A stretch of 64,000 nucleotides of DNA from positions 4,640,001 through 4,704,000 of the forward strand of contig OY761158.1 in NCBI GenBank assembly GCA_963664405.1. Direction: 5' to 3'. The position numbers were made by a program, and so were the translations under genes. The stretch comes from Thermoanaerobaculia bacterium (lineage in GTDB: Bacteria > Acidobacteriota > Thermoanaerobaculia > Multivoradales > Multivoraceae). The notes under the pieces were generated by a model that was not told the DNA's origin, ran no database searches, and saw nothing but the letters and a program-made list of their open reading frames with translations. Of the stretch, positions 1 through 64,000 are shown in pieces; positions within the stretch are counted from its first letter, which is position 1, and the number at the start of each line of letters is the position of its first letter.

Positions 1-723
1 GCGATCTACCAAGCGCTCTACATCCAAGGTCGAGGAGCCCTCAAACGCGAGCTCGTCGCGTGCCTGCGAACCGGGCGAGCGCTACGAGTGCCGCATGCGC
101 GAACCCGGGGGAGAGGCAAGAAATTTGTAACTCCGGAGATCATGATCAGCGAACGCCCCGCCGAAGCCGCCGACAGGGCCGTGCCGGGTCACTGGGAAGG
201 CGACCTGATCGTCGGGCTCGAGAGCTCAGCGATCGGGACCCTCGTCGAACGCACTACGCGGTTCACGATGCTGCTGCACCTGCCCCGCATGGAAGGGCAC
301 GGGACCGAATCGAGGGTGAAGAACGGGCCGGCCCTCGCCGGGCACGGCGCCGAAGCCGTCCGTGACGCGATCGCGGTGTCAATCACCACGCTGCCCGAGC
401 AGCTCCGCCGGTCCTTGACCTGGGACCAGGGCGCCGAGATGGCTCAACACGCTCAACTCCGCGTCGATACCGGCCTCGCGATCTACTTCTGCGACCCGCA
501 CAGCCCCTGGCAGCGGGGCACCAACGAGAACACCAACGGACTACTACGCCAGTACTTCCCGAAGGGCACCGACCTTGTCAGATACTCCTGCGACGACCTC
601 GCCGCGGTCGCGCTCGCACTCAACGGCCGACCCCGCAAGACCCTCGGCTGGAGAACCCCTGCCGAAGTCTTCGATGAGCTTGTACACTCTGCTCACCAAG
701 GCAACGCTGCGACGACTCCTTGA
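1..723 (+). CDS. IS30-family transposase, 5' end outside window
   Basis: Frame open from base 1 (AIYQALYIQGRGALKREL). Motifs GHWEGDLI, SLTWDQGAEMA, YFCDPHSPWQRGTNENTNGLLRQYFPKG, LNGRPRKTLGW. Confidence 0.95.
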   Translation, partial: AIYQALYIQGRGALKRELVACLRTGRALRVPHARTRGRGKKFVTPEIMISERPAEAADRAVPGHWEGDLIVGLESSAIGTLVERTTRFTMLLHLPRMEGHGTESRVKNGPALAGHGAEAVRDAIAVSITTLPEQLRRSLTWDQGAEMAQHAQLRVDTGLAIYFCDPHSPWQRGTNENTNGLLRQYFPKGTDLVRYSCDDLAAVALALNGRPRKTLGWRTPAEVFDELVHSAHQGNAATTP

Positions 724-730
724 ACCCAAG

Positions 731-1144
731 CAGTACGCCTCGAAGGCTTACCAGGATCGGCTGGCTGAGCTGCGGTTTCGCTGCAGCATGTCCGGCGTCG
801 GAAATTGTTATGACAATGCGGTCTTGGAGAGCTTCTTCGACAGTCTCAAGACCGAGGTCTGGGACCGACCCTTCGAGACTCGTCAGCGAGCTCACGACGA
901 AGCGGTTTCTTACCTCGAAGTGTTCTACAACCTGAGACGCCAGCATTCGACGCTCGGATTCCTGAGCCCCGAGGCCTTCGAAGGGGCAGCGTGAACTCAC
1001 GCGCGACCGGCGGTCGGATCCGAAGGGAGGCTGCGCTCCCCGAACCTCGCACAGCCTCGTCCGAAGCTGACTACCCGAACTGATGCAGAATAGGAACTGC
1101 CCCGATGGGGCTTAACTTGGTGTCCACGAAACCGTGACCGCTCA
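731..1144 (+). mobile_element. 3' remnant of an IS3-family element (transposase C-terminus 731-994 plus right end)
   Basis: QYAS...SMSGVGNCYDNAVLESFFDSLKTE...FYNLRRQHSTLGFLSP is the IS3 integrase-core C-terminus. It ends GTGTCCACGAAACCGTGACCGCTCA, an IS3-like CA terminus. Confidence 0.88.
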
Positions 1145-1223
1145 GAACCCCTGCCGAAGTCTTCGATGAGTTTGTACACTCTGCTCACCAAGGCAACGTT
1201 GCGACGACCCCTTGAACCCAAGC
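1144..1223 (+). repeat. Second copy of the IS30 right end (direct repeat of 652-731)
   Basis: 80-bp match to 652-731 with 3 mismatches by eye. Confidence 0.92.
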
Positions 1224-1224
1224 G

Positions 1225-1497
1225 GTGAGCGGCAACAGTATGATCACGATCTCGCTCGACGACATCCGTTGGCAGGGCGCCAGTGTGGAGGTGCACACCA
1301 CCTTCCCGACCCCCAGCGCAGACGGCATAGCGACCCTCATCGAGGGCACGGTCGACGACGAGGGAAAGCTGGTCGGCAAGATTCACTACGGCGACGAGGA
1401 GGCCAAAGCGAAGGGCAAACAGACCCTGCTCCTCCCCTTTGTCGGCAAGCCCATCGAGCCTTCGTCGGCGACGCCCACCGCGTCGAGCGGTCTCTGA
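1225..1497 (+). pseudogene. Short ORF directly after the IS end, probably the 3' remnant of an interrupted gene
   Basis: Gene-like codon pattern; abuts the IS30 end; no recognisable family. Confidence 0.45.
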
Positions 1498-1553
1498 GCT
1501 CCTTTTGGCTTAGCGTTAGGCCTGGGCTAGCAACACGAGCGGTCTAGGGGAGG

Positions 1554-2570
1554 ATGAGTGCGATGAAGGCCAGTGTAATCGTGGGATCCGGCAGCGACGC
1601 GAAGCTCGAGCTCGGCGACGCACCCGATCCGAGTCCGGGGCCCTATGAAGTCCTGATCGAGATCGCGGCGAGCGCCGTCAACCGAGCAGATCTTCTCCAA
1701 CGTCGCGGTCATTATCCGCCACCTCCTGGTGCCTCGCCGATCTTGGGCCTCGAGTGCTCCGGCACCATCCTCGAGGTGGGCGAGGGCGTAGAAGGATGGG
1801 AGCCGGGGGCCCGGGTGTGTGCTCTTCTGCCGGGCGGAGGCTATGCCGAGCTCGCCACCGTCGATGCCGGCTCGCTGATCCCGGTGCCGGAGCATCTCTC
1901 GCTCACCGAAGCGGCCGGCGTTCCCGAGGTTTTTCTCACCTGCTCCTTGAACCTATTCCAGCTCGGAGACGCCTCCAAGGGGGGCTGGGCTCTCGTCCAC
2001 GGCGGCGGCAGTGGCATCGGCACTGCCGCAATCCAGCTCCTGAGGCAGTCAGGCATTCGAACCATCGTCACTGCCGGCAGTGACGAGAAGTGCGCTCGCT
2101 GTCTCGAGCTCGGCGCCGATGTCGCGATCAACTATCGGGCCGGGGACTTCGCTCCGGTGGTCGACGAGGCGACCGGAGGAGAGGGCGTCGACGTGGTTCT
2201 GGATTCGATCGGCGCTCCCTACCTTGCTCAGCATCTCGCCTGCCTGGCGATGGGCGGGCGCTTGGTGCTGATCGGTCTCATGGGTGGTGCGCGTGTCGAG
2301 ATCGATCTCGGCCTGGTCCTGCGTAAGCGACTCACGGTAATCGGCTCGACTCTGCGCGCTCGACCGGTGGCCGAGAAGGCCGGCATCGTCAGCTTCTTTC
2401 TCGATCGCTTCGGGTCTGCGCTCGACAGCAACGAGCTGCGCCCGGTGATCCACCAGGTGCTTCCGCTGGCGCAGGCGCAGCAGGCGCATGAGATCCTCGA
2501 AGCGAGCACCCACTTCGGCAAGGTGGTGCTCGATGTCGTCGGTGGGGACACCGGGGCTGCCGGTGCCTGA
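1554..2570 (+). CDS. NAD(P)H-quinone oxidoreductase, PIG3/zeta-crystallin MDR family
   Basis: VNRADLLQRRGHYPPPPGASPILGLECSG, HGGGSGIGTAAIQ, IGSTLRAR; GGAGG RBS. Confidence 0.93.
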   Translation: MSAMKASVIVGSGSDAKLELGDAPDPSPGPYEVLIEIAASAVNRADLLQRRGHYPPPPGASPILGLECSGTILEVGEGVEGWEPGARVCALLPGGGYAELATVDAGSLIPVPEHLSLTEAAGVPEVFLTCSLNLFQLGDASKGGWALVHGGGSGIGTAAIQLLRQSGIRTIVTAGSDEKCARCLELGADVAINYRAGDFAPVVDEATGGEGVDVVLDSIGAPYLAQHLACLAMGGRLVLIGLMGGARVEIDLGLVLRKRLTVIGSTLRARPVAEKAGIVSFFLDRFGSALDSNELRPVIHQVLPLAQAQQAHEILEASTHFGKVVLDVVGGDTGAAGA

Positions 2571-3957
2571 CACCGCCCCCGACCCATATACCGTACGCCA
2601 CGGCGAGGCCCACGCGCCGCCGCCGACGCTCCGGGACCGGCTGAAATACCTCGGGCCGAGTCTCATCGTCACCGGCGCGGTCATCGGAACGGGCGAGCTC
2701 GTCCTCACCACCAGCCTGGGTGCGGTGGCCGGCTGGACGCTGCTGTGGTGGATCTTGCTCTCCTGCTGGTGCAAGTCGCTGGTACAGGCGGAGCTCGCCC
2801 GCTACACGATCGTCTCCGGCGACACCTATATGCGCGCCATGAACCGGATCCCGGGCCGCATCGGCCCAGTCTCGTGGACCGTCTGGGTCGCGCTCCTCGC
2901 TTACCTCCCAGGGATCATGGGCATGGGCGGCATTATCGGCGCTGCCGGCGAGTCCTTGACCTTTCTGGCCTCTTTGGCCAGCGTCTCGATCAACCCCAAG
3001 CTGGCGACAGGAATCATCGCCGTTGTCTGCTCTCTCATCCTCAGCTCCGGTTCCTACAAGTGGCTCGAGCGGCTGATGCTGGTGCTCGTGGTCACTTTCA
3101 CGCTGACCACCTTGATCTGCTCGATCGCGATGCAGTTCACCGAGTACCGCGCCGTTCCGGCGGAGGTGATCGGAGGGCTGGCACCCGACTGGGGGTTATT
3201 CGTCGCCTTTGCGTCCCTCGCCCTCGCCGCCTACGGTTATACCGGTACGACCTCGGGAGACATAACCGCCTACACCTACTGGTGCATCGAGAAGGGATAC
3301 CCGAGTTTTCTGGGCTCGGACCGCAGCGATCCAGACTGGGAGTTGCACGCACGCGGCTGGATGAGAGTTCTCTACACCGACGTTCTGCTCGCACTGGTGG
3401 TCGTCACCTGCGCGACCATCCCGTACTACGTCCTCGGCGCCGGCGTCCTCAACAAGATGGGGCTGGAGCCCGAGGGCAGCGACGAGACGATCTCGGTCCT
3501 GTCGAACATCTTTACCCAGACCCTGGGGGGATGGGCCGTCTGGGTGTTCAGCATCGGCGCGGTCTTCATTCTCTTCTCGACCGTGCTTTCGGGCATCGGC
3601 GCCGGTGGCCGTTCCATCCCGGACTACCTGATCGAGCTCAAGGTCTTTGACCGCTCGCGTATCAGCACTCGCCTCGCGGTCACTCGCTGGTATGTCGCGA
3701 TCCTTCCCATCGTCGCCTTTCTCATCTACGTCTTCAGCCCGGGATTCGTGTTCTTGATCAAGGTCGGCGGGCTGACTTCGGCGATCAAGCTGCCGATCCA
3801 ATCGGGCGCCACTCTCTGGCTGCAGTCGCGAAACATGGATCCGCGCATTCGTCCACGCAAGCCGGCCTACCTGGGCCTTTGGGCGATCTTCTTCTTCCAG
3901 GTCCTGATGGCGCTCTGCGTGCTCTGGTTCGTGGTTCTTGGGCAGGGAGGTTCCTGA
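2563..3957 (+). CDS. Nramp-like/APC superfamily membrane transporter
   Basis: LGPSLIVTGAVIGTGELVLTT motif, about 11 hydrophobic segments, YTYWCIEKGY. GTG start overlaps the upstream stop. Confidence 0.8.
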   Translation: MPDTAPDPYTVRHGEAHAPPPTLRDRLKYLGPSLIVTGAVIGTGELVLTTSLGAVAGWTLLWWILLSCWCKSLVQAELARYTIVSGDTYMRAMNRIPGRIGPVSWTVWVALLAYLPGIMGMGGIIGAAGESLTFLASLASVSINPKLATGIIAVVCSLILSSGSYKWLERLMLVLVVTFTLTTLICSIAMQFTEYRAVPAEVIGGLAPDWGLFVAFASLALAAYGYTGTTSGDITAYTYWCIEKGYPSFLGSDRSDPDWELHARGWMRVLYTDVLLALVVVTCATIPYYVLGAGVLNKMGLEPEGSDETISVLSNIFTQTLGGWAVWVFSIGAVFILFSTVLSGIGAGGRSIPDYLIELKVFDRSRISTRLAVTRWYVAILPIVAFLIYVFSPGFVFLIKVGGLTSAIKLPIQSGATLWLQSRNMDPRIRPRKPAYLGLWAIFFFQVLMALCVLWFVVLGQGGS

Positions 3958-3959
3958 GG

Positions 3960-6392
3960 CTAGTCGGCCCGCAGCACCTCGACCGGAGCCGTTCTGGTTG
4001 CCCGCCGCGCCGGAATCAGAGCGGCAGCCAGGGCCACCAGAAGAAGAACAAGGCCGACGGCGACGTAGGTCGGAGCGTCGAGCGGGGCGACGCCGTACAG
4101 CAGGCTGCTCATCAGCCGCGTGAGAGCCATCGAGCCCAGAGCGCCGAGGCCCAGGCCGACGAGAGCCATGGCGCCGCCTTCGCGAAGAACCATGCCAAGC
4201 AGCCGCCCCGGCGCGGCGCCAAGCGCCGCGCGGATGCCGAGCTCTCGGCGTCGCGCACTGACCGTGAAGGCAAGCACGGCGCCGACACCGACCGCCGCGA
4301 TCGCCAAGGCCAAACCGCCGAAGATGAGAAAGAGGATGGCGTTGAGTCGCTGTGGCGCGAGGCTCTCGGAGCGCAGCTCGGCGAGCGTGCTGACGTGCTC
4401 GAGCGGGCGCTCCGGGTCGAGAGCACGTAGCGTCTCGAGGACCTGCGACTCAATCGGCCTCGGGTCGCCTTCCGTGCGTACCAGGACGGTCTGACCGGGG
4501 AACGACTGAGCCTCCGGAAGGTAGAGGACGTGCTGTCCGATGGTGTCGACCGAGGTCATGCGCGCGTCGGCGACGACACCGATCAGAGTCGCCTCACTGG
4601 GTCGGAAGCCTCCAAAGCTGTAGCGGATGCGCTTGCCGACCCCCGCTGCGTCGCCGAAGTAGTAACGTGCGGCTGATTCGTTGATAATCGCGACCGCCGA
4701 CGCCTGACGGTCGTCAGCGTCACTGAAGGCGCGGCCATGGAGCACCTGGACCCCCAGGGTCTCGAAGTAACCGGGGGTCACGGTGTCGAAGAGCGCAGGC
4801 ACACTCGACTGCGGGTCGGCCGCCACTCCCTCGACGTCGATCGTCACCGGCACGCGCTGGGCGTCGACGAGGGGGGCCGATTGGGTCAGCGCCACCGACT
4901 CGACGCTGGCGATCTTGCCGATGTTGGTGATGGCTTCCCGTGAGAAGCGCCTCTCGACCTCGCTGCCGAAGTCGCCCGAGCTCGGTGTCTCGATGCTAAG
5001 CACCCTCTCGAGCTCGTAGCCCGGATCGATGGCGTGGAGGTTCCACAATGTCCTCACCAGGAGCCCGGCGCCGACGAGGAGAACGAAGGAGATCGCGAGC
5101 TGGCCCGTGACCAGGGTCCGCTGGAGCGTCTTGCGGGCACCGGTGACTGTGGAACGGCCAGCTCCGGCCGCCAGCGCCGCTCCCAGCCGCCGCTCCGGCA
5201 CCAGACCCGGAAGCATGGAGAACGCGACCGCGGTCGCAACGGCGACCGCCAGGGTGAAAAGGAGCACGCCTCCGTCGATGGCGATCTCGCCGGTGCGGTT
5301 GGTGAAGCGCGAGGTGTAGGCCCGCAGAGCGTCGAGCAGGCCGAAGGCGAGCAGCAGCCCGAAGACCGCCCCACCGAGCGCCAGCACCAGACTTTCGGCG
5401 AAGAGCTGAAAGCGCAGCTGACCGGTGCCCGCGCCGAGCGCCGAGCGCACCGCGAGCTCGCGCTCTCGCCGCAGAGTACGGGCCAGGGTCAGATTGGCGA
5501 CGTTTGCACAGGCGATCAACAGCACGAAAGCCGCGGCGCCAAGCAGCAGGAACAGCGACGGCCGCGCCAAGGCGACGAGCTCGTCTTTCCAGGGCGTCAC
5601 CTCCACCTCGAAGCCAAGGTTGTCGGGATAGTCGTCGGGGTAGCTCTCTTTGAAGAGAGTGAGGGCGTGGTTGAGCTCGCTGCGGGCCTCCTCGATCGTC
5701 GCCCCTGGTGCCAATCGCGCGAAGACGTCGGTCATGCGGTGCGATCGGTCGTCCTCCATGGTCGCGCTCGAGTAGTGGTCGTTGGTCGTGTAGTTGGTGT
5801 AGAAGTCCTGCCGCCTCTGGGTGGCGTAGTGGGCTCCAGGCTGGAGCACGCCGACGATGGTCGCCACTTTGGCGGCCAGATCGAGCTTCTGACCGACGAT
5901 CTCGGGATCGCCGCCGAGAGCTCGTTGCCAATACTCGTGAGTGAGCACCGCCACCGGTGCCGCGCCCTTGCCGCGATCCTCCGGCTGCAGCACTCTGCCG
6001 AGATGCGGACGCATGCCGAGTACCTCGAAGAAGTTGGCGGTCACCAGTCCGGCGATGGCGCGATGAGGCTCGCCACGGTCGACGACATTGAAGGTCCAGT
6101 CACCGAACTCCACGATCTGGTCGAGCGAGCCGACCTGCTCGCGATAGTCGGCGACCTCGGGGAAAGAGAAGTTCATGTTCTCGATCCCCGCGCGCTTGGC
6201 GGCGTTCTCGAGATAAACGATACGATCGGCCTCAGGATAGGGAAGCGGCCGCAGCAGGACACCGTAGACCACGCTGAAGATGGCGGTATTGGCGCCGATG
6301 CCGAGCCCCAGGGTCAGCACGAAGGCGAGGGTGAAGGTGGGCTCGCGGACGAACGATCGCAGAGCAAACTTGAGGGAGCGCAACAGATCCAT
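3960..6392 (-). CDS. Duplicated MacB/FtsX-like ABC permease (ADOP type)
   Basis: LTLGLGIGANTAIFSVV, LLIACANVANL, RERELAVRSALGA, RRRELGIRAALGA, PARRA. No partner ATPase adjacent. Confidence 0.93.
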   Translation of the reverse strand: MDLLRSLKFALRSFVREPTFTLAFVLTLGLGIGANTAIFSVVYGVLLRPLPYPEADRIVYLENAAKRAGIENMNFSFPEVADYREQVGSLDQIVEFGDWTFNVVDRGEPHRAIAGLVTANFFEVLGMRPHLGRVLQPEDRGKGAAPVAVLTHEYWQRALGGDPEIVGQKLDLAAKVATIVGVLQPGAHYATQRRQDFYTNYTTNDHYSSATMEDDRSHRMTDVFARLAPGATIEEARSELNHALTLFKESYPDDYPDNLGFEVEVTPWKDELVALARPSLFLLLGAAAFVLLIACANVANLTLARTLRRERELAVRSALGAGTGQLRFQLFAESLVLALGGAVFGLLLAFGLLDALRAYTSRFTNRTGEIAIDGGVLLFTLAVAVATAVAFSMLPGLVPERRLGAALAAGAGRSTVTGARKTLQRTLVTGQLAISFVLLVGAGLLVRTLWNLHAIDPGYELERVLSIETPSSGDFGSEVERRFSREAITNIGKIASVESVALTQSAPLVDAQRVPVTIDVEGVAADPQSSVPALFDTVTPGYFETLGVQVLHGRAFSDADDRQASAVAIINESAARYYFGDAAGVGKRIRYSFGGFRPSEATLIGVVADARMTSVDTIGQHVLYLPEAQSFPGQTVLVRTEGDPRPIESQVLETLRALDPERPLEHVSTLAELRSESLAPQRLNAILFLIFGGLALAIAAVGVGAVLAFTVSARRRELGIRAALGAAPGRLLGMVLREGGAMALVGLGLGALGSMALTRLMSSLLYGVAPLDAPTYVAVGLVLLLVALAAALIPARRATRTAPVEVLRAD

Positions 6393-6583
6393 GGGCGCTG
6401 ATTCTACCTCCCAGCGGTGAGAGAGACCGTCGCGGGCGGATCGAAGTGCTGAAACGCTCTGAGCAGCGCTCCCTCGGCTCCGGTGAGTGACAGTCATTGG
6501 GGCTCCCCCGCCAGGCGCTTGCGTTTGGTTGGGCCCTGTTATGGTTCCTGATCAGGAGGAGGAGAGAGATGGGGAGGAAATCG

Positions 6584-6976
6584 ATGCGGCCCACACTGTT
6601 GCTGCTTGCGCTGTTGTTGCCCTGCGTGTCCTGCACGCCGCAGCCAGTCGACGAGGATGCTCAGTCCCTGCCGCCGGTCACACCACTACGGCCCTTGCTC
6701 GAGAATCCGGCCCGTCCGTGGAAGTCGGCTGCCTTCTCGGAGACGAAGCGCGAGGGCTATCACGGTCGCACACTGCGTACGATGCGTTACCGCTATACGG
6801 AATGGGAGCCGCTGACTGAGACCGACGGCGAGACCCAACGTGAGCTCTACGATCTCGACGAAGACCCCAACGAGCACGAGAATCTCGCGACCGAGCCGGC
6901 CTACCGTGCGATCGTCGACGAGCTCTCAGATCGCCTGCGCGTCGGCTGGCAAGGCGCCCTGCCAGAGAGGATCTGA
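6584..6976 (+). pseudogene. Signal peptide joined directly to a sulfatase C-terminal domain; catalytic domain absent
   Basis: Lipoprotein-like leader, then LRPLLENP..WKSAAFS..LRT.RYRYTEW..ELYDL.EDPNE.ENLA. No CxPxR motif. Confidence 0.7.
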
Positions 6977-8939
6977 GCCGCTGAGGCTCGTATTTACAGC
7001 CCTCGTACTTTGCGCAGCGGCGCAAAGTGCTCTTGGCCAGTACGGCGCCGCCGATGGCGAGTGGCGTGAGTTCGGCGGCGACAAAGGCTCGTCGAAGTAC
7101 TCGCCGCTATCCCAGATCGACGCTTCGAACTTTTCGCAGCTCGAGGTGGCTTGGCGTTGGGAGTCGGCGGACCTCTTGGTCGACGAGAAGTCGCCCTACC
7201 CGCGCCAGAAGTTCCGCTCCACGCCGTTGATGGTGAAGGGTGTCGTCTACGTACCCACCGAGCTCAGTCAGCTGGCGGCCCTCGACGCGGGCACCGGCGA
7301 GCAGCTCTGGCTCTACGATCCCAAGAGTTACGAGCGGGGCAAGCCCGCGCAGGGCAACTACTACACCCGCTCGGTGGTGTATTGGACCGACGGCACCATC
7401 GAGCGCATCATCATGGCGACGATCGGCAGGCAGCTGGTGTCGATCGACGCCGTGACCGGACGCCCCGATCCCACTTTCGGCGAGGGCGGCATCGTCGATC
7501 TGTCGCGAGACTTGGGCCGCGAAGGCATCGCCATCCGCAACATCAGTCACGGAGTGCCGGCCATTGTAGTCCGCGACACCATCGTCCTCGGCTCGAGAGT
7601 CTTCGACCTGCCCCCGCGCGACAACAGCCCGCCAGGGCATATCCGCGCCTACGACGTGCGCACCGGCAAGCTCAAGTGGCGCTTCCACACCATCCCGCAG
7701 GAGGGCGAGGATTTCGTCGACACCTGGGGGAACGAGTCGTGGAGGACGGCGGGGAACACCAATGCCTGGGCACCGCTCAGCGCCGACGAGGAGCTCGGCT
7801 ATGTCTACGTCGGCACCTCGACCCCGACTAACGATTTCTACGGCGGCCACCGTCACGGCGACAACGTCTACGCCGAGAGCCTCATTTGCATTGATGTAGC
7901 GACCGGCAAACGCGTCTGGCACTTTCAGACCGTGCACCATGGGATCTGGGACTACGACATCGCCTCGGCGCCCAACCTGATCGATGTGGTTGTCGACGGC
8001 CGACTGGTCAAGGCCGTGGCGCAGGTGTCGAAGACGGCTTTTACCTATGTCTTCGACCGCGTCACCGGGGAGCCGCTGTGGCCGATCGAAGAGCGGCCGG
8101 TGAACAACAACTCGCCGGTTCCGGGCGAGCGACTCTCGCCGACTCAGCCCTTTCCGACCAAGCCGCCGGCCTTCGACCGCCAGGGCTTGGTTGTCGACGA
8201 TCTCATCGACCTCACTCCCGAGCTGCGCGAGGAGGCTCTCGAAATTGCGAAGGGCTATGTCATGGGACCGATGTTCCCGCCTGTGATCGTCAGCGGCGAG
8301 GGGGGCAAGGACGCGGCGATCGTTCTGCCCAGCGCCGGCGGCGGAGCGAACCACGCGGGTGCCTCGATCGACCCCGCGACCGGGATTCTCTACGTCCCGT
8401 CATCGACGAGAGTGTCTGCAATGGCGGTGGTGAAGCCAGACCCGGCGCGATCCGATTGGCGATATGTCCTCGATTCTTTTCGCGGCGTCGAAGGACCCCA
8501 GGGGCTGCCGCTCGTCAAGCCTCCCTACGGGCGCATCACCGCGATCGATCTTGGGACCGGCCAGCACGCCTGGAAGATTCCGTTCGGCGACGGCCCGACC
8601 CGACACCCGGCGATCAAACATCTCGACCTCGGCCCCCTGGGTAGCTCGCGGGTCGCCGATGAGGGCGGTCTTCTGGTGACAAGGACTGTGCTGATCGCCT
8701 ACATTCACAACTGGGACGACCTCGACAAAGAGCTTCTCGGCGGCACCATCCTCCATGCCTACGACAAGGCCACCGGCCAGCTTCTGGCGGAGCTCGAGGT
8801 CGACGCAACTCTGCACAGTGCGCCGATGACCTATATGCACCAGGGTCGTCAGTTCATCGTCATCGCGGGTGGCGACGAGAAGGGGAGACAGAGTCCGGCG
8901 GAGAAGGCGGAGCTGCTGGCGTTCGCCCTGCCTCGCTGA
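6840..8939 (+). CDS. Secreted PQQ-dependent dehydrogenase, glucose/quinate DH-like (true start uncertain, probably near 6906-6981)
   Basis: KYSPLSQID, PGHIRAYDVRTGKLKWRFHTIP, WHFQTVHHGIWDYD, PIEERPV, PTQPFPTKP, PMTY. Confidence 0.9.
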   Translation: MSSTISTKTPTSTRISRPSRPTVRSSTSSQIACASAGKAPCQRGSEPLRLVFTALVLCAAAQSALGQYGAADGEWREFGGDKGSSKYSPLSQIDASNFSQLEVAWRWESADLLVDEKSPYPRQKFRSTPLMVKGVVYVPTELSQLAALDAGTGEQLWLYDPKSYERGKPAQGNYYTRSVVYWTDGTIERIIMATIGRQLVSIDAVTGRPDPTFGEGGIVDLSRDLGREGIAIRNISHGVPAIVVRDTIVLGSRVFDLPPRDNSPPGHIRAYDVRTGKLKWRFHTIPQEGEDFVDTWGNESWRTAGNTNAWAPLSADEELGYVYVGTSTPTNDFYGGHRHGDNVYAESLICIDVATGKRVWHFQTVHHGIWDYDIASAPNLIDVVVDGRLVKAVAQVSKTAFTYVFDRVTGEPLWPIEERPVNNNSPVPGERLSPTQPFPTKPPAFDRQGLVVDDLIDLTPELREEALEIAKGYVMGPMFPPVIVSGEGGKDAAIVLPSAGGGANHAGASIDPATGILYVPSSTRVSAMAVVKPDPARSDWRYVLDSFRGVEGPQGLPLVKPPYGRITAIDLGTGQHAWKIPFGDGPTRHPAIKHLDLGPLGSSRVADEGGLLVTRTVLIAYIHNWDDLDKELLGGTILHAYDKATGQLLAELEVDATLHSAPMTYMHQGRQFIVIAGGDEKGRQSPAEKAELLAFALPR

Positions 8940-9109
8940 GGAAGTGGACCTAAGGGTCGGCGCGGAAATAAGTTTCCAGTATCTGGGGTGACCATACCAC
9001 TGCCCCCTTCTTCAGCCACCGCATAATCCTCCGGTACGCGCCTTGTTTGCAAGGTTTAGAGCTAGCATAGCCCTGCCCGCATTTGGTATAGTTTCCCCTG
9101 TCACCTCTT

Positions 9110-9892
9110 TTGGAAGGGGAACTATACCAAATGGTACGAGCCGAAGATCGTGATGCAACAGTGCGCGAGCTCTTGATGAGCGAACAGATGGCCACCATGG
9201 ATGAGCTCAAGGACGCCATGGGAACCCGAGCCACCATGACGGTCTACCGTTCGCTGTCTCGATTGGGCTATTTGGCCAGCTACTCGGATCGAGGGCGGTT
9301 CTATACCTTGAACGAGATTCCCGATTTCGACGATCTGGGTTTGTGGTCGTGCGGTTCGGCGAGGTTCAGTCGGCATGGCAGCCTCCTCGAAACTGCGGTG
9401 GCTGCCGTGGACCGGTCCGCTGCCGGCTATACGGCTTCTGAACTCGAGCTCCTGCTGCAGGTCGAGGTCAAGCACGCGATGTTGCACCTCGTTCGTCGCA
9501 AGAGAATCGTACGATCCAGAGTTGGGAAGAGGTTCGTATACTTGTGCTCGGAAACAGGGCGCCGTCGTCAGCAGAAGCTGATGCGCAACGAACGGCAGGC
9601 TCTCCAGGATGTAGCTGCCAGCCTCGTTCCAGAAGTGCTCCCCGAGGAGCTCAGGGCTGCCATCGTTTTATTCTTCAGCCTGCTAGACGAACGCCAGCGG
9701 CGGCTCTTCGCTGGCCTGGAAGCGACCAAGCTCGGGCATGGCGGCGACCGGAAGATCGCCGATCTTCTGGACCTGGACCCTCATACAGTCGCAAAAGGAC
9801 GTCGCGAGCTCTTCGGCGGCTCCGTGGAGCGCGGAAGAGTTCGAAGAGCAGGCGGTGGCAACCAACGAGTGGAAAAAAAACGCCCGAGATAG
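9110..9892 (+). CDS. ISAzo13 transposase OrfA (N-terminal, HTH region)
   Basis: LDERQRRLFAGLEA..GHGG..IA..TVAKGRREL..RVRRAGGG; ends just after an A8 run. Confidence 0.8.
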   Translation: MEGELYQMVRAEDRDATVRELLMSEQMATMDELKDAMGTRATMTVYRSLSRLGYLASYSDRGRFYTLNEIPDFDDLGLWSCGSARFSRHGSLLETAVAAVDRSAAGYTASELELLLQVEVKHAMLHLVRRKRIVRSRVGKRFVYLCSETGRRRQQKLMRNERQALQDVAASLVPEVLPEELRAAIVLFFSLLDERQRRLFAGLEATKLGHGGDRKIADLLDLDPHTVAKGRRELFGGSVERGRVRRAGGGNQRVEKKRPR

Positions 9893-10938
9893 TCGATGGA
9901 ATCCATTCCATACTCGAGGCCGATATAGCTGGTGATCCCATGTCATCAAAAAGATGGACGCACGAGACCGCTGCAAAGGTGGCCCAATGCCTTGCCGAAC
10001 GCCTTGACATCATCGTATCGGCTACGGTGGTGCGTCGATTGCTCGCAGACCTGAACTATTCCCTCAAGAGCAATAGGAAATGTCTGTCTTCGGGGAACTC
10101 CCCAGATCGTGATGCACAGTTCAAGGCCATCAAGCGACTGCGCGAGGATTTCACAAGCGCTGGCGACCCGATCATCAGCGTCGATACGAAGAAGAAGGAG
10201 CTGATCGGTCGGTTCAAGAACCAGGGACAGACATGGTGCCGCGAGGCCAAGCGGGTCAAGGATCACGACTTCCGGTCCGAAGCTCTCGCCATCGCCTCCC
10301 CCTATGGGATCTACGATCTTCAGAGGAACTTCGGCGTTCTCGTCCTCGGACAGTCGTCGGACACGCCGGAGTTCGCTGTCAACAGCATCGCGACCTGGTG
10401 GCTCAAATACGGTCGATCTCACTATCCGGCGTCTCAGCGTCTCCTCATTCTTGCCGACAGCGGCGCAAGCAACGGCGCACGGCTTCGAGCCTGGAAGAAG
10501 TACCTCCAGGAGAAGCTCGTAGACAAGTGCGGCCTCATCATCACCGTCGCCCACTATCCAACTGGCACCAGTAAATGGAATCCCATCGAGCACAGGATGT
10601 TCAGCGAGATCAGCAAGAACTGGGCCGGAGTTCCTCTCGAGAGTTTCGAGATCCTCGTCAACCTCGTCCGCAACACGACGACATCCACCGGACTGCGCGT
10701 CGAGCCGTGCCGTGATCAACGCCAATACCAGAAAGGAGTCAGGGTATCGGACAAGGAAATGCTGCAGCTCGCGGTGGCCAGGAGCGACTTCCTAGGAAAG
10801 TGGAACTACACCCTCTCGCCGAGACCGCGAACCGAGCAGGAAGAGCTTGCCCCACAGCCTGGGCTCAGCTCACCACCACCTCCAATGCAGCGACCGCCCT
10901 GTGGCGCCTCGGCCTCACACGCTCCGGCGATAATGTGA
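9871..10938 (+). CDS. ISAzo13 transposase OrfB (DDE domain), reached by probable -1 frameshift
   Basis: DRDAQF, PIISVDTKKKELIG, DHDF, PYGIYD, LLILADSGASN, HYPTGTSKWNPIEHRMFS, WNYT. Confidence 0.88.
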   Translation, partial: GKKTPEIVDGIHSILEADIAGDPMSSKRWTHETAAKVAQCLAERLDIIVSATVVRRLLADLNYSLKSNRKCLSSGNSPDRDAQFKAIKRLREDFTSAGDPIISVDTKKKELIGRFKNQGQTWCREAKRVKDHDFRSEALAIASPYGIYDLQRNFGVLVLGQSSDTPEFAVNSIATWWLKYGRSHYPASQRLLILADSGASNGARLRAWKKYLQEKLVDKCGLIITVAHYPTGTSKWNPIEHRMFSEISKNWAGVPLESFEILVNLVRNTTTSTGLRVEPCRDQRQYQKGVRVSDKEMLQLAVARSDFLGKWNYTLSPRPRTEQEELAPQPGLSSPPPPMQRPPCGASASHAPAIM

Positions 10939-10990
10939 AGTTATTTCCGCGCCGACCCTAAGCGAACGAATACTCATCGCTCCTCACTCC

Positions 10991-13900
10991 TCACTCCCCG
11001 AGGGGAATGCGTCGCACGTCCACCGGAATCGGTGCTTCGGTCCCCTCGACGATGCGGTAGACACGGTTCACCGCCAGCGGGCCAAAGCGTTGCTCGAGTC
11101 CGCTCCCCGGCCATTGGACGATCAACTCTCGGACCTCGCCGCCTTCGCCGACGCCGATCTCCTGTTGCAGACTGGAGCCCCCGAAAGAGCCGCCGCTGCC
11201 GACGACGCGATGAATCGAGCGCCGCGTTCTGCCATTCCCGACCACGAGCTCGATACGCGCTCCGATCGCCGACCGGTTGGCCCGGTTGCCGACCAGGCGC
11301 AGAGTCACCCATCCGCCTTGGGTGCCGGGGTTGAGGAAGAGGGCGTTACCGAATGAATCGGCGGGGAAGAAGCCGCCGAGCTGATGGAGCAGGTCCTGGT
11401 CGCCATCGTTGTCGAGGTCGCCGAAATTAGCGCCCATGGTCATCGACGGGCGTCCGAGACCGACGTTTAGCGAGACCTCGGTGAACCCTGGCGCTCCGGT
11501 CTCGGCCAGGTCGTTGCGGTAGAGCAGGGCCCGGTCGCCAGGAAGATCGACCTCGAAGTAGGAGGCGGTCACCAGCGCGGTCTGCTCGCGATAGTCGGTG
11601 ACGAAGAGGTCGAGGTCACCGTCGTTGTCGTAGTCGAAGAACCAACTGGCGAAGCTCGGCTCGGGTTGCGTTACTCCGAGCCGTGAAGCCACGTCGGTGA
11701 ACTTGACCTGGCCGCTGGCGGGCCCGCTGTCGTTGCGGTAGAGGCGGTTCCCCTGACCGTTGTTCGAGACATAGAGATCGGCGTCGCCGTCGTTATCGTA
11801 GTCGCCCCAGACGACACCCTTGGTGTAGTGCCTGTTGAGAACGCCCGCCTGTGTGGCGACGTCGATGAAGACGACCTGGCCGTCGGCCCCGGCTCCTTCG
11901 TTGCGGAACAGTTGCGACGGGTAGTCCTTCTCGTCTTTTCCTTCGTTACCGATGTAGAGGTCCAAATCGCCGTCGCCGTCGAAGTCGGCCCAAGCCGCGG
12001 TCTGGGTGGGATAGGCGGGCTCCGCAAGCCCGGCGCTGTGGGTCACGTCGCTGAAGCCTCTGCCGTCGCTGAGGTCGTTGCGCAACAGCGAGTTGCGAAT
12101 CTTTCCTTCTTCCTTGAGCCATGCTCCGCGCAGGATCAGCAGATCCAGATCGCCATCGTTGTCATAATCGGCGTGGACCAGGTTCAAGCCGCCGAGCTGG
12201 CCGTCGAGCTTCCACGCCTTGCTGACGTCTTCGAAGCCGCCGCGGCCGTCGTTGCGGTAGGCCTTGGCGCCGTCACAGGGGTCCCAGGTGGTGGTTACGA
12301 GATCCAGGTTGCCGTCGCCGTCGAAGTCGTCCATCACGGCGCCGCCGGCTAGGTCCAGGGCGTTGACCGCGAGCTCCGGTGCGACATCACGCCAGTGGCC
12401 GAAGGGCTGCTCCGAGGCGAACGCCCCCTCAGGCAGTCGCAGCTTCTCCGGCACTCCGTCGGGGTAGTCCCCCGAGACGCTGCGTGCCAGATTGAGGAGC
12501 CAGGCCGCCTGGATGTTGCGCGGGTGTGCCTCGGCGTACTCGAGCAAGAGATCACCGGCGATGCGGCTTGCCTCAGGGAAGGGGTGGATTCCCTCGCGCG
12601 TAATCGGCAGCAGGCAACTTGCCGCGGTCCGGTGGCCGACGCAGTTCTGATCCTCGGCTCGTTGCAGCTGGGCGAGTGCCAGGTACCAGTGAACGAAAGA
12701 GCGCATGTCGCCTCTGATGTACTGCTCCTGGGCGTCTTCCCATGCTTCAGAAAGGATGGCGATGGCCTCATCCGTTCGACCCAGAATCAGGGTCTGGAAT
12801 CCCATCAGGCCGCGAGTGAAGATCTGCTGGTTGGGGTCCAGCCCCCCACGCGCCAGTTTCTCCTGCTGCTGGCGGAGAACGAAGTCGCTGAAGTAGTTGT
12901 TCCGTCCGGTCTTGAGCTGTTGGCAGGCGTCTGCGAGGTCCTGCTCGTTCGTGGACTTGGTCTCCGCGGTCGTTGCGACCGGCGCGGGTAACAGCACTCC
13001 CGACTCCCAGTCTTCGCGCATCCGTTGTGCCTGCTCGTGCCCGGGCTCGATTGCGAGTAGCCTGTCGAGCTCTCCGAGGCCTAGCTCGCCCTGGTCGAGG
13101 GTGAAGTGGGTGAGAGCGAGACCGAGGTGGGCGGCGGTGCTCTCGGGCCGCAAACGGATGGCCTTCTCGAAGCCCGACTTGGCTTCACTCATTCGCCCTT
13201 GTCGTCCCCAGACGCGCGCCAGGGGGAGGATCGCTTCGAAGCGATCGGGGTTAACCGACAGCACCTTCCGGTAGAGGGACTCGGCCTCCTCCAGGTCTCC
13301 GGCGCTCAACCGGCGGTCGGCCTGGGCGACCAGGGTCCTCAGGTCGTTGCGGCCGGCGAGCACCTGGTCTAGGAGCGGATCGAGGGGCGAAGCCCTGTTC
13401 ACTCCTCCGCCGAGTCCTTCCAGGTAGCGAGAAGCGTCTTCCAGTCGGCCGAGGTCGGAATAGGCCGTGCCGAGGAGATAAGAGGCCTCTTCCAGGGTGG
13501 GGTCGATCTCGAGTGCGCGCTGTAGTTGGCGCACCGCCTCCTCAGGCCGCTCCCTCTGCCGTGCGAGCTTGGCCATCCCCAGATGCCCCCAGGGTTGGCC
13601 GGGAGCTCTGGTGAGGAGCTCCTCGAACGCCGCCTCCGCCTGCTCTAGTCGTCTCTGGGCCAGAAGAGTGTTGCCCAGGTGATGGAGGGCGGCGAGGTAG
13701 TCGGGAGAGAGTGCCCGCATCGCTTGGAAGTAGTTGATCGCGTTCGTCGGCTCGCCCTCTTCGTTGGCGAGCAAGGCGAGGTAGTAGGGCCAATCGGAGG
13801 TATCCGGCTCCATTTGACGGGCGATCTCGTAGCAGCGTCTGGCCAGCTCGTTGTAGCCGTGGGCATGGTAGGTGCGGCCCAGGCGACCCTAGGCGGCGCC

Positions 13901-14206
13901 GTTGGCGCTGTCCTGACGGAGCGCTTCGGCGTCTTGCCGGATCTGCTCGGCAACCAGAGGGTCCAGGTCGTCGAGGCTTTCGAGCTCCAGGTCGTACAGC
14001 GCAGTCGCGGGCGATAGGGACGGGGCCTCCTTGGAAGCGAATCGAACAAAGAGAGTCGCAGCGATCGCCAGGACCAGGATAGCCAGGGCACCGAAGAGAT
14101 AGGGGCGGGGACTCTTGGGCGGCTCTTCCTCTTGGTTCTTCGCCTTGGGCGCGGCTGCCGGCTTCTGGGGAGTTGGCTTCCGTTTGCGGCGTCGCTTGCG
14201 AGCCAT
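10991..14206 (-). pseudogene. TPR plus FG-GAP/CRTAC1 (ASPIC-UnbV) protein with in-frame TAG at 13889-13891 and a probable internal deletion
   Basis: ORFs 13889-14206 and 10991-13813 share a frame (NGAA*GRLGRTYHAHGY). TPR helices, many DxDxDGDLD repeats, C-terminal NRSAIGARI..GGSFG. Confidence 0.8.
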
Positions 14207-14207
14207 C

Positions 14208-15971
14208 TCAGAGCCCCTCCCCGGTCTTGGCTTCTTCTCTATCGAGCGGGGGCTCGACCAGCTCCAGGAACTGGTCGGCGGCTACGTTGAGGAGATCCTG
14301 GCTAGTGCCATCAGGCCAGACGACCGTCAGTCGCTCCACCTCCGCGAGCTCGCCGAGCCCGAAGTGAAGGCGGGGGTCGTTGCTCGAGCAGTAGCTGTAG
14401 GCCGGCTGCACCTGGCGCCGCACGATGCGGCCATTCCGATGCAGCTCCACCACCGCGCCCAGAGAATCGCGATCGTTGCGACCCACCGTTTCGACCGATA
14501 GGAAGTGGTTCTCGCCGCCGACCTCGTTGCGAAGCAGACGCACCGGACCGCCGTTGTTTGCTACCAGGATGTCCACGTCACCGTCATTGTCGTAGTCGCC
14601 GAAGGCCGCACCCCGGCTCACCTCGGTCTGGGCAAACGCGTCGCCGGCCATGGCAGAGACATCTTCGAAGCGTCCGTCCAGCTGCCCTCGGAACAACTGG
14701 TTGGGCTCACTGTAATCGTAGCGCAGGGACCCGTCGGCGGCGCGGATGGGGTGGTCCTGAAGGTGCCGAGTCTGCACCTTGCCATTGGCGATGAAGAGAT
14801 CGAGGACGCCGTCGTTGTCATGGTCGAAGAGGCCCGTGCCGAAGCCGGTGTAGGCGTGGCTCACCGAGCCGAGATCGAGGGCGTCGGTGACGTCGCGGAA
14901 ACTCCCCCCAGCGTTGCGGTAGAAGGTGTTGGTCTCGCCACTGAGATGAGTCATGAAGAGATCCCAATCGCCATCGACATCCACGTCTTCGGTTGTGATC
15001 CCCATGCTGCCTTCGGGCTGGCCCGTTGCATTGAAGGCCGCACCGCGGATCAAGGCCTCCTCGCTGAAAGTGCCGTCGCCGTTATTGCGCCACAGATGGT
15101 TGGCCATGGCGTCGTTGGCGACATAGATGTCGACCCAGCCGTCGCCGTCGAAGTCGGCGGTGACGATTCCCAGGCCGGTGGCCTCGACCGTGGCGATGCC
15201 CGAGGCGGTGCTGACGTCGGTGAAGCGGACCTCGCCTTCCGGTCCGGCGCCGTCGTTGCGATAAAGAGTGTCGGCCTGTGGGCGCTGATAGGCCATCGGG
15301 TTGCAGTAGCCGGGCAGACCGCTCGAGCCGAGGCAAGGTCTTTCGATCTCGAAAGACCAGTCGACGTAGTTACAGACAAAGAGGTCGAGATCGCCGTCGG
15401 CGTCATAGTCGACGAAAGCGGCGCTGGTGGAGTAGCCGGGGTCGCCGACGCCGGTGGTCTCGGTAACGTCGTCGAAGCCGACGCGGCCGTCCGCGTCCGT
15501 CCCTCGGTTGCGATATAGCGTGTTGCGACCGAAATTGGTCACATAGAGATCCACCCAGCCGTCACCGTCGAAATCGGCGGCGGCGATTCCCGATCCGTAA
15601 CCGTCATCGCCGACTCCGGCACTCTCGGTGATTGGCTCGAAGCTGCCGTCGCCGCGGTTGCGGTAGAGCGCGTTGGTCGCTGGCTCGGGGCTGGAGGTGG
15701 GTGACAGAGGTCCCGATTGGATGAGGTAGATGTCGAGAAAAGAGTCGTTGTCGACATCGACAAAGGCGGCTCCCGCCCCCATCTGTTCGGGAAAGTAGAA
15801 CTTCCCTGTGGCGCCATTCTCATGGACGAAGTCGATACCCGACGCCGCGGCGACCTCGACGAACGGCGGCGGCGGCGGGGGGGAGTGCGGCTCACGGCAG
15901 GAGAATAACGTCAATGCGCAAGCGGCGATCGCGACCCAGGCGCAGGGCCGGGGGGTTCGAGGAAGCTGCAT
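14208..15971 (-). CDS. CRTAC1-family FG-GAP/ASPIC-UnbV lipoprotein
   Basis: Lipobox-like LFSC, DFDGDGWVDLYVTN repeats, SRGAAFGDYDNDGDVD, SYCSSNDPRLHFGLG. Confidence 0.92.
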   Translation of the reverse strand: MQLPRTPRPCAWVAIAACALTLFSCREPHSPPPPPPFVEVAAASGIDFVHENGATGKFYFPEQMGAGAAFVDVDNDSFLDIYLIQSGPLSPTSSPEPATNALYRNRGDGSFEPITESAGVGDDGYGSGIAAADFDGDGWVDLYVTNFGRNTLYRNRGTDADGRVGFDDVTETTGVGDPGYSTSAAFVDYDADGDLDLFVCNYVDWSFEIERPCLGSSGLPGYCNPMAYQRPQADTLYRNDGAGPEGEVRFTDVSTASGIATVEATGLGIVTADFDGDGWVDIYVANDAMANHLWRNNGDGTFSEEALIRGAAFNATGQPEGSMGITTEDVDVDGDWDLFMTHLSGETNTFYRNAGGSFRDVTDALDLGSVSHAYTGFGTGLFDHDNDGVLDLFIANGKVQTRHLQDHPIRAADGSLRYDYSEPNQLFRGQLDGRFEDVSAMAGDAFAQTEVSRGAAFGDYDNDGDVDILVANNGGPVRLLRNEVGGENHFLSVETVGRNDRDSLGAVVELHRNGRIVRRQVQPAYSYCSSNDPRLHFGLGELAEVERLTVVWPDGTSQDLLNVAADQFLELVEPPLDREEAKTGEGL

Positions 15972-16098
15972 GGAATAGAAGACGATCTTAGTTGTCTACC
16001 AGGACGCCAACAAGTTCTGTGGATCCTCAGGCGAGGATGAGCCGGCCCTCGCCTGAGGTAGGATAGAAGGTCTATCTCGGCTTGAAAGGGGGCTTTGT

Positions 16099-17880
16099 AT
16101 GGCTCGTCTTCGTCTGGTCTCGATTGTAGCGATCCTTTTACTGTCGTTGCCCGCGTTGGCGGCTGATCGCAATGCCTACTTCGGCGATCTGCACATTCAC
16201 ACCGCCTATTCGATGGATGCCTTCGCTTTTGCCACCCGTACCACCCCCGATGACGCCTATCGTTTTGCCGCCGGCGAGGCGATCGAGCATCCCTCCGGTC
16301 ACGACATCAAGCTCGACCGGCCGCTGGACTTCTACGCGGTCACCGATCATGCCGGCTATCTCGGTGTGCTCAAGGCGCTGGCCGATCCTTCCCACCCGCT
16401 GGCCAACGACCCGCAGGCACTGCTCTACACCGACCGGGCCAGCATCAAGGGGCGAGGAGCCTACTTACCCGGCGCCACCGAGTTTCAGGCCGAGCACAAC
16501 AGCCCAGAGATTCTGCGCTCCGCCTGGCAGGACATCGTCGGCGCGGCTCAGCGCCACTATCGTCCCGGTACTCTGACCACTTTCATCGCTTACGAATACA
16601 CCACCTCACGCGACGGCGCCAATCTGCACCGCAACGTGATCTTCAAGGGCAGCCGGGCGCCGGAGGCTCCCTTCAGCCGCCTCGACTCGACCAACCCCGA
16701 AGACCTGTGGACGTGGATGGACGCTCAGCGCGCTGACGGCATCGAAGCGCTCGCCATTCCCCACAACTCGAACGGCTCCGACGGTTGGATGTTCCAGACC
16801 GAGCAGTTCGACGGCAGCCCGCTGGACGCTGCCTATGCGGAAAAGAGGATGCGCAACGAGCCCGTTGTCGAAGTCACTCAGGTCAAGGGCACCTCGGAGA
16901 CCCATCCCTTCCTCTCGCCGAACGACGAGTGGGCGGATTTCGAGATCTTTCCCTACATCATCGGCTTGGGGTTCACCAAGAGCCGCCCCCGAGGCAGCTA
17001 TGTGCGCGAGGCCTGGCTCAATGGCCTTGCCTTCCAGAGCGAGGAGGGGTTCAACCCCTACCGCTTCGGCATCATCGGCGCCAGCGACACCCACAACTCC
17101 GGCTTCCAGTTCCAGGAGTCGCGCTATACCGGCAAGGTCGGCGTCCACGACTACTACCCTCAGAGCCGCGGCTCGGTTCCCACCGGCACTCTCGATGGCA
17201 TGCCGACCTATCGCGATGTCTGGCGCATCTACTATGGCGCATCGGGCCTGACCGGCGCCTGGGCCGACGAGAACAACCGCGACGCCATCTACGACGCGTT
17301 CCGGCGCAAAGAGACCTTCGCCACCACCGGTCCGCGGATCCGAGTGCGCTTGTTCGCCGGCGCCGACCTTCCCGCCGATCTCCATACCCGTCGCGACATG
17401 GCCGAGGTGGGATACGCCAGAGGTGTCGCGATGGGTGGCGATCTGAGCGCGAGTCACGGCGAGCCGAAGTTCGTGGTCACGGCGCTCCGCGATCCTCTGG
17501 GGGCTCCGCTCCAGCGTCTGCAGATCGTCAAAGGGTGGATCGAGGGCGGTGAGGAGCGCGAGCAGGTCTTCGATGTGGCGTGCTCTGACGGGCAGCGTGT
17601 AGATCGCGCCACCCATCGTTGCCCCGACAACGGCGCTTCGGTCGATCTCACCACCTGCGCGATCAGCACTGGTGTCGGTGACGATCAGCTCGCAACGACA
17701 TGGACCGACCCCGCTTTCGACGCCGCGCAGGAGGCTTTCTACTACCTTCGCGCTCTCGAGAACCCGACCTGTCGCTGGTCGACGTGGGATGCCGTTCGCG
17801 CCGGAGTGGCGCCGAGGGCGTCGACACCCGCCACGATTCAAGAGCGTGCGTGGTCCTCGCCGATCTGGGTCCAGCCCTAG
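16099..17880 (+). CDS. DUF3604 (PHP-like) secreted protein
   Basis: AYFGDLHIHTAYSMDA, LDFYAVTDHA, NLHRNVIF, IPHNSNGSDG, GASDTHN, ATTGPRI, IQERAWSSPIW. Confidence 0.92.
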   Translation: MARLRLVSIVAILLLSLPALAADRNAYFGDLHIHTAYSMDAFAFATRTTPDDAYRFAAGEAIEHPSGHDIKLDRPLDFYAVTDHAGYLGVLKALADPSHPLANDPQALLYTDRASIKGRGAYLPGATEFQAEHNSPEILRSAWQDIVGAAQRHYRPGTLTTFIAYEYTTSRDGANLHRNVIFKGSRAPEAPFSRLDSTNPEDLWTWMDAQRADGIEALAIPHNSNGSDGWMFQTEQFDGSPLDAAYAEKRMRNEPVVEVTQVKGTSETHPFLSPNDEWADFEIFPYIIGLGFTKSRPRGSYVREAWLNGLAFQSEEGFNPYRFGIIGASDTHNSGFQFQESRYTGKVGVHDYYPQSRGSVPTGTLDGMPTYRDVWRIYYGASGLTGAWADENNRDAIYDAFRRKETFATTGPRIRVRLFAGADLPADLHTRRDMAEVGYARGVAMGGDLSASHGEPKFVVTALRDPLGAPLQRLQIVKGWIEGGEEREQVFDVACSDGQRVDRATHRCPDNGASVDLTTCAISTGVGDDQLATTWTDPAFDAAQEAFYYLRALENPTCRWSTWDAVRAGVAPRASTPATIQERAWSSPIWVQP

Positions 17881-18072
17881 CCTCCGGAAATGATGGCTAT
17901 CATTTCCTGCGGCTAGTTGTTTTTTGGCGCCGAGGACGGCGCACTCGGGACTTGCTTCCTATTCGCTTCGGGCAGAGTTGCGTTTCCTGCCGAGGTCCTA
18001 GAGAAGATTTCGCCCGAAGCGTATAGAAAGCATCGCCCAAGTGCGCCGTCCTCGGCGCCAAAGAGTAACTAG
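17881..18072. repeat. REP/REPIN-like compound palindrome
   Basis: Hairpin GGAAATGAT-GGCT-ATCATTTCC, then inverted arms each containing GGCGCCGAGGACGGCGCACT, bounded by CTAG. Confidence 0.85.
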
Positions 18073-19587
18073 CCCCAATTCGCGAATAAATCAGGCGGCT
18101 CGGAGGGCTTTAGCGACTCTTTGGAAGTCTTGTTGAGCGGCGGCTGAAGTGCCGAGGTCGAGGGTGATTCGGCCAGCAGGGTGAAGGAGGACGCCGGCTC
18201 GGCCGAGGAGTTTGAATCGCAGGGTGTGGATGGTTTCGAAGCGATGCAGAGTTCTCCGTTTGCGAGTCCGTGAGCGGGGCTGCGGGCGTGCCGCGACCTG
18301 AAACGACCGGGCGAGGTTGAAGGCGAGGACGCTGAGCACTTGCCAGGCAGCATTGGCCGCTGCCTTGAGACTGGGGACACAGTTGAACGCGAAGCCGTTG
18401 CGTAACTCAGCGTAGGCCTTCTCGTGGGTCCCTCGACCGTTGAGGAAGTGCCACAGATTCCGGCCGTTCAGCTGTTTGTTGGTGGTGATCGCCGAGTACT
18501 CGTAGTGGCCGTCGTCGGGGTCGAACAGGTCGAGCTGGAAGTTCTTGCGCGTCTCGTGAGCCACCCGCTTGCGGTAGAGCACGATGCGGCGCACCTGGTT
18601 CCAGGCGGCCACCCGAGTGCGGGTCTCACAAAAGCTCACCGTGTCGTCGATGCGGATCCACTTCGCAGCCTGAGCCACCGCCGTCTTCAGGTGCAGCCAG
18701 GGGTAGAACGGGACCTTGATCGCGTACTCCGCCCTCGCCGAGTCCAGGAACTCCAAGACATCCCGGCGAAAGAACGCCCCGTCCATGCGGAACTCCAGGC
18801 GTACGCCACGATCGACCGTGGCGCGAATCTGGTCGAGAAGCGCTGAGAGAAAGTTAAGAGACGCTTTTCCATCGTGCACGTTGCCTGGGCGGTTCTCGAC
18901 CCGCAGGATCTGACCCGACTGCGCCTCGTAGGCGGTGATCGGGTAGTAGCTCGGAACCTTCCGGTGGTGAGGGTTGAAGCCACGCTTCGCTCCTTCGACC
19001 GTCTGTCCGGTCGACACCACCGAGCCGTCGACATCGATCGTCAAACGCGCCAGTCTCGCCTTCTGAAGAGCCTCGCCCACCACCTCAGAGTTCAGCCGCA
19101 CCCAACGCGCCACGTGACTCTCAGACAGTTGCGCCAGCCACCCGCTCACGGTCCTCGGCGACGGCAGTCGGCGGAGTCCGGCGAACCGGGCCAAGATCGG
19201 ATCCGACTGCACGTAGCGAAGGTGCCAGATCCGTCGACCGCCGACCATCAGAAGGCCAAGCAGCACAAGGAGCATCGGAACGGTGCCGAAGTCGCTTCTC
19301 GGGAACGACCTTCCGACCCACCGCCGAAGCCGCTCGCGAAACCTCCGCCTCTGAAGGAAGTCCCGGAACAGCTCCAATCCGGCCTGCGAAGTAACTTGCT
19401 GCAGGCCGCACCGGTACTCGACCCGACCGTTGACCCGACCCCTGAGATCTGCTCTGCTTAACCGCACTGAGAGTGCCCTTTCGTTGTGGTGACTTCTTTC
19501 GGCTTTGACACCCGAAGTACACCACAGCGGAGGGCCCTTTCGCTTCTTAGACCACCAGATCAGACCGCTCTTTTTCGCGAATTGGGG
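18073..19587 (-). mobile_element. IS1380-family insertion sequence
   Basis: 14-bp perfect IRs CCCCAATTCGCGAA / TTCGCGAATTGGGG, with CTAG on both flanks (18069-18072, 19588-19591). Confidence 0.92.
18091..19467 (-). CDS. IS1380-family transposase
   Basis: VTSQAGL, LTIDVDGSV, SYYPI, RPGNVH, FRMDGAF, NGRGTHEKAYAELRNG, ANAAW..LAFNL. Confidence 0.92.
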   Translation of the reverse strand: MRLSRADLRGRVNGRVEYRCGLQQVTSQAGLELFRDFLQRRRFRERLRRWVGRSFPRSDFGTVPMLLVLLGLLMVGGRRIWHLRYVQSDPILARFAGLRRLPSPRTVSGWLAQLSESHVARWVRLNSEVVGEALQKARLARLTIDVDGSVVSTGQTVEGAKRGFNPHHRKVPSYYPITAYEAQSGQILRVENRPGNVHDGKASLNFLSALLDQIRATVDRGVRLEFRMDGAFFRRDVLEFLDSARAEYAIKVPFYPWLHLKTAVAQAAKWIRIDDTVSFCETRTRVAAWNQVRRIVLYRKRVAHETRKNFQLDLFDPDDGHYEYSAITTNKQLNGRNLWHFLNGRGTHEKAYAELRNGFAFNCVPSLKAAANAAWQVLSVLAFNLARSFQVAARPQPRSRTRKRRTLHRFETIHTLRFKLLGRAGVLLHPAGRITLDLGTSAAAQQDFQRVAKALRAA

Positions 19588-19627
19588 CTAGCTTTTGGGA
19601 ATGATAGTCATCATTCCCGAAAGCTAG
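19588..19627. repeat. REP-like hairpin of the GAAATGAT family
   Basis: CTAGCTTTTGGGAATGAT-AGTC-ATCATTCCCGAAAGCTAG near-perfect palindrome; contains the stop codon of the 19611 gene. Confidence 0.8.
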
Positions 19628-20735
19628 GGCCGTGTTTGTCGTGCCACTCCTTCTCCAACATCCGCGCCCCGAGCAGCGTGCCTCGCATGGCGTAGTTGGC
19701 TTCGTGGCAGGCGACTTCATAGATCAGGTCGTCACTGCGCGGCATCGGTAACGAGCCTCCGTAGGGAGCGGCGTAGTCGGGGTCTTCGACCTCGAACTCG
19801 TAAAACAGCGTGCCGTCGTCTAGCCGAGTGAAGCGCTCGACGATGTGGAGCTCCTCATGGGGTGTCCCCCAGTCGCGAAGGAAATTGGTGGTGTCGACCA
19901 CCAAGGTCTCTCCCTCCCACCAGCCGATCGAGTCGCCCGAGAGTGAACGGACTTCGGGCGGCGCGTGCTCGGCAGAGCCCCCCTCGTCGTTGAGGCGGAT
20001 TACGCGAGCCCAGTGCATCCATTCGATGAGAATCACGACCTGAGTCTCGGTCTGGATGATCTTCTTGAAGTTGTTGTAGGCCCCCGGCAACATCGGAATC
20101 GTGCGCGCACCGGCGTAGAGGCAGCGCGAGCCGAGCCCAAGCATCTCTGGATGATCGAAGATCCGATGGTCGCCGAAGGTGTAGGTGAGAGGCTGACCGT
20201 TCGGTCCGAGGACTCCCTCCTCCAGCCACCAAGCACTATCTGGATTTGAGGGACCGTTGTAGTCACCGAATGCGAAGGGAAGGAGATGCTCTTTCCCCAC
20301 CGCACTCATAGGCGGCATGCGACCGTCTCTTGGTTCAGTGAGGATGGAGTTGCGATACTTCCCGTCGAGCACAAAGGGTGTGTCGCCCATGTCGAGAAAG
20401 ACCTTGAAGGCACCGCCGACGTTCTGCGACTCGTTCTTGCCTCCGACCACTGGCGCACCACGATTCGGATCGCTGTCGGCGAACCATCGCTCCTTCGTCG
20501 CTGCCATGGCGTCCTCGATCGCCTTTGCGTCTTCGACGCTCATATAGCGATCGTCGCCATACTTCGCACTGCGCGCGATAGGCGTTCGAGTCTTGATGTC
20601 GTAGGTGCCCGACAGATCCGGTTTGCCGCTCGGGGTGCGAGGGAGGTTGTTTTCGGCTGCCGAAGTCGGCAAGCAGGTGAGACCGAGAAGTACCAGGGCA
20701 AGCAGAACCCTTGTCGGCATCGAGGAATCCTCCAA
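19611..20735 (-). CDS. Secreted hypothetical protein (paralogue of 50768-51739)
   Basis: Signal peptide; RTPSGKPDLSG, YNNFKKIIQT, GDSIGWWEGETLVVDTTNF, ERFTR, YEVACHEANY. Confidence 0.85.
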   Translation of the reverse strand: MEDSSMPTRVLLALVLLGLTCLPTSAAENNLPRTPSGKPDLSGTYDIKTRTPIARSAKYGDDRYMSVEDAKAIEDAMAATKERWFADSDPNRGAPVVGGKNESQNVGGAFKVFLDMGDTPFVLDGKYRNSILTEPRDGRMPPMSAVGKEHLLPFAFGDYNGPSNPDSAWWLEEGVLGPNGQPLTYTFGDHRIFDHPEMLGLGSRCLYAGARTIPMLPGAYNNFKKIIQTETQVVILIEWMHWARVIRLNDEGGSAEHAPPEVRSLSGDSIGWWEGETLVVDTTNFLRDWGTPHEELHIVERFTRLDDGTLFYEFEVEDPDYAAPYGGSLPMPRSDDLIYEVACHEANYAMRGTLLGARMLEKEWHDKHGPSFRE

Positions 20736-20929
20736 AGTTTCGTCTGGAGGAATGATGTCACGCTCGGTCGATAAACCGAGTGACCGGGCCGGCCGTTGGC
20801 AAGCTCTTCGGCGACATGGAGCTCGACCGCGGTTTCGACCGGCTAGGAGCGTGTCCGAGAATTCGGACAGGCGAGTAGTTCTTAGGGGGGGATGGGCCGG
20901 AGAACGGGCCGCAGGTCCGTTTTCCGGGG

Positions 20930-22273
20930 CTAGCGAGAAACGCGATAGAGATGCGTTCCGGAGCGCAGAAGGATGGCATCGCCGGCGATCGCCGGGCCGG
21001 CGGTGAAGCGGGCATCGAACTCGTTCTCGGCGAGCAGCTCGAACTCTCGCGCCGCGGAGACGACCGTTACGGTTCCGCCGATGCCGGTCAGATAGATCTT
21101 GCCGTCGGCATGCACCGGGGACGCCCAGTAGGTGGCTGCCTTACTCGAGCCGGCGCCGGAAAAGCGCGCCTTCCAGACTTCTTCACCGCTCTTCGCGTCC
21201 TGGCTGGTCATCACTCCGCCGTCACTGACCATGAAGACCAGGTCGTCCACGATCAGGGGCGAAGAGATCTCGGGGGCTCCTCGCGTTGTACTCCAGGCGA
21301 TGTGGGTTGCGGTGACGTCGCCGCTTCCTGAGGGGCGGACGGCCACCAGGCGTCTGGAATTGCCCTGGGTGAGATAGACGAGACCGTCTTGGTAGATCGG
21401 ACGACACGCCACATTCCAGCCCCAGCCTTCATGCACGACTCGCCACAGCTCTTCGCCGGTCTCGGGGTCGTAGGAGAAGGTGACCTCGGCGCCGGGGCTG
21501 ATCAGCTGCCGCCGCCCCTCATGCTCGATGATTGCCGAGGTCGCGTAGGATTTTCTGTTGTCGCTCGGCTTTCGTTTGAGCACTTTGTCGACGTCTTTGA
21601 CACCCTGCGCCTTCAGCTTGGCAACGAAATCACTCTCGACCGCCCGATTCTGCAGCCACAGAGTTGCGCCTGTTCTCTTGTCGAGGGCGGCTACGAACTG
21701 GGCGTCGACTCCGTCGTAATTTAGGAAGAGGGAGTCGCCGTCGATGATCGGCGACGAGGCGGGCCGTACGCGGTGATCGCAGTTGAGGTCGCGACGCTCC
21801 CACAGCTTCTCGCCGGTCTCGGTGTCGAGGGCGGCGGTTCCATAGCTCCCGAAGTGAGCGTAGATGCGCCCCTCCTCGATGATCGGTGTGGGTGTGGCGT
21901 GGGTGTTTTGAACACCCCACTCCGCTTGCGGCTTTGCCACGTCGAAGACCTTGATGTCGTGAATGACCTCGCCGCTTGCGAGATCGACCGCGATTGCGAA
22001 TAGCTACGATCCATCCTCGCGTGCGGTCGTCAACCAGATCTGGTTGCCCCATACCACCGGAGAGGACCAACCCTCATCGTGAATAGCTGTCTTCCAAACC
22101 ACATTCTTCGATTCACCGAAGTCGACCGGGAGATTCGTGGCCGGGCTGTTGCCGTCACCGCTTGGACCACGAAGCTGATTCCAGTAGTCGTTGTCGGTGG
22201 TCTCGGCGGTGGCGACTGCGGCTATTGCAGCGGTGCAGGCAACGAGCACTAGAGCGAGCTGAAGGTGCCTCAT
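20930..22273 (-). pseudogene. PQQ-like (BamB-type) beta-propeller protein with in-frame TAG at 22004-22006
   Basis: Signal peptide, WNQLRGPSGDG, WSSPVVWG, AREDGS*LFAIAVDLASGEV continuing in frame into ORF 20930-21940. Confidence 0.82.
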
Positions 22274-22444
22274 CTTCTGACTCCTGGGGACGGTTCTCGA
22301 ATATAGGCGAGATCCGGCGCAGTGGCTCGGCGACGGCACAAACATGGGACAGTGTACCAAGAAATTCGCTATCGAGACTCGAGCCGACTTGGCCTACCGC
22401 CATCGATCCGCCCTGGTGTGTAAGATCCAGGTTGGTAGTAACCT

Positions 22445-24538
22445 GTGCCGCTGAGCGTCGTTCAATTGCCAACCTCGAGGTCATCCTCGCGTCCGCTCTC
22501 GGAGCCTCTGAGCTCTGAGTCTCCAGAGTCAGGCTCGTATCGCCTGAAGAGTGCGGTGGCCTGTTGTCGGCGGCGACTTCTCCTAGGCCTGTTCGTCGTT
22601 TGGGCAGGGGGTTCGATCGCTGTCGCGCAGCGTGGAGCACAAGACGGTGAGTGGCGCCACATCGGTGGCGGCCATGGTGCTGCCAAATACTCGCCGCTGA
22701 GTCAGATCGACTCCGAGAATTTCGCCCAGCTCGAAGTGGCATGGCGCTGGGAGTCCGCCGGCAAGCGGGTCGAGGAGTTGTCTCCCTATCCGCGAGAGTA
22801 CTTTCGAGCGACACCGCTGATGATCAGGGGGCGCGTCTACGTGCCCACCGAGCTGGGGCAGGTCGCCGCTCTCGATGCGGGCAGCGGCGAGGAGCTCTGG
22901 GTCTACGACCCTGAGAGCTACGAGCGTGGCAAGCCGGGGATGTACTGGCGCTACACCCGCAGTCTCGAGTACTGGAGCGACGGTGTCGAAGAGCGCGTCT
23001 TCATCGCGACCATGGGGCGGCAGCTGGTGTCGGTCGACATCGCCACCGGCTTGCCGGATCCGCGCTTTGGGGAAGACGGCATCGTCGATCTGTCGCGCGA
23101 TCTGGGGCGTGAGGACTTCCCGGTGGGCAACATCAGCCACGGGGCGCCGGTGATCGTGTTCCGCGACAGGGTCATCGTCGGCTCGAAGATCTTCGACATG
23201 ACCTTGCGCCGCAGCAGTCCTCCGGGTCACATCCGGGCCTACGACGTGCGCACCGGCGAGCTTTCGTGGCGCTTTCACACGATTCCCCAAGAGGGCGAGT
23301 TGTTCACCGAAACCTGGGAGAACGACTCCTGGCGGGGCATGGGCAACACCAATGCCTGGGCGCCGATGAGTGCAGACGAGGAGCTCGGCTACGTCTACAT
23401 TGCCACCAGCACTCCGACCAATGACTATTGGGGCGGGGAACGTCACGGTGACAACCTCTTTGCCGAGAGCCTGCTCTGCCTCGACGCCGCCACCGGCAAG
23501 CGTGTCTGGCACTTCCAGACCGTGCACCATGGGATCTGGGATTACGACATCGCCTCGGCTCCCAACCTCGTCGACGTTGTGGTCGACGGCAGGTTGAGAA
23601 AGGCCGTGGCGCAGGTGTCGAAGACGGCGTTCACCTATGTTTTCGACCGGGCGACGGGCGAGCCGCTGTGGCCGATCGAAGAACGTCCAGTCGAGGCGAG
23701 CACGGTTCCTGGCGAGAAACTGGCGTTGACACAGCCTTTTCCGACCAAACCCCCCGCCTTCGACCGGGTGGGGGTGAGCGTCGACGATCTCATCGACTTC
23801 ACTCCCGAGCTCGAGAGGGAGGCCCGTGACATTGGAGAGAAGTTCAAGCTCGGACCGATCTTCATGCCTTTGATCCTCGCCGGGGAGGGGGGCAAGCTCG
23901 GGACGGTCGTGGTGCCCGGTGCCGGTGGGGGTGCCAATCATCCAGGAGCCTCGATCGACCCGGACACCGGCCTTCTCTATGTGCAATCGATGACTCGCCC
24001 TACCGGAATGGCACTGATCGAGCCCGACCCGGTTCGCTCCGATTGGAAATACATGCTCGATCGAGTAAGGGTCGAGGGTCCGCGAGGGTTGCCTCTCTTC
24101 AAGCCGCCTTTCGGTCGGATCACGGCAATTGATCTCAGGATCGGCGAACACGCGTGGCAGGTCCCGTTGGGTGATGGTCCGACTCGACATCCGGCCATCA
24201 AGCATCTCGGCCTCGGGCCACTGGGGTCCAAAGAAGTCGGCAATCAGGGCGGCCTGTTGGTCACCAAGACTCTGTTGATCGCTTTCGCCCCCAAGTACGG
24301 CGAGAACGGTGAGCTGGTTCCGGGCAGCGTGGCGCAGGCTTATGACAAGGCGACCGGCAGGCTCTTGGCCGAATTCGATGTCGACATCAGCCTCTACGGC
24401 GCTCCGATAACCTATCTCCACCGGGGGCGTCAGTACATCGTGGCCGCCGGCGGTGGCACCAACGATCGGAGAGGGCCGGATTGGGAAGCGCGGGAGGCTG
24501 CGCTGGTTGCGTTCGCGCTGCCGGAGCTGCCTCCCTAG
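22445..24538 (+). CDS. Second secreted PQQ-dependent dehydrogenase (start uncertain)
   Basis: Same motifs as 6840-8939, including WHFQTVHHGIWDYDIASAPNL. Confidence 0.9.
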   Translation: MPLSVVQLPTSRSSSRPLSEPLSSESPESGSYRLKSAVACCRRRLLLGLFVVWAGGSIAVAQRGAQDGEWRHIGGGHGAAKYSPLSQIDSENFAQLEVAWRWESAGKRVEELSPYPREYFRATPLMIRGRVYVPTELGQVAALDAGSGEELWVYDPESYERGKPGMYWRYTRSLEYWSDGVEERVFIATMGRQLVSVDIATGLPDPRFGEDGIVDLSRDLGREDFPVGNISHGAPVIVFRDRVIVGSKIFDMTLRRSSPPGHIRAYDVRTGELSWRFHTIPQEGELFTETWENDSWRGMGNTNAWAPMSADEELGYVYIATSTPTNDYWGGERHGDNLFAESLLCLDAATGKRVWHFQTVHHGIWDYDIASAPNLVDVVVDGRLRKAVAQVSKTAFTYVFDRATGEPLWPIEERPVEASTVPGEKLALTQPFPTKPPAFDRVGVSVDDLIDFTPELEREARDIGEKFKLGPIFMPLILAGEGGKLGTVVVPGAGGGANHPGASIDPDTGLLYVQSMTRPTGMALIEPDPVRSDWKYMLDRVRVEGPRGLPLFKPPFGRITAIDLRIGEHAWQVPLGDGPTRHPAIKHLGLGPLGSKEVGNQGGLLVTKTLLIAFAPKYGENGELVPGSVAQAYDKATGRLLAEFDVDISLYGAPITYLHRGRQYIVAAGGGTNDRRGPDWEAREAALVAFALPELPP

Positions 24539-26064
24539 GGGCCCGCCAGCTGCTGGTTCGGCAGCTCCATACGATCGATCAGATCGCAGGTCTCGTTGCG
24601 CACGCCTTTGTCGGTCCGGATCTCGGTGTCGAAGACGAGATGTCGGTCGGATGCGGTAGCGTAGGCGGGCCACGCTGGGAGTCCGTCGACATTGGGATCG
24701 CTGGCGGTGGCGAACTCGACCCAGTAGCGAATCATCGCGTCGGCGAGGCGCAGATCCGACTCGCTGGCGCCCTCCTCGAGAGTATTGAAGACGTAGCCGA
24801 TCTCGAGAGCGTGGTTGGCGCCCATCTCGGGGGCCTTTTGATTCGGCCGGGTGAAGTAGTAGCGCCAGGTATGGGAGGCGACTTTGTCCATGCCGCGTAC
24901 CATCGTCCTCACCGGCGCGGCAAACCATGAGTCGCCGCGCCAGGCCGCCGCGGCTGCGGTGACCTCGGCCTCGTTTCGGGCAGGATAGAGGGTGAGGAAG
25001 TCGTCGACGTGCGACCCCATCTCCTTCTTGCGAGCCGCGCGATACTCCTCCGGGGTCGAGAAGGGTAGCCGGCGCGCGAACATGGTTCCCTCGTCGGCAT
25101 TGGTGCCGATCACCAGTGGCACATCATGCTGCCGGCCTTGGCGGTAGAGATCGACTGGGTGGTCGGTGAAGACCCTGCCGTCGACCGCGAGAGCGACTGA
25201 GAATCCTTCGGCGGCGAGGATGTCTTCGGCAGGGATGTCACGCAGGGCTGCGAGCGTGACCTCGTGGCCATCGCCCACCAGCTTGCGGGCGAAATCCTCG
25301 CCCGCGGCCTCGAAGCCGCCGTCCACAGAGGAGCGCAAGCGCTTGACGTTGCTCGACCCGAACCATGGGCTTTCGGCAATGGCGCGGTGAAAGAGACCCT
25401 TGGCGAGCGGGCTCACCGACAGAGCCGCGACGCTCGTGCCGCCGGCCGACTCACCGAAGATCGTTACATTGTCTCGATCGCCGCCAAAAACGCCGATGTG
25501 GTCGCGCACCCACTCGAGAGCCATGATCGAGTCGAGAATGCCGTAGTTGCCCGAGACGCCGTGCTCGGACTCTGCCGAGAGCAGCGGATGGGCCAGAAAG
25601 CCGAGCGCGCCGAGGCGATAGTTGATCGACACCAGCACGATACCGCGCCGGGCGAAGGCCTCGCCGCTGTAGCGCGGCACGCTGGCGGCGCCACCCGAGT
25701 GGCCGCCGCCGTGAATCCAGACCATCACGGGATGGCCATCGTCGCTCTCTTCGGCGGGCGCCCAGACGTTGAGATAGAGGCAGTTCTCACTGCTCGGTGG
25801 GTTGCGCTGAGGGCATTTGGGTCCGAACTCCTTCGCCTCGCGCACGCCTTTCCAGCTCCATGCCGGCTGCGGGGGGCGCCAGCGCAGCTCGCCTACGGGT
25901 GGCGCGGCGTAGGGGATGCCGAGGTAGACGGCGACTTTGCCGTCGTCGGTAGTGCTGCCCGATAGCAGGCCGACCCTCTCGAGCCCGACCTCGTCGGCGG
26001 CGGCCGCGAGCGGCAGGCAGAGGACAAGGGCAAGAGCGAGAACGAGTGCACGGCTGTCGAACAT
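24535..26064 (-). CDS. Type B carboxylesterase (pNB-esterase-like), secreted
   Basis: GIPYAAPPVGELRW, SENCLYLNVW, VWIHGGG, catalytic FGESAG, GANHALE. Confidence 0.93.
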   Translation of the reverse strand: MFDSRALVLALALVLCLPLAAAADEVGLERVGLLSGSTTDDGKVAVYLGIPYAAPPVGELRWRPPQPAWSWKGVREAKEFGPKCPQRNPPSSENCLYLNVWAPAEESDDGHPVMVWIHGGGHSGGAASVPRYSGEAFARRGIVLVSINYRLGALGFLAHPLLSAESEHGVSGNYGILDSIMALEWVRDHIGVFGGDRDNVTIFGESAGGTSVAALSVSPLAKGLFHRAIAESPWFGSSNVKRLRSSVDGGFEAAGEDFARKLVGDGHEVTLAALRDIPAEDILAAEGFSVALAVDGRVFTDHPVDLYRQGRQHDVPLVIGTNADEGTMFARRLPFSTPEEYRAARKKEMGSHVDDFLTLYPARNEAEVTAAAAAWRGDSWFAAPVRTMVRGMDKVASHTWRYYFTRPNQKAPEMGANHALEIGYVFNTLEEGASESDLRLADAMIRYWVEFATASDPNVDGLPAWPAYATASDRHLVFDTEIRTDKGVRNETCDLIDRMELPNQQLAGP

Positions 26065-26185
26065 GGACGGACCTCCAGGAAGAGTGGACGGCAAAGGGGT
26101 GACGAGGCGAACTCGCAACGTCGGATCATAGCAATCCTTCACTCGTGGCAGTGCGGCTCTCGATCTCGCCCGACGATGGGATAGA

Positions 26186-26830
26186 TTGATGGCAATGACT
26201 AGAAGTTCTGGTTCGAGACGATGGCCGATCCTCCGATTGGCGCTTATGGTGGCCTTTGTTGGCTGTCTGATTGCCGGTTCCGCGCCGGCAGAGGTCGAGC
26301 TGACGCCTTTGGTGGGTCTTCAGGCGGGCGGTAGCATCGGCACTCGACAGGGTGACCTCGAGATCGATCCTTCGGCTGCGCTGGGGCTCCTCGTGAGTTG
26401 GCGTGTTCGTAGCGATGGAATGGTCGAGCTCCTTTACACGCGGCAGGACACTGAGATGGACCTCGATGCGAGCCGGCTCTTCGATCTCACCGTGGAGCAG
26501 TTCCACTTTGGTGGACTGTGGGAGATCCGCGACTACACCCAGACCCGCCCGTTTCTCGGGATGACGCTGGGCGTGACGCGAATGAACCCCGACCTCGGTG
26601 GTGCAGGGAGCGAGACCTACTTTTCCGGGGCCATCTCGGGAGGAGTGAAGCGCTTCTTCAACGAAAAGGTTGGGCTGCGAGTCGAGGGAAGAGGACTGAT
26701 GACCTTCTCGGTCGACGAGGGAGGCATCTTCTGCGGCTCCTCATTTGGCCAATCGGGATGTGCGCTAACCGCCCTCGGCGACGCCTTCTTTCAGTTCCAG
26801 GGTTTCGTCGGCCTGATCCTGCGTTTGTAA
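26186..26830 (+). CDS. Outer-membrane beta-barrel protein
   Basis: Signal peptide, amphipathic strands, GLRVEGRG, C-terminal VGLILRL. Confidence 0.75.
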   Translation: MMAMTRSSGSRRWPILRLALMVAFVGCLIAGSAPAEVELTPLVGLQAGGSIGTRQGDLEIDPSAALGLLVSWRVRSDGMVELLYTRQDTEMDLDASRLFDLTVEQFHFGGLWEIRDYTQTRPFLGMTLGVTRMNPDLGGAGSETYFSGAISGGVKRFFNEKVGLRVEGRGLMTFSVDEGGIFCGSSFGQSGCALTALGDAFFQFQGFVGLILRL

Positions 26831-26847
26831 AAAAGAGAGAGCGGAGT

Positions 26848-27270
26848 CTAGCTCTGTCCCGACAGGGGCTCCGCGCGAGGACGCACTGCCTTCCTACCCG
26901 CTACAAGGAAGAAGATGATCAATGTAGCCAGCACGACGTTGGCGATGTCGTGAGGGAGGCGCGAAGTATCGAATAGCACCTGGTTGGCGATTAACCCGTC
27001 GACCGCGAAGAGGAGCGCGGAAGCGACACCGAGAACCAGAGCGCTTTGCCGGCGCAGGAAAGCAGCGGCTGCCGCACCGAGGAGACAGCCACCCACGACC
27101 AGATAGGCGATGCCGGTAGCTCGAGTGATACTCGGTTCGGCTGAGATCCCCGCCATTGCGGTCTGAGCGTCGACGAGAAGGCCGACACCGTGGAGGACCC
27201 ACAGCAGGCCCACCAGGGTCAACAGGGTTGCGGCGCTGACGATCAGCGCTCGACCTCGATCTAACGCCAT
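26848..27270 (-). CDS. Small integral membrane protein (about 4 TM)
   Basis: Four hydrophobic stretches; 15 bp downstream of the VOC gene. Confidence 0.7.
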   Translation of the reverse strand: MALDRGRALIVSAATLLTLVGLLWVLHGVGLLVDAQTAMAGISAEPSITRATGIAYLVVGGCLLGAAAAAFLRRQSALVLGVASALLFAVDGLIANQVLFDTSRLPHDIANVVLATLIIFFLVAGRKAVRPRAEPLSGQS

Positions 27271-27285
27271 GAGCAGACCTGGATC

Positions 27286-27807
27286 CTATCGTTCGGCAGG
27301 AGCTCCTGGGCTCGGCGACCATGAAATGCTTTCCCGAACGGCGAGGTCCGCCACATCTTGCAGCAGGGCCTCTTCTGAGAGTGTGAGATCGATGGGATGG
27401 CCGTAGGGCTGGCCGTAGCTCAGCCGAGTCGGCCAATAGATCTCGATCATGTTGCCCTCTGGATCGTCGAAGTAGAAGGCGAGCGACACGCCGTGGTTGA
27501 GCGCCATTTTGATCCCTACGCCGCGCTCGACGACGCCGCGGTAGGCATGGCGCAGATCCGCCAATGAGGCGACTTTGAAGGCGGCGTGTCTGCCCGCAGG
27601 GTTGGCGAAGATCACTACTTCGTGGGACTCCTCATCGGGTCGACTGCTGAGGAAGGCACTGCTGCTGAAGGGGTTCTCTTCTCCGCTGCCGCCCACGGCC
27701 TGCATCCCGAGGACGTGTTTGTAAAACTCGGCGAGAGCCGCCGGATCGTCGGACTGAATCCCGATGTGGCAAAGGCCGATGAGTCTCGGAGCTCCGTCTT
27801 CGGACAT
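27286..27807 (-). CDS. VOC/glyoxalase-family protein
   Basis: LCHIGI..EFYKHVLGM, HAAFKV, NHGVSLAFYFDDPEGNMIEIY. Confidence 0.88.
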   Translation of the reverse strand: MSEDGAPRLIGLCHIGIQSDDPAALAEFYKHVLGMQAVGGSGEENPFSSSAFLSSRPDEESHEVVIFANPAGRHAAFKVASLADLRHAYRGVVERGVGIKMALNHGVSLAFYFDDPEGNMIEIYWPTRLSYGQPYGHPIDLTLSEEALLQDVADLAVRESISWSPSPGAPAER

Positions 27808-27913
27808 GTCTTTCTCCTGTTCCAGCGCGAAGGTAGCGCGGGGTATTTCGACACGCGCCCCCAGCAATGATAAAACCCTCTCTCCACAAAAGAGAAAGGG
27901 ACGGCTAAGAGAT

Positions 27914-28837
27914 ATGACCAAGCTTTGTGAAGATCGCGTCTGTATCGTCACCGGCGGCGCGCGCGGAATCGGCCGCGACTACGCTCTGATGCTCGCCGAG
28001 CATGGCGCCAAGGTCGTCGTCAACGACCTCGGTGGTGCCCGTGATGGGGTCGGCGCGGATGTCGGACCGGCCCAGGGCGTCGTCAAGGAGATTGTCGCCG
28101 CGGGCGGCGAAGCCGTTGCCAACGGCGCAGATGTCAGTGATTTCGAGCAGGCAAGGGAGATGATCCAGCAGGCGATCGATACCTACGGGCGACTCGACGT
28201 TCTGATCAGCAATGCCGGCATCCTTCGCGACCGCATGTTGGTCAACATGGCGGAGCACGAGTGGGACGCTGTCATCAAGGTCCACCTCAAGGGGACCTTC
28301 GCACCGGCTCATCACGCCGCCGCCTACTGGCGCGACCAGTCCAAGGCCGGTACGCCGGTGGACGCTCGCCTGATCAACACCTCCTCGGTGTCGGGGATCT
28401 ACGGCAATATGGGCCAGACCAACTACGGCGCTGCCAAAGCAGGCATCGGTGCGTTTACGATCATTGCCTCACGCGAGCTCAAGCGCTACGGGGTAACCGT
28501 CAACTGCATTGCTCCTGGCGCACTGACTCGGCTCACCGAGGACCTCGTGGTTGGAGAGATCACCGACGAGATGAAGGTGGCGCGGGATCCCCGCTGGGTT
28601 GCGCCGATCGTTACCTGGCTGGCAAGCAGCGAGTCACGCGATGTCAGCGGCAGGATGTTCGAGGCCAGCGGTCGGACGCTTGCGATCGCGGAGAGCTGGC
28701 ATCGCGGCCCGACGGTCGATCCGGTCGAGGATCCGACCATCCTGGGACCCATCGTCCACCGCATGGTGGAAAGTGCACGGCTCAATGCGGGCTTGGACGG
28801 AAAGGACCTGGACGGCGGCCTACTGTCAGACGGCTAG
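27914..28837 (+). CDS. Short-chain dehydrogenase (hydroxyacyl-CoA DH-like)
   Basis: TGGARGIG, VVVNDLG, NAGILRDRM, NYGAAK. Confidence 0.93.
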   Translation: MTKLCEDRVCIVTGGARGIGRDYALMLAEHGAKVVVNDLGGARDGVGADVGPAQGVVKEIVAAGGEAVANGADVSDFEQAREMIQQAIDTYGRLDVLISNAGILRDRMLVNMAEHEWDAVIKVHLKGTFAPAHHAAAYWRDQSKAGTPVDARLINTSSVSGIYGNMGQTNYGAAKAGIGAFTIIASRELKRYGVTVNCIAPGALTRLTEDLVVGEITDEMKVARDPRWVAPIVTWLASSESRDVSGRMFEASGRTLAIAESWHRGPTVDPVEDPTILGPIVHRMVESARLNAGLDGKDLDGGLLSDG

Positions 28838-28844
28838 CGTCGAG

Positions 28845-28972
28845 CCTCCAGAAATGATTGCTATCATTTCCTCCGGCTCGTTTCCTGTTTGGCGCCGAGG
28901 ACGGCGCACTTGGGCGTTGCTTCCTATTCGCTTCGGACAGCGGTTTCGTTCCTGCCGCGCGGACTCCTCTAG
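28845..28972. repeat. REP-like element, homologous to 17881-18001
   Basis: GAAATGAT-TGCT-ATCATTTC + GGCGCCGAGGACGGCGCACT + TGCTTCCTATTCGCTTCGG, ending in CTAG; lies between convergent genes. Confidence 0.85.
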
Positions 28973-30339
28973 GAGTCTCGCCCCGTCGCGGCGCGGCCGA
29001 CGGCTACCAGCTCGGTCAGAGTTCGGAAGTAGAGCACGCCATCGGTGATAGCGGGAGAGGAGAGCATGCGTCCGCCGATATCATTCTGTGCGAGAACCTC
29101 GAGCTCTTTGGCGGCAGCCACGACAAAGGTGACGCCGTCTTCGGAGTTGAAGTACACCTTGCCGTCGCCGGCCACCGCGGACGCGACGAAACTGAACCTG
29201 CCGCCGCCGAGTCTGTGTTCGTAGTGCTTTTCCCCGGTCTTGGCGTCGAACACCGCCAGCACGCCGTTGTCCCGGCCGACGTAGTGCAGCCCTTCGTAGA
29301 CGACGGTCGTGGGCATATAGGAGCCGCCGCGCTCCTTCGCCCATGCCAGCTGCTCGGTGGTGAGCGCTCCAGTGGCGCTGGTCGGCACGACGTAGATCGG
29401 ACTGCCGCCACCATGCGAGCTCGTCAGGTAGATCAGGTTGTCGACGACGAAGGGTGTCGGGGTCGGAATGTCCCCGGTCCCGGCCATAGACCACAGCTGA
29501 GCACCGCTGCCGAAATCATAGCCGCCGATGTGGCGATAGCCGTTGACGATGACCTGTTTGCGCTCCCCGTCGTCGTGCACCGTCGGGGTGGACCAGGTCG
29601 GGACATCCTTACGTGCCACGCGCCAGATCTCAGCGCCATCTTCGACCCTGAAGGCGGCGAGAAAAGACCCTCTCTGCACGTCGGCCTGAACGATGATGCG
29701 GCCCTCGTCGAGTACCGGTGAGGCCGCGTAGCCCCACTGCGCTTGCGGCGCCCTGAAGAAGCCGGAGTCGAGTAGGCCGAGGTCCTTTCTCCAGCGCAGA
29801 GTGCCGTCTAGATCGTAAACGAAGAGCCCTTCGGACCCGAAGGAGACGACTAAATTTTCGCCGTCGGTCGCCGCGCTCGGGTTGGCGTGAGTCGACTTCA
29901 GATGCCGCTTGATTTGCGGTACCGTCTCGATTGCGGTCCGCTGCCAGAGGACCTCGCCGGTGTTGCGGTCGAGGCAATAGACCGCGTAGCGATGGACCGA
30001 GTCGTCGATCACTGGATCAATATCGCCGTAGAGGCCGGTGCGGATTCCCGCGTCGTCCTTTTCGCTGACAGCCGTGGTCACGAAGAGCTTGTCGCCCCAT
30101 ATGACTGGGCTCGAGTGGCCCAGACCAGGGATCGGCGTCCGCCACAGAATGCCGGTGCCGCTTTCGCCATTCCATTCGACCGGCAACGGCGACCCGTCGG
30201 CCACGCCGCGGGCTCCCTGCCCGCGGAACTGGGGCCATTGCTGAGCGGCCACGTTCTGGCCCGCGACCCACACCAAGAGCGCCGCCAGAACTGGAACCAG
30301 ACCCGAATAGCGTCCGCGGCGGAGACTCATACTCAACAT
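28969..30339 (-). CDS. PQQ-like (BamB-type) beta-propeller, secreted
   Basis: QWPQFRG, IPGLGHSSPVIWG, WGYAASP, WSTP, GDIPTPTP. Confidence 0.88.
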   Translation of the reverse strand: MLSMSLRRGRYSGLVPVLAALLVWVAGQNVAAQQWPQFRGQGARGVADGSPLPVEWNGESGTGILWRTPIPGLGHSSPVIWGDKLFVTTAVSEKDDAGIRTGLYGDIDPVIDDSVHRYAVYCLDRNTGEVLWQRTAIETVPQIKRHLKSTHANPSAATDGENLVVSFGSEGLFVYDLDGTLRWRKDLGLLDSGFFRAPQAQWGYAASPVLDEGRIIVQADVQRGSFLAAFRVEDGAEIWRVARKDVPTWSTPTVHDDGERKQVIVNGYRHIGGYDFGSGAQLWSMAGTGDIPTPTPFVVDNLIYLTSSHGGGSPIYVVPTSATGALTTEQLAWAKERGGSYMPTTVVYEGLHYVGRDNGVLAVFDAKTGEKHYEHRLGGGRFSFVASAVAGDGKVYFNSEDGVTFVVAAAKELEVLAQNDIGGRMLSSPAITDGVLYFRTLTELVAVGRAATGRDS

Positions 30340-30395
30340 GCGGGAACTGTATCGGATCGTCGGCGCTCGCTCGACAGTTCTAGCTCGACGCGCTC

Positions 30396-31205
30396 CTAGC
30401 GCCCCTTGAATCGAGGCTCGCGCTTCTCCTGGAAGGAGCGCACGCCTTCTTCGCCGTCTTCACTGGCCTCGCACACACTCTGCGCGAAGGCTTCGTAGGC
30501 GGTGATGCTGTCGAAACTGTCACCTTCGAAGGTGCGGAAGGCGATCTTCTTCATGAACTCGATCGCCAGCGAGGGCCCCGAGGCGATCTGCTCCGCGATC
30601 TCGCGGCAGGCGGGCAGGAGCTGGTCGGCGGCAACGACCCGATTGACCAGACCGAGCTCGAGCGACCGTTCTGCGCCGATGATCTCTCCGCTGTACATGA
30701 ACTCCAGTGCCGGCCCGAGCCCCATGATCTTGACCAGAAAGTAGATGCCGCCGTTGTCGGGCACGCGCCCACGTTTGACGAAGAGCGCCCCGAGCTTGGC
30801 GTCCTCCGAGGCGATGCGAAAGTCACACATGAGACCGGCGGAGAGTGCTCCACCGAGGGCGTGCCCGTTGAAGGCGCCGATGACCGGTTTGCGGCAGCGC
30901 CACAGGGCGTACTGCAACTGGCCTCCCAGCGAAAGGGGCAGCAGCCGGGTGCCGCGAGGGAACTCGGGCCCATAAGGCGCCACTCCCGCCAGCTTGGGGT
31001 CCGAGAAATCGCGCCCGGCCGACCAGGCGCGCCCTGCGCCGGTCCAGATCACGCACTTGATGTCGTCGTTTCGCTCCACCTCCTCGAAGGCGGCGACGAG
31101 AGAATCCATCATGTCCATCGATTGGGCGTTGAGCTTGTGCGGCCGGTTCATGGTCAGAGTGACCACCCCACCGTCTTCTTCCCAGATCACATCCTTCAGT
31201 TCCAT
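30396..31205 (-). CDS. Enoyl-CoA hydratase/isomerase (crotonase) family
   Basis: LTMNRPHKLNA, TGAGRAWSAG, KPVIGAFNGHALGG, CDFRIASE, EGVRSFQEKREPRF. Confidence 0.93.
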   Translation of the reverse strand: MELKDVIWEEDGGVVTLTMNRPHKLNAQSMDMMDSLVAAFEEVERNDDIKCVIWTGAGRAWSAGRDFSDPKLAGVAPYGPEFPRGTRLLPLSLGGQLQYALWRCRKPVIGAFNGHALGGALSAGLMCDFRIASEDAKLGALFVKRGRVPDNGGIYFLVKIMGLGPALEFMYSGEIIGAERSLELGLVNRVVAADQLLPACREIAEQIASGPSLAIEFMKKIAFRTFEGDSFDSITAYEAFAQSVCEASEDGEEGVRSFQEKREPRFKGR

Positions 31206-31242
31206 TTTTTCTCCAGACGAGCCGACTCGAGTGTCGATCGGG

Positions 31243-34026
31243 CTAGCCGACGTTCACCCAGATCGGTGAGCTCCAGGCGGTCTGACCGTCGATCTGCACC
31301 ACCCTGACGTAGTAGTAGTTGAGGCCCTCTTCGGGCTCCATGTCTTGATAGACAAAATCGATCGCGGCCTCCCCTGGGGCGCTGCGATAGATGGAGACGT
31401 TGTTGCGCAGGATCTCGACGTTGGCGATCTCTCCAGTTCCCACCGCCTTCACACGAATGGACGGCACGCGGTCGGCGGAGAGCTCATCGCCCATGAAGTG
31501 ATCGCCGATCCAGAACTCGAGCACGATGTTGTCGGTCGCGGCGTAGGCCCGCCTCTGTCGCATCGCCTCGAGCACCGCCTCGCGAGTGCGCTCCTCGGTC
31601 CACACCATGGCGTAGGAGATGTGAGTAGAGAGATGGTCGGAGCTGGCGATGACCCCGAGGCGATAACCCTTGGCCCAGGCGTTGGAGACGAAGCCGGCAT
31701 CTTCGGTCTGGGTCAGCACGTTCTGCGCCTCCGAGCCAACATCGGTGAGCGGTGCCCCCGGCATCTCGTAGCTGTGCCGATCGCCCTGAAAGATCTCCAC
31801 CAGAGGCTCGATCTCAGGGTCATTATCGCGCCAATCGGTACCCATAGTGGTGGCGCTGGTGTGGGGGATGGTGATGCCTCCGCTCCGGCGCACCTCCTCG
31901 TAGAGGAGCTTGGTGTCGTCCTCCTGCACCGAGGGTGCTCCATTGTGGTAGCGGATGTTGGGAAAGGTCGAGTAGCTGGTTTTCTCGAAGAAGGGCACAG
32001 GAAAGTGACCCCGTCGCGCGTGAATGATGTTGCGATGGCCCATCGGGTAGTTGATCGAGCGCTCGTAACCGAACATGGCCACGTAGCGCTCGGGGGCGTG
32101 GAACATGTCGGCAAGCTTTTCTTCCAACCACCACCAGTACTCGCGCTCGGCACCGTTCTGATGATCGGTGATGAGGCCAAAGTCCATCGCGGCAGCGTCG
32201 AGCATGTAGCGGTAGAAGTCGAGGACCGAGCCGTCGGGCACACCCCGTAGATCCATCGAAAGCTCGGTGTGCCTGTGGGTATCGCCGCGCAGGATGCCAA
32301 GGCTCTTGCCCCCAACCCGAACTCTCCACGAGCGGATCCGCGCGACGTCTTCCTCCTCATCCGCGTGGCCGGCACTTCGCGCTGGAAACGGCGCTGCGAT
32401 GCCCTCGCCGAGCCGCTGCCCTGGCGCTCCACCCGGCTCCCACCTTGCGGCGTAAATGTTCTCCACCACGGTCTCCTCGGGCAGAGTGATCATTGCGCCA
32501 AAAGTGGGAAAGTTGTCGCGCGGCCATGCCAGCCACAGGCCACCCTCCGCCGACGGCGTGGCCGCTGTAGCCATGCTCAGCCTTCCCACGCTGTAGGGCA
32601 CCGTCGCCGGCCTGCTCCAGCCGCTCTCAGTCATTGTCGTGGCGTAGAGCTGCCAATACTGAGCGTAGGCACCTGCGCTCTCCATCGCCCGCAGCAGCAA
32701 CGTTACTCGACCCCTGGCGTCCACCGCCAACTGAGGACTCGAGAGAGAGGGGTTCTTGGTCTTTGTGTAGTGAAGACGGGCACGGGCGGGGAAGAGAGTG
32801 GCGAGCTCGGGTTGCGCCGCGCTCATCTGGCCGGAGCCGAGCACCCGTACCTGGACCAGACGTTCCCGGTTGAGCATCGATCCTGCCTGGCGATCTTCGT
32901 CGACGAGGAGGCCCTGATCTTTTCCCCAGCCCTCCTCTCCGACCTCGTACGCGATCCATACCCGTCCGTCGTTGTCGGTGGCCAGACTGGGCCTGGCTTC
33001 GAAGAAAGGGGTTGCGGCGATCTCGCGGATCTCACCCAGGTCTCGGTCGACACGGCGCATCAAGACGTCGTAATTACCTCGATCGTAGCTATCCCATGCG
33101 ACCTGCACCGCGCCGTTGGAGCCGACCGTGACCGCCGGGGTCCAATCGTTGGCCTCGCTGGTGGAGATGCGTCGCTCCTGCGACCAGGCCTTACCGTCGT
33201 AGCTCATATAGAAGATGTCGGATTGGCCTTTGCGGAACCCCTGCCATACCAGGTGGAGAGTGCCGTCTGGGCCGCGCGCGATCTGGTGATTGAAATCCCC
33301 TTCCGGAGCCGACGTGAGGCGCTCGAGACGCCCCCAGTGCTCGCCGTCGAACCAGCGGCCATAGAGGTCGAAGTTGGCGGCAAAGAGGTCTTGCTGTGCC
33401 CAGACCACCCACAGCCGCCCGCCCGCGTCGAAAGCGAGAGTGGGGCGCCACACATCGCCGGTCACGCCGGGGACTGGATTCCAGTGGCCCCAGAGCCCAC
33501 TCTCGGGGTTGCGACGCGCAAGACGGATCTCCTCGCGTCGGCCGGAGTAGCTGGCCCAGGCCATCCACACTTCTTCGCGATTGTCGTGATTCGACACGAT
33601 GGAGGGGTAGTCGTCGCTGCGGAAGTCTTCGCTCATCCGCACCGCGTCGTGGAAGCGCGGGTCGAGGTCCGGGTAGGGGGCCGGCTGGCGCGGGTGGTTG
33701 TAGTCGCTGGCCCATTCGGGCATCGGGGGGTCGTCATGGTTGATCTCGAACCAGGCGGGGGCGTCCTGGCGCACTCTGCCCGGAGCGAATGGATGAGCGC
33801 CCGATCCCGGATTGCGGCCGGTGCCGTCGAAGACAGCCTCAGCATCACTCTTGCCGGGTCGCAACGGCGGGAAGTCACGGCTAGGAGGCGCCGGTGCGTT
33901 GTCGCTGGAAAGGACCGGTGCCTGTGCCTCTTGGGGCCAGGCCGGCTGCACGAAAAGGACCGAAGCGAGGATGCCCAGTGCGATCGGAATGAGCCCGCTC
34001 AGGGGCCTTGGTGATCTGCTCTTCAT
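31243..34026 (-). CDS. Secreted protein: N-terminal propeller-like repeats plus C-terminal PHP/DUF3604-like domain
   Basis: RGDTHRHTELS, ITDH, GHRN, IPHTSA, ASSDH, YAATDNI, YYYVRV..WSSPIWV. Confidence 0.8.
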   Translation of the reverse strand: MKSRSPRPLSGLIPIALGILASVLFVQPAWPQEAQAPVLSSDNAPAPPSRDFPPLRPGKSDAEAVFDGTGRNPGSGAHPFAPGRVRQDAPAWFEINHDDPPMPEWASDYNHPRQPAPYPDLDPRFHDAVRMSEDFRSDDYPSIVSNHDNREEVWMAWASYSGRREEIRLARRNPESGLWGHWNPVPGVTGDVWRPTLAFDAGGRLWVVWAQQDLFAANFDLYGRWFDGEHWGRLERLTSAPEGDFNHQIARGPDGTLHLVWQGFRKGQSDIFYMSYDGKAWSQERRISTSEANDWTPAVTVGSNGAVQVAWDSYDRGNYDVLMRRVDRDLGEIREIAATPFFEARPSLATDNDGRVWIAYEVGEEGWGKDQGLLVDEDRQAGSMLNRERLVQVRVLGSGQMSAAQPELATLFPARARLHYTKTKNPSLSSPQLAVDARGRVTLLLRAMESAGAYAQYWQLYATTMTESGWSRPATVPYSVGRLSMATAATPSAEGGLWLAWPRDNFPTFGAMITLPEETVVENIYAARWEPGGAPGQRLGEGIAAPFPARSAGHADEEEDVARIRSWRVRVGGKSLGILRGDTHRHTELSMDLRGVPDGSVLDFYRYMLDAAAMDFGLITDHQNGAEREYWWWLEEKLADMFHAPERYVAMFGYERSINYPMGHRNIIHARRGHFPVPFFEKTSYSTFPNIRYHNGAPSVQEDDTKLLYEEVRRSGGITIPHTSATTMGTDWRDNDPEIEPLVEIFQGDRHSYEMPGAPLTDVGSEAQNVLTQTEDAGFVSNAWAKGYRLGVIASSDHLSTHISYAMVWTEERTREAVLEAMRQRRAYAATDNIVLEFWIGDHFMGDELSADRVPSIRVKAVGTGEIANVEILRNNVSIYRSAPGEAAIDFVYQDMEPEEGLNYYYVRVVQIDGQTAWSSPIWVNVG

Positions 34027-34055
34027 CGCCTACCTCCAAAGATCGGCCGCGCTGC

Positions 34056-36644
34056 TCAGTCGCCCGAGCGTTGGGTACCCACCCAGAAGGGGCTGGAGAA
34101 GGCGAGGCCGCCATCGAGTTGTGCTACTCGCACATAGTAGTAGTCGCCGGGCTGGTTGTCCTCGAGATCGGTGAAGCGCACTTCCTGGTCGAGGGGAGCC
34201 TCCGGCTCGACCACCTGCACGACGATGCGGTCGCTGTGCTCGTCGACCCTGAAGTCGACCTCGGCGCGCCCGTCGACGAGCTGGTTGAGCTCGATCGAGA
34301 TCTCGGCCGCCGGGATCATCGCAGGCGGTCGAACGTTGCCCGCACTCGACCCTCTTTCTTCGTTGGCCACCAGGCGAAAATGGAGTGAGCTGCTGCGGCT
34401 CGCTCCGTCGAGCTCGACCAGCATAGTGTCCATGCGTCCGCGGGTCTGGGCGTAGAAGTGAATCAGGTTCTCGTTCTCCTCGTCGACCCTGGCCGATTCT
34501 GAATAGTGATTGTCGAAACCTGGGGTCTCAACCTGAGTGACACTTGCGTCTTCGACCCGGACGCTTCCTTCCCAAACTCGGTAGGGTCTGGGGTTGTCAC
34601 GCTGAGGAAAAAATACCTCAGAGGAGGATTCGAAGCCGATCTGGAGCCACGATCTCGGCTCGAGTGAGGCCGTCAGATAGTCGCGAGTAAAGACGACTTC
34701 GCCGTTCTTGATCACGTCGATGTGGTCGATCGGGCTTGTGCCCATGACGCGGCACTCGATCTCGCGGCGCGCCGCCTGTTCTTGGCGGGTGCCCATCGGG
34801 TGACCGTTGACCTCAACATCCAGGATGATGCGCTCGCTGGTAGTGGCATAGGCGGAGAGGGAGCGCAGAGCGTCGAAGATGGCGTCGGTGCTCTTCTCTT
34901 CGGCCCAGACCGCGGCGATGCCGGCGCGCTGAGTCAGAAAGGGGTAGCGAAGTGGAGTCCCGTAGCCCGGGTTGGTGCGGTGGTCGTCGGACGCCCCGAT
35001 GAAGCCGATCTCGAAACCGGCCTGGAGATAGAGGTTGCCGAACCATTCGAAAGTGCCGTGGACCGAGGCGACTTCCACCAGTCTTTCGAGTTGGCTGTCG
35101 TTGCGGGTCCAGTCGGCGGCGTTGTGCGCGTGCGGGATGATGAGCACGTCCTCCGGGTCGTTGTCCTGGTGCAGACCCTGGTAGAGAAGTGCGAGATCGT
35201 TGTGGGTCTGTACCGGAACTCGGGTGCGTCCAGGGTTGCGGAAGAGAACGTTGTGATGGCCGCCCTGGCGACGCTGCGCCGACCACTCGTAGCCGAGAAA
35301 GGTGATGAACTCACCCTCTTCGCTGTACTGACGGGAGAGCTCGCTGAGGCGCTTCCACTCCCAGTCGTCCATCAGGGCGTCGTGCTCGGAGAGAGTCAGA
35401 AAGTCCAAGCGGGCGTCATCCCGGCCGGAGCGGTAGTAGCTGTCGGCCGAGCCTTGGCCCTCGGCGAAGCCGCAGTGGCCGTGGGTCTCCCCCCAGAAGA
35501 CCCGCCTCGGCGCGCCCTCCCTCACCCATAGAGGGTTGGCGGCGCCTGTGACCAGACCATCCGCGGTGCGGAAGGTGAAGCGGTGCACTCCCGGATTGTC
35601 GAGGGTGATCTCCTCCACGACCGTGATCGCGCTAGACGAGGCATCGACCTTGCCCCAGGGCTCCCCGTCGAGAAGGATCTCGTAAGCGGGGATCGCGCCG
35701 CTGGGCCGGTTGAAATAGGGGTCTTCACTGCGCACGCTGAGCTCGAAGCTCTCCCCGGGGGCTACCACCGACGGCACGAATCCACGGACCGATCGGGTGA
35801 GCGGTTGGCCGATGACGCGAAGAGCGGGCCAGCGCGGCGACAAGAAGTTCCCATCGCCCGCGAGGTCCACATATACGGGCAATAGCAGTCCATCGATGCT
35901 GAAGGTCTGTACCTGCCAGCCTCTGGACCCTCCGCTGCGGTCTCCGTAGGTGAAAGTCACGGTCTCGCCCGATTCGACCCTCCCTTCCCTGAGGCGAAAG
36001 GAGACGGTCGGGCTCGGTGCGCCACGGAAGGCGCCGTGCATACCGGCAAGCGGCACACGAGTGGTCTCGAAGCGGGCTGCCGGATTCGAGGACGCTACGG
36101 AGATGTAGTTATCGGCGGCGGCAGCTTCGTGCTGAAAATCGCCTTGATCGGACATCATCTGGCGCGCAAGCATCAGCGTCGCTCCGGGGACGAGTGCCTC
36201 GCTTCCCACCGTGTAGACCTGCTCGACCGTTGTCCAGCTGGCCGAGATCAGAGGCTCCTGCGAGGTGAAGTGGAGCTTGCCCAGGCCGTCGGGTCGCTCC
36301 TCCTTGAAGCTCAGCTCGCTGACATAGCGATCGATATCTTCGAGCACTCTCTGCGGCGGAGGCTCACCGTCGAATCGCGCCCTGGCAACCTCGTTGATGC
36401 GGACGGGGAGATAGACCGGCAGCATGCCGCCGTCGAGTGCGAAAGCGTTGGCCCACTCCCACAGTGTCGCGGCCCGTTCGTCAACCGTATCGACGCTCGT
36501 CGCACGACTTTGGGTCTCGGCCTTCAGCGACTCCACCCGCGCCCGAAGATCGGCGCTCAGATAGTCGCTCTGCTCGCCCGTCTGGCACCCCGAGTGAAGG
36601 AGTGCGCTGAGGGCGAAAAGCAGGCAGAGAGCTCGATCTTGCAT
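34056..36644 (-). CDS. DUF3604/PHP-like lipoprotein
   Basis: WGETHGHCGFAEG, LSEHD, GYEWS..GGHHNV, IPHAH, GASDDH, YATTSERI, YYYVRV..FSSPFWV. Confidence 0.82.
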   Translation of the reverse strand: MQDRALCLLFALSALLHSGCQTGEQSDYLSADLRARVESLKAETQSRATSVDTVDERAATLWEWANAFALDGGMLPVYLPVRINEVARARFDGEPPPQRVLEDIDRYVSELSFKEERPDGLGKLHFTSQEPLISASWTTVEQVYTVGSEALVPGATLMLARQMMSDQGDFQHEAAAADNYISVASSNPAARFETTRVPLAGMHGAFRGAPSPTVSFRLREGRVESGETVTFTYGDRSGGSRGWQVQTFSIDGLLLPVYVDLAGDGNFLSPRWPALRVIGQPLTRSVRGFVPSVVAPGESFELSVRSEDPYFNRPSGAIPAYEILLDGEPWGKVDASSSAITVVEEITLDNPGVHRFTFRTADGLVTGAANPLWVREGAPRRVFWGETHGHCGFAEGQGSADSYYRSGRDDARLDFLTLSEHDALMDDWEWKRLSELSRQYSEEGEFITFLGYEWSAQRRQGGHHNVLFRNPGRTRVPVQTHNDLALLYQGLHQDNDPEDVLIIPHAHNAADWTRNDSQLERLVEVASVHGTFEWFGNLYLQAGFEIGFIGASDDHRTNPGYGTPLRYPFLTQRAGIAAVWAEEKSTDAIFDALRSLSAYATTSERIILDVEVNGHPMGTRQEQAARREIECRVMGTSPIDHIDVIKNGEVVFTRDYLTASLEPRSWLQIGFESSSEVFFPQRDNPRPYRVWEGSVRVEDASVTQVETPGFDNHYSESARVDEENENLIHFYAQTRGRMDTMLVELDGASRSSSLHFRLVANEERGSSAGNVRPPAMIPAAEISIELNQLVDGRAEVDFRVDEHSDRIVVQVVEPEAPLDQEVRFTDLEDNQPGDYYYVRVAQLDGGLAFSSPFWVGTQRSGD

Positions 36645-36770
36645 TCACACTTGAATCCGGCGGGTCTGGCCAGTGGTCCCGAGGTGAGCATGAGTGTATT
36701 GTCGGAACTTAGACCGGTCAATCTACTTTCTGGCCGATTCTTCCAACTGTGATTCGGGAGGATTCAAACC

Positions 36771-38288
36771 GTGAACTCGGCGACTTTGGCGCTCGACAAT
36801 CTCGAACGTTTCGGGGAGTACCCCGCACTCCAATTTGCCGGAAGTGCCTATACCAACGTAGAGCTCGACGACTACGCTGGGCGCCTCGCCACAGTGCTCC
36901 AGGCTCGTGGGGTCGAGGCGGGCGACCGGGTCTTGGTACAGATGGCGAACTGCCCCGAGGTCATGGCTTCGTTTCAGGCGGTGTGGAAGATCGGTGGTGT
37001 TCTTCTACCCGCGCCTCCCCAGCTCGGTGCGGCTGAGGTCGGCTACCTGTTGGAGAACTCCGAGACCAAGGTGGCTCTCACCAGCGCAGATCTGGCTCCG
37101 CGACTAGAACAGGCGGCCGCTGCGGGACCGAGCTGCGAACAGATCCTGGTCTTCGGCGAGAGCGAGGTGGCTGGAGCCCTGGACATCACTGAAGCCGTGG
37201 CATCGGCGCCGCCGATCCGGGCCCTCACGGCGAGGGCAAGCGACGATCTGGCCCTGCTGCTCTATACCTCCGGCACCACGGGTAAGCCCAAGGGTGTGAT
37301 GCTCAGCCACGAGAATGTGGTGTCTCTTCCGCATCCGGCGGTAGCCGATCTCCCGCCTTTGATGCCGACTCTCCACGTTCTTCCCCTTTCTCACTCGTTC
37401 GGCGTTCTGATGATGAACCTGGGTCTCGTCAAAGGGATGAGGGCGCTCCTGCACACCCATTGGCGAGTGGAGAGTGTCTTCGAGGCCATCCGCGACTTCG
37501 AGGTGCAGCGTTTTGCCGTGGTGCCGACCATGATGACTTATATGCTCGACTTTCCCGAACGTGAGAGCTACGACACCTCGAGCCTCGAGGGCGTATGGAG
37601 CGGTGGGGCTCCACTTCCTGACGAGCTCCGCCGGGAATTCGAGCGGGTGTTCGCCTGTGAGGTACGCGACGGATACGGCATGACCGAGTCGATGGGTGCT
37701 GCCACCACCTATTGGCAGGGCGACGCCTTCCGCCCTGGGTCGGTGGGGAGGGCGATGCCGACCATGTCGATCGACATCGTCGACGAGCAGGGCCGTCGCT
37801 TGGAGGCGGGGGCTCACGGTGAAGTATTGATTGCCGGCCCGACGGTGATGTCGGGCTATTGGCGCAATGAAGAAGCTACCGCGGCGACTGTCAAAGATGG
37901 CTGGCTACACTCTGGAGATGTCGGATATCTCGACGAGGACGGCTTCCTCTACATCACCGATCGAAAAAAGGACCTCATCATCAAGGGCGGGGAGAACATC
38001 TCGCCGCGTGAGATAGAGGAGGCTCTCTACTCCCACCACTGTGTCTCCGAGGCGGTGGTGGTGGGAATTCCTCACCCCCGCTACGGCGAGGACATCTGGG
38101 CAGCGGTAGCCCTTCGCCCTGGTGCGGAGGCGAGCGAGGAAGAGCTGCGCGCTCATGTCGCCGCGCACGTGATCAAGTTCAAGGTCCCGACCCGCGTGGC
38201 CTTCTTCGACGAGTTGCCGAAAAACAATACCGGAAAGCTACAGAAGCGCGAGGTTAGAGAGCGACTCCTCGCGTCCGAAGGCGAGTAG
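36771..38288 (+). CDS. Acyl-CoA synthetase (AMP-binding)
   Basis: YTSGTTGKPKG, GYGMTE, GWLHSGD, DRKKDLIIKGGENI, LPKNNTGK. Confidence 0.95.
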   Translation: MNSATLALDNLERFGEYPALQFAGSAYTNVELDDYAGRLATVLQARGVEAGDRVLVQMANCPEVMASFQAVWKIGGVLLPAPPQLGAAEVGYLLENSETKVALTSADLAPRLEQAAAAGPSCEQILVFGESEVAGALDITEAVASAPPIRALTARASDDLALLLYTSGTTGKPKGVMLSHENVVSLPHPAVADLPPLMPTLHVLPLSHSFGVLMMNLGLVKGMRALLHTHWRVESVFEAIRDFEVQRFAVVPTMMTYMLDFPERESYDTSSLEGVWSGGAPLPDELRREFERVFACEVRDGYGMTESMGAATTYWQGDAFRPGSVGRAMPTMSIDIVDEQGRRLEAGAHGEVLIAGPTVMSGYWRNEEATAATVKDGWLHSGDVGYLDEDGFLYITDRKKDLIIKGGENISPREIEEALYSHHCVSEAVVVGIPHPRYGEDIWAAVALRPGAEASEEELRAHVAAHVIKFKVPTRVAFFDELPKNNTGKLQKREVRERLLASEGE

Positions 38289-38316
38289 TTCCTAGTGCCA
38301 TGTCGGAGACACGGCA

Positions 38317-39978
38317 CTAGGAGCTGGGGACCAGCCGGTAGATCGCGGTGTCGACGTCGGAGCTCAGATAGATGACGCCCGCGGAGGAGACGGCGACTCC
38401 GGTCGGGATGAAGGAGATGGGCATACCCTCGGGCACCGGCAGGCCGATCGGCAGATCCTCGGCGAGGATCTGCCGCTCGCCGCTGGCCGGATCAATCCGC
38501 GACAGAGCTCGAGCTCCTACTTCCGCCACCAGGATATGACCCTCGGTGGTTACCGCGATCCCCTCCGGTTGGGACAGGTGCTCGGCGATGACCCGCCTGG
38601 CGCCACTTTCGATGTCGATCTCGGAGATCACTCCGGCCGAGCATTCGCTCACGTACACTTTCCCAGCACCCGCCAGAGCGAGAGCTGCCGGCTCGCCGAG
38701 GCCGCTGGTGATGGTGCGTTGGATCTCCAACTCGGAGTCGACGAGCAGCAGGTCTCCGCCGCCGATCGTCGCCACCAGCCAGCTGTCGCCGCCGAGTGCG
38801 ACGACCGGTCCCGCCATCGGTAGGTCGATGGCCTTCAGAAGCTCCGAAGTCTTGCGGTCGAATATTTGAAGGGCGCTCTCGAAAAAGAACGAGATCAACA
38901 TCTTGTCTTGCCCAAGGGCGATGCCGACCGGGTTGACGGCGCCGTTTTGGTAGACGCGGACGATGTCACGTACTTCCTTGGTCGCAATGTCCACGGTCCT
39001 GTAGGAGAAGACATCGGCGACGTGCAAGATCTCCCGGCCCTCTTCTTCGATCAGGGTAAGAGCTCCTGGCAAAGCGAGCTTCCCTTCCACTACCGTGCGC
39101 GATTCCCCAGTCTCGGTGTCGATCTCGTAGATGCCGTTGTTCGCCATGTTGGTGATGAACAGGCGATCTTGCGAGTCGATGGCGAGATTGTCGAGGCTCG
39201 GGTCGACTTCGGCGACCAGAGTCTTTTCGCCGGTCACCGGATCCACTCGCCAAACCTGGCCGGGCTCGGTATCGAGCACCCACAGCTGACCCTTGGAGTC
39301 GAAGTTTGCAGCCGCGGGAACTGCGAAGCCGGAGGCGACGGTTTCGATCGTGCCCGCGTCGACGTCGATTCGAGCGATTACGCCTTTGAACCAGAGCGGG
39401 CCGTAGATCTTGCCGTCGGGTCCGAAGTCGAAGCCGTTCAGCCCACCCATGTCCTCTAGGATCTTCCTCGGTTCTGCCTCGCCCTTGGGGTCGATCTCCC
39501 ACAGCGCGTCACCATGGAAGACCTCACTGACGAAGAGCCGACCTTCTTCGTTGAAAGCGATCGAGTTGACTGCCGGAAGGCCCTCGGCGAGCACTTCGAT
39601 GGGGCCACCGGGAGACTGTGCCAGCACCTGACCGCGGAAGAGGGCGGTCCAGACCAGACGGCCCTGTGCGTCGAACTCTAGATCGTCGGCTACACCGAGA
39701 GGTGGAGCGACTCTCAATTCGACCTCGCCGCTAGCGGGATCGACGCGATAGATCGACTGTCCGACGACGCTTCCGACCCAGATCTTGTCTTCGCTGTCGA
39801 AGGTCAATCCGTGGATGCCGTGAAAGGGATTGCCCTCGATCAAGGTCTCGAGATCGTAGGTCAGATTTTGCTCGCGCGAGGGCGATGAGCTGCACCCCCA
39901 GGCGCTGAACACCAGGGCGGTGAGAAGGCCGGCGCTGGAGGCGCCTCTCAGGTTCTTTCCGACCAGCTCGAGCTTCAT
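38317..39978 (-). CDS. Double beta-propeller lipoprotein (SMP-30/NHL-like)
   Basis: Lipobox AWGC; repeated blades (ADDLEF, GLNGFDFGPDG, LDNLAID, QPEGIAV). Confidence 0.78.
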   Translation of the reverse strand: MKLELVGKNLRGASSAGLLTALVFSAWGCSSSPSREQNLTYDLETLIEGNPFHGIHGLTFDSEDKIWVGSVVGQSIYRVDPASGEVELRVAPPLGVADDLEFDAQGRLVWTALFRGQVLAQSPGGPIEVLAEGLPAVNSIAFNEEGRLFVSEVFHGDALWEIDPKGEAEPRKILEDMGGLNGFDFGPDGKIYGPLWFKGVIARIDVDAGTIETVASGFAVPAAANFDSKGQLWVLDTEPGQVWRVDPVTGEKTLVAEVDPSLDNLAIDSQDRLFITNMANNGIYEIDTETGESRTVVEGKLALPGALTLIEEEGREILHVADVFSYRTVDIATKEVRDIVRVYQNGAVNPVGIALGQDKMLISFFFESALQIFDRKTSELLKAIDLPMAGPVVALGGDSWLVATIGGGDLLLVDSELEIQRTITSGLGEPAALALAGAGKVYVSECSAGVISEIDIESGARRVIAEHLSQPEGIAVTTEGHILVAEVGARALSRIDPASGERQILAEDLPIGLPVPEGMPISFIPTGVAVSSAGVIYLSSDVDTAIYRLVPSS

Positions 39979-40100
39979 TGGCGTCGTTTCGAGACGGAGT
40001 GTGAATGTTAGAGTATACCTATCGGTCTACTTTTTCGGGGTCGGTGCAGGACTGCTTGCTCGAGGCCCTCGCGCAGCACCTGAAGGGGCTCGGAGCGACG

Positions 40101-40916
40101 ATGCAGAATTTGCGATTAGGGGAGAGATACGGTGCGCTTGCGGTTGTGACGGGCGCGTCGAGTGGGATCGGTGAGGCCTTTGCGCGCCGCCTAGCTGCAG
40201 AAGGGATGGACCTCGTGTTGGTGGCGCGACGGTCTGAACGGCTCGAGACACTCGCCACGGAGCTGATGAAGGCCCATGGCATCTCGGCTCACGTTCTTCC
40301 AGTGGATCTCGGCGAGCGGGAGGGGCCGTTGAAGGTCGCCGCTTTTCTCGAAAAGAGTGATCTCGAGCTGGGTATGCTGGTTTCCAATGCGGGCTTCGGC
40401 ACCTACGGTGAGTTTCTCGACCAGGATCCCGACGAGCAGCTTCGCATCATCGAAGTCAACAACCGCGCCCCGGTGGCCCTGGCGTGCTCTCTTGCCCAGG
40501 GGATGGTGGCCCGCAAGCGCGGAGCGATGGTATTTCTGTCGAGCACGGCCGCCTACCAGCCTGTTCCTTTCGAGGCCGTTTACGGAGCCTCGAAGGCTTT
40601 TAATTTGATGTTCGGCGAGGCCCTGTGGGCGGAGCTCGGTCCGCGGGGTATTGACGTCATCGTGCTCTCTCCCGGTTTTACTCCCACCGAGTATCAGGTC
40701 AAGGCGGGTATGGGGAACCCCAAGCCGGTGACCGGTTGGACGACGCCCGCGGAGGTTGTCGAGGCCGCTCTTCAGCAGCTGGGGCGGCGCCCCTCGGTGG
40801 TTCCCGGCTGGCGCAACCGACTCATCATCCTCCTGATGAGGGTACTGACTAGGAGTGGTGCTGCACGGTTGACCTACAAGGTCAACAACCCCAAGGGCCG
40901 GGAGGAAGCTCGATGA
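40101..40916 (+). CDS. Short-chain dehydrogenase
   Basis: TGASSGIG, NAGFG, YGASK. Confidence 0.92.
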   Translation: MQNLRLGERYGALAVVTGASSGIGEAFARRLAAEGMDLVLVARRSERLETLATELMKAHGISAHVLPVDLGEREGPLKVAAFLEKSDLELGMLVSNAGFGTYGEFLDQDPDEQLRIIEVNNRAPVALACSLAQGMVARKRGAMVFLSSTAAYQPVPFEAVYGASKAFNLMFGEALWAELGPRGIDVIVLSPGFTPTEYQVKAGMGNPKPVTGWTTPAEVVEAALQQLGRRPSVVPGWRNRLIILLMRVLTRSGAARLTYKVNNPKGREEAR

Positions 40917-40970
40917 CCGTCAGTGTCGAATCGTGGCCGGCTCGATCGTCTGAGTTGTAGGAGGAAAGAC

Positions 40971-41489
40971 GTGAAGAGAATCAAGATTCTTATCGCCGGA
41001 GTCGCCATCGCCACCCTTGCGTCGACTGCGTTCGCACAGTCGCCGCTGACAGAGAACACGCTCAAGTTCGCAGAGGGGGGCGCTCGGGTTGAAGCGGGCC
41101 TCGACAGTCTGTCCTGGATGGCTGGTTCGTGGGTCGGCGAGGGGCTGGGCGGAACGGTCGAAGAGATGTGGTCGCCACCCTCGGCTGGAACGATGGTCGG
41201 GACTTTCAAACTGATCCAGGAAGGCCAGCCTGTCTTCTACGAGTTCTTCGTCATCACCGACGAAGACGGGTCGCCGGTGCTCAAGCTGAAGCACTTCAAC
41301 CCGGACATGGAGGGCTGGGAAGAGAAGGATGGCTTCGTTACCTTTCGGTTGATCAAGGCGGATGACAGTGCGGCCTATTTCGGGGGGCTCACTTACCGTC
41401 GAGTCGGCGACGATGGGATGAAGGTCTTTCTCGCCATGCGTCGCAAAGGAGAGCTCGAAGAGGTCAGCTTCGAGTTCGAGCGCCGCTAG
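40971..41489 (+). CDS. Secreted DUF6265-like protein
   Basis: Signal peptide; LSWMAGSW..EEMWSPP..TMVG..LKHF..WEEK. Confidence 0.72.
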   Translation: MKRIKILIAGVAIATLASTAFAQSPLTENTLKFAEGGARVEAGLDSLSWMAGSWVGEGLGGTVEEMWSPPSAGTMVGTFKLIQEGQPVFYEFFVITDEDGSPVLKLKHFNPDMEGWEEKDGFVTFRLIKADDSAAYFGGLTYRRVGDDGMKVFLAMRRKGELEEVSFEFERR

Positions 41490-41815
41490 TTACCACAGCC
41501 GGTTGCGATCGCGAGGGCCTTGCAGACAGCTTTCATCTCTTCGGAAGGCAGCGTTCCGATAAAACGTCGAAGGCGGCTCTTTTCGATCGTCTGGACGTGG
41601 TCGAGGTTGACGACCGACTCCTTTTTCAGTCCATTCGACACCCCGACCGGAACCTCACTCGGCGCCCCTCGGATGGTCGAAGTGATGGGTGCGACCATCA
41701 CCGTGTGGAGGTAGTCAATCACCTCCTCCCTAGTGAGGATCACGACAGGGCGCCGCTTGTCCGGGGAGGAAAAGGTATACATCCAGATCTCACCGCGGCT
41801 TATTCGTCGGGCCAC
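41486..41815 (-). CDS. mazF: MazF/PemK-family toxin
   Basis: RGEIW..DKRRPVVIL..VAPITST..GL...SVVNLD.VQTI.K. Confidence 0.9.
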   Translation of the reverse strand: MARRISRGEIWMYTFSSPDKRRPVVILTREEVIDYLHTVMVAPITSTIRGAPSEVPVGVSNGLKKESVVNLDHVQTIEKSRLRRFIGTLPSEEMKAVCKALAIATGCGN

Positions 41816-42033
41816 ACGCCCTCCTCTTCCCACCCTTCGAGGTCCGCTCCCAGCCCAGACTCCGCTCCGTAGGCTCGAGCATATTGCTCGGCAATCTCGG
41901 ACTCCCTGCGCCTCTTCAGATAGGCCGCCGCAGCTTCGCGGAGAACTGCTGAGCGACCTCGTTCCCGGACCTCCGGTCGGGAGTCGAGCTCCTCGAGGAG
42001 ATCTTCGTCGAATACAACTTGGATGGCCTTCAT
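41800..42033 (-). CDS. Ribbon-helix-helix antitoxin
   Basis: MKAIQVVFDEDLLEELD..RSAVLREA with an acidic tail; overlaps the toxin start. Confidence 0.85.
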   Translation of the reverse strand: MKAIQVVFDEDLLEELDSRPEVRERGRSAVLREAAAAYLKRRRESEIAEQYARAYGAESGLGADLEGWEEEGVWPDE

Positions 42034-42040
42034 TAAACAT

Positions 42041-42070
42041 AATATATATACATGAAATATGTATAGTCAA
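42041..42070 (-). promoter_or_regulatory. Putative toxin-antitoxin promoter/operator
   Basis: Minus strand TTGACT-N18-TATATT, enclosing the palindrome TATACAT-N5-ATGTATA (42047-42065). Confidence 0.65.
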
Positions 42071-42125
42071 TATAAACACCTCCGGGTCCGTCTGGTGCAC
42101 ATACAATCTTGGGGGGCTCGACGAG

Positions 42126-42953
42126 ATGACGACCGACTACATCCACGGATTCTCCGCACCGGAACAGGACCGCCTGACCGCGGTGCAGGAGATCCTGAAT
42201 AAGGCAGAGCTGCGAGAGCTCGATCTGGTCGGCGTACGCTCGATCCTCGACGTCGGCGCCGGGCTCGGCCAATTCACCCGCATGCTCGCTCGTGCGGCCG
42301 GGCCGAGTGCGCGCGTCGTAGGAATTGAGCGGGATTCACGGCAGCGTGTAGAGGCGCAGAGGCAGGCAGAAGCGGCTGGTGAAGCGGATCTGATCGAGCT
42401 GCGCGCGGGCGACGCCGAGCGCTTGCCGCTCGATCCGACCGAGCGAGCTACTTTCGACCTCGTGCACGCAAGGTTTCTGCTCGAGCACGTACCCGACCCT
42501 CTTGCAGTGGTACGCGAAATGGTCGCCGCGGTGCGGCCGGGTGGCCGCGTTGTGTTGGTCGACGATGACCATGATCTGCTTCGCTTGTGGCCGGCGTGCC
42601 CGCCGCTGGAGCGTGCCTGGCGGATTTACTGGGAGAGCTATCGAGATCGCGGGCACGATCCCTTGGTCGGACGCCGTTTGCCTGGGCTGCTGCACGAGGC
42701 GGGCGCTCGGGTCACGCGTGTCACCAGCATCTTCTACGGGGCTCCGCGGCACGGAGCGCTGTTCGATCTGGTCGTGGACAATCTGGCAGGCGTAATCGGA
42801 GGCGCCGCGGAGGAGCTCGATCGATCGGGGCGTCTTTCGCGCGAGGAGCTAGAGGCCGCGCTCGAAGCGTTTCAGCGTTGGCGTCAGTCGGAAGCGGCCA
42901 CGGTGTGGTACTCGCTACCAATGGCAGAGGGGCAGCGGAGCCTCCGGAAGTGA
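42126..42953 (+). CDS. Class I SAM-dependent methyltransferase
   Basis: ILDVGAGLG, FDLVHARFLLEHVPDP, RPGG. Confidence 0.92.
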   Translation: MTTDYIHGFSAPEQDRLTAVQEILNKAELRELDLVGVRSILDVGAGLGQFTRMLARAAGPSARVVGIERDSRQRVEAQRQAEAAGEADLIELRAGDAERLPLDPTERATFDLVHARFLLEHVPDPLAVVREMVAAVRPGGRVVLVDDDHDLLRLWPACPPLERAWRIYWESYRDRGHDPLVGRRLPGLLHEAGARVTRVTSIFYGAPRHGALFDLVVDNLAGVIGGAAEELDRSGRLSREELEAALEAFQRWRQSEAATVWYSLPMAEGQRSLRK

Positions 42954-43013
42954 TCGGTATCACTTCCTCCGGATGCGGAACATGGCGCCGAGGACGGCGC
43001 ATCCGGAGGCTAG
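42941..43013. repeat. REP-like two-hairpin unit
   Basis: GGAAGTGAT-CGGT-ATCACTTCC + ATGGCGCCGAGGACGGCGCAT; reverse complement of the first unit at 50240-50298. Confidence 0.85.
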
Positions 43014-44746
43014 CAGAGCTGTTCAGCCTCTTTTAGAAACGTGTCGCGCAGGGTTTTCTTGTGGATCTTTCCCGTTGCTCCTCGAGGCAATTGCTCGTCC
43101 TGGAGCCAGACGTAGCGGGGTACCTTGTAACGAGCCAGATGCTCTGCCACATGAGCGCGGATGTCGTCAGCTTCCAGGGTCTCGCCCTTCTTGGGCATGA
43201 CCACTACGGCCAGCTCTTCGCCCAGTCGCGGGTCGGGCACACCGAAGGCAGCCGCCTCGAAAACGGCCGGATGCTGGTAGATCACGCGCTCGATCTCGGC
43301 GGAGTAAATGTTCTCGCCACCGCGCAGGATCATGTCTTTCTTGCGGTCCACGATGAAGAAATAGCCCTCATCGTCCATCACCGCGACGTCCCCGGTGTGA
43401 AGCCAACCGTCTCGGATCGTCTCGGCCGTTTCCTCGGGCCGATTCCAGTAGCAGCGGATGTTCATCGGCGACTTCATCACCAGCTCGCCCTCTTCACCGG
43501 TCGCGAGGTCGTTGCCCTCGTCATCGACCACCTTGAGCTCGACAATCGGGCATGGCCGCCCGATGCTCGTCGGGCGCGATACGAGTCCCTCGTCGAAGTT
43601 GCTGGTGCCTCCGCCGTTGGTCTCGGTCATGCCCCAACCGAAGGACCAGTGCTGCTCGGGCATTCGTTCGGCGAGGCGGTCGATCATGCCGCCCGGAATG
43701 GGTGCACCACCTCCGCTGACGGCTACCAGGCTACGCAAGTCCCGTTCTTCGAGGTCGGGAGATTGGAGCATCTCCCAAGTCATGGTGGGGACTCCATTGA
43801 ACGAGGTCACACGCTCGCGCTCGATCAGCTCGAGCCCCTCTTCCGGGCTCCATTTGTACATCATGACGATCTTACGGCCGGCGGCGAAGGATGCCAGTAG
43901 CCCCGCGTGGCATCCGCTGACGTGAAAGAGCGGGAGCGGCATCAGGATCGCCGGCTGGAACTCCGGATCTTCCTGAGGCTCCGGCAAGAGACCCATGGCG
44001 ATGCGCTGAGCGCCGTAAAACCCCCAGCTGCCGAGACCGCTGAGAACACCCCGGTGAGTCGAGAGCGCTCCTTTAGGGAAACCGGTGGTTCCCGAGGTGA
44101 AGAGAATGGTCACGTCATCGTCGGCGCCGAGCTCGACGTCCGGCATCGGCTGCCCGGCGCCTTCGCGGCACAGATCTTCGATGTCGGTCACGCCGGACGG
44201 GAGGTCGCCACTCCAACGAGCACCGATTGCCTGCACCTCCATGTCATCGAGGCGTCCGGCCACACGCTCGTAGCGCTCCTCGTCGAAGAAGGCAACTCTC
44301 GAACCGCTGTCCTGGAGCCCGTACTCGAGCTCCTCTCCGGTCCACCATGCGTTGAGTGAGACCGAGATCGCTCCGGTGGAGGTGATCGCCATGAAGGCGA
44401 CAACCCATTCGGGGAAGTTGCGCATGCCGATCGCGACCCGGTCGCCCTTCTCAACGCCGTAGCGATGGATCAGTTGGTGGGCGACGGCGGCGGCGCGATC
44501 ATAGGTCTCGGCATAGGTCAGCCGAGTGTCTTCGAAGACCAGGAAGTCCTTGTCGCCGTGATCGTTCTTGCCGAGGTCGTAGAGCTCACGGAGGGAGCCT
44601 GGGAGATCGCGGAAGATGCGGTAGTCGATGCCTCGAATGGTCTCGGAGACAACGGGAAAGTCTCCGTCCTCCGCGGTGAGCTTGGCGATGGATTCCTCGT
44701 AGTTCAGTGGTGGGGTGGCAGAGTCTGTTGTTCCGTGCTCGGTCAT
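43010..44746 (-). CDS. Long-chain acyl-CoA synthetase
   Basis: FTSGTTGFPKG, GWGMTET, GWLHTGD, DRKKDMILRGGENI, PRGATGK. Confidence 0.95.
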   Translation of the reverse strand: MTEHGTTDSATPPLNYEESIAKLTAEDGDFPVVSETIRGIDYRIFRDLPGSLRELYDLGKNDHGDKDFLVFEDTRLTYAETYDRAAAVAHQLIHRYGVEKGDRVAIGMRNFPEWVVAFMAITSTGAISVSLNAWWTGEELEYGLQDSGSRVAFFDEERYERVAGRLDDMEVQAIGARWSGDLPSGVTDIEDLCREGAGQPMPDVELGADDDVTILFTSGTTGFPKGALSTHRGVLSGLGSWGFYGAQRIAMGLLPEPQEDPEFQPAILMPLPLFHVSGCHAGLLASFAAGRKIVMMYKWSPEEGLELIERERVTSFNGVPTMTWEMLQSPDLEERDLRSLVAVSGGGAPIPGGMIDRLAERMPEQHWSFGWGMTETNGGGTSNFDEGLVSRPTSIGRPCPIVELKVVDDEGNDLATGEEGELVMKSPMNIRCYWNRPEETAETIRDGWLHTGDVAVMDDEGYFFIVDRKKDMILRGGENIYSAEIERVIYQHPAVFEAAAFGVPDPRLGEELAVVVMPKKGETLEADDIRAHVAEHLARYKVPRYVWLQDEQLPRGATGKIHKKTLRDTFLKEAEQLC

Positions 44747-44896
44747 ATCCCTGTTTCTCCCGGCTGAGCCCTCTAGAAGTCCCGCATCATAGCGAGGTGC
44801 CGCGATCGAGTGAAGTGGGGAGATGCAGGACCGCAGCGACTTCGAACCGGTATAGGCTCCGCCAACATCAGATTTCTCAGAGCCGGAGAGCACTTC

Positions 44897-45904
44897 ATGG
44901 AATATCGACAACTCGGACGAACTGGGGTTCAGGTCTCGCCCCTCTGCCTCGGGACGATGAACTTCGGCGGAGTCACTCCAGAGGACGAGTCGATACGGAT
45001 CATCGAGCGCGCCTTGGACGCCGGCATCAACTTCATCGACACCGCCAACGTCTACAACGCCGGTGAGAGTGAGCGCGTCATCGGCAAGGCGCTGGCGAAG
45101 GTCGGCGGGCGAGATCGACTGGTAGTGGCCACCAAGGTATTCAACCCGATGGGCAAAGATCCCAACGCTCGAGGTGGCTCCCGCTACCATGTCATTCAGT
45201 CGTGCGAGGACTCACTGCGGCGACTCGGCTTGGATCACATCGATCTCTACCAACTGCATCGCCCTGCTCTCAACATTCCTCAAGACGAGACTCTTCGCGC
45301 TTTCGACGATCTGGTGCGCGCGGGCAAGGTCCGCTACATCGGAGCTTCGACATTCCCCTCCTGGGCGGTGATGGAGGCGCTGGCGATCAGCGAGAAGTAC
45401 AGCCTCAATCGCTATGTGAGCGAGCAGCCGCCCTACAACCTACTCGATCGCCGAATCGAGAACGAGCTCCTGCCTCTGTGTGAGAGGTACCAGCTTGCCG
45501 TCATGCCCTGGTCGCCGGTCGCCGGTGGTGTGTTGACCGGGCGCTATTCGCCCGACGATCGCAAGCCAGAGGGGTCTCGGGCGGAGCGCTGGGGAGCTCG
45601 CTTCGAGACCCGAGTGACGCCGCGCGGCTTGGAGGTCGTGGCCGAGGTCGCCAGGATGGCGGCGGAGCGCGACATGTCGACCGCGCAGCTCGCTCTCTTG
45701 TGGGTGAAAGACCAGCCCCTGGTCACGGCACCCATCTACGGGCCGCGAACGGAGGCCCATCTCGAGGATGCGTTACCGGTGCTCGAGATGGCACTTGCCG
45801 ACGAGGACCGACCCCTCTTCGATGCCCTGGTCGCGCCGGGAAATGTCGTTGCTGACTTTCATGACAGCAACAACTGGATGAAGGCGCGGATCGCTCCGCG
45901 CTAG
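44897..45904 (+). CDS. Aldo/keto reductase
   Basis: LCLGTMNFG, FIDTANVY, VATK, IDLYQLH, GKVRYIG, PWSPVAGG. Confidence 0.95.
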   Translation: MEYRQLGRTGVQVSPLCLGTMNFGGVTPEDESIRIIERALDAGINFIDTANVYNAGESERVIGKALAKVGGRDRLVVATKVFNPMGKDPNARGGSRYHVIQSCEDSLRRLGLDHIDLYQLHRPALNIPQDETLRAFDDLVRAGKVRYIGASTFPSWAVMEALAISEKYSLNRYVSEQPPYNLLDRRIENELLPLCERYQLAVMPWSPVAGGVLTGRYSPDDRKPEGSRAERWGARFETRVTPRGLEVVAEVARMAAERDMSTAQLALLWVKDQPLVTAPIYGPRTEAHLEDALPVLEMALADEDRPLFDALVAPGNVVADFHDSNNWMKARIAPR

Positions 45905-45924
45905 TACTCGCCGCCGAGCCGAAA

Positions 45925-49065
<3,141 letters not shown>

Positions 49066-49151
49066 TGAAACCGTGTCCTGTCGGTGCCGCCGATCCTATC
49101 TTGGTCCGGTGGAAATCGTTCGAAGGGCGGCCCCCAGCCGAGGAGAAAACC

Positions 49152-49988
49152 ATGCGTACCTTTGTTCTTGCCGCCTTGATCATCGCCCTGGTCTCATCGA
49201 TCCCGATCGAGGCTCAGCTCCACGCCGCCAAGGAGGGGCCGATCTCGATCGGCCACCACCACTTCAACGTCAGCGATGTCGAGGCTCACAAGAAGTTCTG
49301 GGTCGATCAGCTCGGCGCCGAGGTCGCAAAGCTCGGTCCGGACGAAGTGATCAAGCTGCCCAACCTGATCGTCATGCTGCGGCAGCGCGACCCCTCCGGA
49401 AGCAATCGTCCCTCGAGCGTCAACCACATCGGCCTCCAGGTGAGAGACGTGCCGGCGCTGGTCAAGAAACTGAAGGCCGCCGGCTACCCCATCGTTACCC
49501 AGGAGCAGATTCCCACCGCGCCGGGGGATGTCAACCCCGTTCCGGACCAGAATACCAACGTCGCCTTCGTGCTGGCGCCCGACGAGATGAACATCGAGCT
49601 CTTCGAGAACAAGAAGCTCGACGTCCCGATTGCCAACCACCACATCCACTTCTACACCAGCGACATCGATGCGACCAAGGCCTGGTACGTGAAACACCTC
49701 GGTGCGGCTCCGGGGATGCGGGGGAGCTTCCAGGCCGCCGACCTGCCTGGTGTGAACCTCACCTTTTCGGCCTCAAAGGGAGAGGCGTTGCCGACTCAGG
49801 GTCGGGTGCTCGACCACATCGGCTTCGAGGTCGACGGTCTCGAAGCCCTCTGCAAGAAGCTCGAGGCCGCCGGCCTCGAATTGGCGGTGCCCTACCGCAA
49901 GATCGATGCCCTCGGCCTCGGCATCGCCTTCCTCACCGACCCCTGGGGCACCTACATCGAGCTCACCGAAGGCCTCGACGCCCTCTAG
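49152..49988 (+). CDS. Secreted two-domain VOC-family protein
   Basis: Signal peptide; HHHFNV, NHIGLQV, HHIHFY, DHIGFEV, FLTDPWGTYIELTE. Confidence 0.88.
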   Translation: MRTFVLAALIIALVSSIPIEAQLHAAKEGPISIGHHHFNVSDVEAHKKFWVDQLGAEVAKLGPDEVIKLPNLIVMLRQRDPSGSNRPSSVNHIGLQVRDVPALVKKLKAAGYPIVTQEQIPTAPGDVNPVPDQNTNVAFVLAPDEMNIELFENKKLDVPIANHHIHFYTSDIDATKAWYVKHLGAAPGMRGSFQAADLPGVNLTFSASKGEALPTQGRVLDHIGFEVDGLEALCKKLEAAGLELAVPYRKIDALGLGIAFLTDPWGTYIELTEGLDAL

Positions 49989-50151
49989 TGTCCCGTGCGG
50001 GAAGTTCGTTGCCATTCGAGCGCCGATGCATCCCGCTGGGCGGCGTTGCTCCTCGTCGACAGAGTCCCAGCTATGCCTGCCTCGGAGCGCCTTGCCCAGC
50101 GGGCGCCTCGACGCTCTCGGTGGTCAACGAACTTCCCACACGGGACACTAG
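49985..50151. mobile_element. MITE-like palindromic element
   Basis: CTAG-TGTCCCGTGCGGGAAGTTCGTTG ... CAACGAACTTCCCACACGGGACA-CTAG (23-bp IR, one mismatch); no credible ORF. Confidence 0.8.
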
Positions 50152-50239
50152 GCGCGTTCCTCCGGCAAGTCCTGCGTGGCTGCTTTAACGAATGCTTGAG
50201 TCAGACCGGTCTCTTCCGGCTAGCCAAGCCGGAGGTTCC

Positions 50240-50433
50240 GAATGCGCCGTCCTCGGCGCCATGTTCCGCATCCGTAGGAAATGATAGCGATCATTTCCGT
50301 AGAATGCGCCGTCCTCGGCGCCATGTCGATGTAGCCGTAGGAAGTGATACCCATCACTCCCGTAGAATGCGCCGTCCTCGGCGCCATGTCGATGTGACTC
50401 AAGGCAGTGATATTCATCACTGCATTGAGTCAC
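50240..50433. repeat. Three tandem REP-like two-hairpin units (62-63 bp period)
   Basis: GAATGCGCCGTCCTCGGCGCCATGT at 50240, 50302 and 50365, each followed by a TGAT-N4-ATCA hairpin. Confidence 0.9.
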
Positions 50434-50693
50434 CCGATGATCTCGGTTACACCCTCGTCATCGACGACCGGCGTCACCTCGAAGGTGAGAATGTCGGTCC
50501 AATCTTGCATCCACTTGCCGATTGCGACTGCGTTGGCGGACTCGGCGATGAGGTATCCCTTGAGGCCCGCAGCCATGTGCCAGCGTCCGATCATCGTCAC
50601 TCCTTCGCCGGGCATTCCTCCGGTCTCTTTGAAGCGCTGCTGGGCAGTGTTCCGGGCCGCGGGGCCGAACTGATAGGTGATATGAAAAAGCAT
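50430..50693 (-). CDS. DUF3303-like small protein
   Basis: RFKETGG..EGVTMIGRWH..G..IAE..W..W.D..FEVTPVVDD. Confidence 0.8.
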   Translation of the reverse strand: MLFHITYQFGPAARNTAQQRFKETGGMPGEGVTMIGRWHMAAGLKGYLIAESANAVAIGKWMQDWTDILTFEVTPVVDDEGVTEIIG

Positions 50694-50767
50694 CTTTGTC
50701 CCTCCTCGTTTGTGGTGAAGGTCGAGTGTAGACTGTTGTCCTGTCTGAAAGAAAGAGAGGTGGAGAG

Positions 50768-51739
50768 ATGATCTGCCGCAGCTGCTGGCTAATGATTGCG
50801 CTGGTCATGACGTTCTTCCTGCTGTGCGCTTCGCCGGGGCTAGCTCAGGGCGAGCGTCCAGCGGCGAGCGACTACCGCACCGCCTGGGGCGCTCCCGATC
50901 TTCAAGGGGTGTGGGACTTTCGCACCATCACTCCCCTCGAGCGCCCGCCCGAGCTTGCCGGCAAGGAGTTCTTGACTGCCAAGGAAGCGGCCGAGTTTGA
51001 AAAGGAGACGGTCGCCGTTCGTCACAAGGATGAGCGCGGCGGAGGCGCCGAAGCGGATGTCAGGCGCGCCTACAACCACTTCTGGTGGGACTACGGCACC
51101 AACGCGGTCGAGACCCGCCGCACTTCATTGATCGTCGATCCCCCCGACGGGCAGATCCCCGCTCTGACCGAAGCGGGAGAAGAGCGTTCCGCCGAGATGC
51201 GAGAGAGGCGTGTACGAGCTGACAATCCGGAAGAAATAGGGACTGCGGCGCGCTGCGTCGTCGGCTTCAATGCCGGGCCGCCGATGAACCCGGCCGCCTA
51301 CAACAACAATGTGCGCATTCTCCAAACCGAAGACCACGTCGTGATCCACAACGAAATGGTGCACGATGCCCGCGTCGTGCCCCTCGATGGCCGCCCCGTT
51401 CTACCGGAGGACTACCGGCAGTTGAGCGGCGAATCGCGGGGTCACTGGGAAGGAAATACTCTCGTCGTAGAGACAGGAGGCTTCACCGACAGGACTTCTT
51501 TTCGCGGCTCAGGTCCATCCATGCATCTGACCGAGCGCTTCACCCGCACCGCCGAAGATGGTCTGCTCTATGAATACACCATCGACGACTCGGAGTCGTT
51601 CACCCGCCCCTGGAGCGTCGAAGTGCCGATGCGCCGACAGACAGAGCCGATGTACGAGTATGCCTGCCACGAGAGCAACTACGGCATGCGCGGCATCCTC
51701 GCCGGAGCTCGCTTCCTCGAAAAGCAATCAGCCCCGTAG
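50768..51739 (+). CDS. Secreted hypothetical protein (paralogue of 19611-20735)
   Basis: RTAWGAPDLQGVW, TPLERP, YNNNVRILQT, GESRGHWEGNTLVVET, YEYACHESNY. Confidence 0.85.
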   Translation: MICRSCWLMIALVMTFFLLCASPGLAQGERPAASDYRTAWGAPDLQGVWDFRTITPLERPPELAGKEFLTAKEAAEFEKETVAVRHKDERGGGAEADVRRAYNHFWWDYGTNAVETRRTSLIVDPPDGQIPALTEAGEERSAEMRERRVRADNPEEIGTAARCVVGFNAGPPMNPAAYNNNVRILQTEDHVVIHNEMVHDARVVPLDGRPVLPEDYRQLSGESRGHWEGNTLVVETGGFTDRTSFRGSGPSMHLTERFTRTAEDGLLYEYTIDDSESFTRPWSVEVPMRRQTEPMYEYACHESNYGMRGILAGARFLEKQSAP

Positions 51740-51790
51740 ACCAGCCTTGCGAATCGTTCCCCGGTCGCCACGACCCTCCTGGGGCCGGCC

Positions 51791-52759
51791 CTACGACAAC
51801 GACTGCGAGCGCACCTGTACGAGGCCGCCCTCGATCGTGGGCGCGAAGTCCCTGGGCAGGTCCGCCTGCCTCACCGAAGACTCCTCGATCGCTGGGTAGT
51901 CTTCTCCGACCGGGCAGACCAGCTCGCAGCGAGCGCACCCGGTGTAGGCCCCTTGCCGCATCACGGTGAGGTGGTAGAAGAGCTGCTGCGTCTCTGTGCG
52001 CCGAAGCTTTCGCGCGGCCTCTTCGCCGGAGGCAGAGTCGAAAATGTGATCGAGGTGCTTCACCATCCGTTGGGGACCGTAGGGCTGACAGGTGCCGGTG
52101 CAGGCCTCGGTGTCGAGAGCGCGGATGTCTCGAAGGCTGGCCCCCTCTGGCGCTCGAGTGGGTATGGCCTGCGCAGGACATACTGCCGCACAGCGACCAC
52201 ATCCTTCGAGGCCCGGGCAGAGCTCGTCTTGCATCGCCTCGTCGGCTTCGAGCTCGAGGTCGGTGATGATGCCGGCGAGAAAGAGCCGCGGTCCATACTG
52301 AGGAGTGAGGAGCATCTGATTGAGGCCGAGGGTGCCGAGCCCGCTCTGAACGGCACCCTGTCTCAGCAGGAGCGAGCCTTGGCCCGCCGGAGTGGCGTAG
52401 CCCAGCGGCTGGCGTCGTAGATCGGGAAGCACGGCGGAGAGGAGGGCCGCCATGCAGTCGCGCTCTTCGAGCCAGTAGGCGAGGCTGGCTGTTGCCTCTT
52501 CCAGGTGACGTGCGGTGCGGCCCATGGCGTATTGCCGAAGAGCTTCATCCGGGGAACAGGCTACGCCGGTTGGGTAGCGCCGAACGAGAACCAGAAGCGT
52601 GCGGTGAAATCTCGAGAGCTGCGAAGGTTTGTCGTACTCCGGCGCCACCGTTTCCAGGGCGTGCCAGTCGCAGACGCCGACCAGATCGATACCCAGCGCC
52701 GCCGCCTGTTCGCGAACGGCTGCCTCGGTCGGCAACGGAAGCTCTTCTGCGGTGCTCAC
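51791..52759 (-). CDS. QueG/reductive dehalogenase-superfamily Fe-S protein, paralogue E
   Basis: GIDLVG, SGLGTLGLNQMLLTPQYGPRLFLAGIITDL, Cx5Cx2Cx3CP, C-x54-Cx2Cx3CP. Confidence 0.85.
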   Translation of the reverse strand: MSTAEELPLPTEAAVREQAAALGIDLVGVCDWHALETVAPEYDKPSQLSRFHRTLLVLVRRYPTGVACSPDEALRQYAMGRTARHLEEATASLAYWLEERDCMAALLSAVLPDLRRQPLGYATPAGQGSLLLRQGAVQSGLGTLGLNQMLLTPQYGPRLFLAGIITDLELEADEAMQDELCPGLEGCGRCAAVCPAQAIPTRAPEGASLRDIRALDTEACTGTCQPYGPQRMVKHLDHIFDSASGEEAARKLRRTETQQLFYHLTVMRQGAYTGCARCELVCPVGEDYPAIEESSVRQADLPRDFAPTIEGGLVQVRSQSLS

Positions 52760-53748
52760 GAGGCTCCAAGCTGGACCAGATGGTCGAAGTCACGGTCGCG
52801 AATGTACTCCGGATCGCGGTCGGGCGGGGGCCCGAGGAAGGCTACTTCGTGCTTCTCGGGTGTGCGGGTGTGCTTGACGCGCCCCGGTGGCAGGTCCATG
52901 CGCCGATAGGGCACGCGCATGATCTTGCGTATGTCTTTCTTTCCCACCGGGCAGACATACATGCACTCGAAGCACGCCGCGAAAGCGCCGCGTTTCGAAT
53001 TGGTAGCGATGTAGAAATCGCTCCAGAATCGATTCTCGAGCACTTCGGAGGTGTCGAGGGGTCGCTCGGACTCCAGCAGCTTGCGCAGCACGGTGTAGAG
53101 AGAGCGAATGCTGATCCGCATTGCCGCCTGGGAGCAGGCTCGCTGATCGAGGTCGCGATAGTCGTTGACGTGCTCCCCGCGCGCCGCTTCTCGGGGAATC
53201 GCGTCCGGCGGGCAGAGGACCGCGCAGCGGCCACACTCGAGCCCCGGACACAGAGGATCCTCCAGCGGCGAGTCCGGCTCGATCTCGAGGTCGGTCAACA
53301 GAGCTCCCAGGTAGACCCGGGATCCATGGTCGGGGGTGAGGAAGTTGAGGTTGAGGCCGACGTGGCCGAGACCGGCGAACTCGGCGGTCCACTTGAGATC
53401 GAGGAGTCCGGCTCCGGTCCACTTCAAATCCATATCCGCGTACTCTGGCGACACCGGCAACGCTGCATGACCGCGCTCTTCGAGCCACTCGGCGATGTCG
53501 AAGGCGACGTCGTCCGCCATGTCGAGGGCGAGATGAGAGTTGGTGGATTGCGTCGATACGTCTTCCACCCCCAAAGCACCGGTGAGCAGATGCTTGGTGA
53601 CCACGATGATGCTCTTCATTCCCGCCACCAGGAAGTCAGGCTTCTGTTCGTTCGGGACCCGCTCGGAATAGGCCTCGACGCTCGCGACACCCACCGAATC
53701 CGCTCCCTGCGCCAAGCCGAAACGGACCATCTCTTGCTTGAGGCTCAT
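52756..53748 (-). CDS. QueG/reductive dehalogenase-superfamily Fe-S protein, paralogue D
   Basis: GADSVGVA, KWTAEFAGLGHVGLNLNFLTPDHGSRVYLGALLTDL, Cx4Cx2Cx3CP, C-x53-Cx2Cx3CP. Confidence 0.87.
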   Translation of the reverse strand: MSLKQEMVRFGLAQGADSVGVASVEAYSERVPNEQKPDFLVAGMKSIIVVTKHLLTGALGVEDVSTQSTNSHLALDMADDVAFDIAEWLEERGHAALPVSPEYADMDLKWTGAGLLDLKWTAEFAGLGHVGLNLNFLTPDHGSRVYLGALLTDLEIEPDSPLEDPLCPGLECGRCAVLCPPDAIPREAARGEHVNDYRDLDQRACSQAAMRISIRSLYTVLRKLLESERPLDTSEVLENRFWSDFYIATNSKRGAFAACFECMYVCPVGKKDIRKIMRVPYRRMDLPPGRVKHTRTPEKHEVAFLGPPPDRDPEYIRDRDFDHLVQLGAS

Positions 53749-54737
53749 TTTCGCGCCTCACGATCCCAGGTCGTGTTGCGGCGTACCTGGGGGCCCAAGC
53801 TCTCGACTTCGACCCAGCCGTCGGCGATCTTGCGCGGCAACGTCTCCGGCAGGTCGGAGCGGCGGTGGTGGGTGTCGCGGAGTGCTTCCCAATCTTCTCC
53901 GACCGGACAAACCTGGACGCACTCGCTGCACCCGGTGAAGGCCGCCTCCTTCATCATCGCCATCTCCGTCCATATTTCGCCGCTCTTGCGACTGCGCATG
54001 CGGCCCCACATCTCCTTTCCTTCGGTCGACTCGAAGATGTGTACCAGGTGATCCTCGAAGTTTTGGAAGCCGAAGGGCTGGCAGGATCGCGCGCAGGCGG
54101 CGCTGTCGAGACCGCGAACGGACTCAGTCGGCGCCCCAGCCATGGCGCGGCGGGGAATGGCGTCTTCAGGACAGATCGCTGCGCAGCGGCCGCACTCCTC
54201 GAGCCCGAGGCAGATCTCCTGATCCAGAACGGGGTCGGGCTCGACCTCGAGCGTCGTCAATACTCCGGAGAGGTGAACCCGAGGCCCGAAGCTCGGGGTC
54301 AGCACCATGAGATTGAGTCCCCAGGTGCCGAGCCCGGCGGCAACGGCGGCGTGGCGTAGCAGGGTCGAGCCCTGGCCGGCGGGGGTCAGATCGAGTGGCC
54401 CTCGGCGGGCAAAGTCGAGAGCGGTGCTCGGGGTCGGGAGAGCGAGATATTGCCTCTCCTCGAGCCATCGCGCCACCGACTCCGCGGCGTGATCCAGAAT
54501 TCGTAGATTGCGCCCACCGGCCAGCTGCTTCGAAGGCAGGTGGCGGGCCATCGTCACCCCGCGGAGGGTCTTCTTGGCGAAGACGATGAAGGTTTTCGCG
54601 TCGGCAGCAAGGGTGGAGGGGCGGTGATCCTCGGCGACGGTCTCCTCGAGGCCCGCGACCGCGGCGAAGCGCGCGAGGTCGACTCCCTGTGCGAGCACCA
54701 GCTCTCTGAGCTCTTCTTTAGCGATCGGTGGTGGCAC
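53745..54737 (-). CDS. QueG/reductive dehalogenase-superfamily Fe-S protein, paralogue C
   Basis: RHAAVAAGLGTWGLNLMVLTPSFGPRVHLSGVLTTL, Cx5Cx2Cx3CP, C-x54-Cx2Cx3CP. Confidence 0.87.
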   Translation of the reverse strand: MPPPIAKEELRELVLAQGVDLARFAAVAGLEETVAEDHRPSTLAADAKTFIVFAKKTLRGVTMARHLPSKQLAGGRNLRILDHAAESVARWLEERQYLALPTPSTALDFARRGPLDLTPAGQGSTLLRHAAVAAGLGTWGLNLMVLTPSFGPRVHLSGVLTTLEVEPDPVLDQEICLGLEECGRCAAICPEDAIPRRAMAGAPTESVRGLDSAACARSCQPFGFQNFEDHLVHIFESTEGKEMWGRMRSRKSGEIWTEMAMMKEAAFTGCSECVQVCPVGEDWEALRDTHHRRSDLPETLPRKIADGWVEVESLGPQVRRNTTWDREARK

Positions 54738-54739
54738 GG

Positions 54740-55057
54740 CTACTTGAGCTCGTCGCGGTATTTGAAGACGTAGGAGATACCGTGGCGGGCGAAGGCGCGG
54801 CAGGCCTTGTCCTTGAACTCGATAGCCTTCTCCCACTCTTCCAAGTCGTAAGTGTCGCGCTCTGCGACCACTCGGATCTCCCGCACCGTTCGCTCGTCGA
54901 GTCCGAGCTTCTCGGCGATCTCGCGGTCCGAATGGCCTCGTCTGCGTTTTTCCGGGGGCAGGTGCTCCTGGAAATTCACCTGGACCGAGTCCGACAGCGC
55001 GATGACCTCGTCCTTGTACTTCTTGTAAATCTCTGGTTCGACGAAAAAAAAGCTCAC
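54740..55057 (-). CDS. Small protein with a central HTH-like motif
   Basis: GHSDREIAEKLGLDERTVREIR; fills the gap in the operon with 10-bp and 2-bp spacers. Confidence 0.8.
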   Translation of the reverse strand: MSFFFVEPEIYKKYKDEVIALSDSVQVNFQEHLPPEKRRRGHSDREIAEKLGLDERTVREIRVVAERDTYDLEEWEKAIEFKDKACRAFARHGISYVFKYRDELK

Positions 55058-55067
55058 GATTTTCGTC

Positions 55068-55934
55068 CTATCTCAAAGTTCGTTCTTCAGCGCCGACGGG
55101 GCACACCCGCATGCACTCGTAGCACTGAGCCTGACTCTGTGACGCATAGGTCATGGACCAAAGGGTGCGGGTGAAGAAGCTCGAATAGAGGATCATCTTC
55201 CGCTTCTCGGGGTCCTCCTCGTCGAGGGCGGCTTCGAGACCCTTCTGGAAGCCGGGCACCCAGTGAGTGTGGACACGGGTAGCGCAGCGGGCGGTATTGT
55301 AGCGGCGGTTGGCGAAACGGCCCTCGACGATGTCGCCGCCGAGGCAGCCGCCGTCGTCGATGGGACAGACCTTCATGCACGGCGTCGTGCCTTCGGCCTC
55401 CCACATGTCGAGGCATGCCGGGGCCGGGCAAGCCGGCTCGGCGCGGCCGTCGATCGGCAGAGGGCAGGTAGTGACGATGGCGGAGTAGTAGAGCATGCCG
55501 TGCTTTGGGTGGAGGAGGGGGCCGGCGAGACTCGGAGAGGCGCAGCCCGCCAGCTCGGCGGCTAGAGCGACACTGAGAAATGGCTGGTTCCCCTTGTTGA
55601 CGCCGGGAGGGACGAAGAGGGCGTAGTAGCCGAAGCTCGCCTCGATGAATTTCGCGGCCTTCAACCCCAGTGAGTTGATCCGGTCGCTGGTCCCCATCGT
55701 TTCCTGATGTTCGTGCTTCGGGCTCACCCAGTCTCCGGCTCGCGGTGGGCTACCACCGACCACGAAGACGCGCTTGGCTCCCGGCAGCAGGTCCTGTGGG
55801 CGAAAGCCCTCGGGGGCGGCGGCGAAGTCGTCGACGTCGGCAACGCCGCTGACCAGGGCGCCTCCGCGCGCGGAGAACTCGGTGAGCTGTTGCTTGGCCA
55901 GCTCGAAGTCCAGCTCTGCCTCGGGCTCGCTCAT
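55068..55934 (-). CDS. QueG/reductive dehalogenase-superfamily Fe-S protein, paralogue B
   Basis: RPQDLLPGAKRV, AAELAG..LHPKHG..SAIVTT, Cx4Cx11Cx3CP, C-x53-Cx2Cx3CP. Confidence 0.8.
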   Translation of the reverse strand: MSEPEAELDFELAKQQLTEFSARGGALVSGVADVDDFAAAPEGFRPQDLLPGAKRVFVVGGSPPRAGDWVSPKHEHQETMGTSDRINSLGLKAAKFIEASFGYYALFVPPGVNKGNQPFLSVALAAELAGCASPSLAGPLLHPKHGMLYYSAIVTTCPLPIDGRAEPACPAPACLDMWEAEGTTPCMKVCPIDDGGCLGGDIVEGRFANRRYNTARCATRVHTHWVPGFQKGLEAALDEEDPEKRKMILYSSFFTRTLWSMTYASQSQAQCYECMRVCPVGAEERTLR

Positions 55935-56824
55935 TTCAGTCTCTTGTGGTTCTGGCCTACCGGACATACCCGCATGCACTCGAAGCACTGTGCGACGCTC
56001 TCCTTGTAGAAGCTGAGCGACGAGAGCGACTGAGAGAAGAAGTCGGAATAGATCATCGATTTGCGGCGGTCCTGGTCTTCTTCGGCGACGATGTCGACGA
56101 GACTCTTCTGCACGCTTCCGACTCCGAAATTCATCGATCTCGAGTGACAGCGCTCGCGGTTGTAGGACGAGTAAGAGATGCGCCCGTCCTCGTCGATCTC
56201 GCCTTCGAGGCACCCGCCCTCATCTTTGGGGCAGGAGGCCAGACAGGGCGTTGTGCCGAGCTTTTCGTACATTTGTACGCAACTGGGAGACGGGCATGCG
56301 TCCTTCTGTAGCACGTGGTTGGGCTCGAGCGGCAAGGTCGTGACCAGGGCGGCGTAGTAGAGGAGACCGTATTCCGGGTGGAGAATGATATTCGCCGCCA
56401 GCGAGCGGGTTCCAAGTCCCGCCAGCACCGCCGCCAGCATCATGCTCATCGGCGGATGATGTCCTGCGGTTGGCAGAGAGGGCGCCTGCAGCGCGTTGTA
56501 GCCGTACTCCCTCTCGATGAAGTCGCACATCACATGCACTGCGACGTTCTCTCGGAAGTCGTAGCCGGTGATCTCCATCACCCGATGGTCCGGAGAGCGC
56601 CAGGCCGCGGCGGTCGGGCCCTGGTTGCCGGCGACCACCACGCTCTGGGCTCCCGGCAGGATGTCTTCGGGTCGATGGCCTTCGGGGACATACTCGTTGA
56701 AGGCGTTGGCGGCAGCGACTCCGACGATTAGCGCCCCAGCCTTCTTGCCCGCTTCACAAACGGGTGCGGACGGTAGCAGGCCTTCTCGGCCGGTGTCTTC
56801 GCTGGCTGAGGCTTCTATTTCCAT
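55931..56824 (-). CDS. QueG/reductive dehalogenase-superfamily Fe-S protein, paralogue A
   Basis: GALIVGVA, RPEDILPGAQSVVV, AAVLAGLGT..NIILHPEYG..AALVTTLPLEP, Cx4Cx11Cx3CP, C-x53-Cx2Cx3CP. Confidence 0.83.
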   Translation of the reverse strand: MEIEASASEDTGREGLLPSAPVCEAGKKAGALIVGVAAANAFNEYVPEGHRPEDILPGAQSVVVAGNQGPTAAAWRSPDHRVMEITGYDFRENVAVHVMCDFIEREYGYNALQAPSLPTAGHHPPMSMMLAAVLAGLGTRSLAANIILHPEYGLLYYAALVTTLPLEPNHVLQKDACPSPSCVQMYEKLGTTPCLASCPKDEGGCLEGEIDEDGRISYSSYNRERCHSRSMNFGVGSVQKSLVDIVAEEDQDRRKSMIYSDFFSQSLSSLSFYKESVAQCFECMRVCPVGQNHKRLK

Positions 56825-56861
56825 CGGCGCACGGGAAGGATAACGCAAGATCGGAGCAAGG

Positions 56862-56881
56862 AATAGACCGACCTGTCTATT
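56862..56881. promoter_or_regulatory. Putative TetR operator 1
   Basis: AATAGAC-CGACCT-GTCTATT inverted repeat. Confidence 0.72.
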
Positions 56882-56906
56882 GGCCAGGTTCCCGGCCCCT
56901 TGAGCC

Positions 56907-56922
56907 AAGACCGATCGGTCTT
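56907..56922. promoter_or_regulatory. Putative TetR operator 2
   Basis: Perfect palindrome AAGACCGATCGGTCTT, just before a TACAAT -10-like hexamer (56924-56929, plus strand). Confidence 0.75.
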
Positions 56923-57059
56923 ATACAATGACGCGGAGTTGGCTCGAACCGGGTGGGGCAGCTTTCCGGACGCGCCAGATCGTACAAGGGTCCTTCCAGT
57001 GGGTTTGCTCCTTCGAAGGATTCCTATCAAATCAATCAGTGATCGAGGAAGAGTAGAAC

Positions 57060-57635
57060 GTGCAGGAAAGAAGCGCAGCACTCCGTGAGCACATCCTCGA
57101 TGTCGCGTCGGACCTCTTCTATCAGCATGGGGTTCGCAACGTCGGCATCGATCGAATCATCACCGAATCGGGCATCGCCAGGATGACCCTCTATAACCAC
57201 TTCAAGTCGAAGGACCTGCTGATTCAGGAGTATCTCCTGCGCTCCTCGCGCCAATGGGTCGCTTGGTATTCCGCCAAGATCCAGGAAGCTTCCCAAGACC
57301 CTGGCGAGAGGATTCTCGCGGCTTTCGATGTTCTCGACGGGTGGTTTCGGTCCAGCAAATTTCGGGGTTGCTCGGTCGCGAACGCCTCGGTCGAGCTGGC
57401 CGATGAGTGCCATCCGGTTGCCGAGGTCAAGAAGGAGTATCACGCCAACCTTCGGGGGCTGTTTCGCGGCCTCGTCGAAGAGGCTGGCGCTGGGGATCCG
57501 GAAGAGATAGCCGAGGAGCTCTTTGTGCTACTGCGCGGAGCCATGCTTTCGGCGCATCTCGACGGTCCTGAGGGCGTGGCGGCACGAAGTCGCCGTTCGG
57601 CGGAGCGTCTGCTTTCGGCCCACATTCCCAACTGA
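57060..57635 (+). CDS. TetR/AcrR-family regulator (NemR/YxaF-like)
   Basis: ILDVASDLFYQHG..GIDRII..GIARMTLYNHFKSKDLL, FRGCSVANASVE. Confidence 0.93.
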   Translation: MQERSAALREHILDVASDLFYQHGVRNVGIDRIITESGIARMTLYNHFKSKDLLIQEYLLRSSRQWVAWYSAKIQEASQDPGERILAAFDVLDGWFRSSKFRGCSVANASVELADECHPVAEVKKEYHANLRGLFRGLVEEAGAGDPEEIAEELFVLLRGAMLSAHLDGPEGVAARSRRSAERLLSAHIPN

Positions 57636-57668
57636 TCCGCCGCGGGCGCTGATGCCCCGAGACACTCG

Positions 57669-59264
57669 ATGAGACGGAGAGACTTCCTCACCGGGTCTGC
57701 CGGGGTTGCGGCCAGCTTGATGATGGAGGGTTTGTCGCAGCCGGCTGAAGGCCAGGTTGGGGACTGGGATGCTGGTGAAGTGGCCCACATCCTTCCAAGT
57801 GTCAGCCACGATCGCTTCTTGATCAAAGTCTCCTTTCGTACACCGGCTTCCGGCATTCCTTTGCTTCGCCTCGGCAGGCGTCTTGTGCCTGGCAAGCTGA
57901 GCGACCGAGTGGGTCGATTTTGGGCCTTCTATGTAGCGGGCTTGGAGCCGATGACGAGTTACAGGCTCGAGCTCCTCAGCGACGAGGAGCGGCCGCTGTG
58001 CCAGCCCTGGTTCCTCGGCACCTTTCCTCCTCCCGATTCTCTGCCGGATCGCTTCAGGCTGTTGATTTTTACCTGTGCCGGTGGGCACGAGGATGCGCGG
58101 CTCGCGGACGGCACACAGGTCTTTCTATCTTTGGACGATCGGCGACGTTTGCTGCGACGTGCCCTCTCCTTTCAGCCGCAGGCTGCCATGGCTGTCGGCG
58201 ATCACGTCTACTGGGACATGCGCGCGGGCCGCTCTGCGAGCATGGTTCGCGAGAGCGAGCTGGCGAAAGAGCTCGATGCTTCGGCATTCCGCCGCGAGCT
58301 CCCGGTGCTCGGAAGCGAGAACGAGGGCCGTCTGGTTGGTGTGGTCGATCCCCAGATCGCGGATCTTTACGGCAGCATGCTACGCAGCGTGCCTTCGTAT
58401 TTCGTTCTCGACGATCACGACTATTTCGAAAACGACCACGCCGACGACGAGATCGTCACCTTCCCGCCGGATCCCTTTATGCTGCAGTTGGCACAGGCGA
58501 CCCAGCGTCTCTACTACCCCGAGCTGCTGCCCGATTCGCGGCGGCCACTCAATCTTGGGGGAGGGCGTGCATTCGACAGCATGCCGGGTCTGTCAGAGTC
58601 TTTTGGCACGCTGCGCTTCGGGCGCCTGGTCGAAGGCTTGATCTACGACTGCCGCCGCTTCCTCTCTCTCAAGGGGCCAAGCGCTGGATTCGTTCCGGAG
58701 GCCACCGAATCTTGGCTACTTTCTCGTATGGCGGCGGCGGAATCACGCCACGTGGTGAACATCCCTTCTACTCCGGTGGGGTGGAGCGCCGGAAAGTGGG
58801 CCGAGTGGTATCCCGACCTGCTCCAGCCCGATGGCCGTCTCGGGACCTCGGTCCGGAAGCCTTATTGGCAAGAGGGGTGGCTGGCGCAGCACGATCGGCT
58901 CCTGCGTGGGGCGGCGGCGATGGCCGACACACCACTCTTTGTCAGCGGTGACCTTCACGCTCTCGGCGTAGGACGGATTCTGGGCTCCGCCACCCTCGAT
59001 CTCTCCCACAATCCGGTCGTCTCCGTACTCTCGGGCCCCCTGGGTACCGGACCTCCCGGCTGGCCCTCGGCCTCCCGTGGCACCGGCCCTCAGGTGCCGA
59101 CCGGGCTCGACCTGGAGGAGGATCTTGCTCCGGTTGAAAAAAACGGATTCACCCTGCTCGACTTCGGGCTCGAAAGTGTGACGATTCGCATGTTCCAGTG
59201 GAAGCTGGGTGAAGACCCGTCGCTGATCGACGATCTGGAGCCGTTTCTGACCTTGGAGGTTTGA
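57669..59264 (+). CDS. Tat-exported PhoD-like metallophosphoesterase
   Basis: MRRRDFL Tat motif; GDHVYWD, DDHDYFEND, YDCRR, SGDLH. Confidence 0.75.
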   Translation: MRRRDFLTGSAGVAASLMMEGLSQPAEGQVGDWDAGEVAHILPSVSHDRFLIKVSFRTPASGIPLLRLGRRLVPGKLSDRVGRFWAFYVAGLEPMTSYRLELLSDEERPLCQPWFLGTFPPPDSLPDRFRLLIFTCAGGHEDARLADGTQVFLSLDDRRRLLRRALSFQPQAAMAVGDHVYWDMRAGRSASMVRESELAKELDASAFRRELPVLGSENEGRLVGVVDPQIADLYGSMLRSVPSYFVLDDHDYFENDHADDEIVTFPPDPFMLQLAQATQRLYYPELLPDSRRPLNLGGGRAFDSMPGLSESFGTLRFGRLVEGLIYDCRRFLSLKGPSAGFVPEATESWLLSRMAAAESRHVVNIPSTPVGWSAGKWAEWYPDLLQPDGRLGTSVRKPYWQEGWLAQHDRLLRGAAAMADTPLFVSGDLHALGVGRILGSATLDLSHNPVVSVLSGPLGTGPPGWPSASRGTGPQVPTGLDLEEDLAPVEKNGFTLLDFGLESVTIRMFQWKLGEDPSLIDDLEPFLTLEV

Positions 59265-60364
59265 TCATGAGTGTCATTCGTTCTTGCGATCGACTGCCTT
59301 CTGCTTCGGCCCTGCTGATTCTGTTGATGGTCTCAGCCGCCTCGTTGGAAGCTGCCGACCTCTCTCCTTTGGCCGCGGCGATGGATAGGAACGGCGACAG
59401 CCAAGTCACCAAGGAGGAACTGTCGCCGTCAGCCGGGCGGACCTTGCTCGCGGCTCTCGACGCGAACGGGGACGGCGTTCTCGATACCGACGAGCTCCTC
59501 ACCATCGGCCGCGGCGGTGCCGGGCTCGGACGGCGCTCCCGCAGAGGTCCCGCCAACTGGGACTATGCGGAGACCAGCGAAGACGGCATCCGTATCTTCA
59601 AGAACATCGAATACGCAACGGGTCCGGAGTATGCCGGGGGTCGAGGCAAGCTCGACGTGTATGTGCCCAAGGGCGAGGGCCCCTTCCCGGTCATCGTGTT
59701 CTTTCATGGCGGGGGGCTTACGAACGGTGACAAGGCGAGTCTGGTCGGGCTCGGCCCTCGCTTCGCCAGGCTCGGCTTCTTGACGGTGACGCCGAACTAT
59801 CGACTGTCACCCGACTTCTACTATCCGGCCTACGTCGAGGATGGAGCGCGAGCTTTCAAGTGGAGCTGGGAGCATGCCGACGATTACAGCGGCGATCGAG
59901 AGTCTCTGGTGGTTTCCGGAGGCTCCGCCGGTGGACACGTAGCGGCTCTGCTGAGTGTCGACGAGAGATTTCTTGCCGCCCAGGGCCTGAGCCTCGCCAA
60001 TATCAAAGTGTCGTTCCCGATCACCGCCATGATGGACGCGACCCGGGCGGGTAGGGAACGCGTGTTGGCTACCTGGGCCGGCGATCTCGAGCTGGCGAAG
60101 CGAGCCTCCCCGATCCGCTACGTTAGCGAGCAGCTGCCGCCGATGCTGATCACGGTTGCCGATGGCGATACCGAAGATCGGAGAAATCAGAACCAGGAGA
60201 TGTTCGAGGCCATGAAGAGTGCTGGGCACCGGGCCGTCGAGTTCGCCTGGCTCGTCGACCGAACGCACAACTCGATCCTCCCCAATATGCTCGAGGAAGG
60301 CGATCCGACGGTCGAACTGCTGCTCGCTTTTATGAGCAAACACGGAGTCCGAGGGCGCGAGTGA
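59261..60364 (+). CDS. Secreted alpha/beta hydrolase with N-terminal EF-hand pair
   Basis: DRNGDSQVTKEE, DANGDGVLDTDE; FFHGGG, NYRLSP, GGSAGG. Confidence 0.88.
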   Translation: MIMSVIRSCDRLPSASALLILLMVSAASLEAADLSPLAAAMDRNGDSQVTKEELSPSAGRTLLAALDANGDGVLDTDELLTIGRGGAGLGRRSRRGPANWDYAETSEDGIRIFKNIEYATGPEYAGGRGKLDVYVPKGEGPFPVIVFFHGGGLTNGDKASLVGLGPRFARLGFLTVTPNYRLSPDFYYPAYVEDGARAFKWSWEHADDYSGDRESLVVSGGSAGGHVAALLSVDERFLAAQGLSLANIKVSFPITAMMDATRAGRERVLATWAGDLELAKRASPIRYVSEQLPPMLITVADGDTEDRRNQNQEMFEAMKSAGHRAVEFAWLVDRTHNSILPNMLEEGDPTVELLLAFMSKHGVRGRE

Positions 60365-60470
60365 TTCGTACCCGGTCTCGATACACGAGCGCTGGCGGTG
60401 GCAGAAGAGACATGCAGTGATGTAAAATAGAGCATGTCCGGGGTAGCAGCTGGTCAGGAGGGACGCTGCT

Positions 60471-61319
60471 ATGAATTATCGAAGGCGCTGGATCATTGCT
60501 TCGCACATGTCGCTGGGCATTGCCTCGGCGTGCCTAATCCTCGCTTGTTCGGGCGAGCCTCGGCTCAACGGAGAGTCTCGCTACTGGCTCCATATGAGCT
60601 CGGCGGATTTGAAGAAAGAGCTGAGCCTGTCTCCAGCTCAGGCGAATGCGATGGAAGCGGCTATCGATGTGCTGGTGGGCGAAGATACGCGCCGGCTTCT
60701 CGACGACGGCGAGGCGGCCGAGGGTGCGGAAGGGAACGCTCGTGAGCAAGAAGCGTTGGCGCCCATCGATGGTCTGAGCTTCGGTGAGCTTCTCGACGAG
60801 GCTGCCGGCATAAAACAGGCTGAGCTTTATCATCTCCGCCAGGAGCTGTCGAAAGAAGAGATCAAGATAGCTGAGCATCGCCAGGCTCTGGAAGGAATCG
60901 AAGTGGTACGAGCCCGATACCAGATGGGTGCCGGCCGACGGAGCTGGATTGATGTCACGGTCCGCAATCGAACGGAAGAGCATCTAGACGAGATCCTGCT
61001 CGATTGTAGGCTCGTCGAAGCCGGCCGCCCCGAGCCGTGGCAGAAGGGCACTTGCCCGATCGTGATCCCTGGCGGCTTGGCGCCGGGGCTAACCACCACA
61101 GCCCGAAGCATAGTGGGTTGGGATACCGGGCCTCGGCGCCAGCGGCTTGTCGAGATATGGCCGATTCGCGCCCACGGCAAGGGGCGAGCGCTGTTGTGGG
61201 ACGTTCCTTCTGAGCTCAACCCCCTCGAGGCGGGTCGAATTGCGAAGCTCGAGACCGAGGCCGAGGTTGTTGCCAGAGTCTTGAGCGCGCTCCAGTCGGC
61301 CATGCCCGCAGAGGCGTAA
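60471..61319 (+). CDS. Hypothetical lipoprotein
   Basis: GGAGG RBS, lipobox ILAC, coiled-coil-like middle, beta-rich C-terminus. Confidence 0.65.
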   Translation: MNYRRRWIIASHMSLGIASACLILACSGEPRLNGESRYWLHMSSADLKKELSLSPAQANAMEAAIDVLVGEDTRRLLDDGEAAEGAEGNAREQEALAPIDGLSFGELLDEAAGIKQAELYHLRQELSKEEIKIAEHRQALEGIEVVRARYQMGAGRRSWIDVTVRNRTEEHLDEILLDCRLVEAGRPEPWQKGTCPIVIPGGLAPGLTTTARSIVGWDTGPRRQRLVEIWPIRAHGKGRALLWDVPSELNPLEAGRIAKLETEAEVVARVLSALQSAMPAEA

Positions 61320-61335
61320 GCCGATCTGCGGCGGT

Positions 61336-62352
61336 CTAGTCGGCCTTGTCCCATTTGGCGATGAGCTCGTCCTCTCGCGCCAGGTCTACATCGTGACCCA
61401 GCCGACCTGGCTCGAAGCGCGTCCCCTCAACGCCCCGATGCTCCTTCCACCAGCTGTAGGTCTGGGCCATGCCCGATCTGATGTCGTAGCGTGGCTCGAA
61501 CCCGACCAGGCTGCGAAGCTTCTGAATGCTGTTGACCACACTGCGCTCGGAGTCGAAAGGAACGATGCCGTCCATGGTTTCGCGACCTTCCCCATAGGGA
61601 ACGTAGACCTTGACGGCGGGCACCCCGACCGCGTCCGCCGCGGCGTCGAGCAGCCTGTTGACACTGACCGCCTCGGCACCGGTGGCGTTGAGCACTTCAC
61701 CGACGGCGGCTTCGCACTCGGCGGCCGCCAGACAGGCGGCGGCGAAGTCATCGACATGGCCGAGGTGGACGAGGGACTGTCCCTTTCCGCCGACCAGGAT
61801 CTTTCGTCCCAGCACCAGGCGGGCGAAATAGCTACCCTCCCTGTCGTCCATCCAGTTCTCGGGGCCGTACATAGCGGCCGCTCGCAGGATGGTCACTGGC
61901 AGGCCCTGGGTCCGGAAAGCGCCGAGCAAGTAGTTTTCACACCGCACTTTGTCGGGGCCATAGGCTGCCAATCCGCCGGTCTCCTCACCGACTTCGACCA
62001 GCGGAGAGCTCTCGCGGACGGGGAAGCTTTCAGGCATCGTGTAGACCGCGAAAGAGCTGACGAAAACATAGCGCCGAATGTGTTCGCCGAGCATCTCGAC
62101 GACAGGCTCGAGGTTGGTCGCCTGGTAGCCGGTGACGTCGTAAACGACGTCGAAGTCGTGCTCGCGGCCGGCCAGCGCTCGGCGAACCGCGTCGCCGTCG
62201 CGGCGATCGGCGTAGAGCCTTTCAATGCCTTCTGGAAGTTCGGCCTCCCGCTTGCCCCGGTTGAGAATCGTGATCTGGTGCCCTTCTTCGTGCAGGGCGC
62301 GCAGCAGGCGCAGCCCCACGAATCGAGTGCCGCCGAGGAGGAGGACCCTCAT
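61336..62352 (-). CDS. NAD-dependent epimerase/dehydratase (extended SDR)
   Basis: MRVLLLGGTRFVG, YVFVSSFAVY, YGPDK, HVDD. Confidence 0.9.
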   Translation of the reverse strand: MRVLLLGGTRFVGLRLLRALHEEGHQITILNRGKREAELPEGIERLYADRRDGDAVRRALAGREHDFDVVYDVTGYQATNLEPVVEMLGEHIRRYVFVSSFAVYTMPESFPVRESSPLVEVGEETGGLAAYGPDKVRCENYLLGAFRTQGLPVTILRAAAMYGPENWMDDREGSYFARLVLGRKILVGGKGQSLVHLGHVDDFAAACLAAAECEAAVGEVLNATGAEAVSVNRLLDAAADAVGVPAVKVYVPYGEGRETMDGIVPFDSERSVVNSIQKLRSLVGFEPRYDIRSGMAQTYSWWKEHRGVEGTRFEPGRLGHDVDLAREDELIAKWDKAD

Positions 62353-62882
62353 GCCGAGCCTCCTTCCTGGGGGTAGCGCCAGGGGGGCGCCTGGGCTGGG
62401 GCATCGACGTCTACGGTCCACTGCGGGATCGCAAGGCCGTTGGCGACCGGCACCAAGACCATCTTGACGCGGGTGCCGATGCCGACGCTCTTCACCACCT
62501 CCGGGGGGGCGAGCTCGCCTGAGGGAGTTACCAGGTTGCCGCACAGGCGCAGGGCCTCGTGCTCGGTGGGCAGGCCCCTCTGGGTGTCGAGCTCGACGAG
62601 GAGGATCAGGTAGGGCAGGTGGTCGCGAAAGGCGGGCTGAATGGCGTGGTGGACCTCGCTGTAGGAGTAGACGACCCCGCGGCCCTCGACCGGGATCCAG
62701 CTCGATTCCGCTGCGGAGCACCAGGGACACGCGGTGGTAGGTGGGTAGCGGACGAGGTCGCACGAAGAGCAATGCTGCAAGTGGTACTCCCCTTCGCTGC
62801 AGTGCTTGAAGTAAGCCTGGTTCTGACCATCGAGATCATCGATCACCAGATGCATGCCGAGATAGTCACCCTCTACCGTCAT
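62349..62882 (-). CDS. DUF35 Zn-ribbon/OB-fold protein
   Basis: QHCSSC..YPP..CPWC, GRGVVYSYS, PY..LVEL. Confidence 0.9.
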   Translation of the reverse strand: MTVEGDYLGMHLVIDDLDGQNQAYFKHCSEGEYHLQHCSSCDLVRYPPTTACPWCSAAESSWIPVEGRGVVYSYSEVHHAIQPAFRDHLPYLILLVELDTQRGLPTEHEALRLCGNLVTPSGELAPPEVVKSVGIGTRVKMVLVPVANGLAIPQWTVDVDAPAQAPPWRYPQEGGSA

Positions 62883-62883
62883 T

Positions 62884-64000
62884 TCATGGGTCTCCCGCTC
62901 GTAGAACGAGGGCGGAGCCGTAGGCCGGCGTTCCCCACCCCAGGTTCGCAGTTATAGATACCTCTTTGACCTGGCGGCAACCGCCTTCGCTGTAATCGTA
63001 GCTGTGCCGTCGCTTTCCGTCGACTCCCAGCGGGCACGAGTCGTCCACGTCACCTCGCAACTGGCGTACGTTCTCTACAACCATGTTGACTCCGTGAGTG
63101 TAGACCTCGCAGAGGTGGCCGCCGCTGGTATTGTTCGGCCGCTTGCCGCCCAGGCGCATTGTGCCGTCGCTGACATAGACGCCCCCTTCGCCTTTCTTGC
63201 AGAAGCCGAAATCTTCGAGCTGCAGCATCGAAGTGAAGGTGAAGGCGTCGTAGGAGCCGGTGGCATCGATGTCCTCGGGCCCGACCCCGGCATTCGACCA
63301 CAGCCGCTTTCTCGCGTATTTGGCGGCCACGGTGGTGATCGGGCCGAACTGGTAGTGATTGTCCCCTCGCGGCTTGCAGCATCGGCCGACGACAGCCTGG
63401 ATGAGCGCCGGCCGGTGTCGGCAGTTGCGGGCGCGGTCGGCGGAAGTGACGATGATGGCGGTCGCGTTGTCGGTCTCGACGCAGCAGTCGAGGAGGTGGA
63501 GGGGCTTGGCGATGATGCGGCTCGAAAGCACATCGTCGACGGTAACGCGCTTGCGGTACACCGCCTTGGGATTCGAGGAGGCATGCTCGCTGTGGATCAC
63601 CTTGACCATGGCGATCTGCTCCGGTGTGGTGCCGAACTCATACATATGACGCATGAAAGTGTGGCTGAAACGCTGTGCCGGGCTCTGTAGTCCGTAGACT
63701 CGGTCATGAAGCTGGTCACCGATGATGTCGGCAGCAGCCTGAGATCCGGTGCCGCCTACTCGCCTCTGCGAGTAACCGTTCATGGCGCGAAAGATCACTA
63801 TCGTCTCGCACATCCCGGCCTCGATCACCCCCATCGCCATGCCGACGAGGGCCTCGGTGCTCGAGCCGCCGCCGCTGACATCCATAAAGAAGTTGGGGCG
63901 GATCCCGAGGTCGCCCGCGACGACCGGCGACCCGGTCGAATCGTTCGAGGAGTACGACATCATGCCGTCGATGTGTGCCGCCTCGAGCCCCGCGTCCTTC
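62884..64000 (-). CDS. Thiolase-fold (SCP2/Ltp2-like) protein, 5' end outside window
   Basis: NPKA, PLHLLDCCVETD, YDAFT, NTSGGHL; frame open to the window edge. Confidence 0.9.
   Translation of the reverse strand, partial: KDAGLEAAHIDGMMSYSSNDSTGSPVVAGDLGIRPNFFMDVSGGGSSTEALVGMAMGVIEAGMCETIVIFRAMNGYSQRRVGGTGSQAAADIIGDQLHDRVYGLQSPAQRFSHTFMRHMYEFGTTPEQIAMVKVIHSEHASSNPKAVYRKRVTVDDVLSSRIIAKPLHLLDCCVETDNATAIIVTSADRARNCRHRPALIQAVVGRCCKPRGDNHYQFGPITTVAAKYARKRLWSNAGVGPEDIDATGSYDAFTFTSMLQLEDFGFCKKGEGGVYVSDGTMRLGGKRPNNTSGGHLCEVYTHGVNMVVENVRQLRGDVDDSCPLGVDGKRRHSYDYSEGGCRQVKEVSITANLGWGTPAYGSALVLRAGDP

What the first reader, a model, noticed from the sequence alone, without database searches (positions are those of the whole stretch)
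51791..56824. Operon of five paralogous QueG/reductive-dehalogenase-like Fe-S proteins: candidate novel multi-subunit cobalamin reductase
Seen: six co-oriented genes (A, B, small protein, C, D, E) joined by ATGA/GTGA overlaps or 2-10 bp gaps. Five carry the AG(L)G..N..P..G....(V/L/I)T core and eight Cys for two clusters. None has a Tat leader or TM segment, and there is no RdhB-like anchor gene. Established: this core plus 2x[4Fe-4S] defines the cobalamin-dependent superfamily of epoxyqueuosine reductase QueG and RdhA. QueG is normally a single gene, and respiratory RdhA has a Tat signal and RdhB. Inference: five divergent, intact, translationally coupled paralogues suggest a cytoplasmic hetero-oligomer or a stepwise pathway for reductive dehalogenation or deoxygenation of an unknown small molecule. 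I know of no characterised system with this layout.
Basis: partly seen in the sequence, partly recalled or inferred. Interest (0 to 1): 0.92.

Follow-up and report, generated by a model that had tools for sequence, protein, structure and literature searches.

The report
Two conserved QueG-like reductase gene cassettes
Six tightly packed genes encode five related iron-sulfur proteins, distant cousins of vitamin-B12-dependent reductases, plus one small protein; they turn out to be two separately conserved gene sets of an unstudied enzyme family found in many bacterial phyla.

Summary
Six co-oriented minus-strand genes (A, B, S, C, D, E; 51791-56824) are joined by 4-nt overlaps or 2-10 nt gaps. 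Five are paralogues with eight invariant Cys and remote but significant similarity to QueG and RdhA. All score far below both family cut-offs.

The layout is not one unit. A-B-S is a cassette kept in that order in 78 of 80 loci from 8 phyla. C-D-E is a second cassette kept in that order in Acidobacteriota and Myxococcota (C then D in Planctomycetota). Of 80 genomes carrying A-B-S, 20 also carry C-D-E, almost always at another locus. The two are adjacent only here (ABS then CDE) and in one other genome (CDE then ABS).

A sister clade occurs as tandem gene pairs, and also as natural two-module fusions in the same order. This supports heteromers of paralogues.

The QueG DYH motif and tRNA-binding domain are absent, and so are the RdhA Tat signal and RdhB. 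Recurrent neighbours are acyl-CoA ligases and crotonases.

Best reading: an uncharacterised branch of the cobalamin/[4Fe-4S] reductases, built as hetero-paralogue assemblies, possibly acting on CoA thioesters.

No publication was found.

The parts
55931..56824 (-). Gene A: 297-aa short QueG/RdhA-like protein, first gene of the A-B-S cassette
   Evidence: ORF and start. Orthologues are 57-83% identical in 79 loci from 8 phyla. Nine Cys are invariant. NCBIfam RDH 35 bits against a cut-off of 160; QueG 12.8 against 200. HHalign to a QueG profile: 82% probability, E 1e-5.
55068..55934 (-). Gene B: 288-aa paralogue of A (45% identical), ATGA-overlapped with A
   Evidence: B follows A in 80 of 80 loci, though L039 has an inserted ORF between them. 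By my heuristic start calls, a 4-nt overlap occurs in 41 of 72 loci. HHalign to QueG: 94% probability, E 1e-7. The A and B subtrees mirror each other.
54740..55057 (-). Gene S: 105-aa protein with a central helix-turn-helix-like stretch, third member of the A-B-S cassette
   Evidence: S lies directly after B in 78 of 80 loci, with a median gap of 15 nt. It is 44-77% identical across phyla. The best Pfam match is HTH_23, 20.1 bits, below its cut-off of 24.6. No PDB relative was found (best E 0.25). Atlas neighbours are unnamed clusters.
53745..54737 (-). Gene C: 330-aa short QueG-like protein, first gene of the C-D-E cassette (GTG start 2 nt after the S stop)
   Evidence: The orthologue clade is sister to E. 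QueG model 38 bits and RDH 35 bits, both below cut-off.
52756..53748 (-). Gene D: 330-aa short QueG-like protein, middle gene of C-D-E and the most conserved of the three
   Evidence: It has its own clade with 99% support. It is 72-75% identical to orthologues. A second D-type copy lies elsewhere in the genome.
51791..52759 (-). Gene E: 322-aa short QueG-like protein, last gene of C-D-E
   Evidence: There are 381 database relatives at E<=1e-3, named only 'ferredoxin', 'epoxyqueuosine reductase' or hypothetical.
57060..57635 (+). Divergent TetR-family regulator gene, a candidate regulator of the cluster (inference from position only)
   Evidence: Pfam TetR_N 46.6 bits and TetR_C_13 32 bits. A TetR gene also sits beside a related four-paralogue array in metagenome locus L123.
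56825..57059 (.). Intergenic region between the TetR gene and gene A, the presumed divergent promoter region
   Evidence: Position only. The consensus scan gave no more promoter-like or terminator-like sites than shuffles, and no minus-strand terminator-like site inside the six-gene block.

Best explanation
The six genes are two conserved cassettes of one uncharacterised branch of the 'class III' reductases (base-off cobalamin plus two [4Fe-4S]), the superfamily of QueG and RdhA. They happen to be joined in this genome.

Each member is a short (about 290-330 aa) cytoplasmic protein. It has the cofactor-binding core and the ferredoxin module, but no tRNA-binding domain, no Tat signal and no reductase domain.

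The members work as assemblies of paralogues: A with B, plus the small protein S as a third subunit or a dedicated regulator; and C, D and E together. These assemblies would use the dimer-type interface that PceA forms as a homodimer and that NpRdhA mimics with a vestigial duplicated core.

Electrons would pass through the two clusters to the corrinoid. The corrinoid would carry out a reductive elimination (loss of a halide or of an epoxide or hydroxyl oxygen) on a small molecule, probably a carboxylic acid handled as its CoA thioester.

What is shown: paralogy, orthologue groups, cassette conservation, remote homology, the Cys pattern, fusions in the sister clade, and the neighbours. What is inferred: cobalamin binding, heteromer formation, the chemistry and the substrate.
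For: (1) Homology. The profile of the five against PDB gives QueG 5d08 2.8e-17, PceA 8q4h 2.2e-11 and NpRdhA 4ras 2e-6. The C/D/E profile against QueG gives 1.2e-15. HHalign of a 15-sequence QueG profile gives C/D/E 98.6% (E 6e-16), B 94.3% (1e-7) and A 82.2% (1e-5). Eight Cys columns are invariant and match the QueG eight-Cys pattern (PMC5175355 passages).

(2) A distinct branch. No protein reaches the QueG cut-off (best 50 of 200 bits) or the RDH cut-off (best 43 of 160). All 71 short-type rows group with 94% support, apart from two RdhA-like proteins, with QueG as the outgroup. True QueG is present once in 30 of 31 genomes of the order, including this one.

(3) Cassettes. A-B-S occurs in order in 78 of 80 loci from 8 phyla, out of 154 confirmed hits in one genome for each of 185,579 species. 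C-D-E occurs in order in L001, L003, L005, L057, L101-L104, L107 and L122; L105 shows only C and D.

(4) Heteromer support. Each of A, B, C, D and E, and each member of the sister pair F and G, is a separate clade, and the A and B subtrees mirror each other. F-G tandem gene pairs exist in 14 of the 80 A-B-S genomes. Natural fusions P0361 (670 aa) and P0362 (678 aa; 8-member cluster, seen on 19 contigs from five sources) carry an F-type module at the N-terminus and a G-type module at the C-terminus, the same order as the gene pairs. Of the best 150 representatives, 32 are 600 aa or longer with 2-5 matched stretches; I read 5 of them. Precedent: PceA is a dimer, and the NpRdhA vestigial duplicated core mimics that interface (PMC10463259 passages).

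(5) The two modules are linked in three different arrangements: ABS-CDE here, CDE-ABS in L057, and C-D-C/E-type plus an A-like gene in metagenome loci L123-L125.

(6) CoA context. An acyl-CoA ligase lies within 5 kb of A-B-S in 19 of 76 loci (4 phyla) and adjacent on the same strand in 11. A second, PaaK-like ligase lies within 5 kb in 8. A crotonase-family gene lies within 5 kb in 25. L070 has Fe-ADH, a 326-aa RdhA-like gene, a crotonase, a CoA ligase and A, B, S all co-directional. L123 has a CoA ligase on each side of the four-paralogue array, plus a TetR.
Against: - Cobalamin binding cannot be read from sequence. The QueG structure paper itself says class III enzymes have no cobalamin-binding motif (PMC4646009 passage).
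- The QueG catalytic DYH motif is not kept in any of the five.
- The Asp134 and Arg141 equivalents are only partly kept. Position 141 is Arg in C and E, Lys in D, and a non-basic residue in A (Met in both alignments) and in B (Ala or Val, depending on the alignment). The Asp position depends on the alignment.
- A alone barely matches any solved structure (E 0.38).
- No A-B fusion was seen. The one long A-B-like protein, P0366, looks like a frameshifted read.
- All five keep all eight Cys, so none is an obvious vestigial partner.
- A-B-S stands without C-D-E in 59 or 60 of 80 genomes: 45 have nothing at E<=1e-40, 14 have only the F-G type, and one is ambiguous. The five are therefore not one obligate complex.
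- The neighbours vary, and CoA ligases and crotonases are abundant families. Many loci are close kin, so the counts overstate independence.
- The genome lacks CobS and CobD matches. A corrinoid would have to be imported, although the genome has four B12-binding domains above cut-off, a QueG and a cobalamin riboswitch.
Confidence: 0.55

Rival explanations
1. The five proteins are independent monomeric enzymes of one catabolic route, or of related substrates. They are kept side by side only for co-regulation, with no complex, and S is simply the pathway's transcription factor.
For: QueG is a monomer (PMC4646009 passages). All five keep the full Cys set, so each could be catalytic on its own. S has an HTH-like stretch. 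A-B-S and C-D-E occur independently.
Against: The strict A-B pairing, the C-D-E order across phyla and the mirrored A and B trees are stronger than co-regulation usually gives. The sister pair F-G exists as a single fused polypeptide in gene order. S is 44-77% identical across 8 phyla and sits 3' of B at a median of 15 nt, which is unusual for a regulator.
Confidence: 0.2
2. A-B-S is not itself a corrinoid enzyme. It is an iron-sulfur electron-transfer or activating module that serves catalytic QueG/RdhA-like partners such as C-D-E here, or the 326-aa RdhA-like protein in Woeseiaceae.
For: A and B are the most divergent from QueG (E 0.38 and 0.045 against PDB). They have an unusual first Cys motif with an 11-residue insert and a ninth Cys. 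A-B-S lies beside other superfamily members in three arrangements.
Against: A-B-S occurs with no C/D/E-type or F/G-type partner at E<=1e-40 in 45 of 80 genomes. A and B keep the whole N-terminal core region that aligns with the QueG cobalamin-binding part, not only the ferredoxin part.
Confidence: 0.12
3. The cassettes modify a nucleic acid, as QueG does. S would be the nucleic-acid-binding adaptor that replaces the missing HEAT-like tRNA-binding domain.
For: The closest solved relative is QueG. S has an HTH-like stretch and, in some orthologues, a basic tail. The short proteins lack the QueG C-terminal domain.
Against: The QueG DYH motif is absent. The distribution is patchy and accessory, 12 of 401 genomes of the phylum sample, while true QueG is near universal. 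The recurrent neighbours are CoA ligases, crotonases and oxidoreductases, not tRNA or queuosine genes.
Confidence: 0.07
4. All six gene products form one multi-subunit reductase.
For: There are tight overlaps and gaps through all six genes, and no terminator-like site inside the block. The two cassettes are also adjacent, in the other order, in L057.
Against: The two cassettes lie at separate loci in 19 of the 20 surveyed A-B-S genomes that have both; L057 is the one exception, and the window's own genome is counted apart. A-B-S stands alone in most genomes.
Confidence: 0.05

Closest known systems
Epoxyqueuosine reductase QueG (B. subtilis 5d08, S. thermophilus 5d6s)
   Same: It is the best solved relative by sequence. 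It shares the N-terminal core followed by an eight-Cys two-[4Fe-4S] module, is cytoplasmic and has no Tat signal. Arg141, below the corrin, is kept as Arg in C and E and as Lys in D.
   Different: All five score 13-50 bits against a cut-off of 200. The DYH motif is missing and there is no C-terminal HEAT-like tRNA-binding domain (PMC4646009 passages). QueG is a single-copy monomer, whereas these proteins come in fixed sets of paralogues, and A-B has the extra protein S. The genome has its own QueG.
Catabolic (cytoplasmic, oxygen-tolerant) reductive dehalogenases: NpRdhA, BhbA, JtRdhA
   Same: They are cytoplasmic, have no RdhB, and occur in aerobic marine bacteria. Their core pairs with a second, duplicated core in a pseudo-dimer (PMC10463259 passages). 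They are matched at 2e-6 by the five-paralogue profile.
   Different: Those are single chains of 700 aa or more, with a vestigial cofactor-free duplicate and often a fused reductase. Here the partners are separate genes, or two- and three-module fusions in relatives, and each keeps all eight Cys. RDH model scores are 31-43 bits against a cut-off of 160.
Respiratory reductive dehalogenase RdhA/PceA with RdhB
   Same: Same superfamily (PceA 2e-11). PceA is a dimer (PMC10463259; PMC4646009).
   Different: There is no Tat leader, no membrane anchor gene and no RdhA-length N-terminal region. The proposal here is a heteromer of paralogues rather than a homodimer.

Membership tests
QueG (NCBIfam TIGR00276, equivalog) | Whole-protein score at or above the curated cut-off (200 bits) | tested here: not met
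   A 12.8, B no hit, C 38.1, D 50.3 and E 48.6 bits. The genome's real QueG scores 330 bits.
QueG (NCBIfam TIGR00276, equivalog) | Strictly conserved DYH motif (PMC4646009 passages) | tested here: not met
   MAFFT and HHalign against QueG were compared. A has G-Y-D-F-R there (Asp kept, Tyr to Phe, His to Arg). B, C, D and E have unrelated residues.
QueG (NCBIfam TIGR00276, equivalog) | Catalytic Asp134 and lower-face Arg141 (B. subtilis numbering; PMC5175355 passages) | tested here: inconclusive
   Position 141 is Arg in C and E and Lys in D. In A it is Met in both alignments; in B it is Ala (MAFFT) or Val (HHalign). The residue opposite Asp134 depends on the alignment: Gly or a nearby invariant Asp in C/D/E, Gly or His in A, and Asp in most B orthologues but Asn in this B.
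QueG (NCBIfam TIGR00276, equivalog) | C-terminal HEAT-like tRNA-binding domain | tested here: not met
   A and B end about 10 residues after the last Cys motif. C, D and E have a 35-60 residue tail unrelated to QueG. HHalign covers only QueG residues 5-255.
Reductive dehalogenase RdhA (NCBIfam TIGR02486) | Whole-protein score at or above the curated cut-off (160.35 bits) | tested here: not met
   A 35.1, B none, C 35.2, D 31.3 and E 43.1 bits. A 425-aa protein elsewhere in the genome does pass, at 176 bits.
Reductive dehalogenase RdhA (respiratory type) | Tat signal peptide and adjacent RdhB membrane anchor gene | tested here: not met
   There is no RR motif in the first 40 residues and no TM-like window. 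The six genes abut, and the flanking genes are a TetR and a secreted protein of unknown family.
Class III cobalamin/[4Fe-4S] reductase superfamily | Homologous nitroreductase-like core followed by a ferredoxin module with eight Cys for two [4Fe-4S] clusters | tested here: met
   Profile and profile-profile matches cover both parts. Eight Cys columns are invariant.
Class III cobalamin/[4Fe-4S] reductase superfamily | Binds base-off cobalamin | not testable with these tools
Class III cobalamin/[4Fe-4S] reductase superfamily | Tyr above the corrin, conserved in QueG, PceA and NpRdhA (PMC4646009 passage) | tested here: inconclusive
   HHalign puts the invariant Phe90 of A at that position, with the invariant Tyr88 two residues before. 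E orthologues have a conserved Tyr a few residues upstream. B, C and D have none nearby. The alignment in this loop is not reliable without a structure.
Helix-turn-helix transcription regulators (for S) | Score above a Pfam HTH family cut-off | tested here: not met
   The best match is HTH_23 at 20.1 bits against 24.6. The best PDB hit is an XRE-like protein at E 0.25, over S residues 24-59 only. Atlas neighbours with a name score 0.77 or less.

The most novel reading that the evidence does not exclude
A third functional branch of the class III B12 enzymes, beside QueG and the reductive dehalogenases. It would be a set of obligate heteromers of paralogous corrinoid/[4Fe-4S] subunits: A/B with a dedicated HTH-like third subunit S, C/D/E, and F/G including fused forms. 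These were spread by gene transfer through at least 8 phyla of mostly aerobic marine and symbiotic bacteria. They would reductively remove oxygen (epoxide to alkene) or halogen from acyl- or aryl-CoA thioesters. This chemistry is not known for CoA esters with this cofactor set.
Probability: 0.3. Interest if true: 0.85.

Novelty: new variant of a known kind. Interest (0 to 1): 0.72.

Why it matters
Only two activities are established for the cobalamin/[4Fe-4S] 'class III' enzymes: organohalide reduction and epoxyqueuosine reduction. The authors of the QueG structure predicted that further families exist but would be hard to find, because there is no cobalamin motif (PMC4646009 passage).

The A-B-S cassette is a strong candidate for such a family:
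- It is 57-83% identical across 8 phyla.
- It is absent from Pfam and NCBIfam as a family.
- It has a fixed three-gene architecture.
- Sister clades are fused into two- and three-module proteins.

If confirmed, it would add a new quaternary design (heteromers of catalytic-type paralogues) and probably a new substrate class. It would also be a new B12-dependent trait in sponge symbionts, Entotheonella, Woeseiaceae and other environmentally abundant bacteria. That bears on B12 demand in these communities and on the turnover of halogenated or oxygenated natural products.

Tried and rejected
Structure and complex prediction. I wanted models of A and E, a fold search for a corrin pocket, and a test of A+B+S binding. 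Structure prediction and complex prediction were closed, so fold search could not be used. Nothing is claimed from them.

Protein atlas. The window's S is not held. The stored homologue P0217 gave only unnamed clusters, with named HTH clusters at 0.77 or less.

Expression. The look-up of sequencing runs listed no RNA holder; six DNA-type runs hold the stretch. Laying three metatranscriptome runs and one DNA run gave only two small contigs from RNA libraries inside the cluster: 234 nt in C (53900-54133) and 161 nt in B (55743-55903). DNA can be present in such libraries, so this is not evidence of transcription or of an operon.

Promoter and terminator scan: no more sites than in shuffles.

Rfam on the window: no match, so no cobalamin riboswitch lies near the cluster.

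'BoxC next to A-B-S in five phyla'. I rejected this reading. My single-linkage cluster mixed true BoxC with ordinary short crotonases. True BoxC (865 bits) was scored for one member only, in the Candidatus Multivorans record L025, and true BoxB (831 bits) for one member, in the Holophagales record L018. Elsewhere the cluster holds short crotonases.

P0366 (600 aa, A-B-like) was rejected as an A-B fusion because its middle reads like frameshifted sequence.

B12 supply. There is no CobS or CobD match in the 97%-complete genome. It does have B12-binding domains, a QueG and a riboswitch. This is neutral for the cobalamin claim.

Whether C-D-E ever occurs without A-B-S was not settled. Among the 41 relatives searched, I fetched and placed the matches of 10 genomes in the tree, and none of these had C/D/E-type genes without A/B-type genes. 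G012 was not fetched and is unresolved. The phylum survey scored only 5 candidates per genome.

Literature. Searches found no paper on this family. The library lacks most subscription journals. I opened no supplementary files; the supplementary alignments of the QueG papers could refine the residue mapping.

From recall only, not seen here: that PaaABCE can deoxygenate its epoxide product, and the catalytic residues of NpRdhA.

Full report
WHAT IS THERE. Between 51791 and 56824 the minus strand carries six abutting genes. After checking starts on the sequence they are: A 55931-56824 (297 aa), B 55068-55934 (288 aa), S 54740-55057 (105 aa), C 53745-54737 (330 aa, GTG start), D 52756-53748 (330 aa) and E 51791-52759 (322 aa). 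The junctions are ATGA (A/B), 10 nt (B-S), 2 nt (S-C), ATGA (C/D) and GTGA (D/E).

A, B, C, D and E are paralogues. BLASTP gives A-B 8e-78, C-E 8e-84, C-D 5e-53, D-E 2e-41 and A-D 2e-19. They fall into two groups, A/B and C/D/E, that are about 25% identical to each other. Eight Cys columns are invariant in all five. None has a twin-arginine motif or a TM-like stretch. The block leaves no room for an RdhB-like gene.

WHAT FAMILY. Pfam sees only 4Fe-4S motifs. The NCBIfam QueG and RDH models match at 13-50 bits, far under their cut-offs of 200 and 160.

A profile of the five finds QueG (5d08, 2.8e-17), PceA (2.2e-11) and NpRdhA (2e-6) among solved structures. The C/D/E profile alone gives 1.2e-15 to QueG. 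A and B alone give only 0.38 and 0.045.

Profile-profile comparison with 15 QueG sequences from this order gives 98.6% (C/D/E), 94.3% (B) and 82.2% (A). The match covers the cofactor-binding core and the ferredoxin part, but not the C-terminal tRNA-binding domain of QueG.

The genome has its own QueG (330 bits). QueG is present once in 30 of 31 genomes of the order. So these proteins are superfamily members, but neither QueG nor RdhA.

KEY RESIDUES. From passages of PMC5175355 and PMC4646009, QueG needs the DYH motif, Asp134 and Arg141. One Tyr above the corrin is shared with the dehalogenases.
- No DYH motif is kept in any of the five. A has G-Y-D-F-R at that place.
- The Arg141 position is Arg in C and E and Lys in D. 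A has Met there in both alignments; B has Ala or Val, depending on the alignment.
- The Asp134 equivalent depends on the alignment.
The active sites therefore differ from QueG. The same paper states that class III enzymes have no cobalamin-binding sequence motif, so cofactor binding cannot be settled here.

TWO CASSETTES, NOT ONE OPERON TYPE. In 41 related genomes, 12 have matches. I fetched the loci and built a tree. It gave clean orthologue groups for A, B, C, D and E. Six relatives have only A-B. Three have A-B at one locus and C-D-E at another. S follows B in 9 of 9 of these.

A scan of one genome for each of 185,579 species with protein A gave 154 confirmed loci, of which the best 80 were kept. 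These come from Acidobacteriota 40, Pseudomonadota 27, Planctomycetota 3, Actinomycetota 3, Tectimicrobiota 3, Chloroflexota 2, Rokuibacteriota 1 and Myxococcota 1. A-B-S stands in that order in 78 of 80. L039 has a kinase-like ORF between A and B and ends inside B, and L053 shows no S within 10 kb.

Identity to the window is 57-83% for A, 53-76% for B and 44-77% for S. By my heuristic start calls, A and B overlap by 4 nt in 41 of 72 loci, and the B-S gap has a median of 15 nt.

Searching the 80 genomes with a C/D/E profile gave these results:
- 20 have a C-D-E-type triple (over 350 bits), and one more has fragments.
- 14 have more distant tandem pairs (170-200 bits).
- 45 have nothing at E<=1e-40.
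The C-D-E order is kept in Bryobacterales, Myxococcota and other Acidobacteriota, while the Planctomycetota locus L105 shows only C then D. It is also kept in a metagenome contig (L122). Only the window (ABS then CDE) and L057 (CDE then ABS) have the two cassettes adjacent. In metagenome loci L123-L125, a C-D-C/E-type array is followed by an A-like gene (35-37% identical to A).

HETEROMER EVIDENCE. A 74-row tree (quick search, SH-aLRT support) shows these clades: A|B (100), D (99), C|E (97), and a further pair that I call F|G (99). All short-type rows group together (94), apart from two RdhA-like proteins. The A and B subtrees mirror each other.

The F and G genes are tandem pairs, F before G, in six fetched loci. 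Two natural proteins, P0361 (670 aa) and P0362 (678 aa), are F-type at the N-terminus and G-type at the C-terminus, each half with its full motifs. P0362 is seen on 19 contigs from NCBI, JGI, ENA, Logan and Tara. This is a Rosetta-stone case for the sister clade.

Of the best 150 representatives of the family, 32 are 600 aa or longer with 2-5 matched stretches. I read five. P0383 and P0386 have three modules with a Cys-less middle one. P0366 looks frameshifted.

In the superfamily, PceA is a homodimer, and the vestigial duplicate core of NpRdhA mimics that interface (PMC10463259 passages). QueG is a monomer. A/B and C/D/E heteromers are thus a reasonable but unproven inference. No A-B fusion was seen.

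FAMILY SIZE. In 1.84 billion representatives, the five-paralogue profile finds 6172 proteins at E<=1e-3, 1382 at 1e-10 and 167 at 1e-30. Source names are only 'hypothetical protein', 'ferredoxin' or an automatic 'epoxyqueuosine reductase'.

CONTEXT AND LIKELY SUBSTRATE CLASS. There were 76 loci with A and S boundaries. The recurrent neighbours were:
- A FadD-type acyl-CoA ligase (502 bits, over its cut-off of 476) lies within 5 kb in 19 loci and adjacent on the same strand in 11.
- A PaaK-like ligase lies within 5 kb in 8.
- A crotonase-family gene lies within 5 kb in 25.
- A luciferase-like oxidoreductase is adjacent in 22, mostly Acidobacteriota.

In loci of the Multivorans group, the nearby crotonase-family gene and its neighbour scored as BoxC and BoxB in the one member of each cluster that I scanned, L025 and L018. 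Elsewhere the crotonases are short, ordinary ones.

Woeseiaceae locus L070 has seven co-directional genes: an Fe-alcohol dehydrogenase, a 326-aa RdhA-like protein, a crotonase, a CoA ligase, then A, B and S. Metagenome locus L123 has a CoA ligase, a TetR, four paralogues, then a second CoA ligase. In the window itself the only hint is a divergent TetR gene.

Many loci are close kin, and these neighbour families are common, so this is a lead towards CoA-thioester substrates, not a finding.

OTHER CHECKS.
- S has no family: HTH_23 scores 20.1 against a cut-off of 24.6, the best PDB match has E 0.25, and its atlas neighbours are unnamed.
- The genome (97% complete) has no CobS or CobD match. It does have four B12-binding domains over cut-off, a cobalamin riboswitch and a QueG, so it probably imports corrinoids.
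- No RNA family matches in the window.
- Expression could not be shown (see Tried and rejected).

VERDICT. It is two conserved cassettes of a widespread, unnamed branch of the QueG/RdhA superfamily, brought together in this genome. Heteromers of paralogues are supported indirectly. One six-subunit enzyme is unlikely. Cobalamin, chemistry and substrate remain inference. Seven literature searches found nothing on the family. One unpublished genome (G432, locus L050) contributes single rows to the counts and alignments, and no conclusion rests on it.

Noticed in passing
outside the window: G000:C1:1124241-1126509 (locus L014 7242-9510): A second D-type paralogue (354-aa ORF) lies directly downstream of a 425-aa protein that passes the RDH model (176 bits against a cut-off of 160). 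This is another pairing of a short QueG-like protein with a superfamily member.
   Followed up: partly
loci L096-L100, L106; proteins P0361, P0362: A sister clade of short QueG-like proteins occurs as tandem gene pairs (F then G) in Alphaproteobacteria and Marinacidobacterales. It also occurs as natural two-module fusions in the same order. Three-module proteins of 725-836 aa also exist (P0383, P0386).
   Followed up: partly
L123 4615-12935 (metagenome contig; L124 shows the same paralogue array): A co-directional array: CoA ligase, TetR, a C-like, a D-like and a C/E-like gene, an A-like gene (35% identical to A), then a second CoA ligase.
   Followed up: partly
window 50240-50421: An intergenic tandem repeat with a 63-bp unit, 2.5-2.9 copies and 82-88% matches. 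It lies between a glyoxalase-family gene and a DUF3303 gene.
   Followed up: no
window 57669-59264 (+) and 50768-51739 (+): Two flanking genes match no Pfam or NCBIfam family. One is a 531-aa protein with a twin-arginine-like N-terminus. The other is a 323-aa protein with a signal-peptide-like N-terminus.
   Followed up: no
L039 7954-10485: In one Thermoanaerobaculia contig, an 844-aa open frame (read from stop to stop) lies between A and B and looked kinase-like to my eye, without any family search. This is the only locus of the 80 where the A-B pair is interrupted.
   Followed up: no
whole genome G000: There is no CobS or CobD/CbiB match in a 97%-complete single-contig genome. It nevertheless has a QueG, four B12-binding domains over cut-off and one cobalamin riboswitch (C1:3091089-3091285). 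It is probably a corrinoid importer.
   Followed up: partly
L051, L064, L080, L083: Gene B is split into two ORFs in four of the 80 loci. This could be frameshifts, assembly errors or decaying copies.
   Followed up: no
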